A stretch of 64,000 nt of DNA. It comes from an uncultured Desulfurococcales archaeon (GTDB lineage: Archaea > Thermoproteota > Thermoprotei_A > Sulfolobales > CAZFJX01). A model generated the notes under the pieces. It did no database searches, was not told the DNA's origin, and saw only the letters and a program-made list of their open reading frames with translations. This document shows positions 1-64,000 of this stretch, piece after piece (position 1 is the first letter of the stretch; each line of letters opens with the position of its first letter). Location of the stretch: assembly GCA_964519505.1 (NCBI GenBank), contig CAZFJX010000003.1, positions 66,877 through 130,876 of the forward strand, written 5' to 3'. Position numbers and translations under genes: made by a program.

Positions 1-729
1 TAGCTCGTAGGCCTTAACGTACTTGCCCCCATCATAAACGAAAACTTTTCCTGGGGTTACCGTTAGGACTATCGATGGTTTAATTGTATCTAGTCTCATG
101 GGTGTTACTACATTATTGTATGACTCAACTACTGTTAAGTCGTAATTAATGTATTTATCGAAGCACCCTCTTGTCGCCTCATCAATGAGCTTGCTATCAC
201 TAACTAAGTTAGTGAAGCCCGCCCTACTGATAAGTTTAACATTATATCTTAGCCTCACTTTCCTAACTAGCTCATCAATTAAGGTCTTCAATGAATCTAT
301 ACAGTACCGGAAGTTTTCACTAATTAAGTAATACGTACTCCTTAACCCTTTAGTACATGAGCTTATGCGCATCAATACAACTATGTCCGTAATGTTTGTA
401 AACGCATTCATGTAGTAAGTCACATTCCTATGATCCTTTAAGTCAGGGGGTGCTAGGAGCATGTCTATAGGGTTTATTAGCTCTAGAGGCAGTTCCTTAC
501 GCATCAGTATATAGTACTTATAGGCGTCATCACCAACAAGAACTCCGTGTTTAATGGAGTTTAAAAGAGATTTCATCTGAAACCATCCGTTATGGCCTGC
601 TATGGGTTTATATGCAGCTACTTTAAGCCCCCTACCTATTAACTCATGAATAAGGCTTAACCCTAAAGTAGTCTTACCTGAATCGAATTCGAGTAATCCA
701 TTAATTAATATAGTCTTTATGGAGGACAC
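1..729 (-). CDS. Predicted P-loop ATPase/GTPase (COG4028-like), 3' end runs off the window
   Basis: Not in the ORF track. Manual translation from GTG at 729: MSSIKTILINGLLEFDSGKTTLGLSL...AYKPIAGHNGWFQ...ELINPIDMLLAPPD, with Walker A DSGKT. Confidence 0.75.
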   Translation of the reverse strand, partial: MSSIKTILINGLLEFDSGKTTLGLSLIHELIGRGLKVAAYKPIAGHNGWFQMKSLLNSIKHGVLVGDDAYKYYILMRKELPLELINPIDMLLAPPDLKDHRNVTYYMNAFTNITDIVVLMRISSCTKGLRSTYYLISENFRYCIDSLKTLIDELVRKVRLRYNVKLISRAGFTNLVSDSKLIDEATRGCFDKYINYDLTVVESYNNVVTPMRLDTIKPSIVLTVTPGKVFVYDGGKYVKAYEL

Positions 730-734
730 CCGAG

Positions 735-1928
735 CTATATAGGCTTAGGCTCAGGCACCTCACTTAATTGCTTAAGTACGTATTCCCTAATTTCCTTGGC
801 CGTAGGTAATTTCCTTACTAATCTACCATCCTCAATATACTTAACAAGTAGGTCCTCAGCCCTAGAACCATTCCTACACACGGGCACTTCACTATCCCAC
901 GGTAGTACGTAGTCATTAAGTCCGGGTCTGCATCTAAACAACTTCTTAGCCCCCGGCAACTTACCTCTCTTACTTATTGGGTACCACCTACCGGATTTCC
1001 CATCGTACTTCTCAACAACATCCATACTTATGTCAACACTTGGTGGAAACGCTATGGAGGTACCAACACCAAATCCATCAACTAAGTCCCTTAACTCGAC
1101 GATTTCTTTCTCATTAATACCTCCACTAACAAATATCTTAACGTGCTTATACCCAGCCAGGTCAAGTGCCCATCTAACCTCTTGAACTATAGACTTCATA
1201 TTACCCCTCCTACTCCTTGGGGTATCTAGCCTGACACCTAACAGCTTACTTCCCAAGGCCTTAGCAGCCATTAATGACTCCATACGCTCATCATAGAAAG
1301 TATCTGTTAATGCTATCCTAGGTACATCATTAGGCATTACCTCATCAAAAGCCTTCCAGGCCTTAATAGGGTCCTCAAAAACTATGATGAGAGTGTGAGG
1401 CATGGTGCCCATAGGCTTAATACCTAGTAACTTAGCCCCTAAGACACCTGAAACTCCATCTAAACCGCCAATATATGTAGCCCTATCAAGCATAGGGCCT
1501 ATGGCTGGATGTGCGGCTCTTAATCCAAAGAATAACACTGTCTTGTTCCATGAGAGCTTCTTTATTCTTGCTGCCTTAGTACTGACACTCGTATAGTGCC
1601 TTAGAATTCCTAGCAAGGAGGTCTCAAGCTCAACGAATTCACCTATAGGTCCCTCAATAATCATTAAGGGCTCGTCAGGTTTGAACAATGTGCCTTCAGG
1701 TAATGCGTAAACATTAACTTCCTTGCCTTCAAATAGCTTAAGGGCCTCCTCTAAACCAGTAAAAACACCCCATTCGTAACCCTTAGGTAATGATGCATGA
1801 ACTTCGACCCTGACCTTGACCTTATCTAAGTCATATTTCTTTAGTATTTCCTTAGTCCTAATGAAGTATATGTCTGTTACCTCACCACTCAGTATTTCGT
1901 CCTCAGAGGCTATATACAGCTTCCTCAT
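735..1928 (-). CDS. pncB: Nicotinate phosphoribosyltransferase
   Basis: [34 protein letters not shown] motifs. Confidence 0.92.
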
Positions 1929-2003
1929 GTAAAACCCTAAGATAAGTATTAAGCAATTTAGCTTAAAATAATTAGTATTAGGGGGTAAGAAAGGTTTAAA
2001 TGA

Positions 2004-2225
2004 TTAAGTTTGAACAGCTTTCTTAGGCCTGATAGTTATTACTCCCCTCTCATCATCCCTCTCAACTATGAATTCAGTCCCCCACCTCTCAACAACGCTC
2101 CTTGGTAGGTATAGGTTTAATGGTAACGTATAGTACTCATATGTGTATTCCTTACCTCTAACGACCTTCCTACCTATTATTTTACGAGCAACTGCAGTTC
2201 TAACCCTGACCGTCACAAGCCTCAC
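2004..2225 (-). CDS. Small basic beta-rich protein, possibly AbrB-like DNA-binding
   Basis: 73 aa, K/R-rich, LNLYLPRSVVERWG...ITIRP resembles a swapped-hairpin pattern. Confidence 0.55.
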   Translation of the reverse strand: MRLVTVRVRTAVARKIIGRKVVRGKEYTYEYYTLPLNLYLPRSVVERWGTEFIVERDDERGVITIRPKKAVQT

Positions 2226-2345
2226 CTTTCACAGTATTTAGGGGCAAGGTTTTAAGCATTTCTCCCATATGGAACCGAGAGTAAGAGCAAGTAATTAGCC
2301 AACCACGTGCCTAATAAACCTTACCTACTTACCTTAGGGAAATAT

Positions 2346-3110
2346 TTAAGTAGATGATGTACTTACCTTAAGACCTACGTTATCAACCCTAGACTTAAAG
2401 ACCTCATATGTTAATACATCTTTAGTATGTTCATAAATGTTCTTTAGACTATCTATGACATTATCGACGAGCCCTTGTTCCGTAACCTGTAATACGAGGA
2501 AATACCTACCTAAGTGGATAGGTACTACTCCAGCAAAAGATCTAATTAAATTAACTAGCCCTCTAACATAATTACTTATTCCTATATAGTGACTTAAATA
2601 GTTAAAGAATTTTTCCTTAATGAGGTTAGCTAGAACCGCGTGGGGTCTTACAACTAATAGGTACTTGAGTAATAATTCGTTTAGGTCTTGATGCTTAACT
2701 AAGTATCCGTGGGTAAGCGGTTTTAGTTCGCAACCTAGGCTATGGAGCGCGACTACGTAATCACACGTCTCGTAACCTACGTTCGATGCTACAGTTATGA
2801 ATTTATTGTTATACTTAACCACGATTCCCACACCTCCATAAGTGAGTATAGGTATCACCATATCATTAAGAATAATAGAGTCAATGATCACCTCCCCTTT
2901 GCGGTAAATGCTCTCTTCACTTAATAATTTACCTAAACTAAACCATTTACTCACGAGCTTACTTTCATAATTTAAACTAACCCTACCATTACTTAACGTT
3001 ATTTCCATTCTAGGTCTTGATAACGCCATTATTGCATATAGTTCAAGGCATCCTAATTTATAAGGACATGTCAGCAGAGCATAGAACGGTATTTCAACTT
3101 TAACGACCAT
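2346..3110 (-). CDS. Hypothetical protein
   Basis: 254-aa ORF overlapping the upstream gene; no recognised motif. Confidence 0.55.
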   Translation of the reverse strand: MVVKVEIPFYALLTCPYKLGCLELYAIMALSRPRMEITLSNGRVSLNYESKLVSKWFSLGKLLSEESIYRKGEVIIDSIILNDMVIPILTYGGVGIVVKYNNKFITVASNVGYETCDYVVALHSLGCELKPLTHGYLVKHQDLNELLLKYLLVVRPHAVLANLIKEKFFNYLSHYIGISNYVRGLVNLIRSFAGVVPIHLGRYFLVLQVTEQGLVDNVIDSLKNIYEHTKDVLTYEVFKSRVDNVGLKVSTSST

Positions 3111-4626
3111 AGCATTCCCCTAACCTAAATAACTTACTATCCTGCACGTAATTCTTACCTAACTGTAAAGCTATCTCAGCCTTAGCTAACTCATAACCTA
3201 AGTAGAGCGCATGGTCTAAGGACTTAACATCCCCCCTACTAATTATTTCCCTACCTATACTTAACCCATCAGTACCCACATAGGCCCTCCTGGCAACTTC
3301 TTCATTATTTCTAAAGTTAAGTGCGTAGATGAGGTCATCAACCAATATCTTAAAGTAATTACTAGGCTCAAACTCTATTGGGCTCTTCTTAACCTTAACC
3401 TTAATAAGCTCCTTAAACCTAGGTCTTGATATTTTCATATCCCTCTTCTCCTTAACTATCAGTAGGTCAATACCTGTATTCAGTAGTGGTGATCTCCTCA
3501 ACACGGATCTATAGACCATGTTTATAGCCTTATGTAGCTCACATAGCGCTCCCTGGGATTTCCTCGACTCTTCAGTAACGAGAAGTAATGAGGTACCGCA
3601 TTCTAAGGCTAGGGCCGTGAGTAGCGCTATAACGCCGTGGGTATCGGCATCCATTAATTCGTAAACATTAGCCAATCCAAATAATATGGGTGTGTCTATT
3701 TTATTCATTAAGTCTTTCAGCATTAGTAAGGTATCTAAGAGACCGAAGAGAGGAGGGTGAGTTACGGGGTCTAGAACTAACTTAGTAAAGCCCTCATTTT
3801 TGAAGACTTGATAAGTATATGTGAGTTCCTTTAACCTATCCTTAGGATCCACTTTCTCTGGAATTAAGATTAACATTTTGTCCTTAAACTCAAGGATACG
3901 TGGTAAGTCATTTAGCTTGATGTTCATAGCTATATCAGCGCCGCATCTTAACGCCTCAATAACATCATCTATGTATGGTGAGTCAATACCCACAGGCTTA
4001 CCTAAACTCTTGGCTACGGACACAGCATCACCTAATCCAAACCTTAAGCTCTCATCAACACGAATACCTAGTACTAATACATCAAAATAATTTAGCCTCT
4101 TAATTAGATAATTCCTTAACTCATTAACGTCTTTAAATCTCCCAATATTTACCTCATACACAACCCTAAAGGGAGGTGGTCTAATAGGTACCTTAACACC
4201 GCTTACCTCTAAGTAACTACTTAACCTAGACTCAATAAACTCGGTAACCTTACCTAACTCACTCATTAACTGCTTCTCGATGATTTCGTCGGCAGGAATG
4301 GATGTTGAGAATTTAACCCCCTTCTCAATATACTTAATCACTAAGGGTATGTCACCACAGAACTTAGGTCCTTTAATTATGTTTACGTTAAATTCCTTAG
4401 CTAATGGTGTTAGGTCATGCCTAAGTAGTCCAGGGACCATTATTAAGTCATAGTCCTTAACCTCATTTACCCTACTGGTGAGTAAATTCTTTAAGTCCTT
4501 AAGAGTTATTAAGCTAGCGACCGGCTTATTAACCTTCCATACATGAACCTCATGGTCTTCAATACCATTAGCAATTTCTACAACGTCCTTATGGGCTAGT
4601 AACCCGGTTATTAGTAAGATCTTCAT
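3100..4626 (-). CDS. Dihydropteroate synthase-like (pterin-binding) protein with C-terminal DUF4346-like domain
   Basis: ILLITGLLA N-terminus, GLANVYELMDADTHG, HALYLGYELAKAEIALQLGKNYVQD. Confidence 0.85.
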   Translation of the reverse strand: MKILLITGLLAHKDVVEIANGIEDHEVHVWKVNKPVASLITLKDLKNLLTSRVNEVKDYDLIMVPGLLRHDLTPLAKEFNVNIIKGPKFCGDIPLVIKYIEKGVKFSTSIPADEIIEKQLMSELGKVTEFIESRLSSYLEVSGVKVPIRPPPFRVVYEVNIGRFKDVNELRNYLIKRLNYFDVLVLGIRVDESLRFGLGDAVSVAKSLGKPVGIDSPYIDDVIEALRCGADIAMNIKLNDLPRILEFKDKMLILIPEKVDPKDRLKELTYTYQVFKNEGFTKLVLDPVTHPPLFGLLDTLLMLKDLMNKIDTPILFGLANVYELMDADTHGVIALLTALALECGTSLLLVTEESRKSQGALCELHKAINMVYRSVLRRSPLLNTGIDLLIVKEKRDMKISRPRFKELIKVKVKKSPIEFEPSNYFKILVDDLIYALNFRNNEEVARRAYVGTDGLSIGREIISRGDVKSLDHALYLGYELAKAEIALQLGKNYVQDSKLFRLGECYGR

Positions 4627-4694
4627 GGCAAACTCTAAAGTTCTGTTTGTGTTAAAGTATTTTAAGTTATTGATAAATTATCTTTGGGGTTGGA

Positions 4695-4976
4695 ATGCCC
4701 GAAAGGGGGATAGACGTATTATCACTTGAAGGACTAGCATTAAATGGCTTTATTAAGGAAGTTAAATTAGTTAAATGCTCAGGTCCTACCGATAAGATCG
4801 TTAAGGGTCGTGTAATCGCTATTGATGTTAATGGGAGGAAGTATGCAACTAAATGTGTTGAGTACGGCCGTGCTAGTAGAGTCTTTCTTGTGTTAAGAAG
4901 GTATATAGAGTGGGGTAAGTATATGGTTAGTGAGAAGATGATGAGTGGTATTACATATGACCTCGAAGAGGAATGA
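4695..4976 (+). CDS. Hypothetical protein
   Basis: 93-aa ORF with GGGGT RBS, divergent from the DHPS-like gene. Confidence 0.55.
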   Translation: MPERGIDVLSLEGLALNGFIKEVKLVKCSGPTDKIVKGRVIAIDVNGRKYATKCVEYGRASRVFLVLRRYIEWGKYMVSEKMMSGITYDLEEE

Positions 4977-5121
4977 TTTGTACGCCAGACGCTGACCGTA
5001 ATAACACCATAAAGCCCTGCCAAATTTCTTAGTTCTCTCAATTACTTCGATCCAGCGCCGTGGAGGATAAAGCTTAAATACCCCCCGAACACCTATACTA
5101 CGGACATGATGGAGGAGAGTA

Positions 5122-5412
5122 ATGAGATTCTGTCCTAAATGTGGAGGGCTAATGATCCCCACAAGAAAGGGCGGAAAAACGTACCTTAGATGTACTAAGT
5201 GTGGTTTTGAAGAAAACATAAGTGAGTCCAAGGAATACGTTGTTACCAAGATGATAGATAAGAACGAGAGAGTAATAACTACATCAGTAATTAGTGAAGG
5301 GTCTAGAAGAGGTAGGAGTAAGGAAGAGTATGAGCAGGAGAAGGAAGAGTACTACGAGATATTCCTTGAGCTAATGGGGGCTGAAGAAGGAGGTGAAGGC
5401 GGGGAGGAGTAA
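5122..5412 (+). CDS. RpoM/TFS-family zinc-ribbon protein lacking the C-terminal cleavage domain
   Basis: MRFCPKCGGLM...CTKCG N-terminal Zn ribbon, GGAGG RBS, acidic tail. Confidence 0.8.
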   Translation: MRFCPKCGGLMIPTRKGGKTYLRCTKCGFEENISESKEYVVTKMIDKNERVITTSVISEGSRRGRSKEEYEQEKEEYYEIFLELMGAEEGGEGGEE

Positions 5413-5485
5413 GCACATACCTCTTTAAGAAAACCCGCTATCCTTTATAGCTTCACGTAACTTAGAATTCTATAGAGTTAGTTGT

Positions 5486-5587
5486 GCGGGGGTGCCCGAG
5501 CTAGGTCAAAGGGGGCGGGCTCAGGATCAGTAATGGGAACCCCGCTGGCGTAGGCCTGCGTGGGTTCAAATCCCACCCCCCGCACCA
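5486..5587 (+). tRNA. tRNA-Leu(CAG) with 14-nt intron (5526-5539) at 37/38; CCA encoded
   Basis: GCGGGGG/CCCCCGC acceptor stem, GCGGG-CT-CAG-G...CCCGC anticodon arm, long variable arm, GGTTCAAATCC T-loop. BHB motif: CTCA pairs TGGG with 3-nt bulges. Confidence 0.95.
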
Positions 5588-5683
5588 ACAATATAATAGC
5601 ATAACTTAATAAGGCATAATAGGGGCCTTAAGAGAATTAAGCATCTTAATAGAGATTTAAGGTTGTTGATTACTCAGTGTTAT

Positions 5684-7108
5684 TTAACCTAAGCAATCTC
5701 TTAATACAGTGCTTGAGTTTAGATTAAATTCCTTAAGTACTTCGCTAACTTTATCAATGAAGGACCTACTTATCTTACCTAACCTTACGTAATTGCAGAA
5801 TTCATCTACGTCAATTACCTTAACCTCATCACCCACCTTAACTATGTCTATACCTAAGTCATAGTAATTAATACAGCACTTACGCGCTAGTACTTCAGGT
5901 GGTGTGTTTATGTTAATGTAAATACCTTTACATTTTCCTTCCTTATCGTAGTACTCATGTACTAGGAAGTACTTGCCCCATATAACCTTAGTCACTATGA
6001 TATCCCCGGGTTCTTTAGGAACGCCTAAGCCATCGTAAATACCTTCCTTAACTACCGTCCTCTTAAGAGTTATCTCCCCCTTATTTAAATCAACATTAAT
6101 TAATTTTGCAGGACCTATCTCTATTTTAGTGTCATTAGGTTTTAGATGGAGTAGACGTATTAATTCACACCTACTTAACTTCTTTAAAATAACCTTCATT
6201 ACAGCATTCCTTAACTCATTAAGGTTAACATAGTTAGATACAGCATCTAATACATCGCACGTTTCTTGGTTAAATACGTCAGTAGACTTTAGGAGATGAT
6301 GGAGAGGTGTTGTTGGTAATACTTTCCTTCTTATATCATCGAGAACTTCCTTACTCGTAAACGTAAGCGTTACTAACGATATTAACTCACCCTCACTAAT
6401 AACCTCTAAAGGCTTAAACTCATTGATCTTAGACTTAAGCTCATCTATGTAGTTAACTAATTTACTTAATTCATTAAGTATCTCCATTAAGTCTGCCTTC
6501 CTAGCACTACTACGCCAATGGATGCTGTAACCCCTCCTAACGTACTGACCGCTTATTTCGAGTAGTTCCTTAAGCCTATTCCTATCTCTAATATGCTCAC
6601 TGAACGTCACCTTGTTACCTAGCCCGACTATTGCGTAGTAACCAACAACCTTAGGGCCTTTAGACACAATAGGTTTCTCACCTTCCCTTACGGGTGCCTT
6701 CACTACGTGAAAGAAGTCCTCACTACCTTCAACACATTCACTAGCACCTATTAACCTGCCATCACCAACAGGTGTCTCTACAACACACTCATTATTTATT
6801 AAGCCCTTAACCTTACCCTTAAAGACCGCGTAAAGACCTATAGGTGAGACCCTAATCACTAAATCAGGTACATTATTAGTTAATACCTCAAGAACCCTCC
6901 TAACGCTTTCCGGGAACCCAATTACCAATAGGGTAGATGGATCATCCTCCAAATTCTTAACAGTTACGTCGGCTGCCTCACTTACTTGCGTATAACCCAT
7001 ACTGAACCTACGTAGAATTACTTCAGTAGGGTTAGCTATCTTGAACCCGCTACTTAAGAAAAGCTCTGTAAGTGCTGTTGCATAAATACCTCTAACACGT
7101 ACCGACAT
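5684..7108 (-). CDS. fau-1: Ribonuclease FAU-1 / AU-binding protein (RNase E/G-like plus DUF402)
   Basis: VRVRGIYATALT N-terminus, IHWRSSA, YDGLG, YININTPPE. Confidence 0.88.
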   Translation of the reverse strand: MSVRVRGIYATALTELFLSSGFKIANPTEVILRRFSMGYTQVSEAADVTVKNLEDDPSTLLVIGFPESVRRVLEVLTNNVPDLVIRVSPIGLYAVFKGKVKGLINNECVVETPVGDGRLIGASECVEGSEDFFHVVKAPVREGEKPIVSKGPKVVGYYAIVGLGNKVTFSEHIRDRNRLKELLEISGQYVRRGYSIHWRSSARKADLMEILNELSKLVNYIDELKSKINEFKPLEVISEGELISLVTLTFTSKEVLDDIRRKVLPTTPLHHLLKSTDVFNQETCDVLDAVSNYVNLNELRNAVMKVILKKLSRCELIRLLHLKPNDTKIEIGPAKLINVDLNKGEITLKRTVVKEGIYDGLGVPKEPGDIIVTKVIWGKYFLVHEYYDKEGKCKGIYININTPPEVLARKCCINYYDLGIDIVKVGDEVKVIDVDEFCNYVRLGKISRSFIDKVSEVLKEFNLNSSTVLRDCLG

Positions 7109-7128
7109 TAATTACCATGCACCCTCAT

Positions 7129-7431
7129 TCAGTCCTTTACCGTCTCTAAAAGAGTTACTACGTTCCATATAGCTATCCTCGTATGTGCAGGCATGTTGGG
7201 GTCTTGGCTGATCTCGTCAAGTATGCTTATTGCGTTAGCAGCCCTAACGCCTGGGCTTAGTGTTGGGTCTTGAAGCATCTTTATAGCTTCAGTAGCTGCC
7301 CTCCTAATGTTCCTAGGAACACCTGTATCGTTGATAATCCTAAATAGCATTATCAATGCCTGCTTTATCTTAGCCTCATTACTGTATGCATACGGTGTCG
7401 TTGTAGCTGGGCGCTTTGACTCTGATGACAC
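7129..7431 (-). CDS. UPF0147 family protein
   Basis: [14 protein letters not shown]...[15 protein letters not shown]. Confidence 0.9.
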
Positions 7432-7537
7432 TTAAATCACCTCTAACGTATACTTAATATTAGACGGTAAAAATACTTTATTCCGGTGGTGATGCAGTAT
7501 AAGTAAGGGTAAGGAGGGTAAAGACGTAGTTAAGGCG

Positions 7538-7882
7538 ATGGCTGACCTACTTAGGGCTGGAGCTAGAATGCTTAGTGAGACGTGCCCTGTATGTAATTCC
7601 CCGCTTTTTAGGTTACGCTCAGGTGAGGTTGTATGCCCGATACATGGCAGGGTACTCATAGTGAAGAGCGAGAGCGAGGTTGTTACAGCATCAACTTCAG
7701 CAGTCCTTGATAGTTTAGAGACAGCTATTGTTAGGATATTGAGTGGTAAGGTTAAGGAACTCGCAGGGAGTAAGGAGGTAGGTTATGAGGAAGCTAGGGA
7801 TATAGTTATGTGGCTTGAAGCTCTAGAGAGAATAAGGAGGGTTAAGGCGTTAATCACGCATAGTGAGAGAAGAAGGTCTTAA
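7538..7882 (+). CDS. UPF0148 / autoantigen p27-like Zn-finger protein
   Basis: MADLLRAGARMLSETCPVCNSPLF...CPIHG. Confidence 0.88.
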   Translation: MADLLRAGARMLSETCPVCNSPLFRLRSGEVVCPIHGRVLIVKSESEVVTASTSAVLDSLETAIVRILSGKVKELAGSKEVGYEEARDIVMWLEALERIRRVKALITHSERRRS

Positions 7883-8478
7883 TTACTCTCTAACTCACTT
7901 AACTTCTTGACTATTATGTTGAAGCACTCATCAACAACTTCATTAAGAGATCTATTAGCATCAACAACTATGAAGCCCTCGCTCTCAATCATTGATTCAT
8001 ATATCTCCTTAACCTTAATCAGTAACTCGGTCTTCTCAAAATAACCCCATTTACTACCCTTCCCCTTTAACCTATTGAGGGCAATGTCTAAAGCTACGTC
8101 TAGATATATGATTAAGTCGGGCTTAACAACATACTTATTTAGCTCTTTAACCCATGAAGGGTCAGCACCTCTGGCTCCCTGGTAAGCTATTGATGAATAG
8201 AAATACCTATCTAGAAGTACTACGTAACCCTCCTTAAGTTTAGGTACGATGTCATTAGTGACGTGATAGTACCTATCAGCAGCTAAGAGTAATGCCTCGA
8301 TCAACGGACTTACCTTACCCTTAAATGACTGTAGGAGCTTAGAGAATGGGGACTCCCAGGGCTCATAAGTGTAATGCGCCTTATAGCCTAACTCACTTAA
8401 CTTCTCTAACAGCTTCTTAGCAACAGTTGTTTTACCTGAGCCATCTATACCTTCAAAAACTATTAAGTAGCCCATCAT
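7879..8478 (-). CDS. tmk: Thymidylate kinase
   Basis: FEGIDGSGKTT, LDRYFYSSIAYQG. Confidence 0.95.
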   Translation of the reverse strand: MMGYLIVFEGIDGSGKTTVAKKLLEKLSELGYKAHYTYEPWESPFSKLLQSFKGKVSPLIEALLLAADRYYHVTNDIVPKLKEGYVVLLDRYFYSSIAYQGARGADPSWVKELNKYVVKPDLIIYLDVALDIALNRLKGKGSKWGYFEKTELLIKVKEIYESMIESEGFIVVDANRSLNEVVDECFNIIVKKLSELESN

Positions 8479-8858
8479 TCAAACACCTCACATATATTAT
8501 CCTTAATCCTTACCCTCTCAATCATTCTTTCCTTCTTAAAAAACTCTATAGGTAAGCCATCAAATAGAGGTATGTCAGCTAATATACATCCAGTAATGGT
8601 AACTGCATCAGCCCTACTCATAACTATTGCTTTAGGTGGGTTACTATACTTTTTCAACCCATAAATCACATACGAACCTACAGTACTTCCTTTACCGTAA
8701 GGTATGAATAGTATTAAATCCTTCACGAAGTATTTACCTAGCAACACACCATTCTTAGGATCTAAATCACCTAAGAGAGATACTGCTTGGTTAATTACTA
8801 AACCTTTACCTTCGACATCACCTTCTACTATGGTTCTAACCCTATACTTAATTACCAT
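8475..8858 (-). CDS. Phosphomevalonate dehydratase small subunit (aconitase X swivel, DUF126)
   Basis: SLLGDLDP, GKGSTVGSYVIY; adjacent to the large subunit. Confidence 0.85.
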   Translation of the reverse strand: MVIKYRVRTIVEGDVEGKGLVINQAVSLLGDLDPKNGVLLGKYFVKDLILFIPYGKGSTVGSYVIYGLKKYSNPPKAIVMSRADAVTITGCILADIPLFDGLPIEFFKKERMIERVRIKDNICEVFE

Positions 8859-10074
8859 GGGTAACTAACCTCTTAATAAACTCACTAAAACGTATTAAAC
8901 AAACCTCCTTCACATGAGCTAATCTACTTAAGTAATAAAGCGCCTTAGCTGAATTAGTCGCTACTCTCTTCACGCCCAGCATAGCTAATGGGGAAACGAC
9001 CGGACATACATTCGTAATTACCTTAACACCCCTACGTCTAAATTCCTCGATGTAACCATTACTCTCTAATTCATTTCTTACGATGTCTGAGGTTATTAAC
9101 CAAACATCAACGTTCTTCGGCAATTCACTATTACTTAAGTACTTAAGGAACTTCATTAAGTCATCATAACTAAGGTGAGGACACCCAGCAATATAGAGAT
9201 CAGGGGCTTCGGTACATTCGTGTTCCTTAATAAACTTCTTAATATCGTTTAGCTCTATATTCACACGTTCTAGTTTATGTAGGTATTGATCATTATATAA
9301 CCTAGCTTCAGGTGATATGCCCTCAATAATTACTAAACCAAGGTTTGAGGAAGTACCTACACCAGCTAAGAACTCCCTAAGCGATAACTCACTTATGTTT
9401 CGTGGCACACCCTTCACGTAGGGTATGTCAGTGCCTGATACCTCACCTATTAAGTACCCGAGAACACCGTAAGATACCTCATCATTAATGTCAGTACCTT
9501 TCAGTTCCTTATCTACAATTATTAACTTCCTAGGCTTCCTTAACTCATCCTTATGTAGTCCCCCGAAGTATGTCCTACCAACAAGTGATGCCAATAACGT
9601 TAATGGGCCTCCTTCCCTATTTGTGCGTGCACCACATACTGAATTAGCGTAGAGTACCGCATTAGACTCAGCCCAAGCTAGGTGTTCACCCTTTCTAGGT
9701 CTCCTAACGTAGTATGGTGCGCATGTAAATGCCTTAGCTCCTATCTTGATTAAAGCCTTAATCACCCTCTCTTGCTTCGTTATGAACTCCTTAGGTAGGT
9801 GGTGTCCCTTAAACTTTATATCCATTACAGCGTAAGGGTTAGCTGTAGTGAATACCTTAGCTCTCAACCCCTCATTAGCTACCTCCTCAATAAACTCTAA
9901 GCCTGCATCACCTATGTTGAGGTAGGAAACACCAGAGATATGTGCATGTGATATAGGTACCAGCCTATTAGCGCCTAAAACCTCACCAACCTTAACTATA
10001 ACCCTTAATGCCTTACTAAGAAACTCGCCCTCCTCGCCGCTTAATATCCTCTCCTCCTCTTTAGTAAGGTACAT
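8848..10074 (-). CDS. Phosphomevalonate dehydratase large subunit (aconitase X, DUF521)
   Basis: HISGVSYLNIGDAG, TCAPY, AWAESNAV, GCPH, ATNSAKA. Confidence 0.88.
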   Translation of the reverse strand: MYLTKEEERILSGEEGEFLSKALRVIVKVGEVLGANRLVPISHAHISGVSYLNIGDAGLEFIEEVANEGLRAKVFTTANPYAVMDIKFKGHHLPKEFITKQERVIKALIKIGAKAFTCAPYYVRRPRKGEHLAWAESNAVLYANSVCGARTNREGGPLTLLASLVGRTYFGGLHKDELRKPRKLIIVDKELKGTDINDEVSYGVLGYLIGEVSGTDIPYVKGVPRNISELSLREFLAGVGTSSNLGLVIIEGISPEARLYNDQYLHKLERVNIELNDIKKFIKEHECTEAPDLYIAGCPHLSYDDLMKFLKYLSNSELPKNVDVWLITSDIVRNELESNGYIEEFRRRGVKVITNVCPVVSPLAMLGVKRVATNSAKALYYLSRLAHVKEVCLIRFSEFIKRLVTHGN

Positions 10075-10099
10075 AGGGTTAAGACCCTCGCTTTAGGGT

Positions 10100-11392
10100 T
10101 TACTTAGGTATCTTAGCCTTAATATATCTCTCTCTATCAGCTATAGGGGCTGTAGCGTCTATCCCTATCTTATCCGTAATGCCCTTAAACGCGCTAGGGT
10201 CTAACGATGAACCCCTAGCTGACTTAATGATTATTAAGTCCTTACTAGCCTGGGCCCTAGTAGCTATAGCCCACTCAACATCATGTGGGTTATCTACGTC
10301 TATATCTGTATCAACGACAACTACGTGCTTAAGGCTTGGATGTGCCGCGAAGGCCGCCAGTATAGCGTTCTTAGCATCTCCATCAACATTCTTCTCTATA
10401 GCTATAACTGCATGAAGCCATCCACTACCACCGTAAGTGAGCCTAACGGCTTTTACCTTAGGAACAACCTTACTCACTGAATACCATATAGCTGCCTCAC
10501 GTGGGAACCCCATAAGTATCTGGTGCTCCCTACCGCCTGGAAGGATTACATGAAATAGGTTGGATTGTTTATTAATGTATATGGACTCAGCAACAAAAAC
10601 AGGCTCCATCCTAACCTCATCATAAGTCATTAGTAGATCAACGAAAGGCCCCTCCTTAACCCTCTCCCTACTTAAGTACCCCTCAATAACTACTGACGCA
10701 TGGGCAGGTATCGGTAAGTCATGCTTAGGTGTTCTAACGACATCTAACCCATTAAGGAATAATGAAGCAATCTCCAACTCAAAAACACCGTAAGGAGGGC
10801 TAAATGCTGAGGCCAACATTACGGCTGGATGTACACCTATAACAACAGCAACAGGTAAGTCCTCCCCCCTCTTAACACGCTCTAAATACATCCTATATAG
10901 GTGCCTAGGAACTACCCTTACCGCGGCTTTGTTCTCATCAATAATCATTACCCTATGTATGGATGCATTAAGAACCCCATCTAAGGACCTAGATATGAAT
11001 ATCGCTGACGTGATGTACCTGCCTCCATCACCCTCATAAAACTTAATAGCAGGTAGCTTAGAGAGCGTTAAATCGGTGCGTTTAAAGTAATCACTAAACC
11101 CCACCTCCCTTAACTTACCGCGCTTGGTCTCTGCCTCAATAAACATCCTATAAGCTGAGACTATATCTGGGACACCTAAAGCCGTCATGACCTTCCTCCT
11201 AGAGTTAACTAAGTTACCGACACATAGGAAGCGTTCCTTACCCTTAACCCTAAATAGTGATGTGAGTTCTTTATCGTCGTCGCCCCAAAGGACCTTAGTT
11301 ACTTCATAAACATCACTTAGCGCCTCTCCATGCTCGGCAATGAGACCTAAACTCCTCAACTTATCTATGAATTCTTTAAGGCTTTTAGACAT
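10100..11392 (-). CDS. UbiD-family decarboxylase (probable anhydromevalonate phosphate decarboxylase)
   Basis: DGGRYIT, EGPFVD, VDTDIDV...VEWAIATR, KIGIDAT; in an operon with the AcnX pair. Confidence 0.85.
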   Translation of the reverse strand: MSKSLKEFIDKLRSLGLIAEHGEALSDVYEVTKVLWGDDDKELTSLFRVKGKERFLCVGNLVNSRRKVMTALGVPDIVSAYRMFIEAETKRGKLREVGFSDYFKRTDLTLSKLPAIKFYEGDGGRYITSAIFISRSLDGVLNASIHRVMIIDENKAAVRVVPRHLYRMYLERVKRGEDLPVAVVIGVHPAVMLASAFSPPYGVFELEIASLFLNGLDVVRTPKHDLPIPAHASVVIEGYLSRERVKEGPFVDLLMTYDEVRMEPVFVAESIYINKQSNLFHVILPGGREHQILMGFPREAAIWYSVSKVVPKVKAVRLTYGGSGWLHAVIAIEKNVDGDAKNAILAAFAAHPSLKHVVVVDTDIDVDNPHDVEWAIATRAQASKDLIIIKSARGSSLDPSAFKGITDKIGIDATAPIADRERYIKAKIPK

Positions 11393-11498
11393 CCCTTAAT
11401 AACCTTGTTACTTAATCAGTAATTAAAATTAAAAGTTTTAGTTATCTATAAATGAATTGAGGTCTTAAACCTAATTGGCTTATCGAGGTGCTTAATGG

Positions 11499-12770
11499 AT
11501 GCTAATGAAGTTAAGTATTGAGGAAGGGAGGGTGGTTAGGGTCTTCGGGCCTGCTAACATAGTTGTTGATAAAGGCTCAGTAATGGTTGTTGGTGCTGTA
11601 TTCAAGAGCAATGAGAGATTCGTCATTAACAGATTTAGGAGTTACGCGATTAAGGCTCTAGAGAATTCTGAGCTTTCAATAACGTTAGGTGATGGTGGTT
11701 CTGTTGAAGAACCTAAGGAAGGTGAGGAAGTTATTGATGAATGGGTTGAGATTAGTGAGTACGTGGTTAACAACAAACTAAGAAAAGTTATGGTCTTAGG
11801 GCCCGTAGATTCAGGTAAGACTTCATTAGTTACTTTCATAGCTAATTATGCGTTGGGTAAGGGATTAAAGGTAGGTATTATAGATGCTGACGTAGGACAA
11901 GAGGACCTAGCCCCCCCATGTTTTATAGCCTTAGCCATACCCAATAAGTACGTACTGTGGTTGAGGGAGCTGACATTCCATTCTATAAGGTTCGTAGGTA
12001 GTATAACGCCCTCAGGTAATGTGGCTAAGGTAATTCAAGGAGTTAAGTCACTCACTGATAAAGCTGAGGGTATGGGCGTTGACTTGGTAGTCATAGATAC
12101 TGATGGTTGGGTTAATAACTCAGCAGCCTTAGAGTATAAATTTGATTTAATTAAGATCGTGAAGCCTGACGCATTAGTAGTTGTTGATGAGTACCTCTAT
12201 GAGGTATTTAAGAATTTAGAACCCATAATCAAGGTTATTTACGCGCCAAGACCTAAGGTTGTTAGGGTAAGGAGTAGGGAGGAAAGAAAGTACTTAAGGA
12301 CCCAAGCATATAAGAGATTCTTCATGAATTCGAAAGTCAGGAAATTCAGCATTAATGAATTAACATTATTCGGTAGTTGCTTACTTAGCGGTAAGCCATT
12401 ACCTAATGAAGTAGTTGATAAGGTAAAAACCATACTTAGTCAGGAGGTATTGCATGCATCTCAGTATGGTGAGGTAGTGACTATACTTACTAAGGGTAGG
12501 AGTCTTAACGTACCAGCCCTTAGGGAGATCTTCCGTAATGTAGACATAAACCTACTCGCTAAAGGTGATGAGAAAGGTGTGTTATTAGCGCTTCTTAATA
12601 AGGATCTTGAGGAGGTTGGTGTTGGTTTATTGGAGAATTTAGACCTAGATAACGGTTTGATAGTCGTAAGGACATGCTACGAAGGTGATGTGGGAGGGAT
12701 CATATTCGGTAAGGTAAAGCTTAATAAGGAATTTGAAGAAGTTTTAAAGAGCTATAAGTGCGTTATATAG
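11499..12770 (+). CDS. Clp1/Grc3-type polynucleotide 5'-hydroxyl kinase
   Basis: GPVDSGKT, DADVGQ, IDTDGWV, RSREER..LR. Confidence 0.88.
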   Translation: MLMKLSIEEGRVVRVFGPANIVVDKGSVMVVGAVFKSNERFVINRFRSYAIKALENSELSITLGDGGSVEEPKEGEEVIDEWVEISEYVVNNKLRKVMVLGPVDSGKTSLVTFIANYALGKGLKVGIIDADVGQEDLAPPCFIALAIPNKYVLWLRELTFHSIRFVGSITPSGNVAKVIQGVKSLTDKAEGMGVDLVVIDTDGWVNNSAALEYKFDLIKIVKPDALVVVDEYLYEVFKNLEPIIKVIYAPRPKVVRVRSREERKYLRTQAYKRFFMNSKVRKFSINELTLFGSCLLSGKPLPNEVVDKVKTILSQEVLHASQYGEVVTILTKGRSLNVPALREIFRNVDINLLAKGDEKGVLLALLNKDLEEVGVGLLENLDLDNGLIVVRTCYEGDVGGIIFGKVKLNKEFEEVLKSYKCVI

Positions 12771-13473
12771 ATGCGGTGCTTGACTTAGTAACTCCCAAAT
12801 CAACCTTTATCCCCGAACGTAAAGCTATGTTTAGGGCGGCTTCTAGGTCCTGAGAAATCTCTTTAAGGTTTACATTATTTAGCGGTCTATACCGAGGCGG
12901 TTTAGATGAACTACTCTCATCTATTAACTCAACCTCCATACTTATACCGAGCTTTTGAAGATCCTTAAGAACGTCTATGTTAGCTAACTCACCTATCCTT
13001 ACGCTTAATACCTTAGGATTAAGATGCTTTATCCATGGTCTTACGCACTTAACTACCCTACTTAAAGACATGACCAACCCGTAATCAACTACATACCCAT
13101 CAGCTATTAACACATAAGCATATAGCTTACCAACATCAATACCTAAAACTAATTCACCAACACGTTCTCTCCCTAAGAGCTTAAGAATTATTCTCGATAT
13201 AACCTCAAGCACATTCTTCTCATTAGCCAGTACTAGGTTAGGTATATGTGACCTAACATTAAGTAAGCCCATAAGTTCATCATCCATTACAAATATATGG
13301 TCACTTAGGTCTGGAGCATCACTGAGAAGCTCCTTAAGTTCATTTATGGTTGAAGGGACGTAAAAATCTATATTAATCTTCCTTAACCTATCTATTACCT
13401 CTCTAAACACTTTAGGGTTATATATAAGTACCGCTACCTTAACCTTATAACACCCGATTAAGGAGGGCTTCAT
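12763..13473 (-). CDS. Hypothetical protein with RNase H-fold (YqgF/RuvX-like) C-terminal domain
   Basis: LGIDVG...VRIG...LIDESSSS...DLEAALNIA; true start may be GTT at 13443. Confidence 0.6.
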   Translation of the reverse strand: MKPSLIGCYKVKVAVLIYNPKVFREVIDRLRKINIDFYVPSTINELKELLSDAPDLSDHIFVMDDELMGLLNVRSHIPNLVLANEKNVLEVISRIILKLLGRERVGELVLGIDVGKLYAYVLIADGYVVDYGLVMSLSRVVKCVRPWIKHLNPKVLSVRIGELANIDVLKDLQKLGISMEVELIDESSSSKPPRYRPLNNVNLKEISQDLEAALNIALRSGIKVDLGVTKSSTASI

Positions 13474-13508
13474 TCGGTTTATAAGTGTTTTGATAATGGG
13501 TTACATGC

Positions 13509-14102
13509 TTAAGACACAGACCTCCTTAAGTTCTCTTCAAGTCTTTTTAGTCTCTTCTTACCCTCGAGTAATGCCTCATTAAATATCCTTAAGATTCCTT
13601 CAAGATCATCTCTAGTAATATATAAGCGTTCCTTATCCTTAAGTAATTGAGCTATCCTTATTCCTGTCCTTAACTCGGAAATTATACCTTTCTTACCCAT
13701 AGACATTATTCCACTATGCTTAAAGCCGGAATCCCTAGCTATTTTGATAACCTCTCTAGCCTCACTCAACTTTGCTGAATTAACATGGATTATAGGGCCA
13801 GTAACAATGAGCCATAACCTACTTACAGGTACCTCACTTAAGTATTTCACCACGTCATCAATACTTACAGTACTGTGTTTCTTAAATATCACTGTTGAGT
13901 CCTTCCTCTTCCATGGCATGACAGCATCAACTACGGTTATCCTACCACTACATGAGCTCGTTGTGAATGAGTACTTCCTCTTAAAGAAAAAGAGTATAAC
14001 ATCAACTATGTCTGAATCCATGTAACCTATCTCGATATCCTCAAGGACTCTCCTATAAGCCTCATCTTTAAGCCTTCTCCATAACCCCATATCAACAGGC
14101 AA
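13509..14102 (-). CDS. taw3: tRNA wyosine methyltransferase Taw3
   Basis: TTSSCSGRI, FKKH, PIIHV, GFKHSGI. Confidence 0.9.
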   Translation of the reverse strand: MPVDMGLWRRLKDEAYRRVLEDIEIGYMDSDIVDVILFFFKRKYSFTTSSCSGRITVVDAVMPWKRKDSTVIFKKHSTVSIDDVVKYLSEVPVSRLWLIVTGPIIHVNSAKLSEAREVIKIARDSGFKHSGIMSMGKKGIISELRTGIRIAQLLKDKERLYITRDDLEGILRIFNEALLEGKKRLKRLEENLRRSVS

Positions 14103-14108
14103 TAAAAC

Positions 14109-15074
14109 TCACCTACGCTTAGTATCTAAACCTATCATATCAATTAACTCGCAGAACTTACATACCTTACGATTAAGTGCTGTAGGCTCACCGCACTTAA
14201 TACATAGAGGTAACTCCTTAGGTAAGTGCTTAACTACATCATTAATTACCCCACCCAATAACTCATCGATTGTATTTAGTATATTAAGTAACGATCCAGG
14301 ACTTACTTTTTCCAACGTGTATAGGTACTCACGTAGTTTAGCCCTTAATGAGGGTCTTGTAGTTATGAACGGGCACTCAGTTTCCTGAAACTCAAAACCA
14401 CTAAAGTATGCGTAAACAGCTGTTTCCCATTCATATATTTTTCTTAAGGGCTTAACCTTACGTACAAAGTGCTTACTTAATTTAGGTCCTTTAGGGTGTG
14501 TCTGTATTAGCCTGATTAGGTCGCCACGTAAGATATTCATAAGTACTGTCTGAACCTCATCATCTAAGTTATGGGCTGTAGCTACCTTATCCATACCTAG
14601 CTCTCTAGCGTAGGCATTAATCACTCTTCTCCTTAAGATGCCACAGAAAGTACATGGGCTAATTCTTAGGCTCTTACTATCAGCTGCCTTAACGTACTCA
14701 TCTAGAGTGTACCCACTATACTCCTTAAACGAAGTGACTATATGGTCTACACCTCTCTCCCTAACGTACTTCTTTATCCTACATACTTCAGACTCTCTGT
14801 TATATCCGTGTATACCTTCAATAATTGTTAACGCAACTAACTTCTCTGTGTCATGGATTTTAGACATAACGTCAAGCAGCGTAAAACTATCCTTGCCTCC
14901 TGATATAGCTAGAAGTACCTTTTCGTTAGGCTTAATTAACTTATACTTAATTAATTCCTCCTTCACTCTCTTAACAATATTCCTCATGAAGCATTCCTTA
15001 CAAAGTCTAAGCCCTGTGTGTGGCTGATATATATTAGCCTTCCTAACACCACATACGTCACATTTCACTTTCAA
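14109..15074 (-). CDS. ncsA: tRNA 2-thiolation protein (TtuA/NcsA family)
   Basis: PP-loop SGGKDS, CTFCG, TAHNLDD, N- and C-terminal Zn fingers. Confidence 0.85.
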   Translation of the reverse strand: MKVKCDVCGVRKANIYQPHTGLRLCKECFMRNIVKRVKEELIKYKLIKPNEKVLLAISGGKDSFTLLDVMSKIHDTEKLVALTIIEGIHGYNRESEVCRIKKYVRERGVDHIVTSFKEYSGYTLDEYVKAADSKSLRISPCTFCGILRRRVINAYARELGMDKVATAHNLDDEVQTVLMNILRGDLIRLIQTHPKGPKLSKHFVRKVKPLRKIYEWETAVYAYFSGFEFQETECPFITTRPSLRAKLREYLYTLEKVSPGSLLNILNTIDELLGGVINDVVKHLPKELPLCIKCGEPTALNRKVCKFCELIDMIGLDTKRR

Positions 15075-15354
15075 AACTCCCTATAGATTCGTGGGAACCT
15101 GATTTAAATGCAGTTACATGGTCAATGCTATGTATGGCCGCACCTAAACTCTCGATTATCTCCCTTATTCTCTTAAAATCTATGCCCTCACCCTCGATTA
15201 TTATAGTTAGAGTAACTGTCTCAACGTCTATCTCATTAACATTTATAGATACTTCCTTCACACCATTAACATCCGTAAGTGCCTCAGCTAGTTCAATAAT
15301 AGAGGGGCCCTTTAGAGGTTTAAGTACATCAAGTACAAGTTTCTTTAACCCCAA
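15058..15354 (-). CDS. DUF211 family protein
   Basis: LVLDVLKP...EIDVET...GAAIHSID. Confidence 0.88.
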   Translation of the reverse strand: MGLKKLVLDVLKPLKGPSIIELAEALTDVNGVKEVSINVNEIDVETVTLTIIIEGEGIDFKRIREIIESLGAAIHSIDHVTAFKSGSHESIGSFESEM

Positions 15355-15487
15355 TACCTTAACACCGCCTCATTCCTTGATATGTAAACGCTAGTGGGTA
15401 ATTTAAATCTTAAGTAGTACTTTCTTAATGGGTTCTTATGTGGTTAAGTATTTAAACAGCCCATTAATAAGATTTAGAGGTGATTTC

Positions 15488-15739
15488 ATGGGTGAGGTTA
15501 AGGTCATCGACTTAGAAGGCGTTAAGCCTGTAGTGAAATCGCCGAGAATACTTAAGTTTAAGACCATGGAGGTAGGTACGAGAGTAGGACGTGGCTTTAG
15601 TGAAGGCGAGTTACGTGAGGTTGGGTTAACTTTAAGGAATGCAAAGAAGTTAGGTCTACCCATAGATAAGCGTAGACGTAGTGTCCGTAAAGAAAATGTT
15701 GAAATACTCAAGAAGTTTCTTGACGAATTATGTAAGTAA
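15488..15739 (+). CDS. rpl13e: Ribosomal protein L13e
   Basis: RVGRGFSEGELREVGL...IDKRRRS; GAGGTGA RBS before ATG 15488. Confidence 0.92.
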   Translation: MGEVKVIDLEGVKPVVKSPRILKFKTMEVGTRVGRGFSEGELREVGLTLRNAKKLGLPIDKRRRSVRKENVEILKKFLDELCK

Positions 15740-16819
15740 TTTAATTAAGTTAATAAGTACGTTAAGTAAGTGATTATCGTAATCAATCACTTTAACGTCC
15801 TTAATACCCAACTTGATCAAGCTCCTAATTAGTGAATCGTAAGTTCCGTAAGTACTTAAGATAAGTCTCAGTAACTTAATTTGAGAATATATGTTGAGTA
15901 CTGTGGTCAACATTAATCTAAAGTACTTAAGTTTATTAAAGTCTTTAGGGGGGTTAAATGATTTGGATATAGCCATTACTTGACGTACAGCACCATAAAG
16001 ACCCCCACCACTAATGGGCTTAACCATAAGTGCCGCATCCCCTAGGGCAAACACGTTCCCTAAGTAAGGTATTAATCTAGGGTAGCCGATGACTATGGAC
16101 CCTCCAAAAACCTTAATTACCTCCTTAACATTTATATTAAACTCCTTAACGGCCGTTTTTAGGAGGTACTTAAGTTTAATGCTCGGGTACTTACGTGTGA
16201 TTAGCCCTAAGAGCACTTTCCCGTCATAGCTTATTAGCCAACCAAAGAACCTAGTTAACTTACTTGAGGTAAGTACATATATCCCTTCATCAGGGCATCT
16301 ATAGCACTTAAGTAGATACTGAGCGCCCACTAACTTCTCGATTACTTTACCACATAAGTTAAGGAATATGGAGAGCCTTAATGAAGACCCCTCAGCCAAG
16401 AATACAGTACTGAACCTGCCTACTTGATTCTTTACGAGAACAGCCCCGTCGGGGCTCACCTTAGTAACTACGTGATTGACCTTGATTAAAGCCCCCTTAC
16501 TAGTTGCTATATTGGCAAGTAACTCCTCAATCCTGACCCTATCTAACTTCACTACAGGTTCACTTAACTTTAAAACCACGTAATCATCAACACTTAAGGA
16601 CTTAATCATTAACTCATTAAAATACCCTTCAATAACCTCACTACCTATGCCTGTAAGTCTTGAAATGTTTCTAAAGGTACTTAACGATACTAATCCAGTA
16701 CAGTGAGGGGGTCTACCAACTTTGCCATGTTCCTCAAAAACTACTACTTCATCACCTAATATAGAAGCTAAGAGTAGTCCTGAAAAACCACCACCTACTA
16801 TGGCTATAGGCTTATCCAT
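15728..16819 (-). CDS. Geranylgeranyl reductase-family flavoprotein
   Basis: IVGGGFSG, EEH..VG.P.HCTG, GDAALMVKPISGGG. Confidence 0.8.
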   Translation of the reverse strand: MDKPIAIVGGGFSGLLLASILGDEVVVFEEHGKVGRPPHCTGLVSLSTFRNISRLTGIGSEVIEGYFNELMIKSLSVDDYVVLKLSEPVVKLDRVRIEELLANIATSKGALIKVNHVVTKVSPDGAVLVKNQVGRFSTVFLAEGSSLRLSIFLNLCGKVIEKLVGAQYLLKCYRCPDEGIYVLTSSKLTRFFGWLISYDGKVLLGLITRKYPSIKLKYLLKTAVKEFNINVKEVIKVFGGSIVIGYPRLIPYLGNVFALGDAALMVKPISGGGLYGAVRQVMAISKSFNPPKDFNKLKYFRLMLTTVLNIYSQIKLLRLILSTYGTYDSLIRSLIKLGIKDVKVIDYDNHLLNVLINLIKLLT

Positions 16820-16887
16820 TTTACCAAATACTTAATTCTAGTAGTAATAAACTTTATATTAAGAGCGGGTTCATTGGTGAAGTATGC

Positions 16888-18000
16888 TTGGGTTTTAAGT
16901 GCCCTAAAAGGATGCTTAATGGGCCATGTAGTAGCTACAGGGATAATCTATGTGAACTAGGCAACGTTGCATGCCCTTGGATAGGTGCTTATAAAGTACT
17001 TAGTAAGTATGGTAAGTTAAACGAGTTCTTTAAGTTTAGGCTAGACCCGGATTTCGTGGTTAGAGACTATTACCCAGTAACACGTAGGTCTCAGACATTA
17101 GTTAATAAGTTGCTGTCAGGTAAGTTAATGGTTTTTTATGAGGTTTACATACCTAAGTACCATAGAGTGCTTAAACATTTAGAAGAGCTTAAGGAATTAG
17201 CCAAATATGTGGATTTCTATGTAATTCCTGACTCACCCTTCGGTTTACCAACACCTCATGTACTTACGGTAGCTACAGCCATTAAGTTACTTATTGGAAA
17301 TAGTGTTATAACTGAAATATCATGTAGGAACAAGACCAAGGAGGAATTCATTAAGTTAATACTCACATCACTTTCGCTAGGTATAGAAGATTTCATTATA
17401 ACCACGGGTGACTTACCTTTAGGCGAAGGGGGTGAGTATTACTTTGAATTAGATTCATGTAGAGCCACATACCTAACTAGGTTAATCGCTGATTTAGGTA
17501 TAGATCATAAAGGTAGGTATGTCTCGTTAGGCGGGTTTAATGTCTCTATAGGAGTTGTTACCAACCCTAACAGTAAGTACTTAGATCTTGAGGTAGGTAA
17601 AACATTAAGGAAGTTGAGATGTGGAGCTAATGTAGTATTTCTGCAACTTACCTATGACTTCAAGTTGATTACTGACCTAGTTAAGGCACTTAGAAATGAG
17701 GTTAATAACTTACCTATAGTACCCTTATTCGTCCCATTAAAGAAAGTTAGTGATGTTAACATGGTTAAGCACTTAGGCATACGTATAGGTAAGAACGTGA
17801 GGGAAAAAGCATTAGACTACCTACGTAAGGGTAAAGCGCTAGAACTAAATATCGAGTTATTAAGGAATCTAATCGAGGTCATGGACACTACTGGATTAAG
17901 CTCAATATATATATCTACATACGGTGACATAACCCTAGCTAAAGAACTAATTAAGGTTGTGAAAGGGGTTGGGAAGGGGCTAACGGTGTTACGGGGGTAA
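16888..18000 (+). CDS. metF: Methylenetetrahydrofolate reductase with N-terminal Cys-rich MetV/MTHFR_C-like domain
   Basis: CPKRMLNGPC...CE...CPW N-terminus, then PDSP, SCRNK, TTGD, GANVVFLQ. Confidence 0.75.
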   Translation: MGFKCPKRMLNGPCSSYRDNLCELGNVACPWIGAYKVLSKYGKLNEFFKFRLDPDFVVRDYYPVTRRSQTLVNKLLSGKLMVFYEVYIPKYHRVLKHLEELKELAKYVDFYVIPDSPFGLPTPHVLTVATAIKLLIGNSVITEISCRNKTKEEFIKLILTSLSLGIEDFIITTGDLPLGEGGEYYFELDSCRATYLTRLIADLGIDHKGRYVSLGGFNVSIGVVTNPNSKYLDLEVGKTLRKLRCGANVVFLQLTYDFKLITDLVKALRNEVNNLPIVPLFVPLKKVSDVNMVKHLGIRIGKNVREKALDYLRKGKALELNIELLRNLIEVMDTTGLSSIYISTYGDITLAKELIKVVKGVGKGLTVLRG

Positions 18001-18048
18001 GCCTCCCACCCGTAACACCGTTAGGGGGCTGGGGGGCGCCAGCCACCA
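17961..18048 (-). ncRNA. Candidate antisense small RNA
   Basis: TTTATTAA box (18079-18072) about 25 nt upstream; GC-rich; 16-bp perfect stem 17980-17995/18009-18024; 15 nt complementary to the speH RBS. Confidence 0.55.
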
Positions 18049-18144
18049 TAATACCTTACCTTATGTGAGGGTTAATAAATTTAGTCACCATAGCCTCATT
18101 TAACCTATGGAATATGTTGTGCAGTATTACTTTGGTTTACGATT

Positions 18145-18150
18145 AAAAAA
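18145..18150 (-). terminator. Oligo-U terminator after speH
   Basis: T6 run on the minus strand immediately after the stop codon. Confidence 0.45.
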
Positions 18151-18153
18151 TTT

Positions 18154-18552
18154 CTATTGAGTATATAGTGATCTGTCAGCCTTACCTAGAACTACCTTAG
18201 CTGGCTTCAACATATTCACTATGTACCTAAAGGCCCTTTCAGGGTCTGTATGCGCACCGCAAGAATAAACATCTACTGTAGCAAAATCGTATTCAGGCCA
18301 TGTATGTATAGTTATGTGCGACTCGAGCACTATAGCTACTACACTAACACCAAGCCCTATTTTCCATGACTTAACGTCAAGAAGAGTCATATTCCCTAAA
18401 CGGGCCGCCTCAATAACTATTTCTCTTAAAGTATCTTCGTCTTCTAACAACTCCCTATCACATTGGTATAGGTTAGCGTATATATGCTTGCCAATAACCT
18501 TAGCTACCTCTCTACGCTCCTCGAGCACCTGAGTTTGTGTACCCCATACCAT
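18154..18552 (-). CDS. speH: S-adenosylmethionine decarboxylase proenzyme
   Basis: [37 protein letters not shown] (pyruvoyl cleavage site E/S). Matches the crenarchaeal SAMDC pattern rather than ArgDC; ATG 18552 follows a G-rich RBS. Confidence 0.9.
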
Positions 18553-18588
18553 CTCGCCCCCCAGCCCCCACATCTTAATGCCATAAGG

Positions 18589-18630
18589 TATAGGGGGGGT
18601 CAACTATTTAAACTTAACCCCCCCTCTATA
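18589..18630. promoter_or_regulatory. Inverted repeat around a TATA-like box upstream of speH
   Basis: AGGGGGGGTCAA-ctatttaaac-TTAACCCCCCCT (11/12 match). Confidence 0.5.
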
Positions 18631-18701
18631 AATGGTATTTATGATCTGAAGACCCTCCTAAGGTATGTCCCCCTTAATGCCCTAGTTGTGTATTTTAATC
18701 T

Positions 18702-19223
18702 TTGGGGAAAGTTAAGAGTAGGTGTTGGGTTACGGCACTTAATGACCGCTTGATTAATGAGTTAGGCATTATTCGGGGGTCTAGGGATCTAGGGATCCAG
18801 TTACAGCCTGCTGGTTTCGACTTAAGTGCTTCAGAGATCCATAGGTATGTTAGTAGAGGTTTTGTTGGTTTTAGGAGTAAGAGATTACCTAAATATGAGA
18901 TTATTGAACCTAAGGATGGTGTATGGTACTTAGGCCAGGGTGTTTACCGCATAGTCTATAATGAAGTCGTTAGCGTACCTGACGACACCATAGGATTTTG
19001 TTTGCCTAGATCAACACTCCTTAGATGCGGGGCCACTGTATATTGCGCCTTTTGGGATCCGGGGTATATTGGTAGGGGCGAGGGTATTCTTCACGTACTT
19101 AACCCAAACGGGTTAGAGTTAGAGGTAGGTGCTAGGGTTGCTCAACTGGTCTTCATAAAGCTTATTGAGAAGCCTTCAAAAACATATTCAGGCTCTTACC
19201 AGTACGAAAGGGTTAAAGGGTGA
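18702..19223 (+). CDS. dut: dUTPase (trimeric dUTPase/dCTP deaminase family)
   Basis: QPAGFDL, PRSTLLRCG, WDPGYIGRG, RVAQLVF, YSGSYQ. Confidence 0.85.
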   Translation: MGKVKSRCWVTALNDRLINELGIIRGSRDLGIQLQPAGFDLSASEIHRYVSRGFVGFRSKRLPKYEIIEPKDGVWYLGQGVYRIVYNEVVSVPDDTIGFCLPRSTLLRCGATVYCAFWDPGYIGRGEGILHVLNPNGLELEVGARVAQLVFIKLIEKPSKTYSGSYQYERVKG

Positions 19224-19233
19224 ATAGTAAGTC

Positions 19234-20232
19234 ATGATAGATATAGATGCTATAAAGGCTGTAGCTAAAGTGATTAAGGAATTAAATGTAGGTAGTTACG
19301 TAGATACATTTACTGATCCCAGGTACTACCCATCACCGAGTGACGATCCCGAGAATGTAGTTAGGTACTTCATATTCATGGTCGCTATAGACCATAGATT
19401 AAGTAGGCCTAGAAGGGCTTTTGAGGGATTTATTGATAGTGAATTTTACCACGGCGCTGATGCTCTTTATAGACTAGGTATGATTAAGTATGGTGAGGAC
19501 CCTGACTTCTTCTCACCACTGAACATGTCTAAGATAACGGTAGATGATGTGAGGAAATGGCTTAGTTTAAGGGGGGTTAATGGTAAGGTAATTGAGGTTT
19601 GGGATGCCGATGTGAGGACAGCACTACTTAGGGATTTAGGCATTAAGTTATTAAGGCTTCATGAAGGTAAAGTCCTTAATTTAATAGATAAGGCCAATAG
19701 CAGGATAAAGCAAGGTAATGGAGGTTTAGTTAACTTACTTAAGGTCTTTAAGGCTTATGAAGACCCCGTAGAGAAGAAAGCTTACTTACTAATTAAGTTC
19801 ATAGCTAGAAGGGGTTTATTCAAGTATAAAGACCCCGAAAATGAGGAAGTACCCGTAGATAACCACTTATCAAGGATAGCTATTAGGTTAGGGATCATTA
19901 AGTTACCTAGTGATTTATTAAGTAAAGTTAAGGCAGGTCAAGAATTCACTTATGAGGAAGATGTAAGGCTCAGGTTAATGGTTAGGAGGGCATTCAAGGA
20001 AGTATCTATTAGGTCAGGCATAAGTCCGTTAATTCTTGATGATTTCTTATGGATGTTTGGAAGAAAGTGCTGTAAGAGGGATTGCCCTTCATGCTCTGTA
20101 GGTTGCGACCTTGAATGTAGGAAGTTTGGTTGGTGTGGTAGTGGGGGTTGCTTATTTGAAGGTGTTTGCGAAGCACATAGGAGGTCTGAGTACTTACCTG
20201 AGCACTCATACCTCAACACATGGTATTACTGA
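19234..20232 (+). CDS. HhH-glycosylase superfamily protein, Qng1/queuosine-salvage-like, with C-terminal Cys cluster
   Basis: AIDH, YEDPVEKKAYL, VPVDNHLSRIAIRLG, EEDVRLR, LDDFLW; C-terminal region with eight Cys. Confidence 0.6.
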   Translation: MIDIDAIKAVAKVIKELNVGSYVDTFTDPRYYPSPSDDPENVVRYFIFMVAIDHRLSRPRRAFEGFIDSEFYHGADALYRLGMIKYGEDPDFFSPLNMSKITVDDVRKWLSLRGVNGKVIEVWDADVRTALLRDLGIKLLRLHEGKVLNLIDKANSRIKQGNGGLVNLLKVFKAYEDPVEKKAYLLIKFIARRGLFKYKDPENEEVPVDNHLSRIAIRLGIIKLPSDLLSKVKAGQEFTYEEDVRLRLMVRRAFKEVSIRSGISPLILDDFLWMFGRKCCKRDCPSCSVGCDLECRKFGWCGSGGCLFEGVCEAHRRSEYLPEHSYLNTWYY

Positions 20233-20243
20233 GGTATGTGTAC

Positions 20244-20495
20244 ATGAGCAGAAGGTTAATTAAGGAGTTAGTGAGAAGGTATGACTTAGATCCTGATGAG
20301 GCTAAAGTACTTGAGTACTTCATGAGGAATATCTCCGTCGGTGAGATATTAGCCATTAGGGAGTTAACCGCGATTTACCACGTTAGAGAGCCCCTTAAGG
20401 TAATCATCAGGCTTATTAAGAAGGGTGTTCTTACTAAGGGCTTAGGATGCTATAACTTATCTAGTGAGATTAGGAAGTTATTGGAGAGTAGGTAG
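20244..20495 (+). CDS. Small winged-helix protein
   Basis: GAGGT RBS; NISVGEILAIREL...LIKKGVL..GLGCYNL. Confidence 0.7.
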   Translation: MSRRLIKELVRRYDLDPDEAKVLEYFMRNISVGEILAIRELTAIYHVREPLKVIIRLIKKGVLTKGLGCYNLSSEIRKLLESR

Positions 20496-21374
20496 GTGCC
20501 TAACTTGTTTAAGAAGTTAAAGGCTTACATTGAGTTAATGAGAGTTCATAACGTTATTGCGTCCTTATTCGGTGTTCTTGTGGGTTTCGTGTCTGTGACT
20601 AGATGCTTAGACTTAAATGTCTGGATCCCTATGATTCCTGTAGCCTTAGTTAGTGCTGCTGGCTACGTAATTAATGATTATTATGACTATAGGTCAGACT
20701 TGGTTAATAAGCCTTGGAGACCTATACCTTCAGGTAGGGTCACTTTAAAGGAGGCATACGTATTTTCCATCATACTTTACGTACTTGGCGTGGCCTCCTC
20801 TATATACCTAGGTTTATTGTTAGTCCTATTCACATTAGCTAATGCATTAATGACCTACTATTACTCCAAGTCCATTAAAGAGACAGGGCTACTTGGTAAT
20901 GTCGTGGTTAGTCTAGGTGGCGCTAACACCATAATTTACGGTGGATTAGCTGCTGAATACCTATATGGGTCCTACGGCAATGAATTAAACTTCATAATAC
21001 CTGCGTTATTTGCGTTTACATTACTCCTACTTAGAGAGATAGTTAAGGGTATTGAGGATTACTACGCTGATGAGGTGAGAAATGTAAGAACCCTAGTTAG
21101 GGTTGCTGGTTATAAAGTAGCGTCATTAGCGTCCATAGCCTTAACTACAGTACTAGTCATTTTGACCGTAATTACAATTTTATTCTTTAATTACTCATGG
21201 GTATTCCTGATATTAGCTATAGTAACCATATCTACTTCATACATAGCAACAACTTACGTATATGTATCAAGAAACCTAGATATGGCTGTGAGGAGGGCTG
21301 GTAAGTCAAGAAGCTTACTTAAGGTATCCATATTTACGGGTCTACTAGCATTCCTACTTAACTACATCATTTAA
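20496..21374 (+). CDS. Digeranylgeranylglyceryl phosphate synthase (UbiA family)
   Basis: NDYYDYRSDLVNKPWRPIPSG, REIVKGIEDY.AD, multiple TM helices. Confidence 0.9.
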   Translation: MPNLFKKLKAYIELMRVHNVIASLFGVLVGFVSVTRCLDLNVWIPMIPVALVSAAGYVINDYYDYRSDLVNKPWRPIPSGRVTLKEAYVFSIILYVLGVASSIYLGLLLVLFTLANALMTYYYSKSIKETGLLGNVVVSLGGANTIIYGGLAAEYLYGSYGNELNFIIPALFAFTLLLLREIVKGIEDYYADEVRNVRTLVRVAGYKVASLASIALTTVLVILTVITILFFNYSWVFLILAIVTISTSYIATTYVYVSRNLDMAVRRAGKSRSLLKVSIFTGLLAFLLNYII

Positions 21375-22415
21375 CCTAACATCAGTAAATAATGGTCTCC
21401 CTAATACCCTATATATGGTTCTTATAGTTACTGGCTGCTCAATAACCTTCTTAAGAAGCTTAAACTTAATAACGGTACCGCCTCCTGCTTTCAATTCATC
21501 AATTACTTCCCTATAAAGTATAGCACCTACAGACATCACTTGTATTATCACATCCTTAACATCACCACTACCTACATTACTTACCTCAACATCAACCTCA
21601 ACATAATCACCACTCTCTCTTACCTTAACAACCCTACTCACAATCCTAGGCTCAGGTACAGCCCTCTGGAAAGCTAATACAGTATTTACCTTAACCTCCT
21701 TAGGGAATATGCGTCCCTTAACATCATGATATATAATGCTTAACTTATTCCTTAGCCCACTTAATGGGTACTCCAGCTCTAATTCATAAGTACCTAACAC
21801 TTCAGAGACTCGCTTAAGTACCTTATTATTCACTGCAAAACTGAGTGAGCATGCCTTTGAAGGTATACTTAATAATATGAGGCAGGAACCCTTACTTGAT
21901 ATTCTTCTTCTAAACCCCATATCGATATCTAGCTTATGGCTAGGCTCAATGACCGATGTTCCAGCATATAGGTTTAGGTCTATGGAGGCTTCAGGAACCC
22001 TATGTATTAGAAGTAACATTGCGCTCTCTATAGTAATGGGGTTTGAAGCCTCAAAACCTATGCTCAACACGTTCTTAAGTTGCTTAGGTTTCATTATGGG
22101 TTTCACATCGTAAATAAAGGTTAAGTACTTACCCTCATTACTTGACGTAACTATCTGCGGCTTAAACTCCCTACTCAACATAATGTCATTAAATCTTACC
22201 TTCCAGTAAATATTACCTAATTCCTCAGTTAGTGACGCGTTAATTATTAAAATGGCCGACACTATATCGTTATATTCATGGGGCAGCATAAGCAATATCT
22301 CCTCATGTTTCTTTAGGCTCCTACCACCAAGGACGACCGGAGTTGTTGAGACTGTGTACATAAGGTCCCCTTCAAAGGAGCCTGACAGCACTTCAGCAAG
22401 ATTATTTAAACTCAA
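21354..22415 (-). CDS. Hypothetical beta-rich protein with C-terminal CARDB-like Ig domain
   Basis: VEVSNVGSGDV...IDELKAG motif. Confidence 0.55.
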   Translation of the reverse strand: MSLNNLAEVLSGSFEGDLMYTVSTTPVVLGGRSLKKHEEILLMLPHEYNDIVSAILIINASLTEELGNIYWKVRFNDIMLSREFKPQIVTSSNEGKYLTFIYDVKPIMKPKQLKNVLSIGFEASNPITIESAMLLLIHRVPEASIDLNLYAGTSVIEPSHKLDIDMGFRRRISSKGSCLILLSIPSKACSLSFAVNNKVLKRVSEVLGTYELELEYPLSGLRNKLSIIYHDVKGRIFPKEVKVNTVLAFQRAVPEPRIVSRVVKVRESGDYVEVDVEVSNVGSGDVKDVIIQVMSVGAILYREVIDELKAGGGTVIKFKLLKKVIEQPVTIRTIYRVLGRPLFTDVRLNDVVK

Positions 22416-22489
22416 GTACCCGTCACCTATCCATTGAGTTATAAGTAAGATAAGATTAAAGCTTTTATTAAGTTGACCTCTGTCTTAAA

Positions 22490-23827
22490 TTATTGGGTTT
22501 TCTTCTTTACTTTTAGAATGAAGCCTTTAGACTCAGTAACAACGACTTCCTCATTGGGCTTTATCTCTTCATCACTTTCAGCCTTCCAATACTCACCTTC
22601 GATGATTACGTAACCGGGCTTGCCTGGACCTATATAGTCAACAGCCTTACCTACCTTCCCTTCAAAACCGAATACCTTAGGCTTCATCTTTTTAGCCTTA
22701 ATGACTTTATAGGTAATGAATGTTGTGAATGATATCATACATACGCCGAGTATTATCGTGAAGTTCCTAAGTGATGACCAGAACTCTTCGGGATTACCTA
22801 CGGCGTAAGGCCTTGTTAAGGGCATTAATAAAAATGCGAATATCAGCATAACTATACCTGAAATACCGACTATACCGAATCCGGGCAGTATGAATAGCTC
22901 AACACCAAGGAGTATAGAGCCAAGTAACAATAGTATTATCGTGACTAGATTTACGTTAAAACCAACACCTATGAGCCCTAACAGTATTAAGGCTAGACCT
23001 AATGGGGCTACGGCTATATGACCACTAATTAATGAAAACACAAGTATCAGAACACCTATGGATGTTAAGATACTATTTAAGATTGGGTTATTCAATATAG
23101 AGACGAACTGGGCCCTTAAGCTACAGCTATAGTATTCATAACCATCTACATATATCTTAAACTCCCTACCGCCATAGAGCTTAACTACCCGCCCATTAAT
23201 TAACTGTATTAATTCGTTAAGGTCCATGGCAACGAACTCGATAACACCTAACTCCTTAGCCTTCTCTCCACTCAAGACTAAGTTCTCAGTAACGAATCTC
23301 CTAGTTACAGTAAAGTTCCTGCCTCTTTCCTCGGTATACATCCTTACCTTCTCAATAACTGGGTTAACTACCTTACTCTCATTAACGTAAGTAACCTTAC
23401 CTGTTGTTGGGTCATAATATACGGGTTGCATAGCACCTATTGAGGCATCCGGTGTTGCTGCTGCTATATGTGAGGATAGAAGTATTAATGTCCCAGCACT
23501 ATATGCTTTAGCGCCAGAGACAAACGTTATTACTGGTACGTCAGCCCTATAAATCATCTCAGACATATCAAAAGCGGCATCTAATAAGCCACCGTAAGTA
23601 TCTAGCTCAATAATTAGAGGTACGTTATCCTTGGTGGCTATCTCTAGCGCCTCCTCAAGACATATCTTACTACCGTAATTAATCTCACTCATCGTGCCCT
23701 TTAACGAGATTACTAAGGCCTTGGAACCTGCCGATGATTGAGTTATTATAGAGCCTAAGATAATGACTATGGCTAACGTAAGTAATATGAAAATAGTTAA
23801 GTTCCTAAGGTTTTTACCTGCCCTCAT
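22490..23827 (-). CDS. nfeD: NfeD membrane-bound serine protease
   Basis: LDTYGG, AYSAG, IGAMQP, TM region, C-terminal GEYWKA OB fold. Confidence 0.9.
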   Translation of the reverse strand: MRAGKNLRNLTIFILLTLAIVIILGSIITQSSAGSKALVISLKGTMSEINYGSKICLEEALEIATKDNVPLIIELDTYGGLLDAAFDMSEMIYRADVPVITFVSGAKAYSAGTLILLSSHIAAATPDASIGAMQPVYYDPTTGKVTYVNESKVVNPVIEKVRMYTEERGRNFTVTRRFVTENLVLSGEKAKELGVIEFVAMDLNELIQLINGRVVKLYGGREFKIYVDGYEYYSCSLRAQFVSILNNPILNSILTSIGVLILVFSLISGHIAVAPLGLALILLGLIGVGFNVNLVTIILLLLGSILLGVELFILPGFGIVGISGIVMLIFAFLLMPLTRPYAVGNPEEFWSSLRNFTIILGVCMISFTTFITYKVIKAKKMKPKVFGFEGKVGKAVDYIGPGKPGYVIIEGEYWKAESDEEIKPNEEVVVTESKGFILKVKKKTQ

Positions 23828-24625
23828 CTACCTTCCCTTCCTAGACTGGGATGTTTTCTTAATTAATGCGGCTGCTGTAGCTATAGGGGTTGAGAGGGTA
23901 GCGCCCTCAGTAACTACTATGAGATTCTTTTCTTTAGCTACATCAACTAGTGTTTGCAGTTCCCTAAGTCTTAAAGCGGCTGGATGTGCCTCATACATCT
24001 TAGCAGCTTCAGCCATTATCTTAGCAGCTTCTCTCTCACCTTCAGCAGATATTATCCTAGCTCTCCTCCACCTCTCAGCCTCGGCCTGCATAGCCATAGC
24101 CCTTCTTAAAGACTCAGGGAGCTCAACGTCTTTTAGGGTGACAGCAACTACCTTAATACCCCAACCACCAGTCATTTCATCAAGAATCTCTTGGAGTTTC
24201 TTATTGATCTCCTCCCTCTTGGTTAGTAACTCATCGAGCTCTACCTGACCAAGAATATCTCTTAAGGTAGTTTGAGCAAGTAAGCTTATTGCGTAATGAT
24301 AGTTCTCTACTTTGGTGACAGCTCTCTCAGGATCAACAACTCTATAGTACACTACGGCATCTACGTTAGTGCTTACGTTATCCCTAGTGATTATGTTTTG
24401 CTTGGGTACATCAACAGCAACAACTCTTAAGTCAACTCTAACCATGCTGTCTACGAAAGGTATGATGAAGAATATGCCAGGACCTTTAGCACCTAGTAGT
24501 CTGCCTAATCTAAAGATTACTGCTCTCTCATACTCCCTAACTATCTTGATACTAGCTGACAATATCGCTATAACTACTATTAATCCGAATACCATGAGCA
24601 CAATATCTATAAGTGTAAATTCCAT
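23828..24625 (-). CDS. Stomatin-like (SPFH/slipin) protein
   Basis: EYERAVIFRLGR, QTTLR, AMAMQAEAER. Confidence 0.93.
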   Translation of the reverse strand: MEFTLIDIVLMVFGLIVVIAILSASIKIVREYERAVIFRLGRLLGAKGPGIFFIIPFVDSMVRVDLRVVAVDVPKQNIITRDNVSTNVDAVVYYRVVDPERAVTKVENYHYAISLLAQTTLRDILGQVELDELLTKREEINKKLQEILDEMTGGWGIKVVAVTLKDVELPESLRRAMAMQAEAERWRRARIISAEGEREAAKIMAEAAKMYEAHPAALRLRELQTLVDVAKEKNLIVVTEGATLSTPIATAAALIKKTSQSRKGR

Positions 24626-24699
24626 TTAATCACCCCAAATAACACTAGCTTTAAAAGGATAATAAATTCATATAAACAATAGTCAGTTAGGTGTGACCC

Positions 24700-25140
24700 A
24701 TTAGTTCGAGACATAGACGTAAAGGTTTTCAGCATGAGAGGGAGTTAGTTAGGAAGTTATGGAAGTTAGGTTTCGCTGTTATAAGAGCACCAGCTAGCGG
24801 TTCTAAGGTCAAGAGAAGTGTCTACCCTGATGTCACAGCGATTTATAAGGGGAACATACTTGTTTTTGAGGTTAAGGTACGTAATAAACCGCAGACAGTT
24901 TACGTGGAGAGAAGGCAAGTAGAGAAGTTAATGGAGTTTAGTAGAAGGGCTTCAGCTAAGGCATTTATAGCGATCAAGTTTATCGGACATAGTGACTGGA
25001 GGTTCATACCCATAGATAAGCTTGAGGAAACCAGCGGTGGTAACTTCAAAATAACCCCGGATGCGTTTAATGGCGGGCTTACACTTAGTGATCTACTTAA
25101 GTTGGTAGGGCATGGAGGGCTAACTAGGTTCGTGAGGTAA
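24700..25140 (+). CDS. hjc: Holliday junction resolvase Hjc (ATT start)
   Basis: Extended frame ISSRHRRKGFQHERELVRKLWKLGFAVIRAPASGS...YPDV...FEVK; in-frame TGA just upstream; GGTGTGA RBS. Confidence 0.88.
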   Translation: MSSRHRRKGFQHERELVRKLWKLGFAVIRAPASGSKVKRSVYPDVTAIYKGNILVFEVKVRNKPQTVYVERRQVEKLMEFSRRASAKAFIAIKFIGHSDWRFIPIDKLEETSGGNFKITPDAFNGGLTLSDLLKLVGHGGLTRFVR

Positions 25141-25212
25141 TCAATCATTAACTCAAGCATTTAAATATCATTTAAATAGTTCATAAAGAATGTATTATAT
25201 GGTGGTTTAGGT

Positions 25213-25956
25213 ATGCCTCAGTTAAGTTCTGGATTAGTTATCGCGGGTGCGTACGCTGATAAGATAAGACGTACATTATTCGCACAGTTAAGGGAACAGA
25301 TGAAGAAGGGGGAGATTAGTGCCCAGGATATTGCTTACGCGGCAGCTCAGCTAAATAGGCTGCTGTACGTGGTATTTGTTGATAACCTAAAGATCGATAA
25401 GGGTGATGTTGTTAGGGTTAGGATCGAGTACGACGTTGTTGACGGTAAGATTGAGTGGAAGTTAGATACCTTAAGGGTTGAGGCATTTAGGAGAATACCC
25501 GATGAGCAGGTTGAGGAGGTTGTTAGGAAGGTTGTTGAGCAATCAGCACAGATACTTGCCAGAGCTGTTGAGTACTCAATAGAGAAGGTAGGTGAGACCG
25601 AGGACGGTGACGTAATATTCAAGATAAGGCTTGATGAGAGAGATGTGGGTGCATTAATAGTTACTCCAGTAAACGAGGAGTTAGCAGTTATTAAGAAGGG
25701 CGCGGTGACAGCACCAGCTGCACTGGTTGTTGAGAAGGCCAGGGTTGAGATGGCTGGTAGACCTCTTGAGGAGGCCATAAAGGCCACGTTAACTGAATTA
25801 CTAAAGACTCCACACTATGTAGAGATTAAAGAGGCTGAACACGTAATATCGATAATTAAGAAGAGGCTTGAGGAAGAAGGCATAATTAAGGAAGAGGAAA
25901 AGAAAGTAGAGGAAAAGAAGAAGGTAGAGGAAGAGGAGTACATCAAGGAAATTTAG
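25213..25956 (+). CDS. DUF2258 / ThermoDBP-related ssDNA-binding protein
   Basis: LSSGLVIAGAYADKIRRTLFAQL...KGDVVRVRIEY. Confidence 0.85.
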   Translation: MPQLSSGLVIAGAYADKIRRTLFAQLREQMKKGEISAQDIAYAAAQLNRLLYVVFVDNLKIDKGDVVRVRIEYDVVDGKIEWKLDTLRVEAFRRIPDEQVEEVVRKVVEQSAQILARAVEYSIEKVGETEDGDVIFKIRLDERDVGALIVTPVNEELAVIKKGAVTAPAALVVEKARVEMAGRPLEEAIKATLTELLKTPHYVEIKEAEHVISIIKKRLEEEGIIKEEEKKVEEKKKVEEEEYIKEI

Positions 25957-25972
25957 TTGCTAAATAAGTAAC

Positions 25973-27103
25973 TCAACTCAATAACTTTTTCTCAAGTAAG
26001 TCACTAAGCCTCTTAGTGGCTTTCCTAATTATATCGCTACCAACGGTCACGGTCTCGCCGTAATCAACAACTATGTTATCAGCAACAATAACGGTCTCTA
26101 CAGGTATTGAGCCCTCAATAACAGCCCTAAATAGCGACTCTAGACTCTTAGGTGTAGGCCAGCCCGGAGGTTCTGAGGCGTTTAGTATAACTATATCACA
26201 TGGCTTACCTACCTCTATAGAGCTACTAAACGGTAACCCTAGAGCTTCATAACCCCACACCGTGCCTGCAGCCAACGCGTCAAACATGCTTACACCTCTC
26301 ATAACTAAGCGCTTAATTAAGTCGCTTACATCGTATGAAGCCTTAACACCTAACCCAACCCCCGCAGGTGCTCTCCATGAACTAATGAACTCTTCAGTAA
26401 ATACCGCCTTAGCACCGCCCCCCTTGGGGGCTACGTTAATTAAGGTCATGTTCTGAGGTACTTCCATACCTACGGAGGTTTTCTTAGGGTCTGTATTAAT
26501 TAAGAAACCCCTAATACCGTAATCATATGTTAACCTATTTATGTATGGTATCAGTTCCTCCTTACAGGTTGCTACACCTCCATGTACGTTAGGTAATCTA
26601 CCGTGGTACCTATTCATTATTAACTTAAGTGAGTGCTCTATGTCTTCCTGAGTATATACGCAACCAGCCCCTGGGGCTAATACTGCCCTTATTCCTACAG
26701 CGTCGGCGGCCCTAGCTATACTATCTAAGTAAGTATCAACCACTAAAGTTGCTGTGATCCCTTTCTTAACCATCTCAGTAAATGCTAGTACCGCTATATA
26801 GTAAACATCATCTCTACTAATTACAGATAGTAAGTCCTTTATCTTAGGATCATTAAGCCCACTAACCTCATACCTAATTAAGTAGGGAGTTACTAATGTA
26901 AAGCCTGAAACAAATCCAGGTAGCACTATCCTACCTTTACCGTTAATTAAGTACTCAGCATACTGGTACTCTATAGGTACTTCACCAGTACCTAAAGCCT
27001 TAACAACACCCTTATCGATATATAGGTATGCATCCCTAAGAACTAACTCCCCTTTAGTTGACATTGTTATTACTGTAGTATTCGTTATTAATATCTTAAC
27101 CAT
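25973..27103 (-). CDS. Amidohydrolase-family (MtaD-like) protein with degenerate metal ligands
   Basis: GRIVLPGFVSGFT (HxH absent), EMVKKGIT, SIEVGKPCDIV. Confidence 0.7.
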   Translation of the reverse strand: MVKILITNTTVITMSTKGELVLRDAYLYIDKGVVKALGTGEVPIEYQYAEYLINGKGRIVLPGFVSGFTLVTPYLIRYEVSGLNDPKIKDLLSVISRDDVYYIAVLAFTEMVKKGITATLVVDTYLDSIARAADAVGIRAVLAPGAGCVYTQEDIEHSLKLIMNRYHGRLPNVHGGVATCKEELIPYINRLTYDYGIRGFLINTDPKKTSVGMEVPQNMTLINVAPKGGGAKAVFTEEFISSWRAPAGVGLGVKASYDVSDLIKRLVMRGVSMFDALAAGTVWGYEALGLPFSSSIEVGKPCDIVILNASEPPGWPTPKSLESLFRAVIEGSIPVETVIVADNIVVDYGETVTVGSDIIRKATKRLSDLLEKKLLS

Positions 27104-27220
27104 TATAACACCTCAAGAACCTATATATGCTTACACCATGACTTAAGTACCTAGATAACATCTCAAAACCCACTACAGTTGTCATTTAGTTAGAGGTTGA
27201 GTAAAGTTAAAAACATAACG

Positions 27221-27608
27221 TTGATTTGGAGCGGTTAGCAGCCGCCTTCTCTTCATTAAGTCAAAGATTATTCAGTAGAAATAATACTTTAAATAATACT
27301 TTAGTTTCATTAGTTACTGAAGATATCTAATAGTATTCTTAGATACTTCTATTTCAGTATCGGAACATATGCTGAAGTTACGTGCTTATTTAGTCTCAGT
27401 TTCCTCCTTATCTATCCCTGAGGTATAAGCTGAGCTTACTGAATACGCCTTAAAACCGTACTTCATAGCCATCACTATACCGTGCTGAAGTAGGTTTCCT
27501 CTTAGGGAATCCGCTATCTTACGGTTAGCTGTCCTGCTTTTAGTGTAACTACGTTTCTTAATCAATCCTACCTAAGTCCTTAAACGACGCAACACCAACA
27601 CCGTGGTA
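27221..27608 (-). mobile_element. tnpB: Degenerate IS200/IS605 TnpB fragment (27349-27608) with a downstream hairpin
   Basis: Frameshifted translation YHGVGVASFKDLGRI / KKRSYTKSRTANRKI...LLQHGIVMAMKYGFKAYSVSSAYTS / LRLNKHVTSAY resembles the TnpB RuvC C-terminus; GCGG-n7-CCGC hairpin at 27231-27245. Confidence 0.65.
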
Positions 27609-27751
27609 ATAAGCATACTTTAAATAATTTAGCAAGAACTTGGAATCATGATGTATATGCTTTATTTCTTGGGAACTCATGTGATGTTACCTTAGGAAAT
27701 AACTCTGCCTTAATATCCTTTATGATGCCTTACCTATAGATTATAACCAAG

Positions 27752-29386
27752 CTAGCCCCTTAACTCGATGGCTTTAAATGGGCATGACCCAACACACTTA
27801 AAGCACGATATGCAGTCCGTGCTCCCTACTTCTTTTAAATTCATTGGGCACTTACTTAACGCTATACATACCTTACAATTCATACACTTGCTACTCCTTC
27901 TTAACCTGAATAGACTTATCTTGGAGATCAGCTCAAGAAGAGCGCCTGCAGGACATATATATCTACAGAAAAACCTAGGTATCATTATCGAGAGTAAGAT
28001 CATGATTAAACCAATAGCTAGTAACACCTGGGTGAACGTAACTGTTGGGAAGCTCCGGGAGTATATAGACGTAGTTATAGGTACAATAAAGCAATTAATG
28101 CAGAGGTATGGTGTCAGCGTTGATGCTACAGCTATGACTAAGATAGCTAGGATCACGTACTTAATATATTTAAGAACCTTATCTATAGTGAATTTAACCT
28201 TCACTTTGCCATAGGCTTTACTTAGTACATCCTGTATGAACCCTAGAGGACATATCCAACCGCACCAGCCTCTTTTCAATACTAACGAAGATACTATAGC
28301 GATGGCGATCATGACTATATATATGAACGGCATGTACATTAGGAATTGTATAAGGACTATGTACTGCGGTATAACTAGAGGGCATGGGCATATAACACCT
28401 ACGTAAAATATAGGTAGTAAGACCAGCAATATAATAACTAACGCTATCGATAAGTACCTAAGTCCATTAACTAACTTCATATTTCCTTGCCTAATTAATA
28501 TAACCATCGAGGCAATCATTATCAAGAATAATAATATATAGATGTATGTCCTACCTTCATAAAGTACTTCGACTATGTTTATACCTACCTTAGTTACTGG
28601 AGAAGTTGTGGTGGTCGGGCTTGTTGTAGGTGAGGTAGTCAATACTGTTGATGTCGCTGGAGTTGTTACTGGTGTTGTTGAGATAGTTGTCGGGGTTGGT
28701 GTTGTGGTAGTTGTGATTACCGCGGTTGTAGTTGTTGGTGTTGTTGTAGTTACTTTAGCTAAGCCTATTATCGGTACTTCAGCTACTTCTTCTTTACCGA
28801 ACGGACACCCCCGACCGTACTTATATATTACTCGTAAAGTGCCATTACCTAAGATCTTAATTTTGAGTGTTTTAACAGCCTCAAGTCTACTAATAAGTTC
28901 TACATCACTTTCTTCAATTACTTCAGCATCTCCCATTAATTCATAAGTGATCTTCCAATCTGGGTATGGACAAGGTTGTGGGTGCCTGAACTTAACTGTT
29001 ATCTTTACTGTAACTACGTCATTTACGTATCCTTTTATTTCCTTGGGCTCCACATATAGCTCATCAACCCCTGGTGAAGCACTAACTAAACTCGAGCCAA
29101 ATACGGGAATCAACATTATCAACAACGCGGTAAACTTAAGTAGTGTTTTTAATTTCTTAACATCTAATTTAGTCCTTATCAACTTAGTAAATTCTTCAAT
29201 CTTATTTATTAGAGCTAAGAAAATGGAGTAAACTATTATTGGTGGTAGAAACCTAAGTGGGCAGTTCTGCACTAAAGGGCATGAACCACACGCGGAAGAC
29301 TGCATGACGTAGGCGCTATACATAGCGGGAAGCGACGGGGTTAAGTACCGAATTAACTTTACCATCCAACATATGTACTTACCCAT
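27752..29386 (-). CDS. Membrane polyferredoxin (NapH/MauN/YccM-like) with extracellular domain and Thr-rich linker
   Basis: GWCGWICPLG, RFFCRYICPAG, CMNCKVC...CP, CISCFKCVGSCP; TM helices. Confidence 0.85.
   Translation of the reverse strand: MGKYICWMVKLIRYLTPSLPAMYSAYVMQSSACGSCPLVQNCPLRFLPPIIVYSIFLALINKIEEFTKLIRTKLDVKKLKTLLKFTALLIMLIPVFGSSLVSASPGVDELYVEPKEIKGYVNDVVTVKITVKFRHPQPCPYPDWKITYELMGDAEVIEESDVELISRLEAVKTLKIKILGNGTLRVIYKYGRGCPFGKEEVAEVPIIGLAKVTTTTPTTTTAVITTTTTPTPTTISTTPVTTPATSTVLTTSPTTSPTTTTSPVTKVGINIVEVLYEGRTYIYILLFLIMIASMVILIRQGNMKLVNGLRYLSIALVIILLVLLPIFYVGVICPCPLVIPQYIVLIQFLMYMPFIYIVMIAIAIVSSLVLKRGWCGWICPLGFIQDVLSKAYGKVKVKFTIDKVLKYIKYVILAILVIAVASTLTPYLCINCFIVPITTSIYSRSFPTVTFTQVLLAIGLIMILLSIMIPRFFCRYICPAGALLELISKISLFRLRRSSKCMNCKVCIALSKCPMNLKEVGSTDCISCFKCVGSCPFKAIELRG
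28600..28752 (-). repeat. Low-complexity Thr/Pro-rich linker
   Basis: TTTTPTTTTAVITTTTTPTPTT... Confidence 0.7.
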
Positions 29387-29459
29387 AATGATTACCTCTT
29401 AATAGCATGTTTAGGTTAATTAAAAATATTGTGTTTATACATTAACTGAAACATTAAAA

Positions 29460-31460
29460 TCAGGGTAAGAGACCTAGCTTCTCAAGTTCTTGAGCAACGT
29501 CAGCTAGCCCTAACTCTTCTAGCTTAGCTCTCGTAGGCCTACCTGTCTTCTTATCCCAACCTCTTAACTCGTAGTACTCTTCTAATTCTCTCTTAAATGC
29601 CGCCCAATCAATAACTGGGTGGAACTCATCTTTCTTAGCGGCTCCAGGTCCTTTAGTTAATGGTTCTGTAAACTCTCTTAATGGCAGAACATCACCTAAG
29701 CTTACATACTTCCCTATCAACTCAGGTGTTGGTGTTGTGTCTGGCAATGGCTCCACTAAACCTATGCCTGCTTCTCTAATATTATAACATCTCTCTAGGT
29801 TGTAGATACGTTCACCAGTTATCCATAGATCCTCGGTCTTCCAGTCCCATCCTGTTAATGCGTTAATCATGTCCTTCATGAGTGCTGACGTAAATGCCTT
29901 ACTCCTATAGAAGAAGAAGCACCCTACCATACTATCTATTATTGCTTTGGTGTCCTGTGATCTCCACGGCCATGGATCAGCACCCTCCATCTTAAGTGCG
30001 TACCTCCTCCACGGTTGTGAACCCTCTAAATGACAACCACCTCTATTGCCCGTAATGTACGTGAACCCTAGCCAGTAACCGTGGTACTTAGGTAACGTGT
30101 TCCTTGGGTGATGGGCAGCGAATTCGCCTCCTTTGCATTGATACGTAATCCTCCATACATCACTAATGCCTTTAATCTCTTCAATACGCTTAGCGATGTA
30201 CCTAACGCCCTTCGATATGAGCTCACCTAATGACTCACCAAACACGGTCATAGGCCCTTTCTTATAGGCTGTCCATACAGCTAGCTTAACGAATGTATCT
30301 ACATCACCCCAATCAATACTTACGCCGCCTAAGTCATCACTACTTAAGTAACCCTTCTTTAGACACTCAATTAAGAACCCTACTGTATTGCCGAATGAAA
30401 TGGCATCAATACTTAAGTCATCAACTAACCATGTTAAGTATAGGTGACCCTCAACATCACTAACGCCTATGTTAACACCTATCAATACGTTTAACTCGTA
30501 GTCTGGCCCCTCAAATATACAGGTATACTTACCTCCAAGCACCCTACCGTACTTCTTACAATGTAGTGGGCACTTATAGCACGCTACCGCCTGCCTAACC
30601 CAGTAGCCTTTTCTCTCGTACTGATAACCTGAAAGGGCAAAGGATATCTCATCATTAGTTCCTTCCCTGTAGTTAAAGCATGCGTTATCGCTGAATCCAT
30701 GACTAGCTGCGTAAGTCCAGTAAGTAGTGCCCCACCTAATGTTCTGTCCTGGCGCAGTCATCTCTAGCTTAAGTAAGTCGTTATAGAGCTTTTTGACGGC
30801 CTCAGGGTCAGCAACACTTACTTCACCAGTACCTCTTACTGCGATAGCTTTCAGGTTCTTACTACCCATCATAGCGCCTATACCATGCCTACCAGCAGTA
30901 TCTCCTATACCTCCGAAAGCACAACTAATAGATACTAGGTTCTCACCTGCGGGTCCAGTAACTAAAAGACCTGAGTACTCATCGACCTCCTCCTTAATCT
31001 TCATGATTGTTTTGTAAGCTCCGTAACCCCTTAAGGATTCAGCATTCCTTATCTCGACAGTACCGTCTTTCACGTATATATATGAGAGCTTACTAGCCTT
31101 ACCGGTAATGACCATCATGTCGTAACCAGCTTTCTTTAGCTCATCACTTATTGGTGAGAAAGCACCCATCCTACTGTAGGTTATCATCCCTGTGTGCGGT
31201 GATTTACCACCAACACACGATCTTGAGGCAGGTATTGGCGTTGCGTTTATGGGTCCTGCTGCAACAATGAACGGCGCATCAGGCGATAATGGGTTAAGGC
31301 CCTTCTCAGTCTTGTACCACATGTACCACGCTATAAGCCCTCTACCACCAAAGAATTTCTTAATGACCTCCTCAGGTAGCTCCTCGACCCAGTGCTTCTC
31401 GTTAGTTAAGTCTATGAACAGAATTTTACCTGTGTATGCGTAGAGGGGCATGGCTATCAC
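29460..31460 (-). CDS. aor: Aldehyde ferredoxin oxidoreductase family (W-pterin) catalytic subunit
   Basis: KSPHTG, GPAGENL, AGRHGIGAMMGSKNLKAI, CxxCxxxC, EGPDYE, RGGCHL, YYELRGWD. Confidence 0.9.
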   Translation of the reverse strand: MIAMPLYAYTGKILFIDLTNEKHWVEELPEEVIKKFFGGRGLIAWYMWYKTEKGLNPLSPDAPFIVAAGPINATPIPASRSCVGGKSPHTGMITYSRMGAFSPISDELKKAGYDMMVITGKASKLSYIYVKDGTVEIRNAESLRGYGAYKTIMKIKEEVDEYSGLLVTGPAGENLVSISCAFGGIGDTAGRHGIGAMMGSKNLKAIAVRGTGEVSVADPEAVKKLYNDLLKLEMTAPGQNIRWGTTYWTYAASHGFSDNACFNYREGTNDEISFALSGYQYERKGYWVRQAVACYKCPLHCKKYGRVLGGKYTCIFEGPDYELNVLIGVNIGVSDVEGHLYLTWLVDDLSIDAISFGNTVGFLIECLKKGYLSSDDLGGVSIDWGDVDTFVKLAVWTAYKKGPMTVFGESLGELISKGVRYIAKRIEEIKGISDVWRITYQCKGGEFAAHHPRNTLPKYHGYWLGFTYITGNRGGCHLEGSQPWRRYALKMEGADPWPWRSQDTKAIIDSMVGCFFFYRSKAFTSALMKDMINALTGWDWKTEDLWITGERIYNLERCYNIREAGIGLVEPLPDTTPTPELIGKYVSLGDVLPLREFTEPLTKGPGAAKKDEFHPVIDWAAFKRELEEYYELRGWDKKTGRPTRAKLEELGLADVAQELEKLGLLP

Positions 31461-32308
31461 CCAATACCGAATTCTTTAGCTTTCTCAGGTGTCCAGAAGC
31501 CATACTTACTTTCTAACTCCTTAACATCCTCAACACCGAAGTACTTCTTAAGTAGGTCCTTAGCTATCTCCTCAGGTTTCTTAGCTAATGCCTGCTCAAA
31601 TGTAAGTATCTTAGACCAAGCCTCTAAAGCACCTGTTGGACAGATATTAACGCATAGTGAGCATTTATTGCATGTCATGGGTAAACCAGTATCTGGATGT
31701 GGGGCTAGAGCACCTGCTGGGCATGCATCGAAGCATGCCCCACACTTAGTGCACTTAGTTTCATCTAGAACTATGGCACCTGTCTTTGAGTCGTAGCTTA
31801 ATGCACCTGTCGGGCATACCTTAATACATGCTTTATCGGCACATGGTATACATACGGTGGGCACAACTATTAAACCGCCGAAGAACTCTTTAATTCTAAT
31901 CCTCGAATATGCAGGGTCAGTCTTTCCTTCCCAAGTTAATGCGCAAACTAACTCACATAACCTACAACCAGCACATAGCTCTGGTTTAGGGGCTATTACC
32001 TTAGCGACCTTAAGTTCAGGTGTAGGCACTTCTTTAACTACGGGCTTCTCAACAGTAACTACAGGAGGTGCTGGAGGGGTTACGGTCTCTGTAACCGTGG
32101 CTGTTTCAGTTTTGGTTACTTCAGTGGTTACCGTTGATGTCGTAGCTGACGTAACTGTTTTAGTCACTACCTCAGCAGGTTTAGCCGCATACCCAGCGAC
32201 TGCGCCAACAACCAAGCCTATGGCTCCAGTCGCTATCATCTTTAAAACTTCTCTACGAGATACAGGTTTTTCCTTCTCAGATTCTTCACTCATAGAACCA
32301 CACCACAT
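31457..32308 (-). CDS. 4Fe-4S polyferredoxin subunit with twin-arginine signal peptide
   Basis: SRREVLK plus hydrophobic helix, Thr-rich linker, four Cys-cluster motifs. Confidence 0.88.
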   Translation of the reverse strand: MWCGSMSEESEKEKPVSRREVLKMIATGAIGLVVGAVAGYAAKPAEVVTKTVTSATTSTVTTEVTKTETATVTETVTPPAPPVVTVEKPVVKEVPTPELKVAKVIAPKPELCAGCRLCELVCALTWEGKTDPAYSRIRIKEFFGGLIVVPTVCIPCADKACIKVCPTGALSYDSKTGAIVLDETKCTKCGACFDACPAGALAPHPDTGLPMTCNKCSLCVNICPTGALEAWSKILTFEQALAKKPEEIAKDLLKKYFGVEDVKELESKYGFWTPEKAKEFGIG

Positions 32309-32426
32309 GAAAAAGCCTTACTAGGAAACTCTTATATCTTAATGAAAGAGACCAACTGGTTAAATTCACATGCATGCATTAAAATACTTAAGATGAATTA
32401 GTGTTCTTACAGGTATTTAAAGATGC

Positions 32427-33275
32427 TTACTTTCTTAATAGCGATGGCGTGAAGTATCTCTTGCCTTTCTTCTCTTTAAGCATGTCCCACTCATAAAGTA
32501 TCTTTACTGCCTCATTGGCTACTTTAATCGCGTCCTCAACACCTATACCGGGTATGAATTCATCCGTTACTCTATTGGCTATGGCGGCACATACAGCGCC
32601 AGCTCTAACCCCGTAGATATTAGCCAATGTGAATAATGTTGCCGCCTCCATCTCGAAATTAAGTACGTTTATGCTTCTTAACTCATTAACGATCCCCTTA
32701 TAGCGCTCAGGTAGATAGTTCTTGAAGCCTGGTCTTCCTTGACCTATGTAGAAGCTATCACTACTTGCTGTAATTCCTACGTGATACCTAATACCTAACT
32801 GTTCGGCTGCTTCGATGAGAGCTAAAACAACCTCGTAATGAGCTACGGCAGGGTATGCTAAGTCAACATAAATTCTGCTGGTCCCATCAAATCTAACCGC
32901 TGCAGTCGATATTATGAGATCCCCTAACTTTATGTACTCCTGGAGAGAGCCTGTTGTACCTACTCTAATAAATGTGTGAGCACCAACCCTAAGTAGTTCC
33001 TCAATAGCTATAGCTGTTGCAGGCCCCCCAATACCTGTTGATGTTGCTGATATGGGGACGCCCTTATACTTACCAGTATGAGTTACATACTCTCTATGAA
33101 CCGCAACAACCTTAAACTCATCCCAGTATTTAGAGATCTTAGGCACTCTACCCGGGTCTCCCGGAAGTAATACGTAAGGTGCTACATCGCCTGGCTTTAC
33201 ATCTATATGGTATTGCTTACCCTCCTTAGTTTCAGGTATTGCTGCTGACTTAAGCTTCTCCTGCATGATAAACAC
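32427..33275 (-). CDS. udp: Nucleoside (uridine) phosphorylase, NP-I family
   Basis: QYHI, LLPGDPGRV, STGIGGP, IRVGTTG, NFEME. Confidence 0.88.
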   Translation of the reverse strand: MFIMQEKLKSAAIPETKEGKQYHIDVKPGDVAPYVLLPGDPGRVPKISKYWDEFKVVAVHREYVTHTGKYKGVPISATSTGIGGPATAIAIEELLRVGAHTFIRVGTTGSLQEYIKLGDLIISTAAVRFDGTSRIYVDLAYPAVAHYEVVLALIEAAEQLGIRYHVGITASSDSFYIGQGRPGFKNYLPERYKGIVNELRSINVLNFEMEAATLFTLANIYGVRAGAVCAAIANRVTDEFIPGIGVEDAIKVANEAVKILYEWDMLKEKKGKRYFTPSLLRK

Positions 33276-33438
33276 CCTTTAACATGTAAGCTTATCGTGA
33301 CTAAGGTTTTAAGGTTTAATGACTCGGTTAATTAGTAAGTAATACATAGCTATGTACCTATCTATATATGAACAGTAAATGCTTAACTTAATTAACTTCC
33401 AAACATTATCTTATATATTAAAGAGGGGTGTTTTACCG

Positions 33439-34395
33439 ATGTGCGGCCAGAGACTCTTAAAAGCTATAGGCTCTACTGAAGCCTCTATAGAATTGCTTAA
33501 TTACTTAAAGAGTGAGTCGTTGAGGACCCGTAACTTAAGTGAGTTATCCGGTACTTTAAGGAGGTTAGTACCTGAGATAATGTCTTTAAGGCCTTCATCG
33601 GCTTTCTTAGAAAATACGTTAAGGGAGCTCTTAATCATGTTGACTGAACGTAAAGTTAAGGATGTTGAGGAAGGTAAGGAATGCGTTGCTAAGTTTATAG
33701 ATGAGGTCATTAATAGAGCTAAGAGAATATCTAATGAGGTAGCCATTATAGGCTCTAAAAGGATAGCTGATGAAGATGTGATACTTACGCACTCATACAG
33801 TACTACGGTGATAAATCTGTTGCTTAGGGCTAAGAACGAGGGCAAGAGGATTCACGTATATGTTACCGAATCAAGACCCGGAGGTGAGGGCTTAACTACT
33901 GCTGAGATCCTTAGTAAGAACGGCGTACCAGTAACCCTCATAGTTGATTCAGCTGTTAGGTACGTGATGAAAGATATAGATAAAGTTGTTGTGGGTGCTG
34001 AAGCCATAGCTGTTAATGGTGCGGTAGTTAATAAGGTAGGTACTTCGGCACTTGCCTTAGTCGCTAAGGAAGCTAGAGTACGTGTGTATGTAGCTAGTGG
34101 TACATACAAATTTAAGCCTGAAACAGTCTTTGGGGAATTAGTCAGGGGTACGATAATAACTGAGCCCAATGAAGTATTACCACCGCAAGCTGATGATGAG
34201 TTAAAGAAGAGGATTAAGGTATTAGCACCACTATTTGATGTGACACCACCTGAGTATATAGATGCCATAATAACTGAGAAAGGCTTAATAGCCCCTCAAG
34301 CAGTACCCGTACTTATTAGGGAGATCTTTTCATGGCCTCCCCAAGTCCCCTCGCTAGATGAGTTACTTAAGAAGTTAGGTGGGATGTATGGTTAA
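33439..34395 (+). CDS. eIF2B alpha/beta/delta-family protein (R15Pi paralog lacking the catalytic Cys/Asp)
   Basis: THSYS, TESRPG, VVVGAE, VNKVGT, FDVTPP. Confidence 0.8.
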   Translation: MCGQRLLKAIGSTEASIELLNYLKSESLRTRNLSELSGTLRRLVPEIMSLRPSSAFLENTLRELLIMLTERKVKDVEEGKECVAKFIDEVINRAKRISNEVAIIGSKRIADEDVILTHSYSTTVINLLLRAKNEGKRIHVYVTESRPGGEGLTTAEILSKNGVPVTLIVDSAVRYVMKDIDKVVVGAEAIAVNGAVVNKVGTSALALVAKEARVRVYVASGTYKFKPETVFGELVRGTIITEPNEVLPPQADDELKKRIKVLAPLFDVTPPEYIDAIITEKGLIAPQAVPVLIREIFSWPPQVPSLDELLKKLGGMYG

Positions 34396-35395
34396 ATATG
34401 TGTTACCTAAGAAAGTTGCGGAGATTAGAGAGAGTATTAGGTCTATGGTTATAAGGGGTGCTGGTAAGATAGCACGCTCTGCTGTTAAGGCATTAATGAT
34501 TGCTGCTGAGAGCTATAGAGGGACTGATGTTAAGGATTTTGTTAGTTACATGGACTACGTAGCTAACTACTTAATTACCTCAAGACCTACGGCCGTCTCC
34601 CTACCTAATGCAGTCTCATACGTCATCTCAAGGCTTAAGAGAGCGCCCATATCAAGTGTTGATGAGGGTAAGGAACTGGTTCTTAAGGTTGGTTCTGAAT
34701 TCATAGACTACTCCTTAAAGGCTGTTAAGATAATTGGTGAGTTAGGTGCTAAGAGAATTGAGAACGGTGATGTCATACTTACTCACTGCCATAGCACTGC
34801 GGCTGTTTCAGTAATAGTCACCGCCCATAAGCAAGGCAAGGTAAATAAGGTTTATGTTAAGGAAACACGCCCTAAGTATCAAGGGTTAATTACGGCTAAG
34901 GAGTTAGCTAAGGAGGGTATTGAGGTCATATACATACCTGACTCAGCAGTTAGGTATGTAATGAAGGACGTTGATAAAGTAGTGATAGGTGCGGATACCG
35001 TGGCTGCTAACGGTGCTGTAGTCAATAAGATAGGTACTTCCGTAGTCGCACTTGTCGCTAAGGAGGCTAGGGTGCGTGTATACGTAGCTACGGAGACATA
35101 CAAGTTTAGCCCAAGGACAGTAATCGGTGAATTAGTTCCTATAGAAGTTAGGGACCCTACAGAAGTGGTTGATGAGGAATTTATCAAGAGAAACCCGAAC
35201 GTAAAAATCTACAACCCGTCATTTGATGTAACACCACCTGAATATATTGATGCAATAATAACAGAGAAGGGGGTTATACCGCCACACGCGGCTATCTTGT
35301 TACTTGAGAGTGAATATGGATGGGTACTTACTGAATACTTAAAGGTACTTGAGGAAACTATTGAGTGCGACGCCGATCACTTACCTTATCCGTAA
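34388..35395 (+). CDS. Ribose-1,5-bisphosphate isomerase
   Basis: IRGAGKIA, RPTAVSLPNA, THCHS, ETRP, GAD, NPSFDVTP. Confidence 0.88.
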   Translation: MVKYVLPKKVAEIRESIRSMVIRGAGKIARSAVKALMIAAESYRGTDVKDFVSYMDYVANYLITSRPTAVSLPNAVSYVISRLKRAPISSVDEGKELVLKVGSEFIDYSLKAVKIIGELGAKRIENGDVILTHCHSTAAVSVIVTAHKQGKVNKVYVKETRPKYQGLITAKELAKEGIEVIYIPDSAVRYVMKDVDKVVIGADTVAANGAVVNKIGTSVVALVAKEARVRVYVATETYKFSPRTVIGELVPIEVRDPTEVVDEEFIKRNPNVKIYNPSFDVTPPEYIDAIITEKGVIPPHAAILLLESEYGWVLTEYLKVLEETIECDADHLPYP

Positions 35396-36172
35396 ATCAA
35401 TCCCTAACTCCTTAATTGTTTTCAATAAGCAATCCCTTATTTTATCCTTAGGAACACCTTCAGGGCACTTACTTATCGTGAACTCCGCCTTACCCTTAAT
35501 AAATTCAATCAATGTAGCTGGCTCAGCCCTAACTTGGTTTTCATAAAGAATGCATCTAGGCCCCGCATATCTGAAGAGCTTGGGATGTACCTTAAGTAAC
35601 TCGCTCCATAAGCTCCAGGCAATCCTCCTTATCTCCCATTGAGCTCTTGAACACATCCTTAGACTTAAGAAGTGTAGTATCTCCCTAGCATTCATAGTGA
35701 CTAATATCTTAGTATGAACACCTTGAGGTAATATGTACCTAGCGTCCTCAGGAGGTACTCCTGCTTTTATGAACTCCATGTACAGCTCGTAAGCCTTATT
35801 AACGAACTCATTAAATAGCTTAAGTAACTCTTCATCCTTACGTATTGATGGTGGTGTGATCACCTTATACTCCTTCACCACCTTAAACCTTTGCGATAGC
35901 TGTGAGTAACTAGCTATCCTATGCCTAACTAGTTGGTGACTACATACCCTAGAGCACTTGACCTCGAATGTATACACTGAGTGCTCCCATGGGCTGAAAT
36001 GACCTCTTTTAAAGGTCTCCTTAACCCATGTATCTACCTCATCATCACCCATTGAGGACGCTATTATATCGAAGTCCTTCCTAGATAGAGTCCTCTTAGC
36101 GGCTGCAGCAACTAACTTCTCACCATCCTTAGTGTAGTTAACCATGCTTACAGATACCAAGCAATCACCCAC
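35381..36172 (-). CDS. thyX: FAD-dependent thymidylate synthase
   Basis: GHFSPWEH, SHQLVRHRIASYSQLSQR, EDARYILP, AQWEIR. Confidence 0.95.
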   Translation of the reverse strand: MGDCLVSVSMVNYTKDGEKLVAAAAKRTLSRKDFDIIASSMGDDEVDTWVKETFKRGHFSPWEHSVYTFEVKCSRVCSHQLVRHRIASYSQLSQRFKVVKEYKVITPPSIRKDEELLKLFNEFVNKAYELYMEFIKAGVPPEDARYILPQGVHTKILVTMNAREILHFLSLRMCSRAQWEIRRIAWSLWSELLKVHPKLFRYAGPRCILYENQVRAEPATLIEFIKGKAEFTISKCPEGVPKDKIRDCLLKTIKELGIDLRIR

Positions 36173-36265
36173 ACTATATCTTGCTAGGGAATACCTTAAA
36201 ACGTGTAAAGAGCATCATCAGGTTTAAGGTTATTATGGAAGTAACGATAGTAATTATGGAGCTAG

Positions 36266-36609
<344 letters not shown>

Positions 36610-36661
36610 ACCCCAGTTAAATTATAATTCCTTTCTTAACATAACTAGTTACGGAGTAGTA

Positions 36662-36739
36662 GGGCCCGTGGCCTAGCCTGGATAAGGCGCCGGCCTGCGG
36701 AGCCGGAGATCCCGGGTTCAAATCCCGGCGGGCCCGCCA
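36662..36739 (+). tRNA. tRNA-Arg(GCG), CCA encoded
   Basis: GGGCCCG/CGGGCCC acceptor stem, CCGGC-CT-GCG-GA-GCCGG, GGTTCAAATCC. Confidence 0.96.
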
Positions 36740-36868
36740 CATGAATACCTCATACAGGCTTTCCTTCCCTTCCCTTCTCCAAATACACGATGTATTTCAT
36801 ATAGTAGTCCTGTTTACGTAGTATATGTTTATATAGTCATGTATTAGTAGTATATAATGGTGTTTTAC

Positions 36869-37096
36869 TTGAGTTGGGTTACGGTGTCTGCTAAGATTAG
36901 GAGGGATCTATACGAGAAGTTAAGGAGGTATGGTATATCTGTAAGTGAAGTTATTAGAAGGGCTTTAGAGGAGGAGGTTAGGAGAAGGGAAGAGCAGGAG
37001 GTTAGAAATGCCTTAGAATGTGCGCAAGAGATCTTAAGGAAGATACCTCCAGAGGAGATTGTGTCTGTAGTAAGAAGTAGTCGTGAGGAGAGATGA
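36869..37096 (+). CDS. vapB: VapB-type (RHH) antitoxin
   Basis: VTVSAKIRRDLYEKL...VSEVIRRALEEEV; overlaps the PIN gene by 4 nt. Confidence 0.85.
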   Translation: MSWVTVSAKIRRDLYEKLRRYGISVSEVIRRALEEEVRRREEQEVRNALECAQEILRKIPPEEIVSVVRSSREER

Positions 37097-37542
37097 GTGC
37101 ATTATTAGACGCTTCAGCACTACTCAATATCGTAAGGTCTCTTGGACGTGACTCTCTAGACTACATTAGAGGGTGCTACGAACTTACGCTCACACCTTAT
37201 GAAATAGGTAATGCCGTATGGAAGGAGGCCACCTTACTAAAGAGACTAACCATAAATGAGGCATTAACGCTGCTGAATCTAATCTCATTAATTCACCGAT
37301 ACCTAAACATGGTCTATCCGCAGAATGTTTCAGCCGTACTGAGACTTGCGTTCAGGCTTAAAATAACGTACTATGACGCCTCATACGTGGTTGAGTCAAG
37401 CGAGCTTAACGTACCTTTAATAACTGATGATACTTCACTCAGAAATAGAATTAAGTCACACAGGAATGTCATTAAACAAATACTTGGTAAGGAGGTTAAT
37501 GTACTATCAAGTGATGAATACATCACTTATGAATGTACTTAA
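37093..37542 (+). CDS. vapC: VapC PIN-domain toxin
   Basis: LLDASAL, YEIGNAVWK, ITYYDASY, LITDD. Confidence 0.9.
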   Translation: MSALLDASALLNIVRSLGRDSLDYIRGCYELTLTPYEIGNAVWKEATLLKRLTINEALTLLNLISLIHRYLNMVYPQNVSAVLRLAFRLKITYYDASYVVESSELNVPLITDDTSLRNRIKSHRNVIKQILGKEVNVLSSDEYITYECT

Positions 37543-37609
37543 GTCGTTAGGTATTTAGCATCTTAATCTTTTATCTATTAAGCTTTAGATTATTAACGGG
37601 TCTATCACA

Positions 37610-38554
37610 GTGCTTAGGAGGTGCTCCTCATTAACTATTGATTTTAATAAGTACGGCATCGATCTTATGTTAACTCTAGGTACTTATAACTTCAACTTTT
37701 GGTTTGACGGCCATGTAGGCTATGTTCAGTTGAGTGCCGAACCTTTAGTGATTGCTGAGGTCCATACCGATGGCTCAGTAAATATTTGGGGTGAGTCATG
37801 CGATAAGGGCTACATCCCTCCTCTTATTAATGCCTTAGGTCTTAAGGAAGATCTCGGCGAGTTCTTTGATATAGCTTCTAAGGATCCTTTATTAAAAGGT
37901 TTTAGTGAGTGTTGCCGTGGTTGGAGGTTAAGGTCGTCGAGTCTTTGGTGGTCTTTAGTTGTGGGTATCTGTCAGCAGAACGCTAGCTTTAGGCAGGGTT
38001 GGGGTATGCTCTTTAAGTTGATCAAGAACTTCCGTAAGTACGTACGTATAGGCAATCGCTTAATCCCTCTACTACCATTACCTAAGGACGTAATTAGGTA
38101 CGAGAACCTACTTAGGTCATCAGGTTTAGGCTATAGGTCGGAGACTGTAATTAACGTTGCTAAAGCCTTCATTAGGGGTGACTTAAGTGATGACCTACCC
38201 ATGAGGCTAAGTCTTAAAGAGCTTGAGTACGTACTCATGAACATTAAAGGTGTTGGTCATTATACGGCTAGGTTAGCTATAGCGTTAAGTAGTAGGAGGT
38301 ATGAGTTACCACCCATAGACAGGTGGTTAAGGGCTTTAGCATCATTAGCTTACGGGATTAGTGAAAGAGAGGTAGAGGGTTACTGGGTAAGTAGGTGGGG
38401 AAGGTGGTCGGCACTAGCTGCTATCGCTACAACAATAGCCCTAGATGCCGAGCCTTTAAGGAGGGCGTTAAGAAGGATTAGGGAAGGATTAATTACGCCT
38501 ATGGTTACTGATAAGCCATCACCAACGAATATGTGGAGATTTAAAGAACTATAG
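37610..38554 (+). CDS. HhH-GPD DNA glycosylase (AlkA/Ogg-like)
   Basis: ICQQNAS, GLGYR, IKGVGHYTA, PPIDRW. Confidence 0.82.
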   Translation: MLRRCSSLTIDFNKYGIDLMLTLGTYNFNFWFDGHVGYVQLSAEPLVIAEVHTDGSVNIWGESCDKGYIPPLINALGLKEDLGEFFDIASKDPLLKGFSECCRGWRLRSSSLWWSLVVGICQQNASFRQGWGMLFKLIKNFRKYVRIGNRLIPLLPLPKDVIRYENLLRSSGLGYRSETVINVAKAFIRGDLSDDLPMRLSLKELEYVLMNIKGVGHYTARLAIALSSRRYELPPIDRWLRALASLAYGISEREVEGYWVSRWGRWSALAAIATTIALDAEPLRRALRRIREGLITPMVTDKPSPTNMWRFKEL

Positions 38555-38555
38555 A

Positions 38556-38624
38556 ACGGCTCAGGCGGGTCCCGCAGTCATTCAAGGCCCTACGGCCCTG
38601 TCCTGCGGGGTCGCGGGCTCCCGT
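38556..38624 (-). ncRNA. H/ACA-like pseudouridylation guide RNA with K-turn (no ACA box)
   Basis: CCCGCAG-GA-CAGGGCC-GTAG-GGCCTTG-AAT-GA-CTGCGGG K-turn hairpin, internal pocket, ACGG/CCGT basal stem, TTTAAG box upstream. Confidence 0.65.
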
Positions 38625-38678
38625 AAGCACTCTCTGTTAGGGATCTCTTAAACCTTAAAGGTATTTGCTGATTTAGCT

Positions 38679-39716
38679 TCACCTTAACGTTAGCGCTATG
38701 GGGATTGAGGCTATTGAGAGTATAGCCCCATATAACCCAATAACTAATGCTACCTCCCTTAGCGTCTCTGGGTAGGGCTTACCTAACAATGCAGTTACTG
38801 GCTTAACTATCAATTTGGCTATGCCTTTAGGTAATGGTATCATGAATGGGGTTTTCTTACGGTAATTCACGTATGTCTCACCATGCTCCTTAACCATCCT
38901 TGCCTCCTCCCATAAAGCTATAGCTATCACTATTAAGGCAGTTATTAGCTAAGGGGTTGTCGGTGTTGGTAAGGTAATGCCTCTCGGGGGCCATAGCCAT
39001 AGAGGTGATAGGGTCATGCCGTAACTCCAGAGTAGAAAGCCTAGGTATTGTGGGTGCCTACAGAACCTATATGCCCAGAAGTCTATGAGTTCAACACCCT
39101 TAAACCTCCCGTAAAGCCATGTGGCAGTACCGAAGGTGAAGAAGAATATCCCTAAGGTCATTGATGTAAGAGCTATCAGTCCAGCAGGGCTCGATAGGAG
39201 TTCCTGAAGACCTATTGGGAGTCCGTAAAAGAGTGATGATTCAGTAATGCGGTCCGTGATGTAGGTAAGTATGGGCGATAAAGCTATGTACGGTATGAGC
39301 ACTACGTGCCCTAACTTGAGTAGGAGTGGGTTTATGTCTAGTAATGGTAGCCATAAAGCCCTAATAATACCTATACCAGCAATCCACACCATAGATACAG
39401 CATAGTACCCGAAGGTAGGTAGGTAAAACGCTAGGGACCCGACCATAGCTAGGGACTTCCTCTTAAGTAGCAACCCAATAACTATTAACGCAGTAACTAA
39501 TGCGAAAGAGAAGTAAGCTATGGGTCTCAGTAAATTAATGACTTCGTAAGGATTAAGGAATTCCGCCAGTTCACTACCCGATGAACTTATCTGTACCGTT
39601 ATTAAATAATTATCAATTAACCTAGGTGAACCGATGACAGCTTATATAAAACATATACAAACATATAAAGAGGCGAACCCAAGTAAGTTGAGCAGGAATT
39701 CTTGAGTTAACGGCAT
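38679..39716 (-). pseudogene. Isoprenylcysteine carboxyl methyltransferase/PEMT-family membrane protein, disrupted
   Basis: YRFCRHPQYLG, ALWEE...YRKKTPF. In-frame TAG at 38951-38949 splits the ORF; the 5' part is also interrupted. Confidence 0.7.
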
Positions 39717-39771
39717 GAAGGTAATTTCATAGCGATTAGTGATGCAGGCTTGGTTTAATACTGATTTGTTT

Positions 39772-41133
39772 TCATTTCATTATTTTGTTAAAGTCTCTTA
39801 AATCCCATGTATATTTCTCTCTACCCTCAACCCTTCTGGCTATTACGCCATAGTACTTTCTGTAGTTGTTTAGCTTCGTTAGTTTAGCTACATGTTCTAA
39901 TTTCGTGATTAACCTATCGATATCCTGTCTATCTAAGTCACTCCACTTTACCTCTATTAGTAAGGCCTTCCTTTCTCTCTCATTAAGTGCCACTAGGTCT
40001 ATTTCTTTATCCTTATACCACCATTTACCTATTTTCGTGAATTTAAATGGTAGTTTACCACGTTTATTTAGCTCTATTAAGAACTGCTTAGCTACTTTTT
40101 CAAATACCCACCCTAAGTAGTTGGGATAATCATATTTGATTTCACTTACATCAAACATCCCTTCCTCGATAACTGATAAGTTTGGGTATATGTAACGGAA
40201 CCAAAAGGCAATGAAGTTATCTGTAACATAGTATCTCCCTCTCTTAGACCTAGCGGGATTCTCGGTTATTGGTACTTCCCTAGTAATGAACTCTGTGTCC
40301 ATGAGGTTCTTTAGATAAGGCATTATGTCCGAGTGCTTCATCTTAACATAGTCCCTTATCTCTTTAGGCGTATTCTTACCGTGAGCTATAGCTTCAAGTA
40401 TCTTCTTATACGTCGCTACCTCAGTAAATTCATACTTCATCAGAAAGTCCAGCTCGTCCTTAAGAAACGTATCTGGTCTCTTAACTTCTTCTTGAAGCCA
40501 CTTCCAGAATGGTGTACGTACTTTCTCGAGGTAGTAAGGTATGCCGTCGGTTAAACCATATATCTCTATCAGTTCCTCCCAACCTACTGAAGGGAAGAAG
40601 TCCTTTATGGAGAAGAATTTTAGAGGTTTAAGCTTTATCGAGGCAGTTCTCCTACCGTAAAGTGGACTCTTGTAACTCAACACCTTATCACTCATCATAG
40701 AGATAGAGGAACCTAATAGCACGAGTTTAGTTCTAGTATTACTTAAAACTAAGTCTACAATACGTTGGAACACGGAAATAACCCTAGGATTCTCCTTCAC
40801 TAGGTTGGGGAATTCATCTATAATGACTACCCTATCCTTCAGGAAGTTAAAGTAGGATTCCCAGTCTTCCTGAACATAAGTTAAGTTACGGACTACCTTA
40901 GAGGCTACACGTTTAAATGATTTTAAATTATCACCTTCGATGGCTAAGTAATAGATATGATCCATCCCCCTTACAGCTTCTAAAATAAGCCTGGTCTTGC
41001 CAACCCTCCTTCTGCCATAAATTACGATTAGCTCAAAACGATTACTGTTTAGCTTCTCCCTCAAAACCCTAAGCTCCTCTTCTCTATTCACAAACCTTAT
41101 GATAACCACCATTATGATAAGTGCAGTTATCAT
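39772..41133 (-). CDS. Archaeal AAA+ ATPase with DUF234 restriction-endonuclease-like C-terminus
   Basis: RFVNREEEL, YGRRRVGKT, IIDEFP, SPLYGRRT, EIDLVA...IEVKW. Confidence 0.92.
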   Translation of the reverse strand: MITALIIMVVIIRFVNREEELRVLREKLNSNRFELIVIYGRRRVGKTRLILEAVRGMDHIYYLAIEGDNLKSFKRVASKVVRNLTYVQEDWESYFNFLKDRVVIIDEFPNLVKENPRVISVFQRIVDLVLSNTRTKLVLLGSSISMMSDKVLSYKSPLYGRRTASIKLKPLKFFSIKDFFPSVGWEELIEIYGLTDGIPYYLEKVRTPFWKWLQEEVKRPDTFLKDELDFLMKYEFTEVATYKKILEAIAHGKNTPKEIRDYVKMKHSDIMPYLKNLMDTEFITREVPITENPARSKRGRYYVTDNFIAFWFRYIYPNLSVIEEGMFDVSEIKYDYPNYLGWVFEKVAKQFLIELNKRGKLPFKFTKIGKWWYKDKEIDLVALNERERKALLIEVKWSDLDRQDIDRLITKLEHVAKLTKLNNYRKYYGVIARRVEGREKYTWDLRDFNKIMK

Positions 41134-41181
41134 TTAAATTGTTTATTAGGGGCTGCATTACTAACCGTGGTTAATAGGTAT

Positions 41182-41205
41182 GTAGGTCTAGTTTTCTTGA
41201 CCTAC
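41182..41205. promoter_or_regulatory. Inverted repeat, candidate operator
   Basis: GTAGGTC-n10-GACCTAC between the divergent ATPase and ArsR-like genes. Confidence 0.4.
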
Positions 41206-41263
41206 TTGTCAATGGGTTTAGAGTTATATTTAACTTAAGCCTACCCCTACATGGTGTTCGCGG

Positions 41264-41698
41264 ATGGTGTCGGAAGAGGTGTTTGAGGCTATATCACATC
41301 CCCTTAGGATTAAGATACTGAAGTTACTAGCTAAGAGACCCATGGGGTTTGCTGAGTTAAAGAGGGAATTAGGCATTAAGAGTAGTGGTAAGTTAGACTT
41401 CCATCTAAAGAAGCTTGAAGGACTCATAACGCTAGATAATGAAGGTAAGTATACATTAACCAAGGAAGGTTACGCAGCATTACAGGCCATAACAACGATT
41501 AGGAAGTACGGATGGCAAAAGAGAGCCTTCATTATAGGGATCGTTACTTACATTGCCGCATTGACCTACACATTATGGGTCATGATTCAGGGAGGTATTA
41601 AGACCGTTCATGTGGTAGTGCTGGTGCTACTAACCCTATGGATCATATACTATAGCTACTGGAGCATAGTGAAGAGGAAGGTCTTCAAAGCGTACTGA
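41264..41698 (+). CDS. ArsR-like wHTH regulator with two C-terminal TM helices
   Basis: FEAISHPLRIKIL, LDFHLKKL, YTLTKEG, hydrophobic C-terminus. Confidence 0.85.
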   Translation: MVSEEVFEAISHPLRIKILKLLAKRPMGFAELKRELGIKSSGKLDFHLKKLEGLITLDNEGKYTLTKEGYAALQAITTIRKYGWQKRAFIIGIVTYIAALTYTLWVMIQGGIKTVHVVVLVLLTLWIIYYSYWSIVKRKVFKAY

Positions 41699-41725
41699 AT
41701 TCATTAATTATTTAAAGCTAGGTAG

Positions 41726-42664
41726 GTGGTGATTATGAAGCATGTTATTGAGGTTGAAGGACTCATTAAGGAGTTCAATAGTGTGAGAGTACTGGACGGT
41801 ATAACATTCTACGTAGATGAAGGTGAGGTTTTCGGGCTTCTGGGACCTAATGGCGCAGGTAAGACAACAACCATAAAGATATTGTTAGGTCTCCTTAAAC
41901 CTACTTCAGGTAAGGCATTAGTTTTTGGTAAATCGTTAGCTAATGACGGAAGTAAGGATCTAAGGCGTAGGGTAGGTGTTTTACTTGAGGGTGATGGTCT
42001 CTTCCCTAAGCTAACTGCTTATGAAAACCTAGATTTCTACGCACGGATTTACGGGCTAAGTAACCGTAGGGAGAGGGAGTTAAGGATTAAGGAATTACTG
42101 GAACTCGTCGACCTTTACGAGGTAAGGGATCTAAAGGTAGCTTACCTCTCTAGGGGTATGAGGAGGAGACTGGCTTTAGCTAGGGCGTTAATCAATAACC
42201 CTAAGGTACTGTTTCTTGATGAACCAACAGTAGGTTTAGACCCTGAGTCTAGGGTTATGGTGAGGGACTTAGTGATTAAGCTCTCTAAGAAGTGGGGTGT
42301 GACTATCTTATATACATCCCATGATTTAAGGGAGGTTGAGGAGGTGTGCTTGAAGGTAGGCATATTAGTTAGGGGTAGGCTCATAGCCTATGGTTACGTT
42401 AGTGAATTAATTAGCAGGTTTAGTAAGTCCGTAATTGAGGTAAGGTTAAGTAGGGAGTGTGAGTTATTGAAGGCATACAACGCGCTAAAATTACGTGGCT
42501 ATATCGTTGAGATTTCCTCATCAAACAGATCTATCTTAGTTATTGATGGTGATGCTCCTGAGGTTCTAAGGGAGTTAGTTAGTGATGGTGTTAATGTTGA
42601 GGAAGTAAGGAGGTTAGGTAGCTCCCTAGAGGATGTTTACTTTAAGATTGTCAAGGGTGATTAA
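41726..42664 (+). CDS. ABC transporter ATP-binding protein (drug-exporter type)
   Basis: GPNGAGKTT, LSRGM, FLDEPT. Confidence 0.93.
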   Translation: MVIMKHVIEVEGLIKEFNSVRVLDGITFYVDEGEVFGLLGPNGAGKTTTIKILLGLLKPTSGKALVFGKSLANDGSKDLRRRVGVLLEGDGLFPKLTAYENLDFYARIYGLSNRRERELRIKELLELVDLYEVRDLKVAYLSRGMRRRLALARALINNPKVLFLDEPTVGLDPESRVMVRDLVIKLSKKWGVTILYTSHDLREVEEVCLKVGILVRGRLIAYGYVSELISRFSKSVIEVRLSRECELLKAYNALKLRGYIVEISSSNRSILVIDGDAPEVLRELVSDGVNVEEVRRLGSSLEDVYFKIVKGD

Positions 42665-42666
42665 CC

Positions 42667-43326
42667 ATGAGGCGATCCTTAATAATCGTTAAGAAAGAAT
42701 TAGTAGAGACCTTAAGAGACAGGGCTACAGTGTCTAGTTATTTATTTGTTGGGGCTTTCCTGATGCTATTTAATTCAACAACGTTTAAGGGCGTGATTAA
42801 TGTTGAGGCATTCACAGTCTATTTAGCACCTGTGGTAGGTGTTGCTGTAGGGTTTAACCTAGCTAATAGGTTCGTTAGGGAGAAGGGTGAAGGTGTTTTA
42901 GAGACCTTACTATGTAGTCCATTAACGTTAACGGAGCTATGGTTAGGTAAGGTGGTAGGGTTGTTAATACCGTCTTATATAGCTTCATTAATCTCGGTAA
43001 TGGTTATAGGTATTGTGAGGGGATTAACCCTAGATGCCCCGCTATTAATCTATATCACCTTAGTAACGCCAGCGTTTATAGCGTCAGTCATAGGGCTATT
43101 AGGGTGCCTTTACTGGATCTTAGGGATGAAGGAGGTACGTATCCTTAACTATGTAGTCTTCTTCACTCTCTCCGCAGTAATGTTCATTGTACTGAGATTC
43201 GTAAATGCAATGTCAGTGAGTATAGAGCTAGGTTACTTAGTCATTACAGCTACTTCATTAGCTATGTTGAGCTTAGCGACATGCTTAATGAGGTATATAA
43301 GTAAGGAGAGGCTAATTAAACCGTAA
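42667..43326 (+). CDS. ABC-2 type permease
   Basis: REKGEGVLETLLCSPL...WLGK; about 6 TM helices. Confidence 0.85.
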   Translation: MRRSLIIVKKELVETLRDRATVSSYLFVGAFLMLFNSTTFKGVINVEAFTVYLAPVVGVAVGFNLANRFVREKGEGVLETLLCSPLTLTELWLGKVVGLLIPSYIASLISVMVIGIVRGLTLDAPLLIYITLVTPAFIASVIGLLGCLYWILGMKEVRILNYVVFFTLSAVMFIVLRFVNAMSVSIELGYLVITATSLAMLSLATCLMRYISKERLIKP

Positions 43327-43382
43327 GTAATTACCTATACAGCATGGTGTTTTAGAAATTAGGAGAGTTAAAAATAATATCG

Positions 43383-46300
43383 TTATTTAAGGACCTTCTT
43401 CACAATTACTACCAACGTAATAGCGAGTACCGCTATGACTGCGAAAGCTGCTATGATAAGCCCTTGAAGTACACCCCAACCTTCACCTTCTCTAGGACTT
43501 ACTTCAGCCTCGCTAGTGGCGACGGTAGTCTCTGGAGATGTCTCACTAATTACCTCTGAAGTTGTGGTCGGTACTACGGTCTTTGTTTGCGGTCTCTCCG
43601 TAGTTACTTCGGTTGTCGGTACTGTAGTTGCTGGTGGGGTTGTTGTGGTTTCCATCATGGGTGATGTTTCCTCTACACCGACTGTGAAGTATTTCCCTAG
43701 GACCCAAATATCATCTACATATATATCGACATACCACAACCCCTTAGGTTCTCCTTTAACTAAATACATGGGGAGATCTAACACGGCTACTTGGTCTAGT
43801 GATGACATGTTGGTACGTGTGATGTAGGTTAGGTTATTTGGTGCCTTAAACACTCCGGTAACCACGTGTCTTTGTGAATCAAGGACCTCAGCCCCTACAT
43901 ACACTTTTATTGACTCAGTTTCTGGCGGTGTTTTTATTGACTGAATATCTATGTTCCTAACCCTAGGTAACTCCTCTACCGCATCCGTAGCTATTGAGAC
44001 CCTCTCCTCAAGTACTGTATCCATTAATGTGACGTAGGCCAAGGTCTCGTAAAATTGCTGCGCTATCATTAAGTTATCTATCTTCCACTCCCCACTAACC
44101 TTACTAAGTATCGCTATAGCATCATACTCAAGACTTATCTCCTCACCATTAAACTCAAGAACACCACTAACCCTGTAAGTAACTGCTGCTCTCTCACCTC
44201 CCTCCAGTATACCTACTTCTATGTCGCTAATGTCGTAGGTGAGTGTGCTAGTAGCGTTCCAGAAAGCCTTAGTCATGTCTATAAGTAACTGTAGCTCATC
44301 CTGACTCATACCGTTCGTATTCAACGTTGATAGGTAGGCATCCATATCTTCTTCCTTACATGCCTCGTAATACCTAACTAAGGTTGAAACAACCTCACTA
44401 GACTCACCACCAGCTAGTAAAGCCTCATCAAGACCAGCACCCCCTCTAGCGTAGTGGAGTATGAAGAAGTGTAGGTATCTATGGGTGGTATGTCCTTCAG
44501 AGTCCTTTACCAGTACTATGATACCTGCTGGGAACGTCTTTGTTACTGCATCACCTATCTCCCTATACTTATCGTAGAGCTCCTTAAACCCATACAGAGT
44601 GTTTAAACCTACGGTAATGAAGTAACCCTCCCAAGCACCTAACTTTAACGCTTTAGCTACCATAGTCCCATCTTCAAATAACCCACCAATACCCATCAAT
44701 ATATATACACCATCTAGGTAAAGACCAAGCTTACTAACGTCATCACCCCTCATATATGCCTCAACATCCCCCGCATACTTCCAGGCATTACCACCCAGTG
44801 TCTCCTCAGTACCGAACCAGTCATTTATGAGTAAAGCCCTATCAATAGCGTCATTCTTCATGTACTTAATGAGGGCTTGAGCGGCCTTCTCGTCATAGCC
44901 AGCCTTCTTCACTAACTTACTTATCGCTTTAGTGAACTTCTCATCACCCCATGCTAGGTATTGAGCTATTTTCTTTGAGCTAATTACCGGTACTCCCTTA
45001 GCCTTCATGAACTTCTCAAGTTTAGTGTAGGCTTTAGCGATGTTGGCTCTCTCAGATATTAGGTTAGGTATTAGTGAGAGTAACGCATCCTTAAGCTTAG
45101 ACTTAAGCATATCACTTACTTTAGGTATATTCCTAACATCAAGACCTATAGGTATTGAGCGGAACCCCACATTAAATTCATCCCCTGAACTTACCTCAAA
45201 ATCTATTTTCCCTCCTTCAACCATCTTGCCCTTATAGTCGAACGTGCCTGGTATTGTGGACATTAGGGTAACGTACAGTGTATCACTATCTATGTCCTGA
45301 ACAAGCACACTTATCTTGGCCCAAGTATCCGCCCATACAGGCTGAGATATTGATGCTTTCTCAATCTTAGGGTATGGTGAGATTAACTTAACTCTAATTC
45401 TTATGCTATCCCCTGTCAACACGTCCTTAACGACTATCGTATCATATATGGGGAATGGGTCATTGGACTTAGTGATTACTGGGTAGTAGGACTTAACTAC
45501 CTTAGGTGCTTTATAGTGGAATGATATCTCACCGTTAGAGTCCGTATATAGTTTTACGAAGTAACTACATGCGCTACCGTAATCCATTAGGTTTGGCTCC
45601 ATACTTAGCCAGTTGAGGTCACTACCCCTATCAACGCTTGCTACAAGCTCCCTGTCCTTGACAGGGTTACCATCCTCATCTATAGCCCTAACAATTATCT
45701 CTACGGTATCTTCACCATTAGCTATTACGTAGTCCTTACTTAACTCATAACTTAACTTAACCTTCGGTACGTATGAGGGGTACCTAATAATAGCTGTTGC
45801 TGTGGGTTCTTTAGAGTCACTAGGTATTAATGCTAGTTCAATAATAACCTCATTACTTACGTTACGTAGGTGAGTAGGTATGTCGATAGTGTAGTAGAGG
45901 TCACCAGCGTCTTCACCCTTACCAACGACATCTATTAGGTCGGGCTCCATTAAGGAGACATTCTTACCAGGGAGTAGGGCATATATGGATACCTTAAGTA
46001 CAGCCTCATCAGCACTATAAAGACCTACACCAACCTTAAGATGGATATCGTAGCTCTTACCAGGTATAAGCACTTCCCCTTCCTTAGGTGAAACCTCCTC
46101 AACTCTTACGTAATCTTCCTCAGGTATTTCGGGTATGGGTATCTCCGGCACAGGCATTGGTTCAGCCTTAGTCTCACTAGCACCAACACCACCAAACTTA
46201 CTCATTAACCTGTAGAGGCCTGCCTCAAGTTCATCAAGTATGTCTTCAGGAGATGGGAGTATATCCCAGGGGTCTTCCTCAGGTATGAATATCATATTGA

Positions 46301-47390
46301 AGTTATCATTTTGAATACACCCCTTACTAGGATAATCAGGGTCGCCAGAGGCTACGGGTATGCAAGGATCGACAATTAAGTTATATAATAGCCATGACGT
46401 CACACCTAACGACACATAGTCCCACTCATCTTTCTTAAGGTCAAAACTTATGGCATTTGCTATGGCTAGATATATTAATCCTGTTACGTAACCGCTCGAT
46501 AATCTCCTATAGAACCAGATCATGTAGAAAGCTATATACCCTGTATTATAGTAACATACGCTGGTATTCTCACCAGATAAATATAGTTTTTCTTCGCCTT
46601 TCCTATACTCATAGGATATTTCGAGTGGTGGACATACGTCGACTCCTTGACCTATAACCACCTTAGTGTTTTCAGTGTCTATGAGCTTCTCTGTTTTAAT
46701 AATACCCCCTTGGACCTCACTTACACTCTGTAAGAACAATTCAAGGAGCTCATTAGCTTCCTCCTTACTTGCGGTCTCTAGGTCCTCCATAATTAAGGAA
46801 TCAGTAACTACTATACCTTCTTTTTCAAGTTGCTCAACATCCCATTGCGTATTAATGACATTCTGCACTATCTCAACATTTTCGAAGGGTATGTACCTAA
46901 TTCTAGCTTTTAGCATACCTAATGTCCCTGCAAGAAAGAGAGCCTCTTTAGGTAGTGGGTATTCACCGTAGGTATCCTCCCACTTTTTAGCTAGTTCGGT
47001 GGTTAACTCATCGAATATTAACTCACCATTAATTATGTAAGGTTTCTCCTTAGATGGCCAAGTGAACTCAGCATAGTACTTGCCCTCATACATTACGCCT
47101 GCGGGGACGAAGACGTAGTTTGCCTTAGCAAACATTTCCTCAATCTTGGGTAAGGTTATGAGGTCTTCCTCTACCTTTTTAAACCCTATGTGCCATTCCC
47201 ATTTAGGGTAGTTGGGTAGGTCAGAGACCTGTATAATATTCTCTAAGTCTAAACCACCTTCACTAGTTGCAGTCTTTACGTGCATCACTGGCGTTGCCAT
47301 TAGCGATGCTAAAACTAGAACCGCTAGTATTGTTCCAAGAACCTTATTCTTATAGGGACCTCCTACCTTAACCACACTCAATTTGACCAC
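43383..47390 (-). CDS. Large membrane-anchored cell-surface protein (Ig-like and NTF2/SnoaL-like domains)
   Basis: N-terminal signal peptide, ANGED...DEDGNPV...TDSNG Ig motif, YYEACKEEDMDAYLSTL...GEWKI NTF2-like, Thr-rich stalk, C-terminal TM plus KK. Confidence 0.75.
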   Translation of the reverse strand: MVKLSVVKVGGPYKNKVLGTILAVLVLASLMATPVMHVKTATSEGGLDLENIIQVSDLPNYPKWEWHIGFKKVEEDLITLPKIEEMFAKANYVFVPAGVMYEGKYYAEFTWPSKEKPYIINGELIFDELTTELAKKWEDTYGEYPLPKEALFLAGTLGMLKARIRYIPFENVEIVQNVINTQWDVEQLEKEGIVVTDSLIMEDLETASKEEANELLELFLQSVSEVQGGIIKTEKLIDTENTKVVIGQGVDVCPPLEISYEYRKGEEKLYLSGENTSVCYYNTGYIAFYMIWFYRRLSSGYVTGLIYLAIANAISFDLKKDEWDYVSLGVTSWLLYNLIVDPCIPVASGDPDYPSKGCIQNDNFNMIFIPEEDPWDILPSPEDILDELEAGLYRLMSKFGGVGASETKAEPMPVPEIPIPEIPEEDYVRVEEVSPKEGEVLIPGKSYDIHLKVGVGLYSADEAVLKVSIYALLPGKNVSLMEPDLIDVVGKGEDAGDLYYTIDIPTHLRNVSNEVIIELALIPSDSKEPTATAIIRYPSYVPKVKLSYELSKDYVIANGEDTVEIIVRAIDEDGNPVKDRELVASVDRGSDLNWLSMEPNLMDYGSACSYFVKLYTDSNGEISFHYKAPKVVKSYYPVITKSNDPFPIYDTIVVKDVLTGDSIRIRVKLISPYPKIEKASISQPVWADTWAKISVLVQDIDSDTLYVTLMSTIPGTFDYKGKMVEGGKIDFEVSSGDEFNVGFRSIPIGLDVRNIPKVSDMLKSKLKDALLSLIPNLISERANIAKAYTKLEKFMKAKGVPVISSKKIAQYLAWGDEKFTKAISKLVKKAGYDEKAAQALIKYMKNDAIDRALLINDWFGTEETLGGNAWKYAGDVEAYMRGDDVSKLGLYLDGVYILMGIGGLFEDGTMVAKALKLGAWEGYFITVGLNTLYGFKELYDKYREIGDAVTKTFPAGIIVLVKDSEGHTTHRYLHFFILHYARGGAGLDEALLAGGESSEVVSTLVRYYEACKEEDMDAYLSTLNTNGMSQDELQLLIDMTKAFWNATSTLTYDISDIEVGILEGGERAAVTYRVSGVLEFNGEEISLEYDAIAILSKVSGEWKIDNLMIAQQFYETLAYVTLMDTVLEERVSIATDAVEELPRVRNIDIQSIKTPPETESIKVYVGAEVLDSQRHVVTGVFKAPNNLTYITRTNMSSLDQVAVLDLPMYLVKGEPKGLWYVDIYVDDIWVLGKYFTVGVEETSPMMETTTTPPATTVPTTEVTTERPQTKTVVPTTTSEVISETSPETTVATSEAEVSPREGEGWGVLQGLIIAAFAVIAVLAITLVVIVKKVLK

Positions 47391-47407
47391 CCATACGTTA
47401 CGGTACG

Positions 47408-47475
47408 TACTTTAGTTGAGTCCAAGAAGAGAAGGATCTTGTTTGACCCTTCATCCCTTGAACTCAACTAAAGTA
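47408..47475 (-). promoter_or_regulatory. Long hairpin in the leader of the surface-protein gene
   Basis: TACTTTAGTTGAGT...ACTCAACTAAAGTA 14-bp perfect arms plus inner pairing; TTATATA box at about 47511-47518. Confidence 0.55.
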
Positions 47476-47596
47476 TCTATCACACTTACGGTTTCCTAAT
47501 CACTAGGCTTTTATATAAGTCTTTCTCTAGAAATTTACAGCTTATTCAGGGATTGATTATAAAATTTAGATTTATATGTTACTCGATACTCACTCA

Positions 47597-48298
47597 TTAC
47601 TCCTTACTAAATGCTTCTACAGCTGCTTTAGCCATATCATCAATTACTTTCCCTGGGTTCTTCGCCTTCATTATTGCTGAAGCTACTAGAACCCCTGAGG
47701 TACCTAGCCTTATTGCTGCCGCTACATCCTCATAGCTTGATATACCTGCACCAGTCAGTATTATTACTTCCTTATTGATCTTCCTAACATAGCTTACGGT
47801 GTTCGTTATGACTTCGGGCTTAGCCTTAGACACGGCTATACCTGTCCCTATAAGCTCCGGAGGCTCAACAGCTAGTAACTCAGGCTTAAGCGCTGATATG
47901 GCTGCTGAAGTCTCTGGCGTGTCAGCACAGACTAAGGTCTCTAAGCCTAAGTCCTTAGCCTTCTTAATCAAGAAGTTAATTTCATCGATCCTCAACCTCT
48001 TCTCACTATGGTTTATCATTATACCTGAAGCACCTACCTCCTTAACCATCTCAGCAGTTACGTGACCGGTATGGGCACCTAAGTTAACTGGATCCACGTG
48101 CTGGGCGAACACAGGTATCTCAACCTCCTGAACCAACCTACTTATTTCAGTTAATGGTGGTAAGATAATAACCGTTAACCCATACTCCTTAGCAGCCCTC
48201 TCAGCTAACTTAGCTATCTCTAAGGCTGTCCTACCGAAGGCGGTTGAGTAAGCCTTAAAGTTAATTGCTAATATAGGCTCCTTCATAGTTGACACCAA
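47597..48298 (-). CDS. tpiA: Triosephosphate isomerase
   Basis: INFKAY, AQHVD, NHSE, VEPPELIGTG, GAGIS. Confidence 0.95.
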   Translation of the reverse strand: MVSTMKEPILAINFKAYSTAFGRTALEIAKLAERAAKEYGLTVIILPPLTEISRLVQEVEIPVFAQHVDPVNLGAHTGHVTAEMVKEVGASGIMINHSEKRLRIDEINFLIKKAKDLGLETLVCADTPETSAAISALKPELLAVEPPELIGTGIAVSKAKPEVITNTVSYVRKINKEVIILTGAGISSYEDVAAAIRLGTSGVLVASAIMKAKNPGKVIDDMAKAAVEAFSKE

Positions 48299-48349
48299 TG
48301 AAAATTTAGTATTTGATTAAAAAGTCGTTATGTTAATACTTATGGTTCT

Positions 48350-49522
48350 TTACTCATGCGTTTCGTGCCTTAAGAGGGTTGTCTCTACTTTTGGTCTTTT
48401 AATGGCTACACCCTTAGTCTCTACGAATCTACCTTCAAGTTTCTTAAGTACTTGAGGTAGCGTGGTGTACTCCATCTCCTCAGGACCTAACCTATGAGGC
48501 ATGAACGGTCCGTGCCTCCTCATGTAGTCAGCTATGAAGCTAGCTAACCTACGTGTCTCATCGAATGCTGGGTCATCGAATAGGTCTGCAGGGCCTATTA
48601 ACTTACCGTTCTTTATCTGGAACCCTAGGGCTAGTACTCTTGGTGGGCCATCAAACCTCGTACACTTAGCGTACCTCTGGCTTATCGGCATTAATGGGCC
48701 GTGGTGACTGCCTCTCATCCAGCCAGCAACTAGGTGCGGGAATGCGAATGGCTCTAGGATCTCACCCAGTGCTGGGAACCCTGACTGGGCTCTAACTACG
48801 GCTACTGGGTCGTCCTTACCTACGTACCTACCAGCTATTAGGCTTAACCTCTCAACGCTTACTACTGCAGCTATCTCGTTGTCCTTCTTCCTATAGACCC
48901 TCCTAATTATGTACCTGCCTGGAGTACCTATTAGTGCTAAGATATCGTACATCTCTTCGGGGGCGTTCATTATTACGCTCTTACTCTCAAACACGTCGAA
49001 GATTTCGAACTTGAAGCCGTCATGGAACTTGGGGTCTATAACTAATCCGGCAGTATTGAATGGGTCTGCGAATATCCTAAATATTGGTAGGTTGAAGGCA
49101 CCTGGCTCGGTCTTATCAGCCATGAACACGACTATAGGCTCGGCAGGCCTCTCCTCAAACTCCATCTCAGCAACTCCGGGGCCTAAACCCCTAATGTTAC
49201 CTGAGAATGCCTCAGCGAGTAAGTCCTGACCTGCAGCATAGAGACCTAGCTCTTTAGCTACCTTAGCAGCCTCTTGAAATGCTTGCCAAGCAAGACCGTG
49301 TATGTCTGGGCTATCAACACCCTTAGTGTGGGTCATAATTAGCTGTAGGTCGTCACCTACGTGAGTTACATAGTAATCTATTAGTAGTCCCTTAGCCTTA
49401 GCCTCCTCGAGAACCTTACTAGCTACCTCCATAGTCTTTGGGTGGACGATGTGATGACCTGCTAGAGAACCTATATCTGCCTTAATTACGGAGATAGTTA
49501 CTTTAAATCCCATACGATACAC
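48350..49522 (-). CDS. fbp: Fructose-1,6-bisphosphate aldolase/phosphatase
   Basis: KADIGS..GH, GQDLL, DKTEPGAFN, YVGKDDP, GWMRGSH. Confidence 0.96.
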   Translation of the reverse strand: MYRMGFKVTISVIKADIGSLAGHHIVHPKTMEVASKVLEEAKAKGLLIDYYVTHVGDDLQLIMTHTKGVDSPDIHGLAWQAFQEAAKVAKELGLYAAGQDLLAEAFSGNIRGLGPGVAEMEFEERPAEPIVVFMADKTEPGAFNLPIFRIFADPFNTAGLVIDPKFHDGFKFEIFDVFESKSVIMNAPEEMYDILALIGTPGRYIIRRVYRKKDNEIAAVVSVERLSLIAGRYVGKDDPVAVVRAQSGFPALGEILEPFAFPHLVAGWMRGSHHGPLMPISQRYAKCTRFDGPPRVLALGFQIKNGKLIGPADLFDDPAFDETRRLASFIADYMRRHGPFMPHRLGPEEMEYTTLPQVLKKLEGRFVETKGVAIKRPKVETTLLRHETHE

Positions 49523-49600
49523 CTTAAGAGAAGAATTGGTATTAGCTTTTAAATAGTATTCTTGTAAAATAACTTTAAGTAAGTCAAATCAATATAAGTT

Positions 49601-51430
49601 TCACTCCTCACTAACCACCTCCTTCTCAGTAAGAGGTATGTAGTAGTACTCATTAATTGATTTCTGGTACCTATCTAAATAACTCCCTGGCTTATTTATG
49701 CGTGGCCTACCCGTCTTCATATCGCGTCTAAACGTTATGCTTAGAGTCTTAAGGAACTTATTCATACCCTCCCTCAACCCCATGGGTCTTGATGCGTAAC
49801 CCTCAATGCCCGGGGTTCCGTCGAAGACTATTAATCTATTAGCTATGAAATCTATGATTGAAAGGTCATGCTCAACAACGAATGTAGTTACTTTCCTTAG
49901 TGACGTAACCCTCCTTATAGCCTTGGAAATAATTAGTCTCTCCTCAACATCTATGTAGGCTGATGGCTCGTCAAGTAGGTATACGTCAGCATTCCTAGCT
50001 AGTGTTACTGCTATAGCTAACTTCTGTAACTCGCCACCGCTTAAGTCCTTAACATCCCTAAGCAGTAATTTATGAAGCCCTAACCTCCTAACAACCTCAA
50101 CGTAGAACCACGAACTACCTGATAGTGAGTCCTCACTAGCCTTCCTCAGCACCTCCTCAACAGTTCCTTCAAAGAACTCAGACTTAACGTATTGAGGCTT
50201 ATAACTAATCCTTAATCCACTAGTACTTACGTAACCCTCATCAGGCTCTAACTCACCAGCTAATAACCTAATGAACGTCGTCTTACCTATGCCATTAGGA
50301 CCTAAAATACCTATGACCTCACCCTTATAGGAGATCCCTTCCTCAACCGTAAGCTTAAAGCCGTTTAACTTCTTAACTAAGTTACCCCAAGATATGTAGG
50401 GCACGTTAGTCTCTGCCTCACGCTCAGGCGCTTTCTCATGTACGTGGAACTTAATGGGCTCCTTCCTAATCCTCATATTCTCAGCGGGTAAGAAACCAAG
50501 TAAGAAGTTATTAATCCCTGAACCTACGGCGTAGGTTTTTGAGAAAATACCGTAGACGCCTGGCTCACCGAAGACAACGGTTATGTAGTCAGATACGTAG
50601 TCAAGTACTGCTAGGTCGTGCTCAACAACTATGACGTAGGCGTTCTTAGGCATTAATTCCCTAATCACTTTAGCAGCATTAATACGTTCCTTAACGTCTA
50701 GGTAGCTTGATGGTTCGTCAAATAAGTATACGTTAGCATCCCTACATAGCGCTGCAGCTATCGCCAACCTCTGAAGCTCACCACCACTTAAGTGCTTTAT
50801 TAATCTATCAGCTACTGACTCAAGGTTAAGTAGCTTAATAACATCCTTAGCTAAGCCTCTCTCATCAACCCTCTCTAGTATAGCCTTAATAGAGCCCTTA
50901 ACGTACTTAGGTATTATGTCGACGTACTGAATCTTATGTATAGTTCTTAACTCCTTATTTACTAACTTCTTAAAGTAGTTAAACATCTCAGTTCCTCTAA
51001 AGAAGTTAAGTACTTGATCCCACCCAACCTCCTTATCAACAATCCCTAAGTTAGGTCTTAACTCACCGCTAAGTATCCTTAAGGCCGTGGTCTTACCGCT
51101 ACCGTTCTTCCCAACAACACCGAGAACCTTACCCTGAATAGGCTGTGGTAGCCCGTATAGCTTAAAGGCATTAATCCCATACCTATGCACAACCTTCTTC
51201 TCAAGTTCATCAGGTAGATTAACTATGGATATAGCCTCAAATGGGCATTTCCTAATACATATACCGCAACCAACACATACCTCCTCATAAATTACTGGTT
51301 TCCCACCCTTCTCATCGGAGAGTTCAATAGCCTTACTGCCGGATTTATTGATTGGGCAGAACCTAATACACTCTAACAGACATTTACTAGGTCTGCATAT
51401 ATCGTAGTCTATTACGGCGACCCTAACCAC
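49601..51430 (-). CDS. Ribosome recycling ATPase ABCE1/RLI
   Basis: N-terminal two 4Fe-4S clusters, two ABC domains (LSGGELQ x2), RPRINK. Confidence 0.96.
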   Translation of the reverse strand: MVRVAVIDYDICRPSKCLLECIRFCPINKSGSKAIELSDEKGGKPVIYEEVCVGCGICIRKCPFEAISIVNLPDELEKKVVHRYGINAFKLYGLPQPIQGKVLGVVGKNGSGKTTALRILSGELRPNLGIVDKEVGWDQVLNFFRGTEMFNYFKKLVNKELRTIHKIQYVDIIPKYVKGSIKAILERVDERGLAKDVIKLLNLESVADRLIKHLSGGELQRLAIAAALCRDANVYLFDEPSSYLDVKERINAAKVIRELMPKNAYVIVVEHDLAVLDYVSDYITVVFGEPGVYGIFSKTYAVGSGINNFLLGFLPAENMRIRKEPIKFHVHEKAPEREAETNVPYISWGNLVKKLNGFKLTVEEGISYKGEVIGILGPNGIGKTTFIRLLAGELEPDEGYVSTSGLRISYKPQYVKSEFFEGTVEEVLRKASEDSLSGSSWFYVEVVRRLGLHKLLLRDVKDLSGGELQKLAIAVTLARNADVYLLDEPSAYIDVEERLIISKAIRRVTSLRKVTTFVVEHDLSIIDFIANRLIVFDGTPGIEGYASRPMGLREGMNKFLKTLSITFRRDMKTGRPRINKPGSYLDRYQKSINEYYYIPLTEKEVVSEE

Positions 51431-51498
51431 GGTACAGCACCTACGAAGTGGCTAACACCCTATCCAGATTTATTAGCTATGGAGTATTATTATCCATG

Positions 51499-51548
51499 AT
51501 GATGAGTGGTGACGGCTCAGATTAATGAAGAGAGAAACTCCTCGCTGA
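51499..51548 (+). ncRNA. C/D-box sRNA
   Basis: C ATGATGA, guide GTGGTGACGGCT, D' CAGA, C' ATGAAGA, guide GAGAAACTCCTCG, D CTGA. Confidence 0.8.
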
Positions 51549-51588
51549 ACCTTAAGTAAGCGTAAAAACAGTCATTTAACCCAATAAA

Positions 51589-51672
51589 TTACCACTCTTC
51601 CTCTTCCCATTCCTCTTCCTCTTCCCACCACTCCTCTTCTTCCTCTTCTTCCCACCATTCCTCCTCAAACAT
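51589..51672 (-). CDS. 27-aa Glu/Trp micropeptide
   Basis: MFEEEWWEEEEEEEWWEEEEEWEEEEW*; GGGGG RBS; TTTATAA box at about 51712-51706. Confidence 0.6.
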   Translation of the reverse strand: MFEEEWWEEEEEEEWWEEEEEWEEEEW

Positions 51673-51738
51673 CACGTTAACCCCCTTAAGCTATCGGTCA
51701 GAAGATTATAAACTTTAACCAATACCAAACAACAGCAC

Positions 51739-52293
51739 TTACTTCCTGTATGGATGTAAGGCTATCTTAGAAAGTACCGAAAATAAGGTACATAACCTAT
51801 CATCATTCAAAGAACATTTAACATACCTTAACCCATAGAACTTCTTGACGAACTCGATTACCTTAACCTCATCCCTCTTAAACTCTTTGGCTATATAATC
51901 CCTTAAGTCTTGCCTTACCCTAGTACGTAATTCATTAAGTAACCTCCTACCCTTGCATGATATGATTATGAACGCGCAATCACCTAACTTAGGTGCTGAA
52001 ACCTTAATAGCATCTCTAATTTGGGTCTTACATGTTAGGTTAAGTAGGAACTCGACGCTAACCTTCCTAGCCCTATTAGTACCCCTCTCAAACGCCTTAA
52101 ACGTATTATATGAAGCTACCTTAACCTGAAGTTCATCGATTATTAATTCATGCTTAACTAGCTGAACTATACAGTCACTAGTACTTAGCCCCAATACGTA
52201 ATCGAGAATTTCCTCCTTAGCGTACTTAACGGGTATTAACTCAACACATAGACTTCTAAAATCCGTTAATGCCTTCTCAATTAGTTCAGACAC
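51739..52293 (-). CDS. cgi121: KEOPS complex subunit Cgi121
   Basis: KAFERGTNRARKVSVEFLLNLTCKTQIRDAIK. Confidence 0.78.
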   Translation of the reverse strand: MSELIEKALTDFRSLCVELIPVKYAKEEILDYVLGLSTSDCIVQLVKHELIIDELQVKVASYNTFKAFERGTNRARKVSVEFLLNLTCKTQIRDAIKVSAPKLGDCAFIIISCKGRRLLNELRTRVRQDLRDYIAKEFKRDEVKVIEFVKKFYGLRYVKCSLNDDRLCTLFSVLSKIALHPYRK

Positions 52294-52297
52294 TTAA

Positions 52298-52582
52298 TTA
52301 CCCACCATGACTTAGTGGTATGAAAGTAATTCTATCACCATCATTCACTTCAGTATCCTCATTATTTAATAACGCTATATCGACATCATTAATAAACACT
52401 AAGTAGTTCCTGCTTAATGAACCATTAACCATTAGTACGCTAAGCTTAGGTACCTTACTAACCAATGTCTTAAGAACCTCCCTTAACTTAGAACCACGAT
52501 CTATCTCAACAGTTAATTCCTTTACGCCACCAGCTAAGCTCCTTAACTGACCATGAAGTTCTATATTAACCCTTATCTTCAT
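52298..52582 (-). CDS. Ubiquitin-like SAMP/Urm1/MoaD protein
   Basis: Beta-grasp, VFINDVD, C-terminal HGG. Confidence 0.88.
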   Translation of the reverse strand: MKIRVNIELHGQLRSLAGGVKELTVEIDRGSKLREVLKTLVSKVPKLSVLMVNGSLSRNYLVFINDVDIALLNNEDTEVNDGDRITFIPLSHGG

Positions 52583-52584
52583 GG

Positions 52585-52803
52585 CTAAACACTTTCCTTT
52601 TCAGCAGCCTCCCTTCTCATCCTTAACTTAACTAAGCGTGTGACATAGCCGGCTATCTGGTTCCTTAACTTCTTTGACTGAATAACAACGTACTTATTAA
52701 CCACTTGCTTATTATGTTCAAAATCATCGGTAAATTCATCTGGGTAGAGCTGTAGTAGTTTCCTAGCAGTTCTTTTTACTAGGGACGTCCTTACCTTACC
52801 CAT
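52585..52803 (-). CDS. rps17e: Ribosomal protein S17e
   Basis: MGKVRT..VKR, FTDDFEHNK, SKKLRNQIAGY. Confidence 0.96.
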   Translation of the reverse strand: MGKVRTSLVKRTARKLLQLYPDEFTDDFEHNKQVVNKYVVIQSKKLRNQIAGYVTRLVKLRMRREAAEKESV

Positions 52804-52939
52804 TTAAATCCCTAAGCCTATCTTTAGGTTCCTTCATTTATAAGCGTTTATTGCTGAATAGCTAAATTCTATACATACAGAATGGATGATAAAAGCTTAT
52901 ATAGAAGTGCTCCCCATAAAACTGAAGGAGGTGAGTGGC

Positions 52940-54583
52940 ATGGCAGCTATCGAACCCAGCGGTATTCCTGTCTTAATACTTAAGGAAGGCACTTCAAGAA
53001 CTGTTGGGAGAGACGCTTTAAGAGCTAATATGATGGCAGCTATAACGGTTGCTGAGATGTTAAGGACTACTTACGGCCCTAAGGGCATGGATAAGATGCT
53101 TGTAGATACCTTAGGTGACGTAACCATAACTAACGACGGCGCTACGATACTTGATAAGATGGACCTACAGCACCCAGCAGCCAAGATGTTAGTACAGATA
53201 GCTAAGGGCCAGGATGAGGAGGTTGGTGACGGTACTAAGACAGCGGTGATATTCGCCGGTGAGTTACTGAAGAATGCTGAGGACTTATTAGCTAAGGGCA
53301 TTCACCCAACAATAATTGTTTCAGGCTATAAGAAAGCCCTTGAGGAGTCGGCTAGGTTTCTAGATAAGATTGCTGATCCCATAGACGTTAATGATGAGGG
53401 CGTACTAAGGAAAGTGGCTTCAACCGCGTTAACTAGTAAGGCTGTTCACGGTGCTAGAGACCATATTGCTGAGATAGCTGTTAAGGCTGTTAGGCAGATA
53501 GCTGAGAAGCGCGGTGATAAGTGGTACATAGATATAGACAATATACAGGTAATTAAGAAGCACGGTGCCAGCCTAAGAGATACTAAGCTTATTTACGGCA
53601 TAATACTCGATAAGGAGGTCGTTCATCCAGGCATGCCTAAGAGAGTTAAGGACGCTAAGATAGCCTTAATAGACGCGCCATTAGAGATTGAGAAGCCTGA
53701 GATTGATGCTGAGATAAGGATAAATGACCCACTACAGATGAGGAGGTTCCTAGAGGAGAAGGAGAGGCTCTTACAGAACGTAGTTAGTAAGATAGCCGAG
53801 GCAGGTGCTAATGTCGTTATTTGTCAGAAGGGTATTGATGATGTAGCCCAGCATTTCTTAGCTAAGAGAGGTATCTTAGCTGTAAGGAGGGTTAAGAGGT
53901 CTGATATGGAGAAACTTGAGAGAGCCACCGGAGGCAGGATCATCAGTAATATTGAGGACTTAACCGAGAAGGATCTAGGCTATGCCGAGCTCGTTGAGGA
54001 GAGGAAGGTAGGTGAGGATAAGATGGTATTCATTGAAGGCACTAAGAATCCGAAGGCTGTCAGTATACTTGTTAGAGGTGGTTTAGAGAGACTTGTTGAT
54101 GAGGCTGAGAGGGCTTTAAGGGACGCTTTAAGTGCTGTAGCTGATGCTATAAAGGACGGTAAGATAGTTTATGGTGGTGGTGCTGCTGAGATAGAGTTAG
54201 CTAAGTACCTAAGAGAGTACGCAACTAAGGTAGGTGGTAAGGAGCAGTTAGCTATTGAGGCATTCGCTAAGGCTTTAGAGGGCATTATAGCATCACTAAT
54301 AGAGAACGCTGGTCTAGACCCTGTTGAGTATATAATGAAGCTAAGAGCAGCCCACAGAGGGCCTGAAGGCTGTAGGTACGGTATTGATGTATTTAGTGGA
54401 GACATAGTTGATATGAAGAAACTTGGTGTTATTGAGCCATTGAGCGTTAAGGTAAACGCGATTAAGGCAGGTACCGAGGCAGCAACACTTATACTGAGGA
54501 TTGATGACGTAATAGCCGCAGCTAAGGCTAAGGAAGCTGGTAAGGAGGAGAAGAAAGAAAAAGAAAAGAAGGAGGAGGAGTAA
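52940..54583 (+). CDS. ths: Thermosome (group II chaperonin) subunit
   Basis: [23 protein letters not shown]; GAGGTGA RBS before ATG 52940. Confidence 0.96.
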
Positions 54584-55111
54584 TCACCAAGGAACTTTTT
54601 TAAGACCTAACTTAAACGCTAAGTAATTTGTTAACCTATGAAGTAAATAATTAATTATTAAAGCTATAACAAATATTTTTAAATCAATAACGATACCTAC
54701 AGCCTCATCCAAGGAAGTTACCTTCACAATAAATGTGGATCCTAGGACGAAATTTATCTGATCAAGAATGGGTAAGGGAGCCCCTGGCCTTAAACCAAGC
54801 CTCCTCTTAAGGAATGAGTTAGTTATATCACCTAATAAAGCACCTAAAGAACCTAAAACCCCGTAAATTAACCAATTAGTGTTTGACGTTACTAGGTAGT
54901 AATACGACGTTATTAGCGTGCCAAATAAAAGCCCATTGATGAATCCCTCAAACGTCTTACTATCACCTAAAATTCTTCTACCATCGATGAAAAACCTGCC
55001 CATATCTAAGGGTTTACCATGCTTTATGAAGAGAGGCATGGCGTTAGCTACCATGAATGGGAAGTACATTATTAATGATAAGGCTAAGTCATTTAATATG
55101 CTCATGACCAA
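54584..55111 (-). CDS. carS: CDP-archaeol synthase
   Basis: ANAMP, DGRRILGDSKTFEG, GDITNSFLKRRLG, LDQ, LKKVPW. Confidence 0.92.
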   Translation of the reverse strand: MVMSILNDLALSLIMYFPFMVANAMPLFIKHGKPLDMGRFFIDGRRILGDSKTFEGFINGLLFGTLITSYYYLVTSNTNWLIYGVLGSLGALLGDITNSFLKRRLGLRPGAPLPILDQINFVLGSTFIVKVTSLDEAVGIVIDLKIFVIALIINYLLHRLTNYLAFKLGLKKVPW

Positions 55112-55739
55112 CCCAAACTATACCTCTATCAGTGATTTTAAAGTTAATCACTAAACTCTCATTCTCGCTAAGCCTAGTGCTTAAGCTCCTAACCTTAGTT
55201 GCTTCGTCAGCCTCTATCTTTACAAGCCTATCACTCCAGAATTCAATGACCTTAAAACCAGATATTTCACGCTCAGCTCCCCCGCCTACTTCACGTATCT
55301 GTGCCGTAAGCAATACATGAATACCTTGATCAGCAAGTTCCCTTAGCCTAGCCATTACGTATGAAAGGTACCTTATAGCGTAAGTTACGTCATCAGCCGC
55401 TAGTAACCTATAGAATGAGTTTATGGTATCTATAGCCACTATAAACCCCTTAGGTAAGTCGACTAATGACAATACGTTCACTAGCTTAATGAGGTCGACC
55501 TCATTTATTGCTTCAGCAAAGAGCATGTTACTTAAGTCCTTAAACCAACGCTCAACTAAGTTCCTATAAACAACACCTTCAGTACTTACGTAAATCCCTT
55601 TAATACCTGCCCTCGAACTACACCTAAGTATTTGAAAAACCACATTAGTCTTCCCAGTACCTGCAGAACCGAAAAACACTATTATTGATGGATCCCTAAG
55701 TAGGTACTTATCTAGTGGTTCATAACCTGAAAATATCAT
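55089..55739 (-). CDS. RecA/RadB-like ATPase
   Basis: SGYEPLD, FGSAGTGKT, YVSTEG, IDTINS, LTAQI. Confidence 0.75.
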   Translation of the reverse strand: MIFSGYEPLDKYLLRDPSIIVFFGSAGTGKTNVVFQILRCSSRAGIKGIYVSTEGVVYRNLVERWFKDLSNMLFAEAINEVDLIKLVNVLSLVDLPKGFIVAIDTINSFYRLLAADDVTYAIRYLSYVMARLRELADQGIHVLLTAQIREVGGGAEREISGFKVIEFWSDRLVKIEADEATKVRSLSTRLSENESLVINFKITDRGIVWVGHEHIK

Positions 55740-55783
55740 CTACTCACTACCGTTACCTTATTGAGCTTGTTAGAAGAAATACT

Positions 55784-56203
55784 TTACCTCATAACCCTAG
55801 CTATGAGTAATAAAGTCACAACAACCATTATGGACGCCCCACTAAGTATTAGGACATCTATAGGTGTTTTAGTTATGACTGATATTATTATTTCTCTAAC
55901 TATAACTATGAAGGCCACTTCAGCAACAGCGACTAAGTATAGCTCCCTCCTCCTATAGGCCATAACGAAGCTCCTAAGTAATTCCGTAAACACTATCAGT
56001 AAGAGGACATCATCGATTATGTAGGTAATTCTCTGCGTATCACCACCGTACTCAATCGCCTCAATAACCTTACCAGCGGTGTGGTATACCGTGAGGGCTA
56101 TGAGTATAACTAAGAAAACAATGATTAGTATCTCGACTATGAGCGTTATTACGTCGCTCACCGTATATATATGCCTAATTATCTTCCTACCAGTTAAAGC
56201 CAT
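55784..56203 (-). CDS. Phosphate-starvation-inducible PsiE-family membrane protein
   Basis: DVLLLIVFTELLRS...EVAFIVIVREII; 4 TM helices. Confidence 0.75.
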   Translation of the reverse strand: MALTGRKIIRHIYTVSDVITLIVEILIIVFLVILIALTVYHTAGKVIEAIEYGGDTQRITYIIDDVLLLIVFTELLRSFVMAYRRRELYLVAVAEVAFIVIVREIIISVITKTPIDVLILSGASIMVVVTLLLIARVMR

Positions 56204-56352
56204 AGCTAACCACCGATACCACTCTTAAACATAGAAATCAACACCAACATCATACTCGACCCTACTCTATAAAACGCTTTTGGTAGAGCATCATTACGTT
56301 GGTGTTATAGTATTAAAAAATTTAAAGTTTCTCTTAATTACTAGCTAAGGGT

Positions 56353-57513
56353 TTGGCTATGCCTATATTGATGGAGAAAGTAAGACCGTTAACACCAGGG
56401 CAGGAGGAGTTAGCTAATACGCTATTAAACAAGGATTACGCCATAGTGGGTGTTTTCGGGCCTACAGGTACCGGTAAGTCTTTATTTGGGTTAGCTTACG
56501 GTATTGACGTCATAGTGAAGGGTGATTACAAGAAGTTCTTCGTTGTTAAGCCAATGATCGACATAGTTACTGGTGAGGAAATAACGCTAGCTAGGGGTTC
56601 AGAGCAATTCATGACCCTCGTTAAAGCATACTTAAGAGATGTTATTGGAGATTTCATTGATTGGAGTAAGATTGAGGAGTTAATAAGTAACGGTAAGTTA
56701 GTATTCGTAGATTCTCACTACCTTAAAGGTAGGACATTCGATGACGCAGTAATATTTATGGATGAAGTACAGTCCTTAAAGCCTGAAAGCATTATTGAGG
56801 TCTTAGTCCGTGTTGGTAGGAATAGTAGGTTAATAGTTGCTGGTGACCCAGTCTTCCAGTCGCTCCAAGCAGTTGAGCAAGACCCAGCAGCGCTAATTAG
56901 GGATGTACTAATCAGTGAGGAAAAATCCAAGGTGGTTGACTTAGGTATTAAAGACATAGTTAGGGAAGGCGCTAAGAGAGGGTTAAGGCTACTTATCGAG
57001 TATAGGATGAGGTTAAGGAGGCTTAGTGAGGAGGAAAAGAAAATTCTTGATTCTGCAAGAATACACTCACCAGACGCTGATGTAGTTACTGTTGTTGAGT
57101 TTAGTGAGGAGAAGAAGAAATTTGAAATAACCACTGAACACGTGCCTGATGCATTAATAATCGTCAAGCAGGACCACCTAGGTAGGTTGGTCGGTAGGGG
57201 TGGTGAAAGGATTAGTGCAATTGAGAAAGACACCGGCAAGAGAATTAGGGGTGTTGAGTTAACGTTGGAGTTCGCTAACTTAATTAGGGCTATTCACCCG
57301 GTTTCATGGATATGGAAGCATATAGTTGACGTTGATTTCGCAGGACCTCAACTAGCTGTTAAGGTTTATGAAGACGTAGTAGGTGCTTTCTTAGGTCAGA
57401 GAGGTAACTATATAAGGTTCATAGATACCGTGATGAGGAAGTTAATGAATGTCGGTGTTAGGACCATAGAGGTTGAGAGAACGGAGGGTAGGAGAAGACG
57501 TAGGAGGAGATAG
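56353..57513 (+). CDS. PhoH-family ATPase fused to C-terminal KH domains
   Basis: TPGQ, GPTGTGKS, LKGRTFD, MDEVQ, AGDP; GRLVGRGG and GAFLGQRG KH loops. Confidence 0.85.
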   Translation: MAMPILMEKVRPLTPGQEELANTLLNKDYAIVGVFGPTGTGKSLFGLAYGIDVIVKGDYKKFFVVKPMIDIVTGEEITLARGSEQFMTLVKAYLRDVIGDFIDWSKIEELISNGKLVFVDSHYLKGRTFDDAVIFMDEVQSLKPESIIEVLVRVGRNSRLIVAGDPVFQSLQAVEQDPAALIRDVLISEEKSKVVDLGIKDIVREGAKRGLRLLIEYRMRLRRLSEEEKKILDSARIHSPDADVVTVVEFSEEKKKFEITTEHVPDALIIVKQDHLGRLVGRGGERISAIEKDTGKRIRGVELTLEFANLIRAIHPVSWIWKHIVDVDFAGPQLAVKVYEDVVGAFLGQRGNYIRFIDTVMRKLMNVGVRTIEVERTEGRRRRRRR

Positions 57514-57522
57514 TTAACTAAG

Positions 57523-58380
57523 TTAAGTTCTTTTCCTTAAGTACATATCAAGAACTACCTGATATTTCCTTGGACCTACACTCCTAACTATTCTGGCATA
57601 TTCTACCTTAGACTCCATACCTAACTTACTTGAGAGTTCTAAGTACTTCTTACTGACTAAGGCTACGGCTTCATCCTTATTCATAGCCCTCTGAAACTCA
57701 TATACGTGGATGAAGCCTTCATTTCTAAGGAGTTTTACAGCTATTTCGAAATATCTATAGGCGAGTTCGGGGAGGGGCATTAAGACTCTATCAGCCATGG
57801 AGAAGTACTTCCTAGATACTTCAGCAGCGTCACCTAATTCAGGTATGACTACGCCCTCGACTTTATTCAGCCTTATGCTCTCAACCATCAATTTATAGGC
57901 ATCTGGATTTATGTCTATGGAGATAACCTTACTTGGTTTAGCATGCTTAGCTATTATTATGGAGAATAGACCTACGCCGGCAAACATATTGACTATGTAC
58001 TCACCCTCCCTAACTAGCTTAGCTACCCTAATGTGTTCGTAATTAAGTGCTGGTGATATATAGACTTTAGTTATATCTACCTTAAATAGACACCCATGCT
58101 CCTTATATATCGTGGTGCTCCTCACCTCGCCAGCTAAGTGGATAAAGTCCCTTAACCTATACTCACCCTTAACTTCACTAACAGCACACCAAACACTTTT
58201 AACGTAAGGTAGCCTCCTCAATATCTCACTAGCTAAGGGCCTCAACCTCTCGATGGGGTAGCTGAATGGTCTGCGAATGACGGCTATATCACCTATTATC
58301 TCAACCCTACTCCATATACGCTTAGCTTCCTTAGGCCCTAACACCTCCTCAGCGATCTTGCGGAGTAATGGCTTACCCAC
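57523..58380 (-). CDS. Trm5/Taw2-family tRNA methyltransferase
   Basis: IIGDIA, YKEHGC.F.VD, NMFAGVG, IDINPDA, DRVLMPLP. Confidence 0.85.
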   Translation of the reverse strand: MGKPLLRKIAEEVLGPKEAKRIWSRVEIIGDIAVIRRPFSYPIERLRPLASEILRRLPYVKSVWCAVSEVKGEYRLRDFIHLAGEVRSTTIYKEHGCLFKVDITKVYISPALNYEHIRVAKLVREGEYIVNMFAGVGLFSIIIAKHAKPSKVISIDINPDAYKLMVESIRLNKVEGVVIPELGDAAEVSRKYFSMADRVLMPLPELAYRYFEIAVKLLRNEGFIHVYEFQRAMNKDEAVALVSKKYLELSSKLGMESKVEYARIVRSVGPRKYQVVLDMYLRKRT

Positions 58381-58458
58381 GTAATTCGCCCAAACATAGT
58401 TTTGTATGTAGGTAACTTAGACTTATTTATTAAATGACGAATAATATACGGTGATTAC

Positions 58459-59238
58459 GTGACTGATGAAGTATTGTGGGGTAAGAGGACCTGGTGTGAA
58501 GTAAGAGACTCAATAAGTAAGCTAGATGCAGTGATACTTCCAGTAGGTAGTTGCGAGCAACACGGTCCTCACATGCCTTTAGATACTGATGCATTCATAG
58601 CTTATGAGCTAAGTAAGTTAGTCGCTATTAGGCTAATGGAGTTAGGTCATTTAGTCTATGTCCTGCCACCCATAAATTACGGGTTAAGTGAGATGTGGTC
58701 TATGAATGAGGGGACAGTAACTGTAGATGCTGATGCGTTCATGAGCTACGTTAAGTCAGTCCTTAAGTCAGTTATTAAGCAGGGTGTTAGGATCGTCATA
58801 ATCCTTAACGGACATGCAGGTAATTTCGACGCGCTTAAGTTGGTGGCTAGGGAAATAACGAATGAGCTAGGTAGGGGTAGGGTTTACGTACTTAATTGGT
58901 GGGACTTAGTAGGTGACTACATAAGTAAGATCTCATCAACGCCATTCTTCCATGCCGATGAGGTAGAGACTAGTGTCGCTATGTACCTAAGGCAGAGAGT
59001 TATCGTCAGTAAGGCACGTTCAGAAAGTATTAAGAGGAAGTATAGTGAGGAGTGGCACTCACTCGACTTAACGAAGAGACCTAAGGTCTATAGGTACGAG
59101 TGTGAGTTAAGGAAGTATGAAGTAGGTGCCTTCGGACACCCAGAGAGAGCGTCCGTAGAGAAGGGGGAGGCGCTCGTTAAGGAGTTCATTAGAAGGTTCG
59201 TAAAGCTATTTAAGGATATTACCGAAGGTAAGTTCTAA
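58459..59238 (+). CDS. Creatininase-family amidohydrolase
   Basis: PVGSCEQHGPHMPLDTD, NGHAGN, HADEVETS. Confidence 0.9.
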   Translation: MTDEVLWGKRTWCEVRDSISKLDAVILPVGSCEQHGPHMPLDTDAFIAYELSKLVAIRLMELGHLVYVLPPINYGLSEMWSMNEGTVTVDADAFMSYVKSVLKSVIKQGVRIVIILNGHAGNFDALKLVAREITNELGRGRVYVLNWWDLVGDYISKISSTPFFHADEVETSVAMYLRQRVIVSKARSESIKRKYSEEWHSLDLTKRPKVYRYECELRKYEVGAFGHPERASVEKGEALVKEFIRRFVKLFKDITEGKF

Positions 59239-59259
59239 TGTCTTAAGTGTAAATGTGAC

Positions 59260-60075
59260 TTATTTGATGACTCTATATTCCTTACCTCCATATAGGTAGG
59301 CATAACCAGCCCTAACCATCTCCTCAAGAAGCATTCTTTCCTTGCTACTTAACTTACCTAGCTCGCTAATATTGAGTGGGAACTTGCTTACGAAGTTATC
59401 GAAGAATTCGGCATCGACTACTAACGAAGATATTACTACGACCTTACCTGAGTTAACATAGTAATCTATGGGTTTATCAAGAAGTTTTAATGCGTCATTA
59501 ACGCTCATAACGCCTTCCTCCTTAATCTTAAGTATGAACTTATCAAGTACTTCACCACCCCCCTCCTTCCTCACTACCTCCTTCCTCTTAACGGACCCCA
59601 TAAGCTTCTTTAGCGAATTAACATCGTACTTTAAAGCCCTTACAGAACTCTCTAATTCGTTTAATGACTTCCTTAATTTACTAATGACTCCCTCAAAGGC
59701 GCTAACGGCCTCCCGAACCTCTTTAACCTGATTCTTTAAGTCATTAAGCTCTTTAGCTAAGTTACTGACCATGCTTTTTAAGTTATTGACTTCCTCGATA
59801 TATTCATGGGGTACGGGGGTGATTACCTTACCAGTACTAACTTTACTCTCTTCGAAAACCTCTTCAGTTCCTACATCATACTTGGTTGGTGTGACCCTAG
59901 CATAGTAACCTTTATCGCCTCTAACAACTATTCCTTCCTCTCTTAACCTCATTAGTACTGCCCTAACCAAGTTTAGACTAACACCTAGCGCATCAGCTAT
60001 TTCCCTAGGTGTGGCACCGGGTCTAGCCCTTAGAAACTTGATTACCCTCCTCCTTAGGCTTTCCTTTGATGACAC
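59260..60075 (-). CDS. wHTH plus coiled-coil protein
   Basis: N-terminal HTH (TPREIADALGVS), central heptad repeat, C-terminal wH-like region. Confidence 0.7.
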   Translation of the reverse strand: MSSKESLRRRVIKFLRARPGATPREIADALGVSLNLVRAVLMRLREEGIVVRGDKGYYARVTPTKYDVGTEEVFEESKVSTGKVITPVPHEYIEEVNNLKSMVSNLAKELNDLKNQVKEVREAVSAFEGVISKLRKSLNELESSVRALKYDVNSLKKLMGSVKRKEVVRKEGGGEVLDKFILKIKEEGVMSVNDALKLLDKPIDYYVNSGKVVVISSLVVDAEFFDNFVSKFPLNISELGKLSSKERMLLEEMVRAGYAYLYGGKEYRVIK

Positions 60076-60131
60076 ACTTCATCAATAAATATTAAGTTTC
60101 TAGGGATATAAAGCTTGATAATGGTGATTGG

Positions 60132-60488
60132 GTGAGCATGTATCCTGAACGTGAGAGGTTAAGGAGGGAGATCGAGATTAATATTGAGGAGAACGTGAAT
60201 AATTGGGTTAAGGTAGCGTTCTATTCAGACCCTGATGTAGCCTCGATAACTGATAAGCTATATAGGAGGTGGGAAGAAAGTGGAAGGGAGGGTTCACCTT
60301 TAGATTACGCAACACTTGATGAGCTTAGGGTGTTAGCGGCTAAATCCAGGGTCTATAGGGATGTTAACCCATCACTAGTCCTTAGAGCTTTCATGAAGGG
60401 TGAGGGTGTTCAAGAGGAGAGTGAGAAGGGTAGGACCTCAATAATTAAGACAATACTTAGGTACTTATTTGGTGGCTTAGTTAGGTAG
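60132..60488 (+). CDS. Hypothetical protein
   Basis: GGTGA RBS; LYRRWE..GREG.PLDYAT..EL. Confidence 0.65.
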
Positions 60489-61866
60489 TTACTTTCTCCT
60501 TCTTAACCGGGTGTATGGCGTCTTTAGGTGCCTTACTAAATGGCTCTAGGTACTTCCTAAGTACTTTAGGTATTATAACGACACCCTCTGGTGTTTGGTA
60601 ATTTTCTAGTATTGCTGTTATCGTTCTTGTACTCGCTATGGCCGTTGAGTTGAGTGTATGTACGTAGTCCTTAACCATGCCCTTCCTCCTTAAGAACCTT
60701 ATCTTTAACCTATATGACTGCCAATCAGTTACGTTACTACAGCTAGCCATCTCCCTAAACTTACCTTGAGCAGGCATCCAAACCTCGATATCGTAGGTCT
60801 TAGCTGAGGGTGCTGCTAAGTCGCCTGAAGCAAGAACTACGACCCTAAATGGTAGCTCAAGACCCTTGAATAACTCCTCAGCATTCTTTATCAGTACTTC
60901 AAGAACATCCCAACTCTGCTTGGGTAATGCATAAGCGAATTGCTCTACCTTATGGAATTGATGAACCCTAAAGATACCTTTCAGATCCCTACTACCAGCA
61001 CCTGCCTCCTTCCTAAAGCATGGGCTAATACCAACGTAGAATAGCGGTAGCTCCTCCTCAGGTATTATGTCACCAGCGTGTAGTGCTGCAAGAGAGTGTT
61101 CTGCTGTGGCTATTAGGTATAGGTCCTCACCCTCAATCTTATATATGGCGTCCTTAAATGCCTCAAGATCTATGACCCCCATCATTATCTTATGCCTTAG
61201 CATGTATGGGGGTATGACTAGCTTAAAGCCTTTACTCGTTAAGTAATCAATAGCGTATAGTAGGAGGGCTATATCTAGCCAGACTATATCGTCAAAGAGG
61301 TAGTAGAACCTTGACCCAGCCACCTGAGCGGCTTTAAACGTATCCCCAAGCCTTAATACATTCTCAAGCATATCGGCGTGACCTACGGGTCTCCAATCAA
61401 TGACCTCATAATCCATCCTCACGCCCTTACCTTCAGTCTCGCTTAGGAAGCTATCTAAGAACTCCTTAAACACCTTAGCCTTGCCGTAAGCCCTTATTGG
61501 CTTATTATAAGTCTCGTCAGGGCCTATGGGTACGCTCTCATGAACTAGGTTAGGCAGTGATAGTAGCGCCTCTTCCCTCCTCCTCTCAACCTCCTTAAGC
61601 ATAGCTTCATACTCAGCTATGGTCTTAAGAAGTTCCTTAGCCTCACGTATCTTTAACTCCCTATCCCTACCCTTAAGCTTAGGTATTTCCTTAGTGATCA
61701 CGTTATGTTTATGCCTTAACTCATTAACGTAGGTAAGTAACTTCCTCCACTCCTTATCAAGCTCTAAAGCCTTATCAGCTAGTGAAGGGTCTAAGAACCT
61801 CTTCTTTAAGTTCTCCCTAAGAATCTCTGGATTCTTCCTTAACGCCTCAAGTAAGCTCCACGGCAT
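60481..61866 (-). CDS. serS: Seryl-tRNA synthetase
   Basis: [37 protein letters not shown]. Confidence 0.96.
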
Positions 61867-61910
61867 GGAATTGCACCTAACCTAGTTGATTATGTGTGTA
61901 GGGATAAAAA

Positions 61911-61959
61911 TCAGTTAGTGATCCCCTGATCATTAATCACTTAGGATACCATTCATCAT
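61911..61959 (-). ncRNA. C/D-box sRNA
   Basis: C ATGATGA, guide ATGGTATCCTAA, D' GTGA, C' ATGATCA, guide GGGGATCACTAA, D CTGA. Confidence 0.75.
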
Positions 61960-61978
61960 CTAGTAGTACAGTACCTAA

Positions 61979-62350
61979 CTACCTCTCCCCGCCAGTCCTT
62001 TTAATCCATGCCTCAACAATATCGTAACCGAAAATCTCCTTAAAAGCCCTCCTACCTTCGGGCGTCATCCGTAGAGGTGACCAGGGTGGGTCAAATACTA
62101 ACTTAACATTAACGTCCTTAACACCAGGCACGCTCCTCACAGCCTCAGCAACCATACCAACAAGTATGTGAGCTATGGGGCATCCGGGAGCTGTTAACGT
62201 CATATCTATATTAACCACACCCTCATCATCAATATCTATCTTATATATGAGCCCTAAGTCATAGATATTTATAGGTATTTCAGGATCGAAAACTGTTTTC
62301 AACACCTCGATGATTTTCTTCTTTAAATCCTCTTTATCTACAGCACTCAT
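61979..62350 (-). CDS. DUF59/SufT Fe-S cluster assembly protein
   Basis: VFDPEIPINIYDLGLIY, TLTAPGCP, VFDPPW. Confidence 0.92.
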   Translation of the reverse strand: MSAVDKEDLKKKIIEVLKTVFDPEIPINIYDLGLIYKIDIDDEGVVNIDMTLTAPGCPIAHILVGMVAEAVRSVPGVKDVNVKLVFDPPWSPLRMTPEGRRAFKEIFGYDIVEAWIKRTGGER

Positions 62351-62478
62351 TACCCTAACCTCCTAGAAATGTACGTTAAGGGATTAAAAAGAATTCCCTT
62401 AACAGTACTGAGAGGCTACTAGACCATCAGCCCCCCTACCTCTTTAATATATCTACACAGCGTTTATAGGGTAAGGCA

Positions 62479-63282
62479 TTAAAGGATTTGAGCACCTAGC
62501 CTCACTAACTCCTCCTTTAACTCCTTAACAACTTTATTAAGTAGTTCCTTACCCTTAACCTCATCATCTGAAGAGACCATTACATACATTTCTAGTAGTG
62601 GTGCCTTAACTTCATGCCCTTTAGGGTGGCTCTTGATGTATATGTTTACGTACCTCTTCATCACCTTAGATATCGCTACAGCAGCACTTGATTCAGGAAC
62701 TCCCTTAACTGTGAATGAAGCCTCTAGTAAGTACCTACGCGGCCCCCTCCTTCTCAACTCAGGCTCGACATACTTCTCAAACATCTCGACCATCTCCTTA
62801 GGTACGCCAGGGAGGGCAACTATTAATGTCCCATCAACCTCGTACATAATTCCGGGAGCGGTTCCTACTGGGTTCGGTATTGGTTTAGCTCCTTCAGGCA
62901 TTTTAGCCATCTTAACCCTTTCTGGTGTTAGCTCCATACCACCCTCAGCATACTTCTCCTTAACCATCCTTAATGCCTCCTCATTAATAGTCCACTCAAC
63001 CCCAAGTACTGATGCTAGAACCCCACTCGTTCTATCGTCGTACGTAGGTCCTAAACCACCTGTAGTTATTATGAAGGCTGGCTTACTCTCTATGGCTAGC
63101 TTAAGGAAGTAACTCATTAGTTCTGGGTCGTCAGGTACTGAGATAACGCTAATTACGTCGTAGCCAAGCATAGTTAACTTCCTACCTAGGTATGCTGCGT
63201 TAGTATTCACCACCCTACCCTGAACTACTTCATTACCTATGGCGAAAATCCACGCATCATACTTACCCTTCCTAATACCCAT
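62479..63282 (-). CDS. CinA-like (MoCF-domain) protein
   Basis: IGNEVVQGRVVNTN, TTGGLGPTYDD, NPVGTAPG, LPGVPKEM. Confidence 0.88.
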   Translation of the reverse strand: MGIRKGKYDAWIFAIGNEVVQGRVVNTNAAYLGRKLTMLGYDVISVISVPDDPELMSYFLKLAIESKPAFIITTGGLGPTYDDRTSGVLASVLGVEWTINEEALRMVKEKYAEGGMELTPERVKMAKMPEGAKPIPNPVGTAPGIMYEVDGTLIVALPGVPKEMVEMFEKYVEPELRRRGPRRYLLEASFTVKGVPESSAAVAISKVMKRYVNIYIKSHPKGHEVKAPLLEMYVMVSSDDEVKGKELLNKVVKELKEELVRLGAQIL

Positions 63283-63344
63283 ACCTAATCACCGAAGAAA
63301 GTTAAGGCTTAGTAAGTAAAAATATGTGTTGATGCATTAAGGGG

Positions 63345-64000
63345 TTACTTACTTAACATTGGTATCTTAATTATTGATGGTAACTTATCTAGATCTACCT
63401 TGAACGTGTATTGAACCTCAGTGAATTGCTTCCTAAACTCAATTACCTTCCTCTTAACCTGCTCTGGATCCTTACCATCTATGAGTACTTCACGCATGAA
63501 CCTAGCTATCTCCTTGAAGTCACTCTCCTTCATGCCGAACCTAGTCATTTCTTGAGTACCTAACCTAAGGCCGCTTGGGTCTTTAATAGCTTCTGGCGGG
63601 TCCCATGGTAGTAGGTTCTTATTGACTATTATGTTAGCTCTCTCAAGTAGGGTGGCGCACTTAGCGCCACCGCCTAGGGGTCTTACATCAACGACTATGG
63701 TGTGTGACTTCGTGTAGCCTAAGTTCTCGGCAAGTACTTTGAACCCCTCAGCAGCTAGGGCCTCGGCAAACGCCTTTGAGTTCCTAATTATTTGCTCAGC
63801 ATATGCCTCACCGAAGTGCATCATCTCTATAGCTGTTATTGCCATGGCCGGTAGTCTATGTAGGTGGTGGTTACTTACGAACCATGGGAATATATACTTA
63901 GCTATTAACTTATACATCTTCTGGTCATTAGTATAGAGTACACCACCCTGAGGTCCTGGGAATGTTTTGTGTGTTGATGATGTAACTATGTCAGCGCCTT
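63345..64000 (-). CDS. glyA: Serine hydroxymethyltransferase, 5' part outside the window
   Basis: [14 protein letters not shown] at about 63945-63985, [19 protein letters not shown]. Confidence 0.93.

Follow-up and report, generated by a model that had tools for sequence, protein, structure and literature searches.

Why does the DNA just behind a gene for S-adenosylmethionine decarboxylase (speH) carry the exact reverse complement of the G-rich leader that precedes that gene's start codon? The question arises at one locus of the window (the whole stretch of DNA analyzed here, 64,000 nucleotides), in a lineage in which most mRNAs are thought to be leaderless (Desulfurococcales/Sulfolobales). 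SpeH catalyzes the step that commits metabolism to spermidine and to long and branched polyamines, which hyperthermophiles need for nucleic acid stability; very few archaeal sRNA-target pairs have been established. We judge it reasonably probable, if well short of certain, that the complement belongs to a dedicated anti-leader small RNA, encoded downstream of speH, that would block the initiation of speH translation. The proposed target has the following parts.

18154 to 18552, minus strand: speH, S-adenosylmethionine decarboxylase proenzyme, open reading frame of 132 amino acids; its mRNA is the proposed target.
18555 to 18569, minus strand: G-rich leader arm GGGGGCUGGGGGGCG, 2 nt upstream of the AUG, holding the presumed Shine-Dalgarno G-runs.
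18605 to 18612, minus strand: presumed speH TATA box TTTAAATA, read from the sequence.
18145 to 18150, minus strand: T6 run, 3 nt past the speH stop codon, likely the archaeal terminator of the speH transcript.

The speH product scores 129.9 bits against NCBIfam TIGR03330 (equivalog cut-off, the class 1b criterion, 75.65) and matches Pfam AdoMet_dc at 1.2e-36; its relatives in the PDB are AdoMetDC in all cases, and its translation contains both the ES cleavage motif and HTWPEY. When the N-termini of relatives are aligned, they back the ATG at 18552 as the start. The genome has a speH-family paralogue on C16, which, with HTWTKY as its motif, is probably of the crenarchaeal arginine decarboxylase type; it is without the G-rich leader, and we count this in support of a probable target specificity for speH. 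With the TATA box at 18605-18612 placing where speH transcription would start, the predicted 5' UTR is therefore about 30 nt or shorter, and a homologous block (GGGGTTAAATTTAAAAGG) is kept upstream of speH in relatives, many of which have a leader made of G4-6, one or two pyrimidines and again G4-6, immediately 5' of the start. A search of this MAG found no 16S rRNA gene; the Shine-Dalgarno assignment therefore relies on a relative, G027, whose 16S 3' end reads ...GGAUCACCUCCU.

Positions 18024-18038 (GGGGGCTGGGGGGCG) match 18555-18569 exactly in reverse complement, with 2 nt separating the leader arm from the ATG; this bears out the anti-RBS complement of the original prediction. At up to two mismatches the 15-nt match occurs twice against 0.06 expected, with none of 100 shuffles reaching two occurrences. 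In the whole genome (1,635,647 bases, G+C 40.7%) these two sites are the only ones for the 15-mer, for its 13-mer core and for the 10-mer GGCTGGGGGG. The match is far above chance, and it does not belong to a repeat family: the 200-nt unit has a single copy in the genome (besides its own internal palindrome), and a MITE or other repeat was rejected on these counts and on the one match given in G000 by a covariance model of the element (R1, described below). On the speH strand, the complement sits within a set of candidate features that also meets the neighboring gene.

18072 to 18079, minus strand: TATA-like box TTTATTAA(CCCTC) of the candidate small RNA gene, read from the sequence and kept in relatives.
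17975 to 18049, minus strand: predicted small RNA core; the 3' end may reach about 17961 or beyond.
18024 to 18047, minus strand: hairpin P1 (predicted fold), GGUGGCUGG / loop CGCCCC / CCAGCCCCC.
18024 to 18038, minus strand: anti-leader CGCCCCCCAGCCCCC, with 6 nt in the P1 loop and 9 nt forming the P1 3' arm; it abuts P2.
17980 to 18024, minus strand: hairpin P2, a perfect 16-bp stem (18024-18009 pairs with 17995-17980) with a 13-nt loop.
16888 to 18000, plus strand: convergent MTHFR-like gene, given as context; its 3' end overlaps the candidate small RNA.

The TATA-like box, both hairpins and the T run after speH all lie where they had first been described. From the spacing of the box, the small RNA would start near 18049-18047, and the predicted fold of its core consists of two hairpins. 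The 5' arm of P1 resembles the leader and partly hides the anti-leader, and P1 is predicted to be melted by 95 C. P2 overlaps, in antisense, the end of the MTHFR-like gene (its final codons and its stop, 17998-18000), into which the predicted transcript would extend in this genome. The G+C content of the core is 65.8% (genome mean 40.7%, sd 6.1), which places it in the top 0.08% of 76-nt windows; among the equally G+C-rich regions of the genome, 24 of 51 are ARAGORN tRNAs, and we count it as support that the core forms one of the G+C islands that mark structured RNAs in this genome. With the cost of opening P1 included, the leader/anti-leader duplex is predicted to gain a net -14 to -16 kcal/mol at 85-95 C, and the free speH leader is predicted to have no structure at 70 C and above.

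These parts suggest the following course of events. About 75 nt beyond speH and on the same strand, a small RNA gene would be transcribed from its own TATA box into an RNA that starts near 18049 and folds into the two hairpins, displaying the 15-nt C-rich stretch in the P1 loop and 3' arm up to the foot of the very stable P2. The anti-leader would pair with the entire G-rich Shine-Dalgarno region of the speH mRNA, to 2 nt before the AUG, in a duplex that can stack on P2 and whose predicted stability extends even to 85-95 C. By occupying the 30S landing site this duplex would lower translation of S-adenosylmethionine decarboxylase, and less SpeH would leave less decarboxylated SAM for polyamine synthesis. 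Repression is our assumption about the outcome, made by analogy (the same pairing would also serve stabilization or activation); the element and the leader, taken together, point to a probable RNA-based control of polyamine synthesis.

The element was also compared across the order, where the positive lineages found are MAGs or metagenome contigs. A C-rich anti-leader lies on the speH strand, 100-140 nt past the speH stop, in at least three families: in this genome (f1), in all six g6 genomes (f6) and in the f3 genera g15, g34, g37 and g38, with further positives in G083 (a second g38 genome), a MAG contig labelled Acidilobaceae (L203) and a metagenome contig (L130). The arrangement, in which a C-rich stretch complementary to the locus's own G-rich leader adjoins a stable hairpin, is present in 17 of the 17 cis loci examined. 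Across them the ungapped leader/anti-leader duplexes span 12-19 bp and end anywhere from 3 nt upstream of the start codon to 3 nt inside it; in 15 of the 17 the duplex either stops no more than 2 nt short of the next hairpin or enters it by a few nt. A TATA-like block (TTTATTAACCYC or TTTATA/TTTTAACC) stands 41-58 nt upstream of the anti-leader at every one of the 17 loci and is, in alignment A1, the best kept block after the anti-leader. The core of the small RNA is homologous to the f3 elements, and P2 to the f3 stem GCGGUGAUUGGGG / CCCCAACACCGC, with A-U to G-C exchanges (MAFFT alignment A4 misplaces the P2 arm of this genome's element by 2 nt).

At most loci examined we found no adjacent anti-leader, among them all eight of the single-contig genomes inspected (L005, L006, L008, L013, L019, L022, L026 and L029) and the genera g22, g33, g3, g30, g32 and g28. 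Several loci of this kind still carry similar G-rich leaders. The covariance model R1, built from this genome's element together with those of g15 and g34, was searched against 151 genomes of the order and recovered just the four expected ones, with a single copy each (this genome and the g15/g34 genomes G014, G074 and G077). The RNA diverges too fast for R1 to chart its distribution. Two weak matches (E = 0.004 and 0.01) were set aside; both fall within or next to G+C-rich sequence that looks coding, and neither has a speH in its vicinity.

The original prediction had looked to related loci for a co-varying anti-RBS, and such complements occur in several families, each paired with its own, differing leader. 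The leader and RNA sequences differ yet remain complementary in GGGGGCUGGGGGGCG / CGCCCCCCAGCCCCC, GGGGGGUGGGGUC / GACCCCACCCCCC, GGGGUUGGAGGGC / GCCCUCCAACCCC, GGGGGUCGGGG / CCCCGACCCCC and GUCCGGGGGGUG / CACCCCCCGGAC, and the pairing in L130 extends over about 20 bp with one G-U. We measured covariation on a MAFFT alignment of the 17 whole loci, with the pairing derived from this genome's sequence: 87.7% of cells are paired against 81.5 +/- 1.3 in shuffles, and the covariation score is 0.235 against 0.139 (none of 500 shuffles reaches either value). The related genomes compared are not independent of one another, and the alignment register was off for g6, g37 and g38. The best slid register gives 70.7% paired and a score of 0.107, and double-sided changes occur at four pairs (for example, G-C 10 / A-U 4 / G-U 3). 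As an orientation control, we counted, among 168 distinct speH-family loci, those with a match of at least 12 nt and obtained 12 in reverse-complement, 1 in direct, 0 in reversed and 3 in complement-only orientation (of the last, at least the 12-nt matches at the positive loci L058 and L065 arise from G/C runs with mirror symmetry), which argues against a composition effect. The g6 stem (17 pairs) alternates A-U with G-U and U-A with U-G and has two compensatory pairs; its G-U wobbles would be A-C mismatches on the opposite strand, so the RNA strand is the speH-sense strand. When duplex energies were computed all against all, just 5 of 21 cases had the cognate partner strictly ahead of those from other groups, and RNAduplex on long flanks pairs G-rich with C-rich partners across lineages; energies therefore discriminate poorly, and the argument uses ungapped helices and column counts in their place.

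Does the anti-leader act as a separate RNA? Transcription might instead read through past T6, leaving the anti-leader in the speH 3' UTR so that the mRNA folds onto its own ribosome-binding site, a reading that we consider unlikely, although it accommodates much of what is seen: the position of the element behind the speH stop at all 17 cis loci, the general leakiness of termination at archaeal T-runs, and the want of a clear terminator in the element itself (a T run of at least 5 within 200 nt downstream of the anti-leader is present in just 2 of 17 elements). The TATA-like box kept at a fixed distance upstream of the element speaks against it, as do the T-runs of 5-7 between speH and the element at 14 of 17 loci (in 14 of 17, a T run of at least 5 falls within 30 nt past the speH stop). 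So does genus g31, where speH runs directly into a convergent gene, with no anti-leader in the 420 nt past speH, and where all four genomes have one near-perfect anti-leader on another contig. Three of these unlinked sites were checked for ORFs and all three are intergenic; the best of the g31 anti-leaders pairs 17 of 17 through the AUG, and a TATA-like block is found at two of the four copies (L257 and L252), with TATTTTAAGG in its place at L254 and L255. Because the g31 anti-leader is unlinked from speH, we argue for a separate trans-acting RNA, though cis pairing and a separate RNA could both be present at once. Unlinked candidates elsewhere were rejected: in g28 they fall at coding-looking sites only, and those of g3 and g30 are noisy, with a C-rich stretch just past a gene stop (G088, G036) and no TATA box. 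Weak anti-leader matches of 10-11 nt were seen at L099 and L175.

A separate RNA need not repress. It could shield the short G-rich 5' end from 5'-3' exonucleases or stop a G-rich structure from trapping the start site, and the pairing does span nearly all of the predicted 5' UTR; Methanosarcina mazei sRNA154 stabilizes some of its targets through RNase-site masking, according to a 2018 review (PMC5867862). We nevertheless think a positive or stabilizing role rather improbable. More initiation is hard to reconcile with a duplex that covers the Shine-Dalgarno G-runs and, in L045, L130 and L203, also the start codon, and the leader, when free, is predicted to be unstructured at 70 C and above.

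If the anti-leader does repress, the controlling signal might conceivably be read by the duplex itself, a G-C helix of 12-19 bp near its stability limit at 85-100 C that polyamines would tighten and heat would loosen. This is a speculative extension with a low chance of being correct. It would amount to a protein-free product feedback combined with a trans-acting RNA thermometer, in which hotter conditions give more SpeH and polyamine and plentiful polyamines give less; such joint sensing of a metabolite and of temperature would be a mode undescribed for any sRNA-mRNA pair.

Parts of the proposed arrangement have parallels. In staphylococcal RNAIII and RsaE-type sRNAs, C-rich loop or linker motifs pair with G-rich Shine-Dalgarno sequences; these are bacterial RNAs with short UCCC seeds and many targets, whereas the speH element forms a gene-specific duplex of 12-19 bp that co-evolves with one leader. 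In istR-1/tisB and orz/zor the sRNA gene stands beside its single target without overlap, and pairing over about 18-20 nt of the 5' UTR blocks ribosome loading, but those systems are bacterial with type I toxin targets, and the speH element is archaeal, lies in tandem downstream and has a housekeeping enzyme as its target. Eukaryotic AdoMetDC, the same enzyme, is likewise controlled at initiation via its leader, with polyamines acting on translation through a uORF peptide-mediated ribosome stall; that control has no RNA-RNA pairing and no homology to the speH element. The closest archaeal cases are M. mazei sRNA154, sRNA41 and sRNA162, which are trans-encoded, hold an anti-RBS in a loop or single strand and repress initiation (PMC5867862, PMC3510493). 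They share with the speH element the pairing of an anti-RBS with the target RBS, yet they come from mesophilic Euryarchaeota, have no similarity to it in sequence or structure and have several targets in nitrogen and carbon metabolism, whereas the speH element apparently has one dedicated target and is usually encoded right behind it in hyperthermophilic Thermoproteota, a different phylum. The accessible part of the 2018 review gives RBS masking in archaea for Methanosarcina only and, for Crenarchaeota, 3' UTR targeting only, in S. solfataricus (PMC5867862). A literature search found no description of a speH anti-leader RNA of this kind, although a related RNA could figure in the supplementary sRNA lists of Sulfolobus or Pyrobaculum transcriptome papers. 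Comparative evidence alone here links one sRNA family to one target in hyperthermophilic Desulfurococcales/Sulfolobales, with an unusual layout (the regulator directly behind its target, relocated in g31); since both leader and RNA are defined and compensatory variants occur naturally, the pair would offer a testable handle on regulation of the polyamine step.

Other identities for the element fared poorly. Rfam at gathering threshold returned only two tRNA matches in the window, both away from the element; a permissive Rfam scan of 17850-18700 gave snoR116 as its best match, with 19.9 bits where the threshold is 47 (E = 0.53), and ARAGORN found no tRNA at the element. A leaderless mini-ORF was rejected: an ATG lies near the predicted start in 8 of 17 elements, opening unrelated ORFs of 10-33 codons (32 codons from 18049 in this genome), and the other 9 have none. 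That the hairpins are a 3'-end structure of the convergent MTHFR-like mRNA, with an incidental likeness to the leader, is very improbable: the MTHFR-like stop codon does fall within the loop of the 16-bp stem, and such a gene also follows in L016 and L021, but the downstream neighbor differs at other positive loci (L023, L027 and L032 among them), so it is speH, not the MTHFR-like gene, that the element accompanies, the G-U pairs are compatible with the speH-sense strand only, and in g31 the convergent gene directly follows speH while the element is found elsewhere.

We give hardly any credence to an explanation at the level of DNA, whether chance low-complexity G/C similarity, a decayed MITE, an invertible segment bounded by inverted repeats or two copies of a protein-binding site. 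The match is indeed G/C-rich, and the leader arm and the anti-leader do form inverted repeats flanking the whole speH gene, but there are just two copies in the genome, shuffles do not reproduce the match, the orientation control disfavors composition, and what is kept through differing sequences is pairing, G-U pairs included, and not DNA identity. The g31 copy is also unlinked, and four vent or sediment metagenome runs, examined as contigs only, contain no inversion joints; an invertible segment was likewise rejected. The same contigs have no variants in the small RNA or the leader and thus give no information on covariation. One metagenome contig has a 1-nt deletion within the C-run at 18618.

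The gene for S-adenosylmethionine decarboxylase (speH) is separated from a convergent MTHFR-like gene by a spacer of 153 nt, and the features on which the original prediction rested lie in this spacer and in the last codons of the MTHFR-like gene. The TATA-like box, both hairpins and the T6 run were all found in the sequence where they had been placed:

18154-18552, minus strand: speH
ending at 18000, convergent to speH: MTHFR-like gene
18079-18072, minus strand: TTTATTAA box, TATA-like
18047-18024, minus strand: hairpin P1, GGUGGCUGG / CGCCCC / CCAGCCCCC
18024-18009 paired with 17995-17980: hairpin P2, perfect 16-bp stem
3 nt 3' of the speH stop: T6 run

The predicted complementarity is likewise exact: 18024-18038 (the C-rich 'anti-leader') is the reverse complement of 18555-18569, the arm of the G-rich speH leader that ends 2 nt before the ATG. 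In the whole genome (1.64 Mb, 40.7% G+C) this 15-mer, its 13-mer and its 10-mer core occur at these two sites only, two matches were never obtained in shuffles of the window, and the 200-nt unit is present as one copy; we therefore discard both a chance match and a MITE as explanations.

Because our genome is the sole member of its family (f1) among the genomes compared, with the nearest speH proteins approximately 70-74% identical to ours, any conservation seen is deep. At each speH locus we compared the region around the start (110-150 nt) with the 300-350 nt that follow the stop, and took the longest exact complement of the two. It measures 6-9 nt in most loci; in the outlying positive set below it always lies 100-140 nt past the stop.

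Longest exact complement to the speH leader at positive loci (L, locus; g, genus; f, family)
ours (f1), L003: 15 nt
g6 of f6, six of six genomes: L016 and L021, 13 nt; L023 and L027, 11 nt; L041 and L043, 10 nt
g34 of f3: L046, L047 and L068, 13 nt; L050, 14 nt; L048, 8 nt (13 bp with G-U)
g37 (f3): L058 and L065, 12 and 13 nt
g38 (f3): L067 and genome G083, 11 nt each
g15 (f3): L032 and L060, 9 nt (15 bp with one or two G-U)
Acidilobaceae-labelled MAG contig: L203, 13 nt
metagenome contig: L130, 13 nt (approximately 20 bp with one G-U)

The proposed search of relatives for an anti-RBS stretch gave matches in f6, f3 and the Acidilobaceae-labelled contig, and further g34-type and g15-type copies were found in MAGs, namely Sulfolobales archaeon SKYB66 and JZ-1 and some Desulfurococcaceae. 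In an orientation control on 168 distinct loci (matches of at least 12 nt), 12 were reverse-complement, one direct, none reversed and three complement-only; among the last, at least both 12-nt matches (L058 and L065) are mirror-symmetric G/C runs in positive loci. The element is absent next to speH in most lineages, including all single-contig genomes examined, and a covariance model built from ours, g15 and g34 recovered its own training lineages and no others.

Changes in the leader go with changes in the predicted RNA. The central leader pyrimidines CU, U, UU and UC are met by AG, A, AA and GA in the RNA, and GGAGGG in g34 is met by CCCUCC (A-U), where g15 has the same U opposite G (G-U) and ours and g31 have C opposite G. 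A lack of covariation in relatives had been set beforehand as a refuting result, and pairing proved to be kept with differing sequences: over 17 complete loci (MAFFT alignment, 15 pairs taken from our locus, register partly off for g6, g37 and g38), 87.7% of cells are paired, compared with 81.5 ± 1.3% in shuffles (0 of 500 reaching the observed value) and 70.7% in the best slid register. The covariation score is 0.235 (shuffles 0.139, 0 of 500; best slid register 0.107), with change on both sides at four pairs; the kin are not independent, and these figures are therefore indicative and not probabilities.

The strongest argument for a separate RNA comes from g31, where the speH leader is GGGGGUUGGGGGGCU-AUG and the gene abuts its convergent neighbour directly, with no element between. 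Each of the four g31 genomes carries exactly one near-perfect anti-leader, on another contig (0-1 mismatch in 15; for G059 all 17 of 17 positions match, across the AUG). The three checked for ORFs (L257, L252 and L255) are intergenic, with Pfam-checked neighbours unrelated to speH, and the box seen in ours recurs before two of the four, as TTATTAACCCTC or TTTATTACCCCT. This arrangement could be explained by a trans-acting RNA and not by a 3' UTR element. Outside g31, the search for unlinked copies gave either nothing or unconvincing candidates. The small-ORF reading was rejected: an ORF of 32 codons begins where the RNA is predicted to start, but it is not conserved, and 9 of 17 elements lack an ATG at that position. 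That result and the core of 65.8% G+C (4 standard deviations over the genome mean; 51 regions are equally rich, 24 of them ARAGORN tRNAs) fit a structured RNA.

The positive elements share a common anatomy. A TATA-like box (TTTATTAACCYC, or in g6 TTTATA / TTTTAACC) lies 41-58 nt 5' of the anti-leader and is followed after approximately 22-24 nt by a G-start (GGGAGG, GGAGCC; GGUGGC in ours). In 15 of 17 cis loci the ungapped duplex either enters a stable hairpin by a few nt or stops no more than 2 nt short of it; its end on the mRNA falls anywhere from 3 nt ahead of the start codon to 3 nt inside it. In 14 of 17 loci, 5-7 consecutive T occur no more than 30 nt past the speH stop; the 3' end of the element itself is seldom marked by a T-run (at least 5 T within 200 nt in just two of 17). 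P2 of ours is homologous to the f3 hairpin (AACGGUGUUACGGG...CCCGUAACACCGUU corresponding to GCGGUGAUUGGGG...CCCCAACACCGC, with A-U to G-C exchanges), and the g6 elements have in common an outer stem of 17 pairs, two of them compensatory, in which A-U alternates with G-U and U-A with U-G. Read on the complementary strand, the g6 wobbles would become A-C mismatches, so it is the speH-sense strand that is functional. The downstream neighbour varies: ours, L016 and L021 have a convergent MTHFR-like gene, L032 has a same-strand FAD oxidoreductase, and L023 and L027 have none of the four proteins tested as neighbours. The element therefore belongs to speH.

Two further observations concern these regions. 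GAUGAG opens the hairpin past the anti-leader in g6 (L016, L021) and in the unlinked g31 copy of G059 (L257), and CUGAUG...GUGAUGAGG follows the anti-leader in L254 and L255; these k-turn or C/D-box-like motifs could point to binding by L7Ae. In the window, P2 and the tail (17961-18000) overlap the end of the MTHFR-like gene, its final codons and stop, in antisense, and the g34 loci, inspected by eye, have a similar reverse-strand C-terminal motif at their end; a side effect on the MTHFR-like mRNA, linked like speH to the methionine/SAM cycle, is conceivable.

The duplex covers the G-runs (GGAGG in g34) directly 5' of the start, for which a Shine-Dalgarno role is plausible because the 16S rRNA of a g6 relative ends in ...GGAUCACCUCCU; a 16S gene was not found in our MAG. 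In ViennaRNA predictions the free leader has no structure from 70°C upwards, P2 is kept up to 95°C and P1 is lost by 95°C, and the gain on pairing is -15.9 kcal/mol (85°C) or -13.9 kcal/mol (95°C), with the intermolecular helix abutting P2. Part of the anti-leader is exposed in a hairpin loop as proposed, six of its bases lying in the P1 loop of the free RNA, where they could serve as the seed. By analogy with bacterial sRNAs and with Methanosarcina sRNAs 154, 41 and 162 (PMC5867862), the duplex would most likely occlude the 30S binding site and lower SpeH.

A second speH-family gene (G000:C16:30484-30846; locus L273 483-878, minus strand) encodes 131 residues, approximately 50% identical, with HTWTKY in place of HTWPEY. 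It is probably the crenarchaeal pyruvoyl arginine decarboxylase. Its leader is neither G-rich nor a match to the small RNA, which therefore looks dedicated to speH. Rfam 15 holds no family matching the element, and a full-text literature search, mostly at abstract level, returned no description of an sRNA acting on speH/AdoMetDC in archaea. The mechanism is already known in kind; as far as these searches reach, the family, the target, the host group and the layout, parked behind its target, are new.

Elsewhere, Rfam identifies a tRNA at 5486-5584 (44.3 bits) that ARAGORN, which finds only 26 in the whole MAG, misses, most likely because of an intron. An intergenic island at 38556-38630, among the 51 regions as G+C-rich as the speH-linked RNA, has a TTTAAAGA box approximately 15 nt upstream, self-complementarity (GGGTCCCGCAG...CTGCGGGGTC) and no Rfam or tRNA match; it is probably a further structured RNA that lacks annotation. 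A G7/C7 inverted repeat (TATAGGGGGGGTCAA / TTAACCCCCCCTCTA; 18589-18628) flanks the TATA box of speH, within the promoter region from which speH and a dCTP-deaminase-like gene diverge, and may be a regulator binding site; a similar G-run...TATA...C-run order is found upstream of speH in relatives, including Sulfolobaceae, and the C-run at 18618 carries a 1-nt deletion in one metagenome contig.
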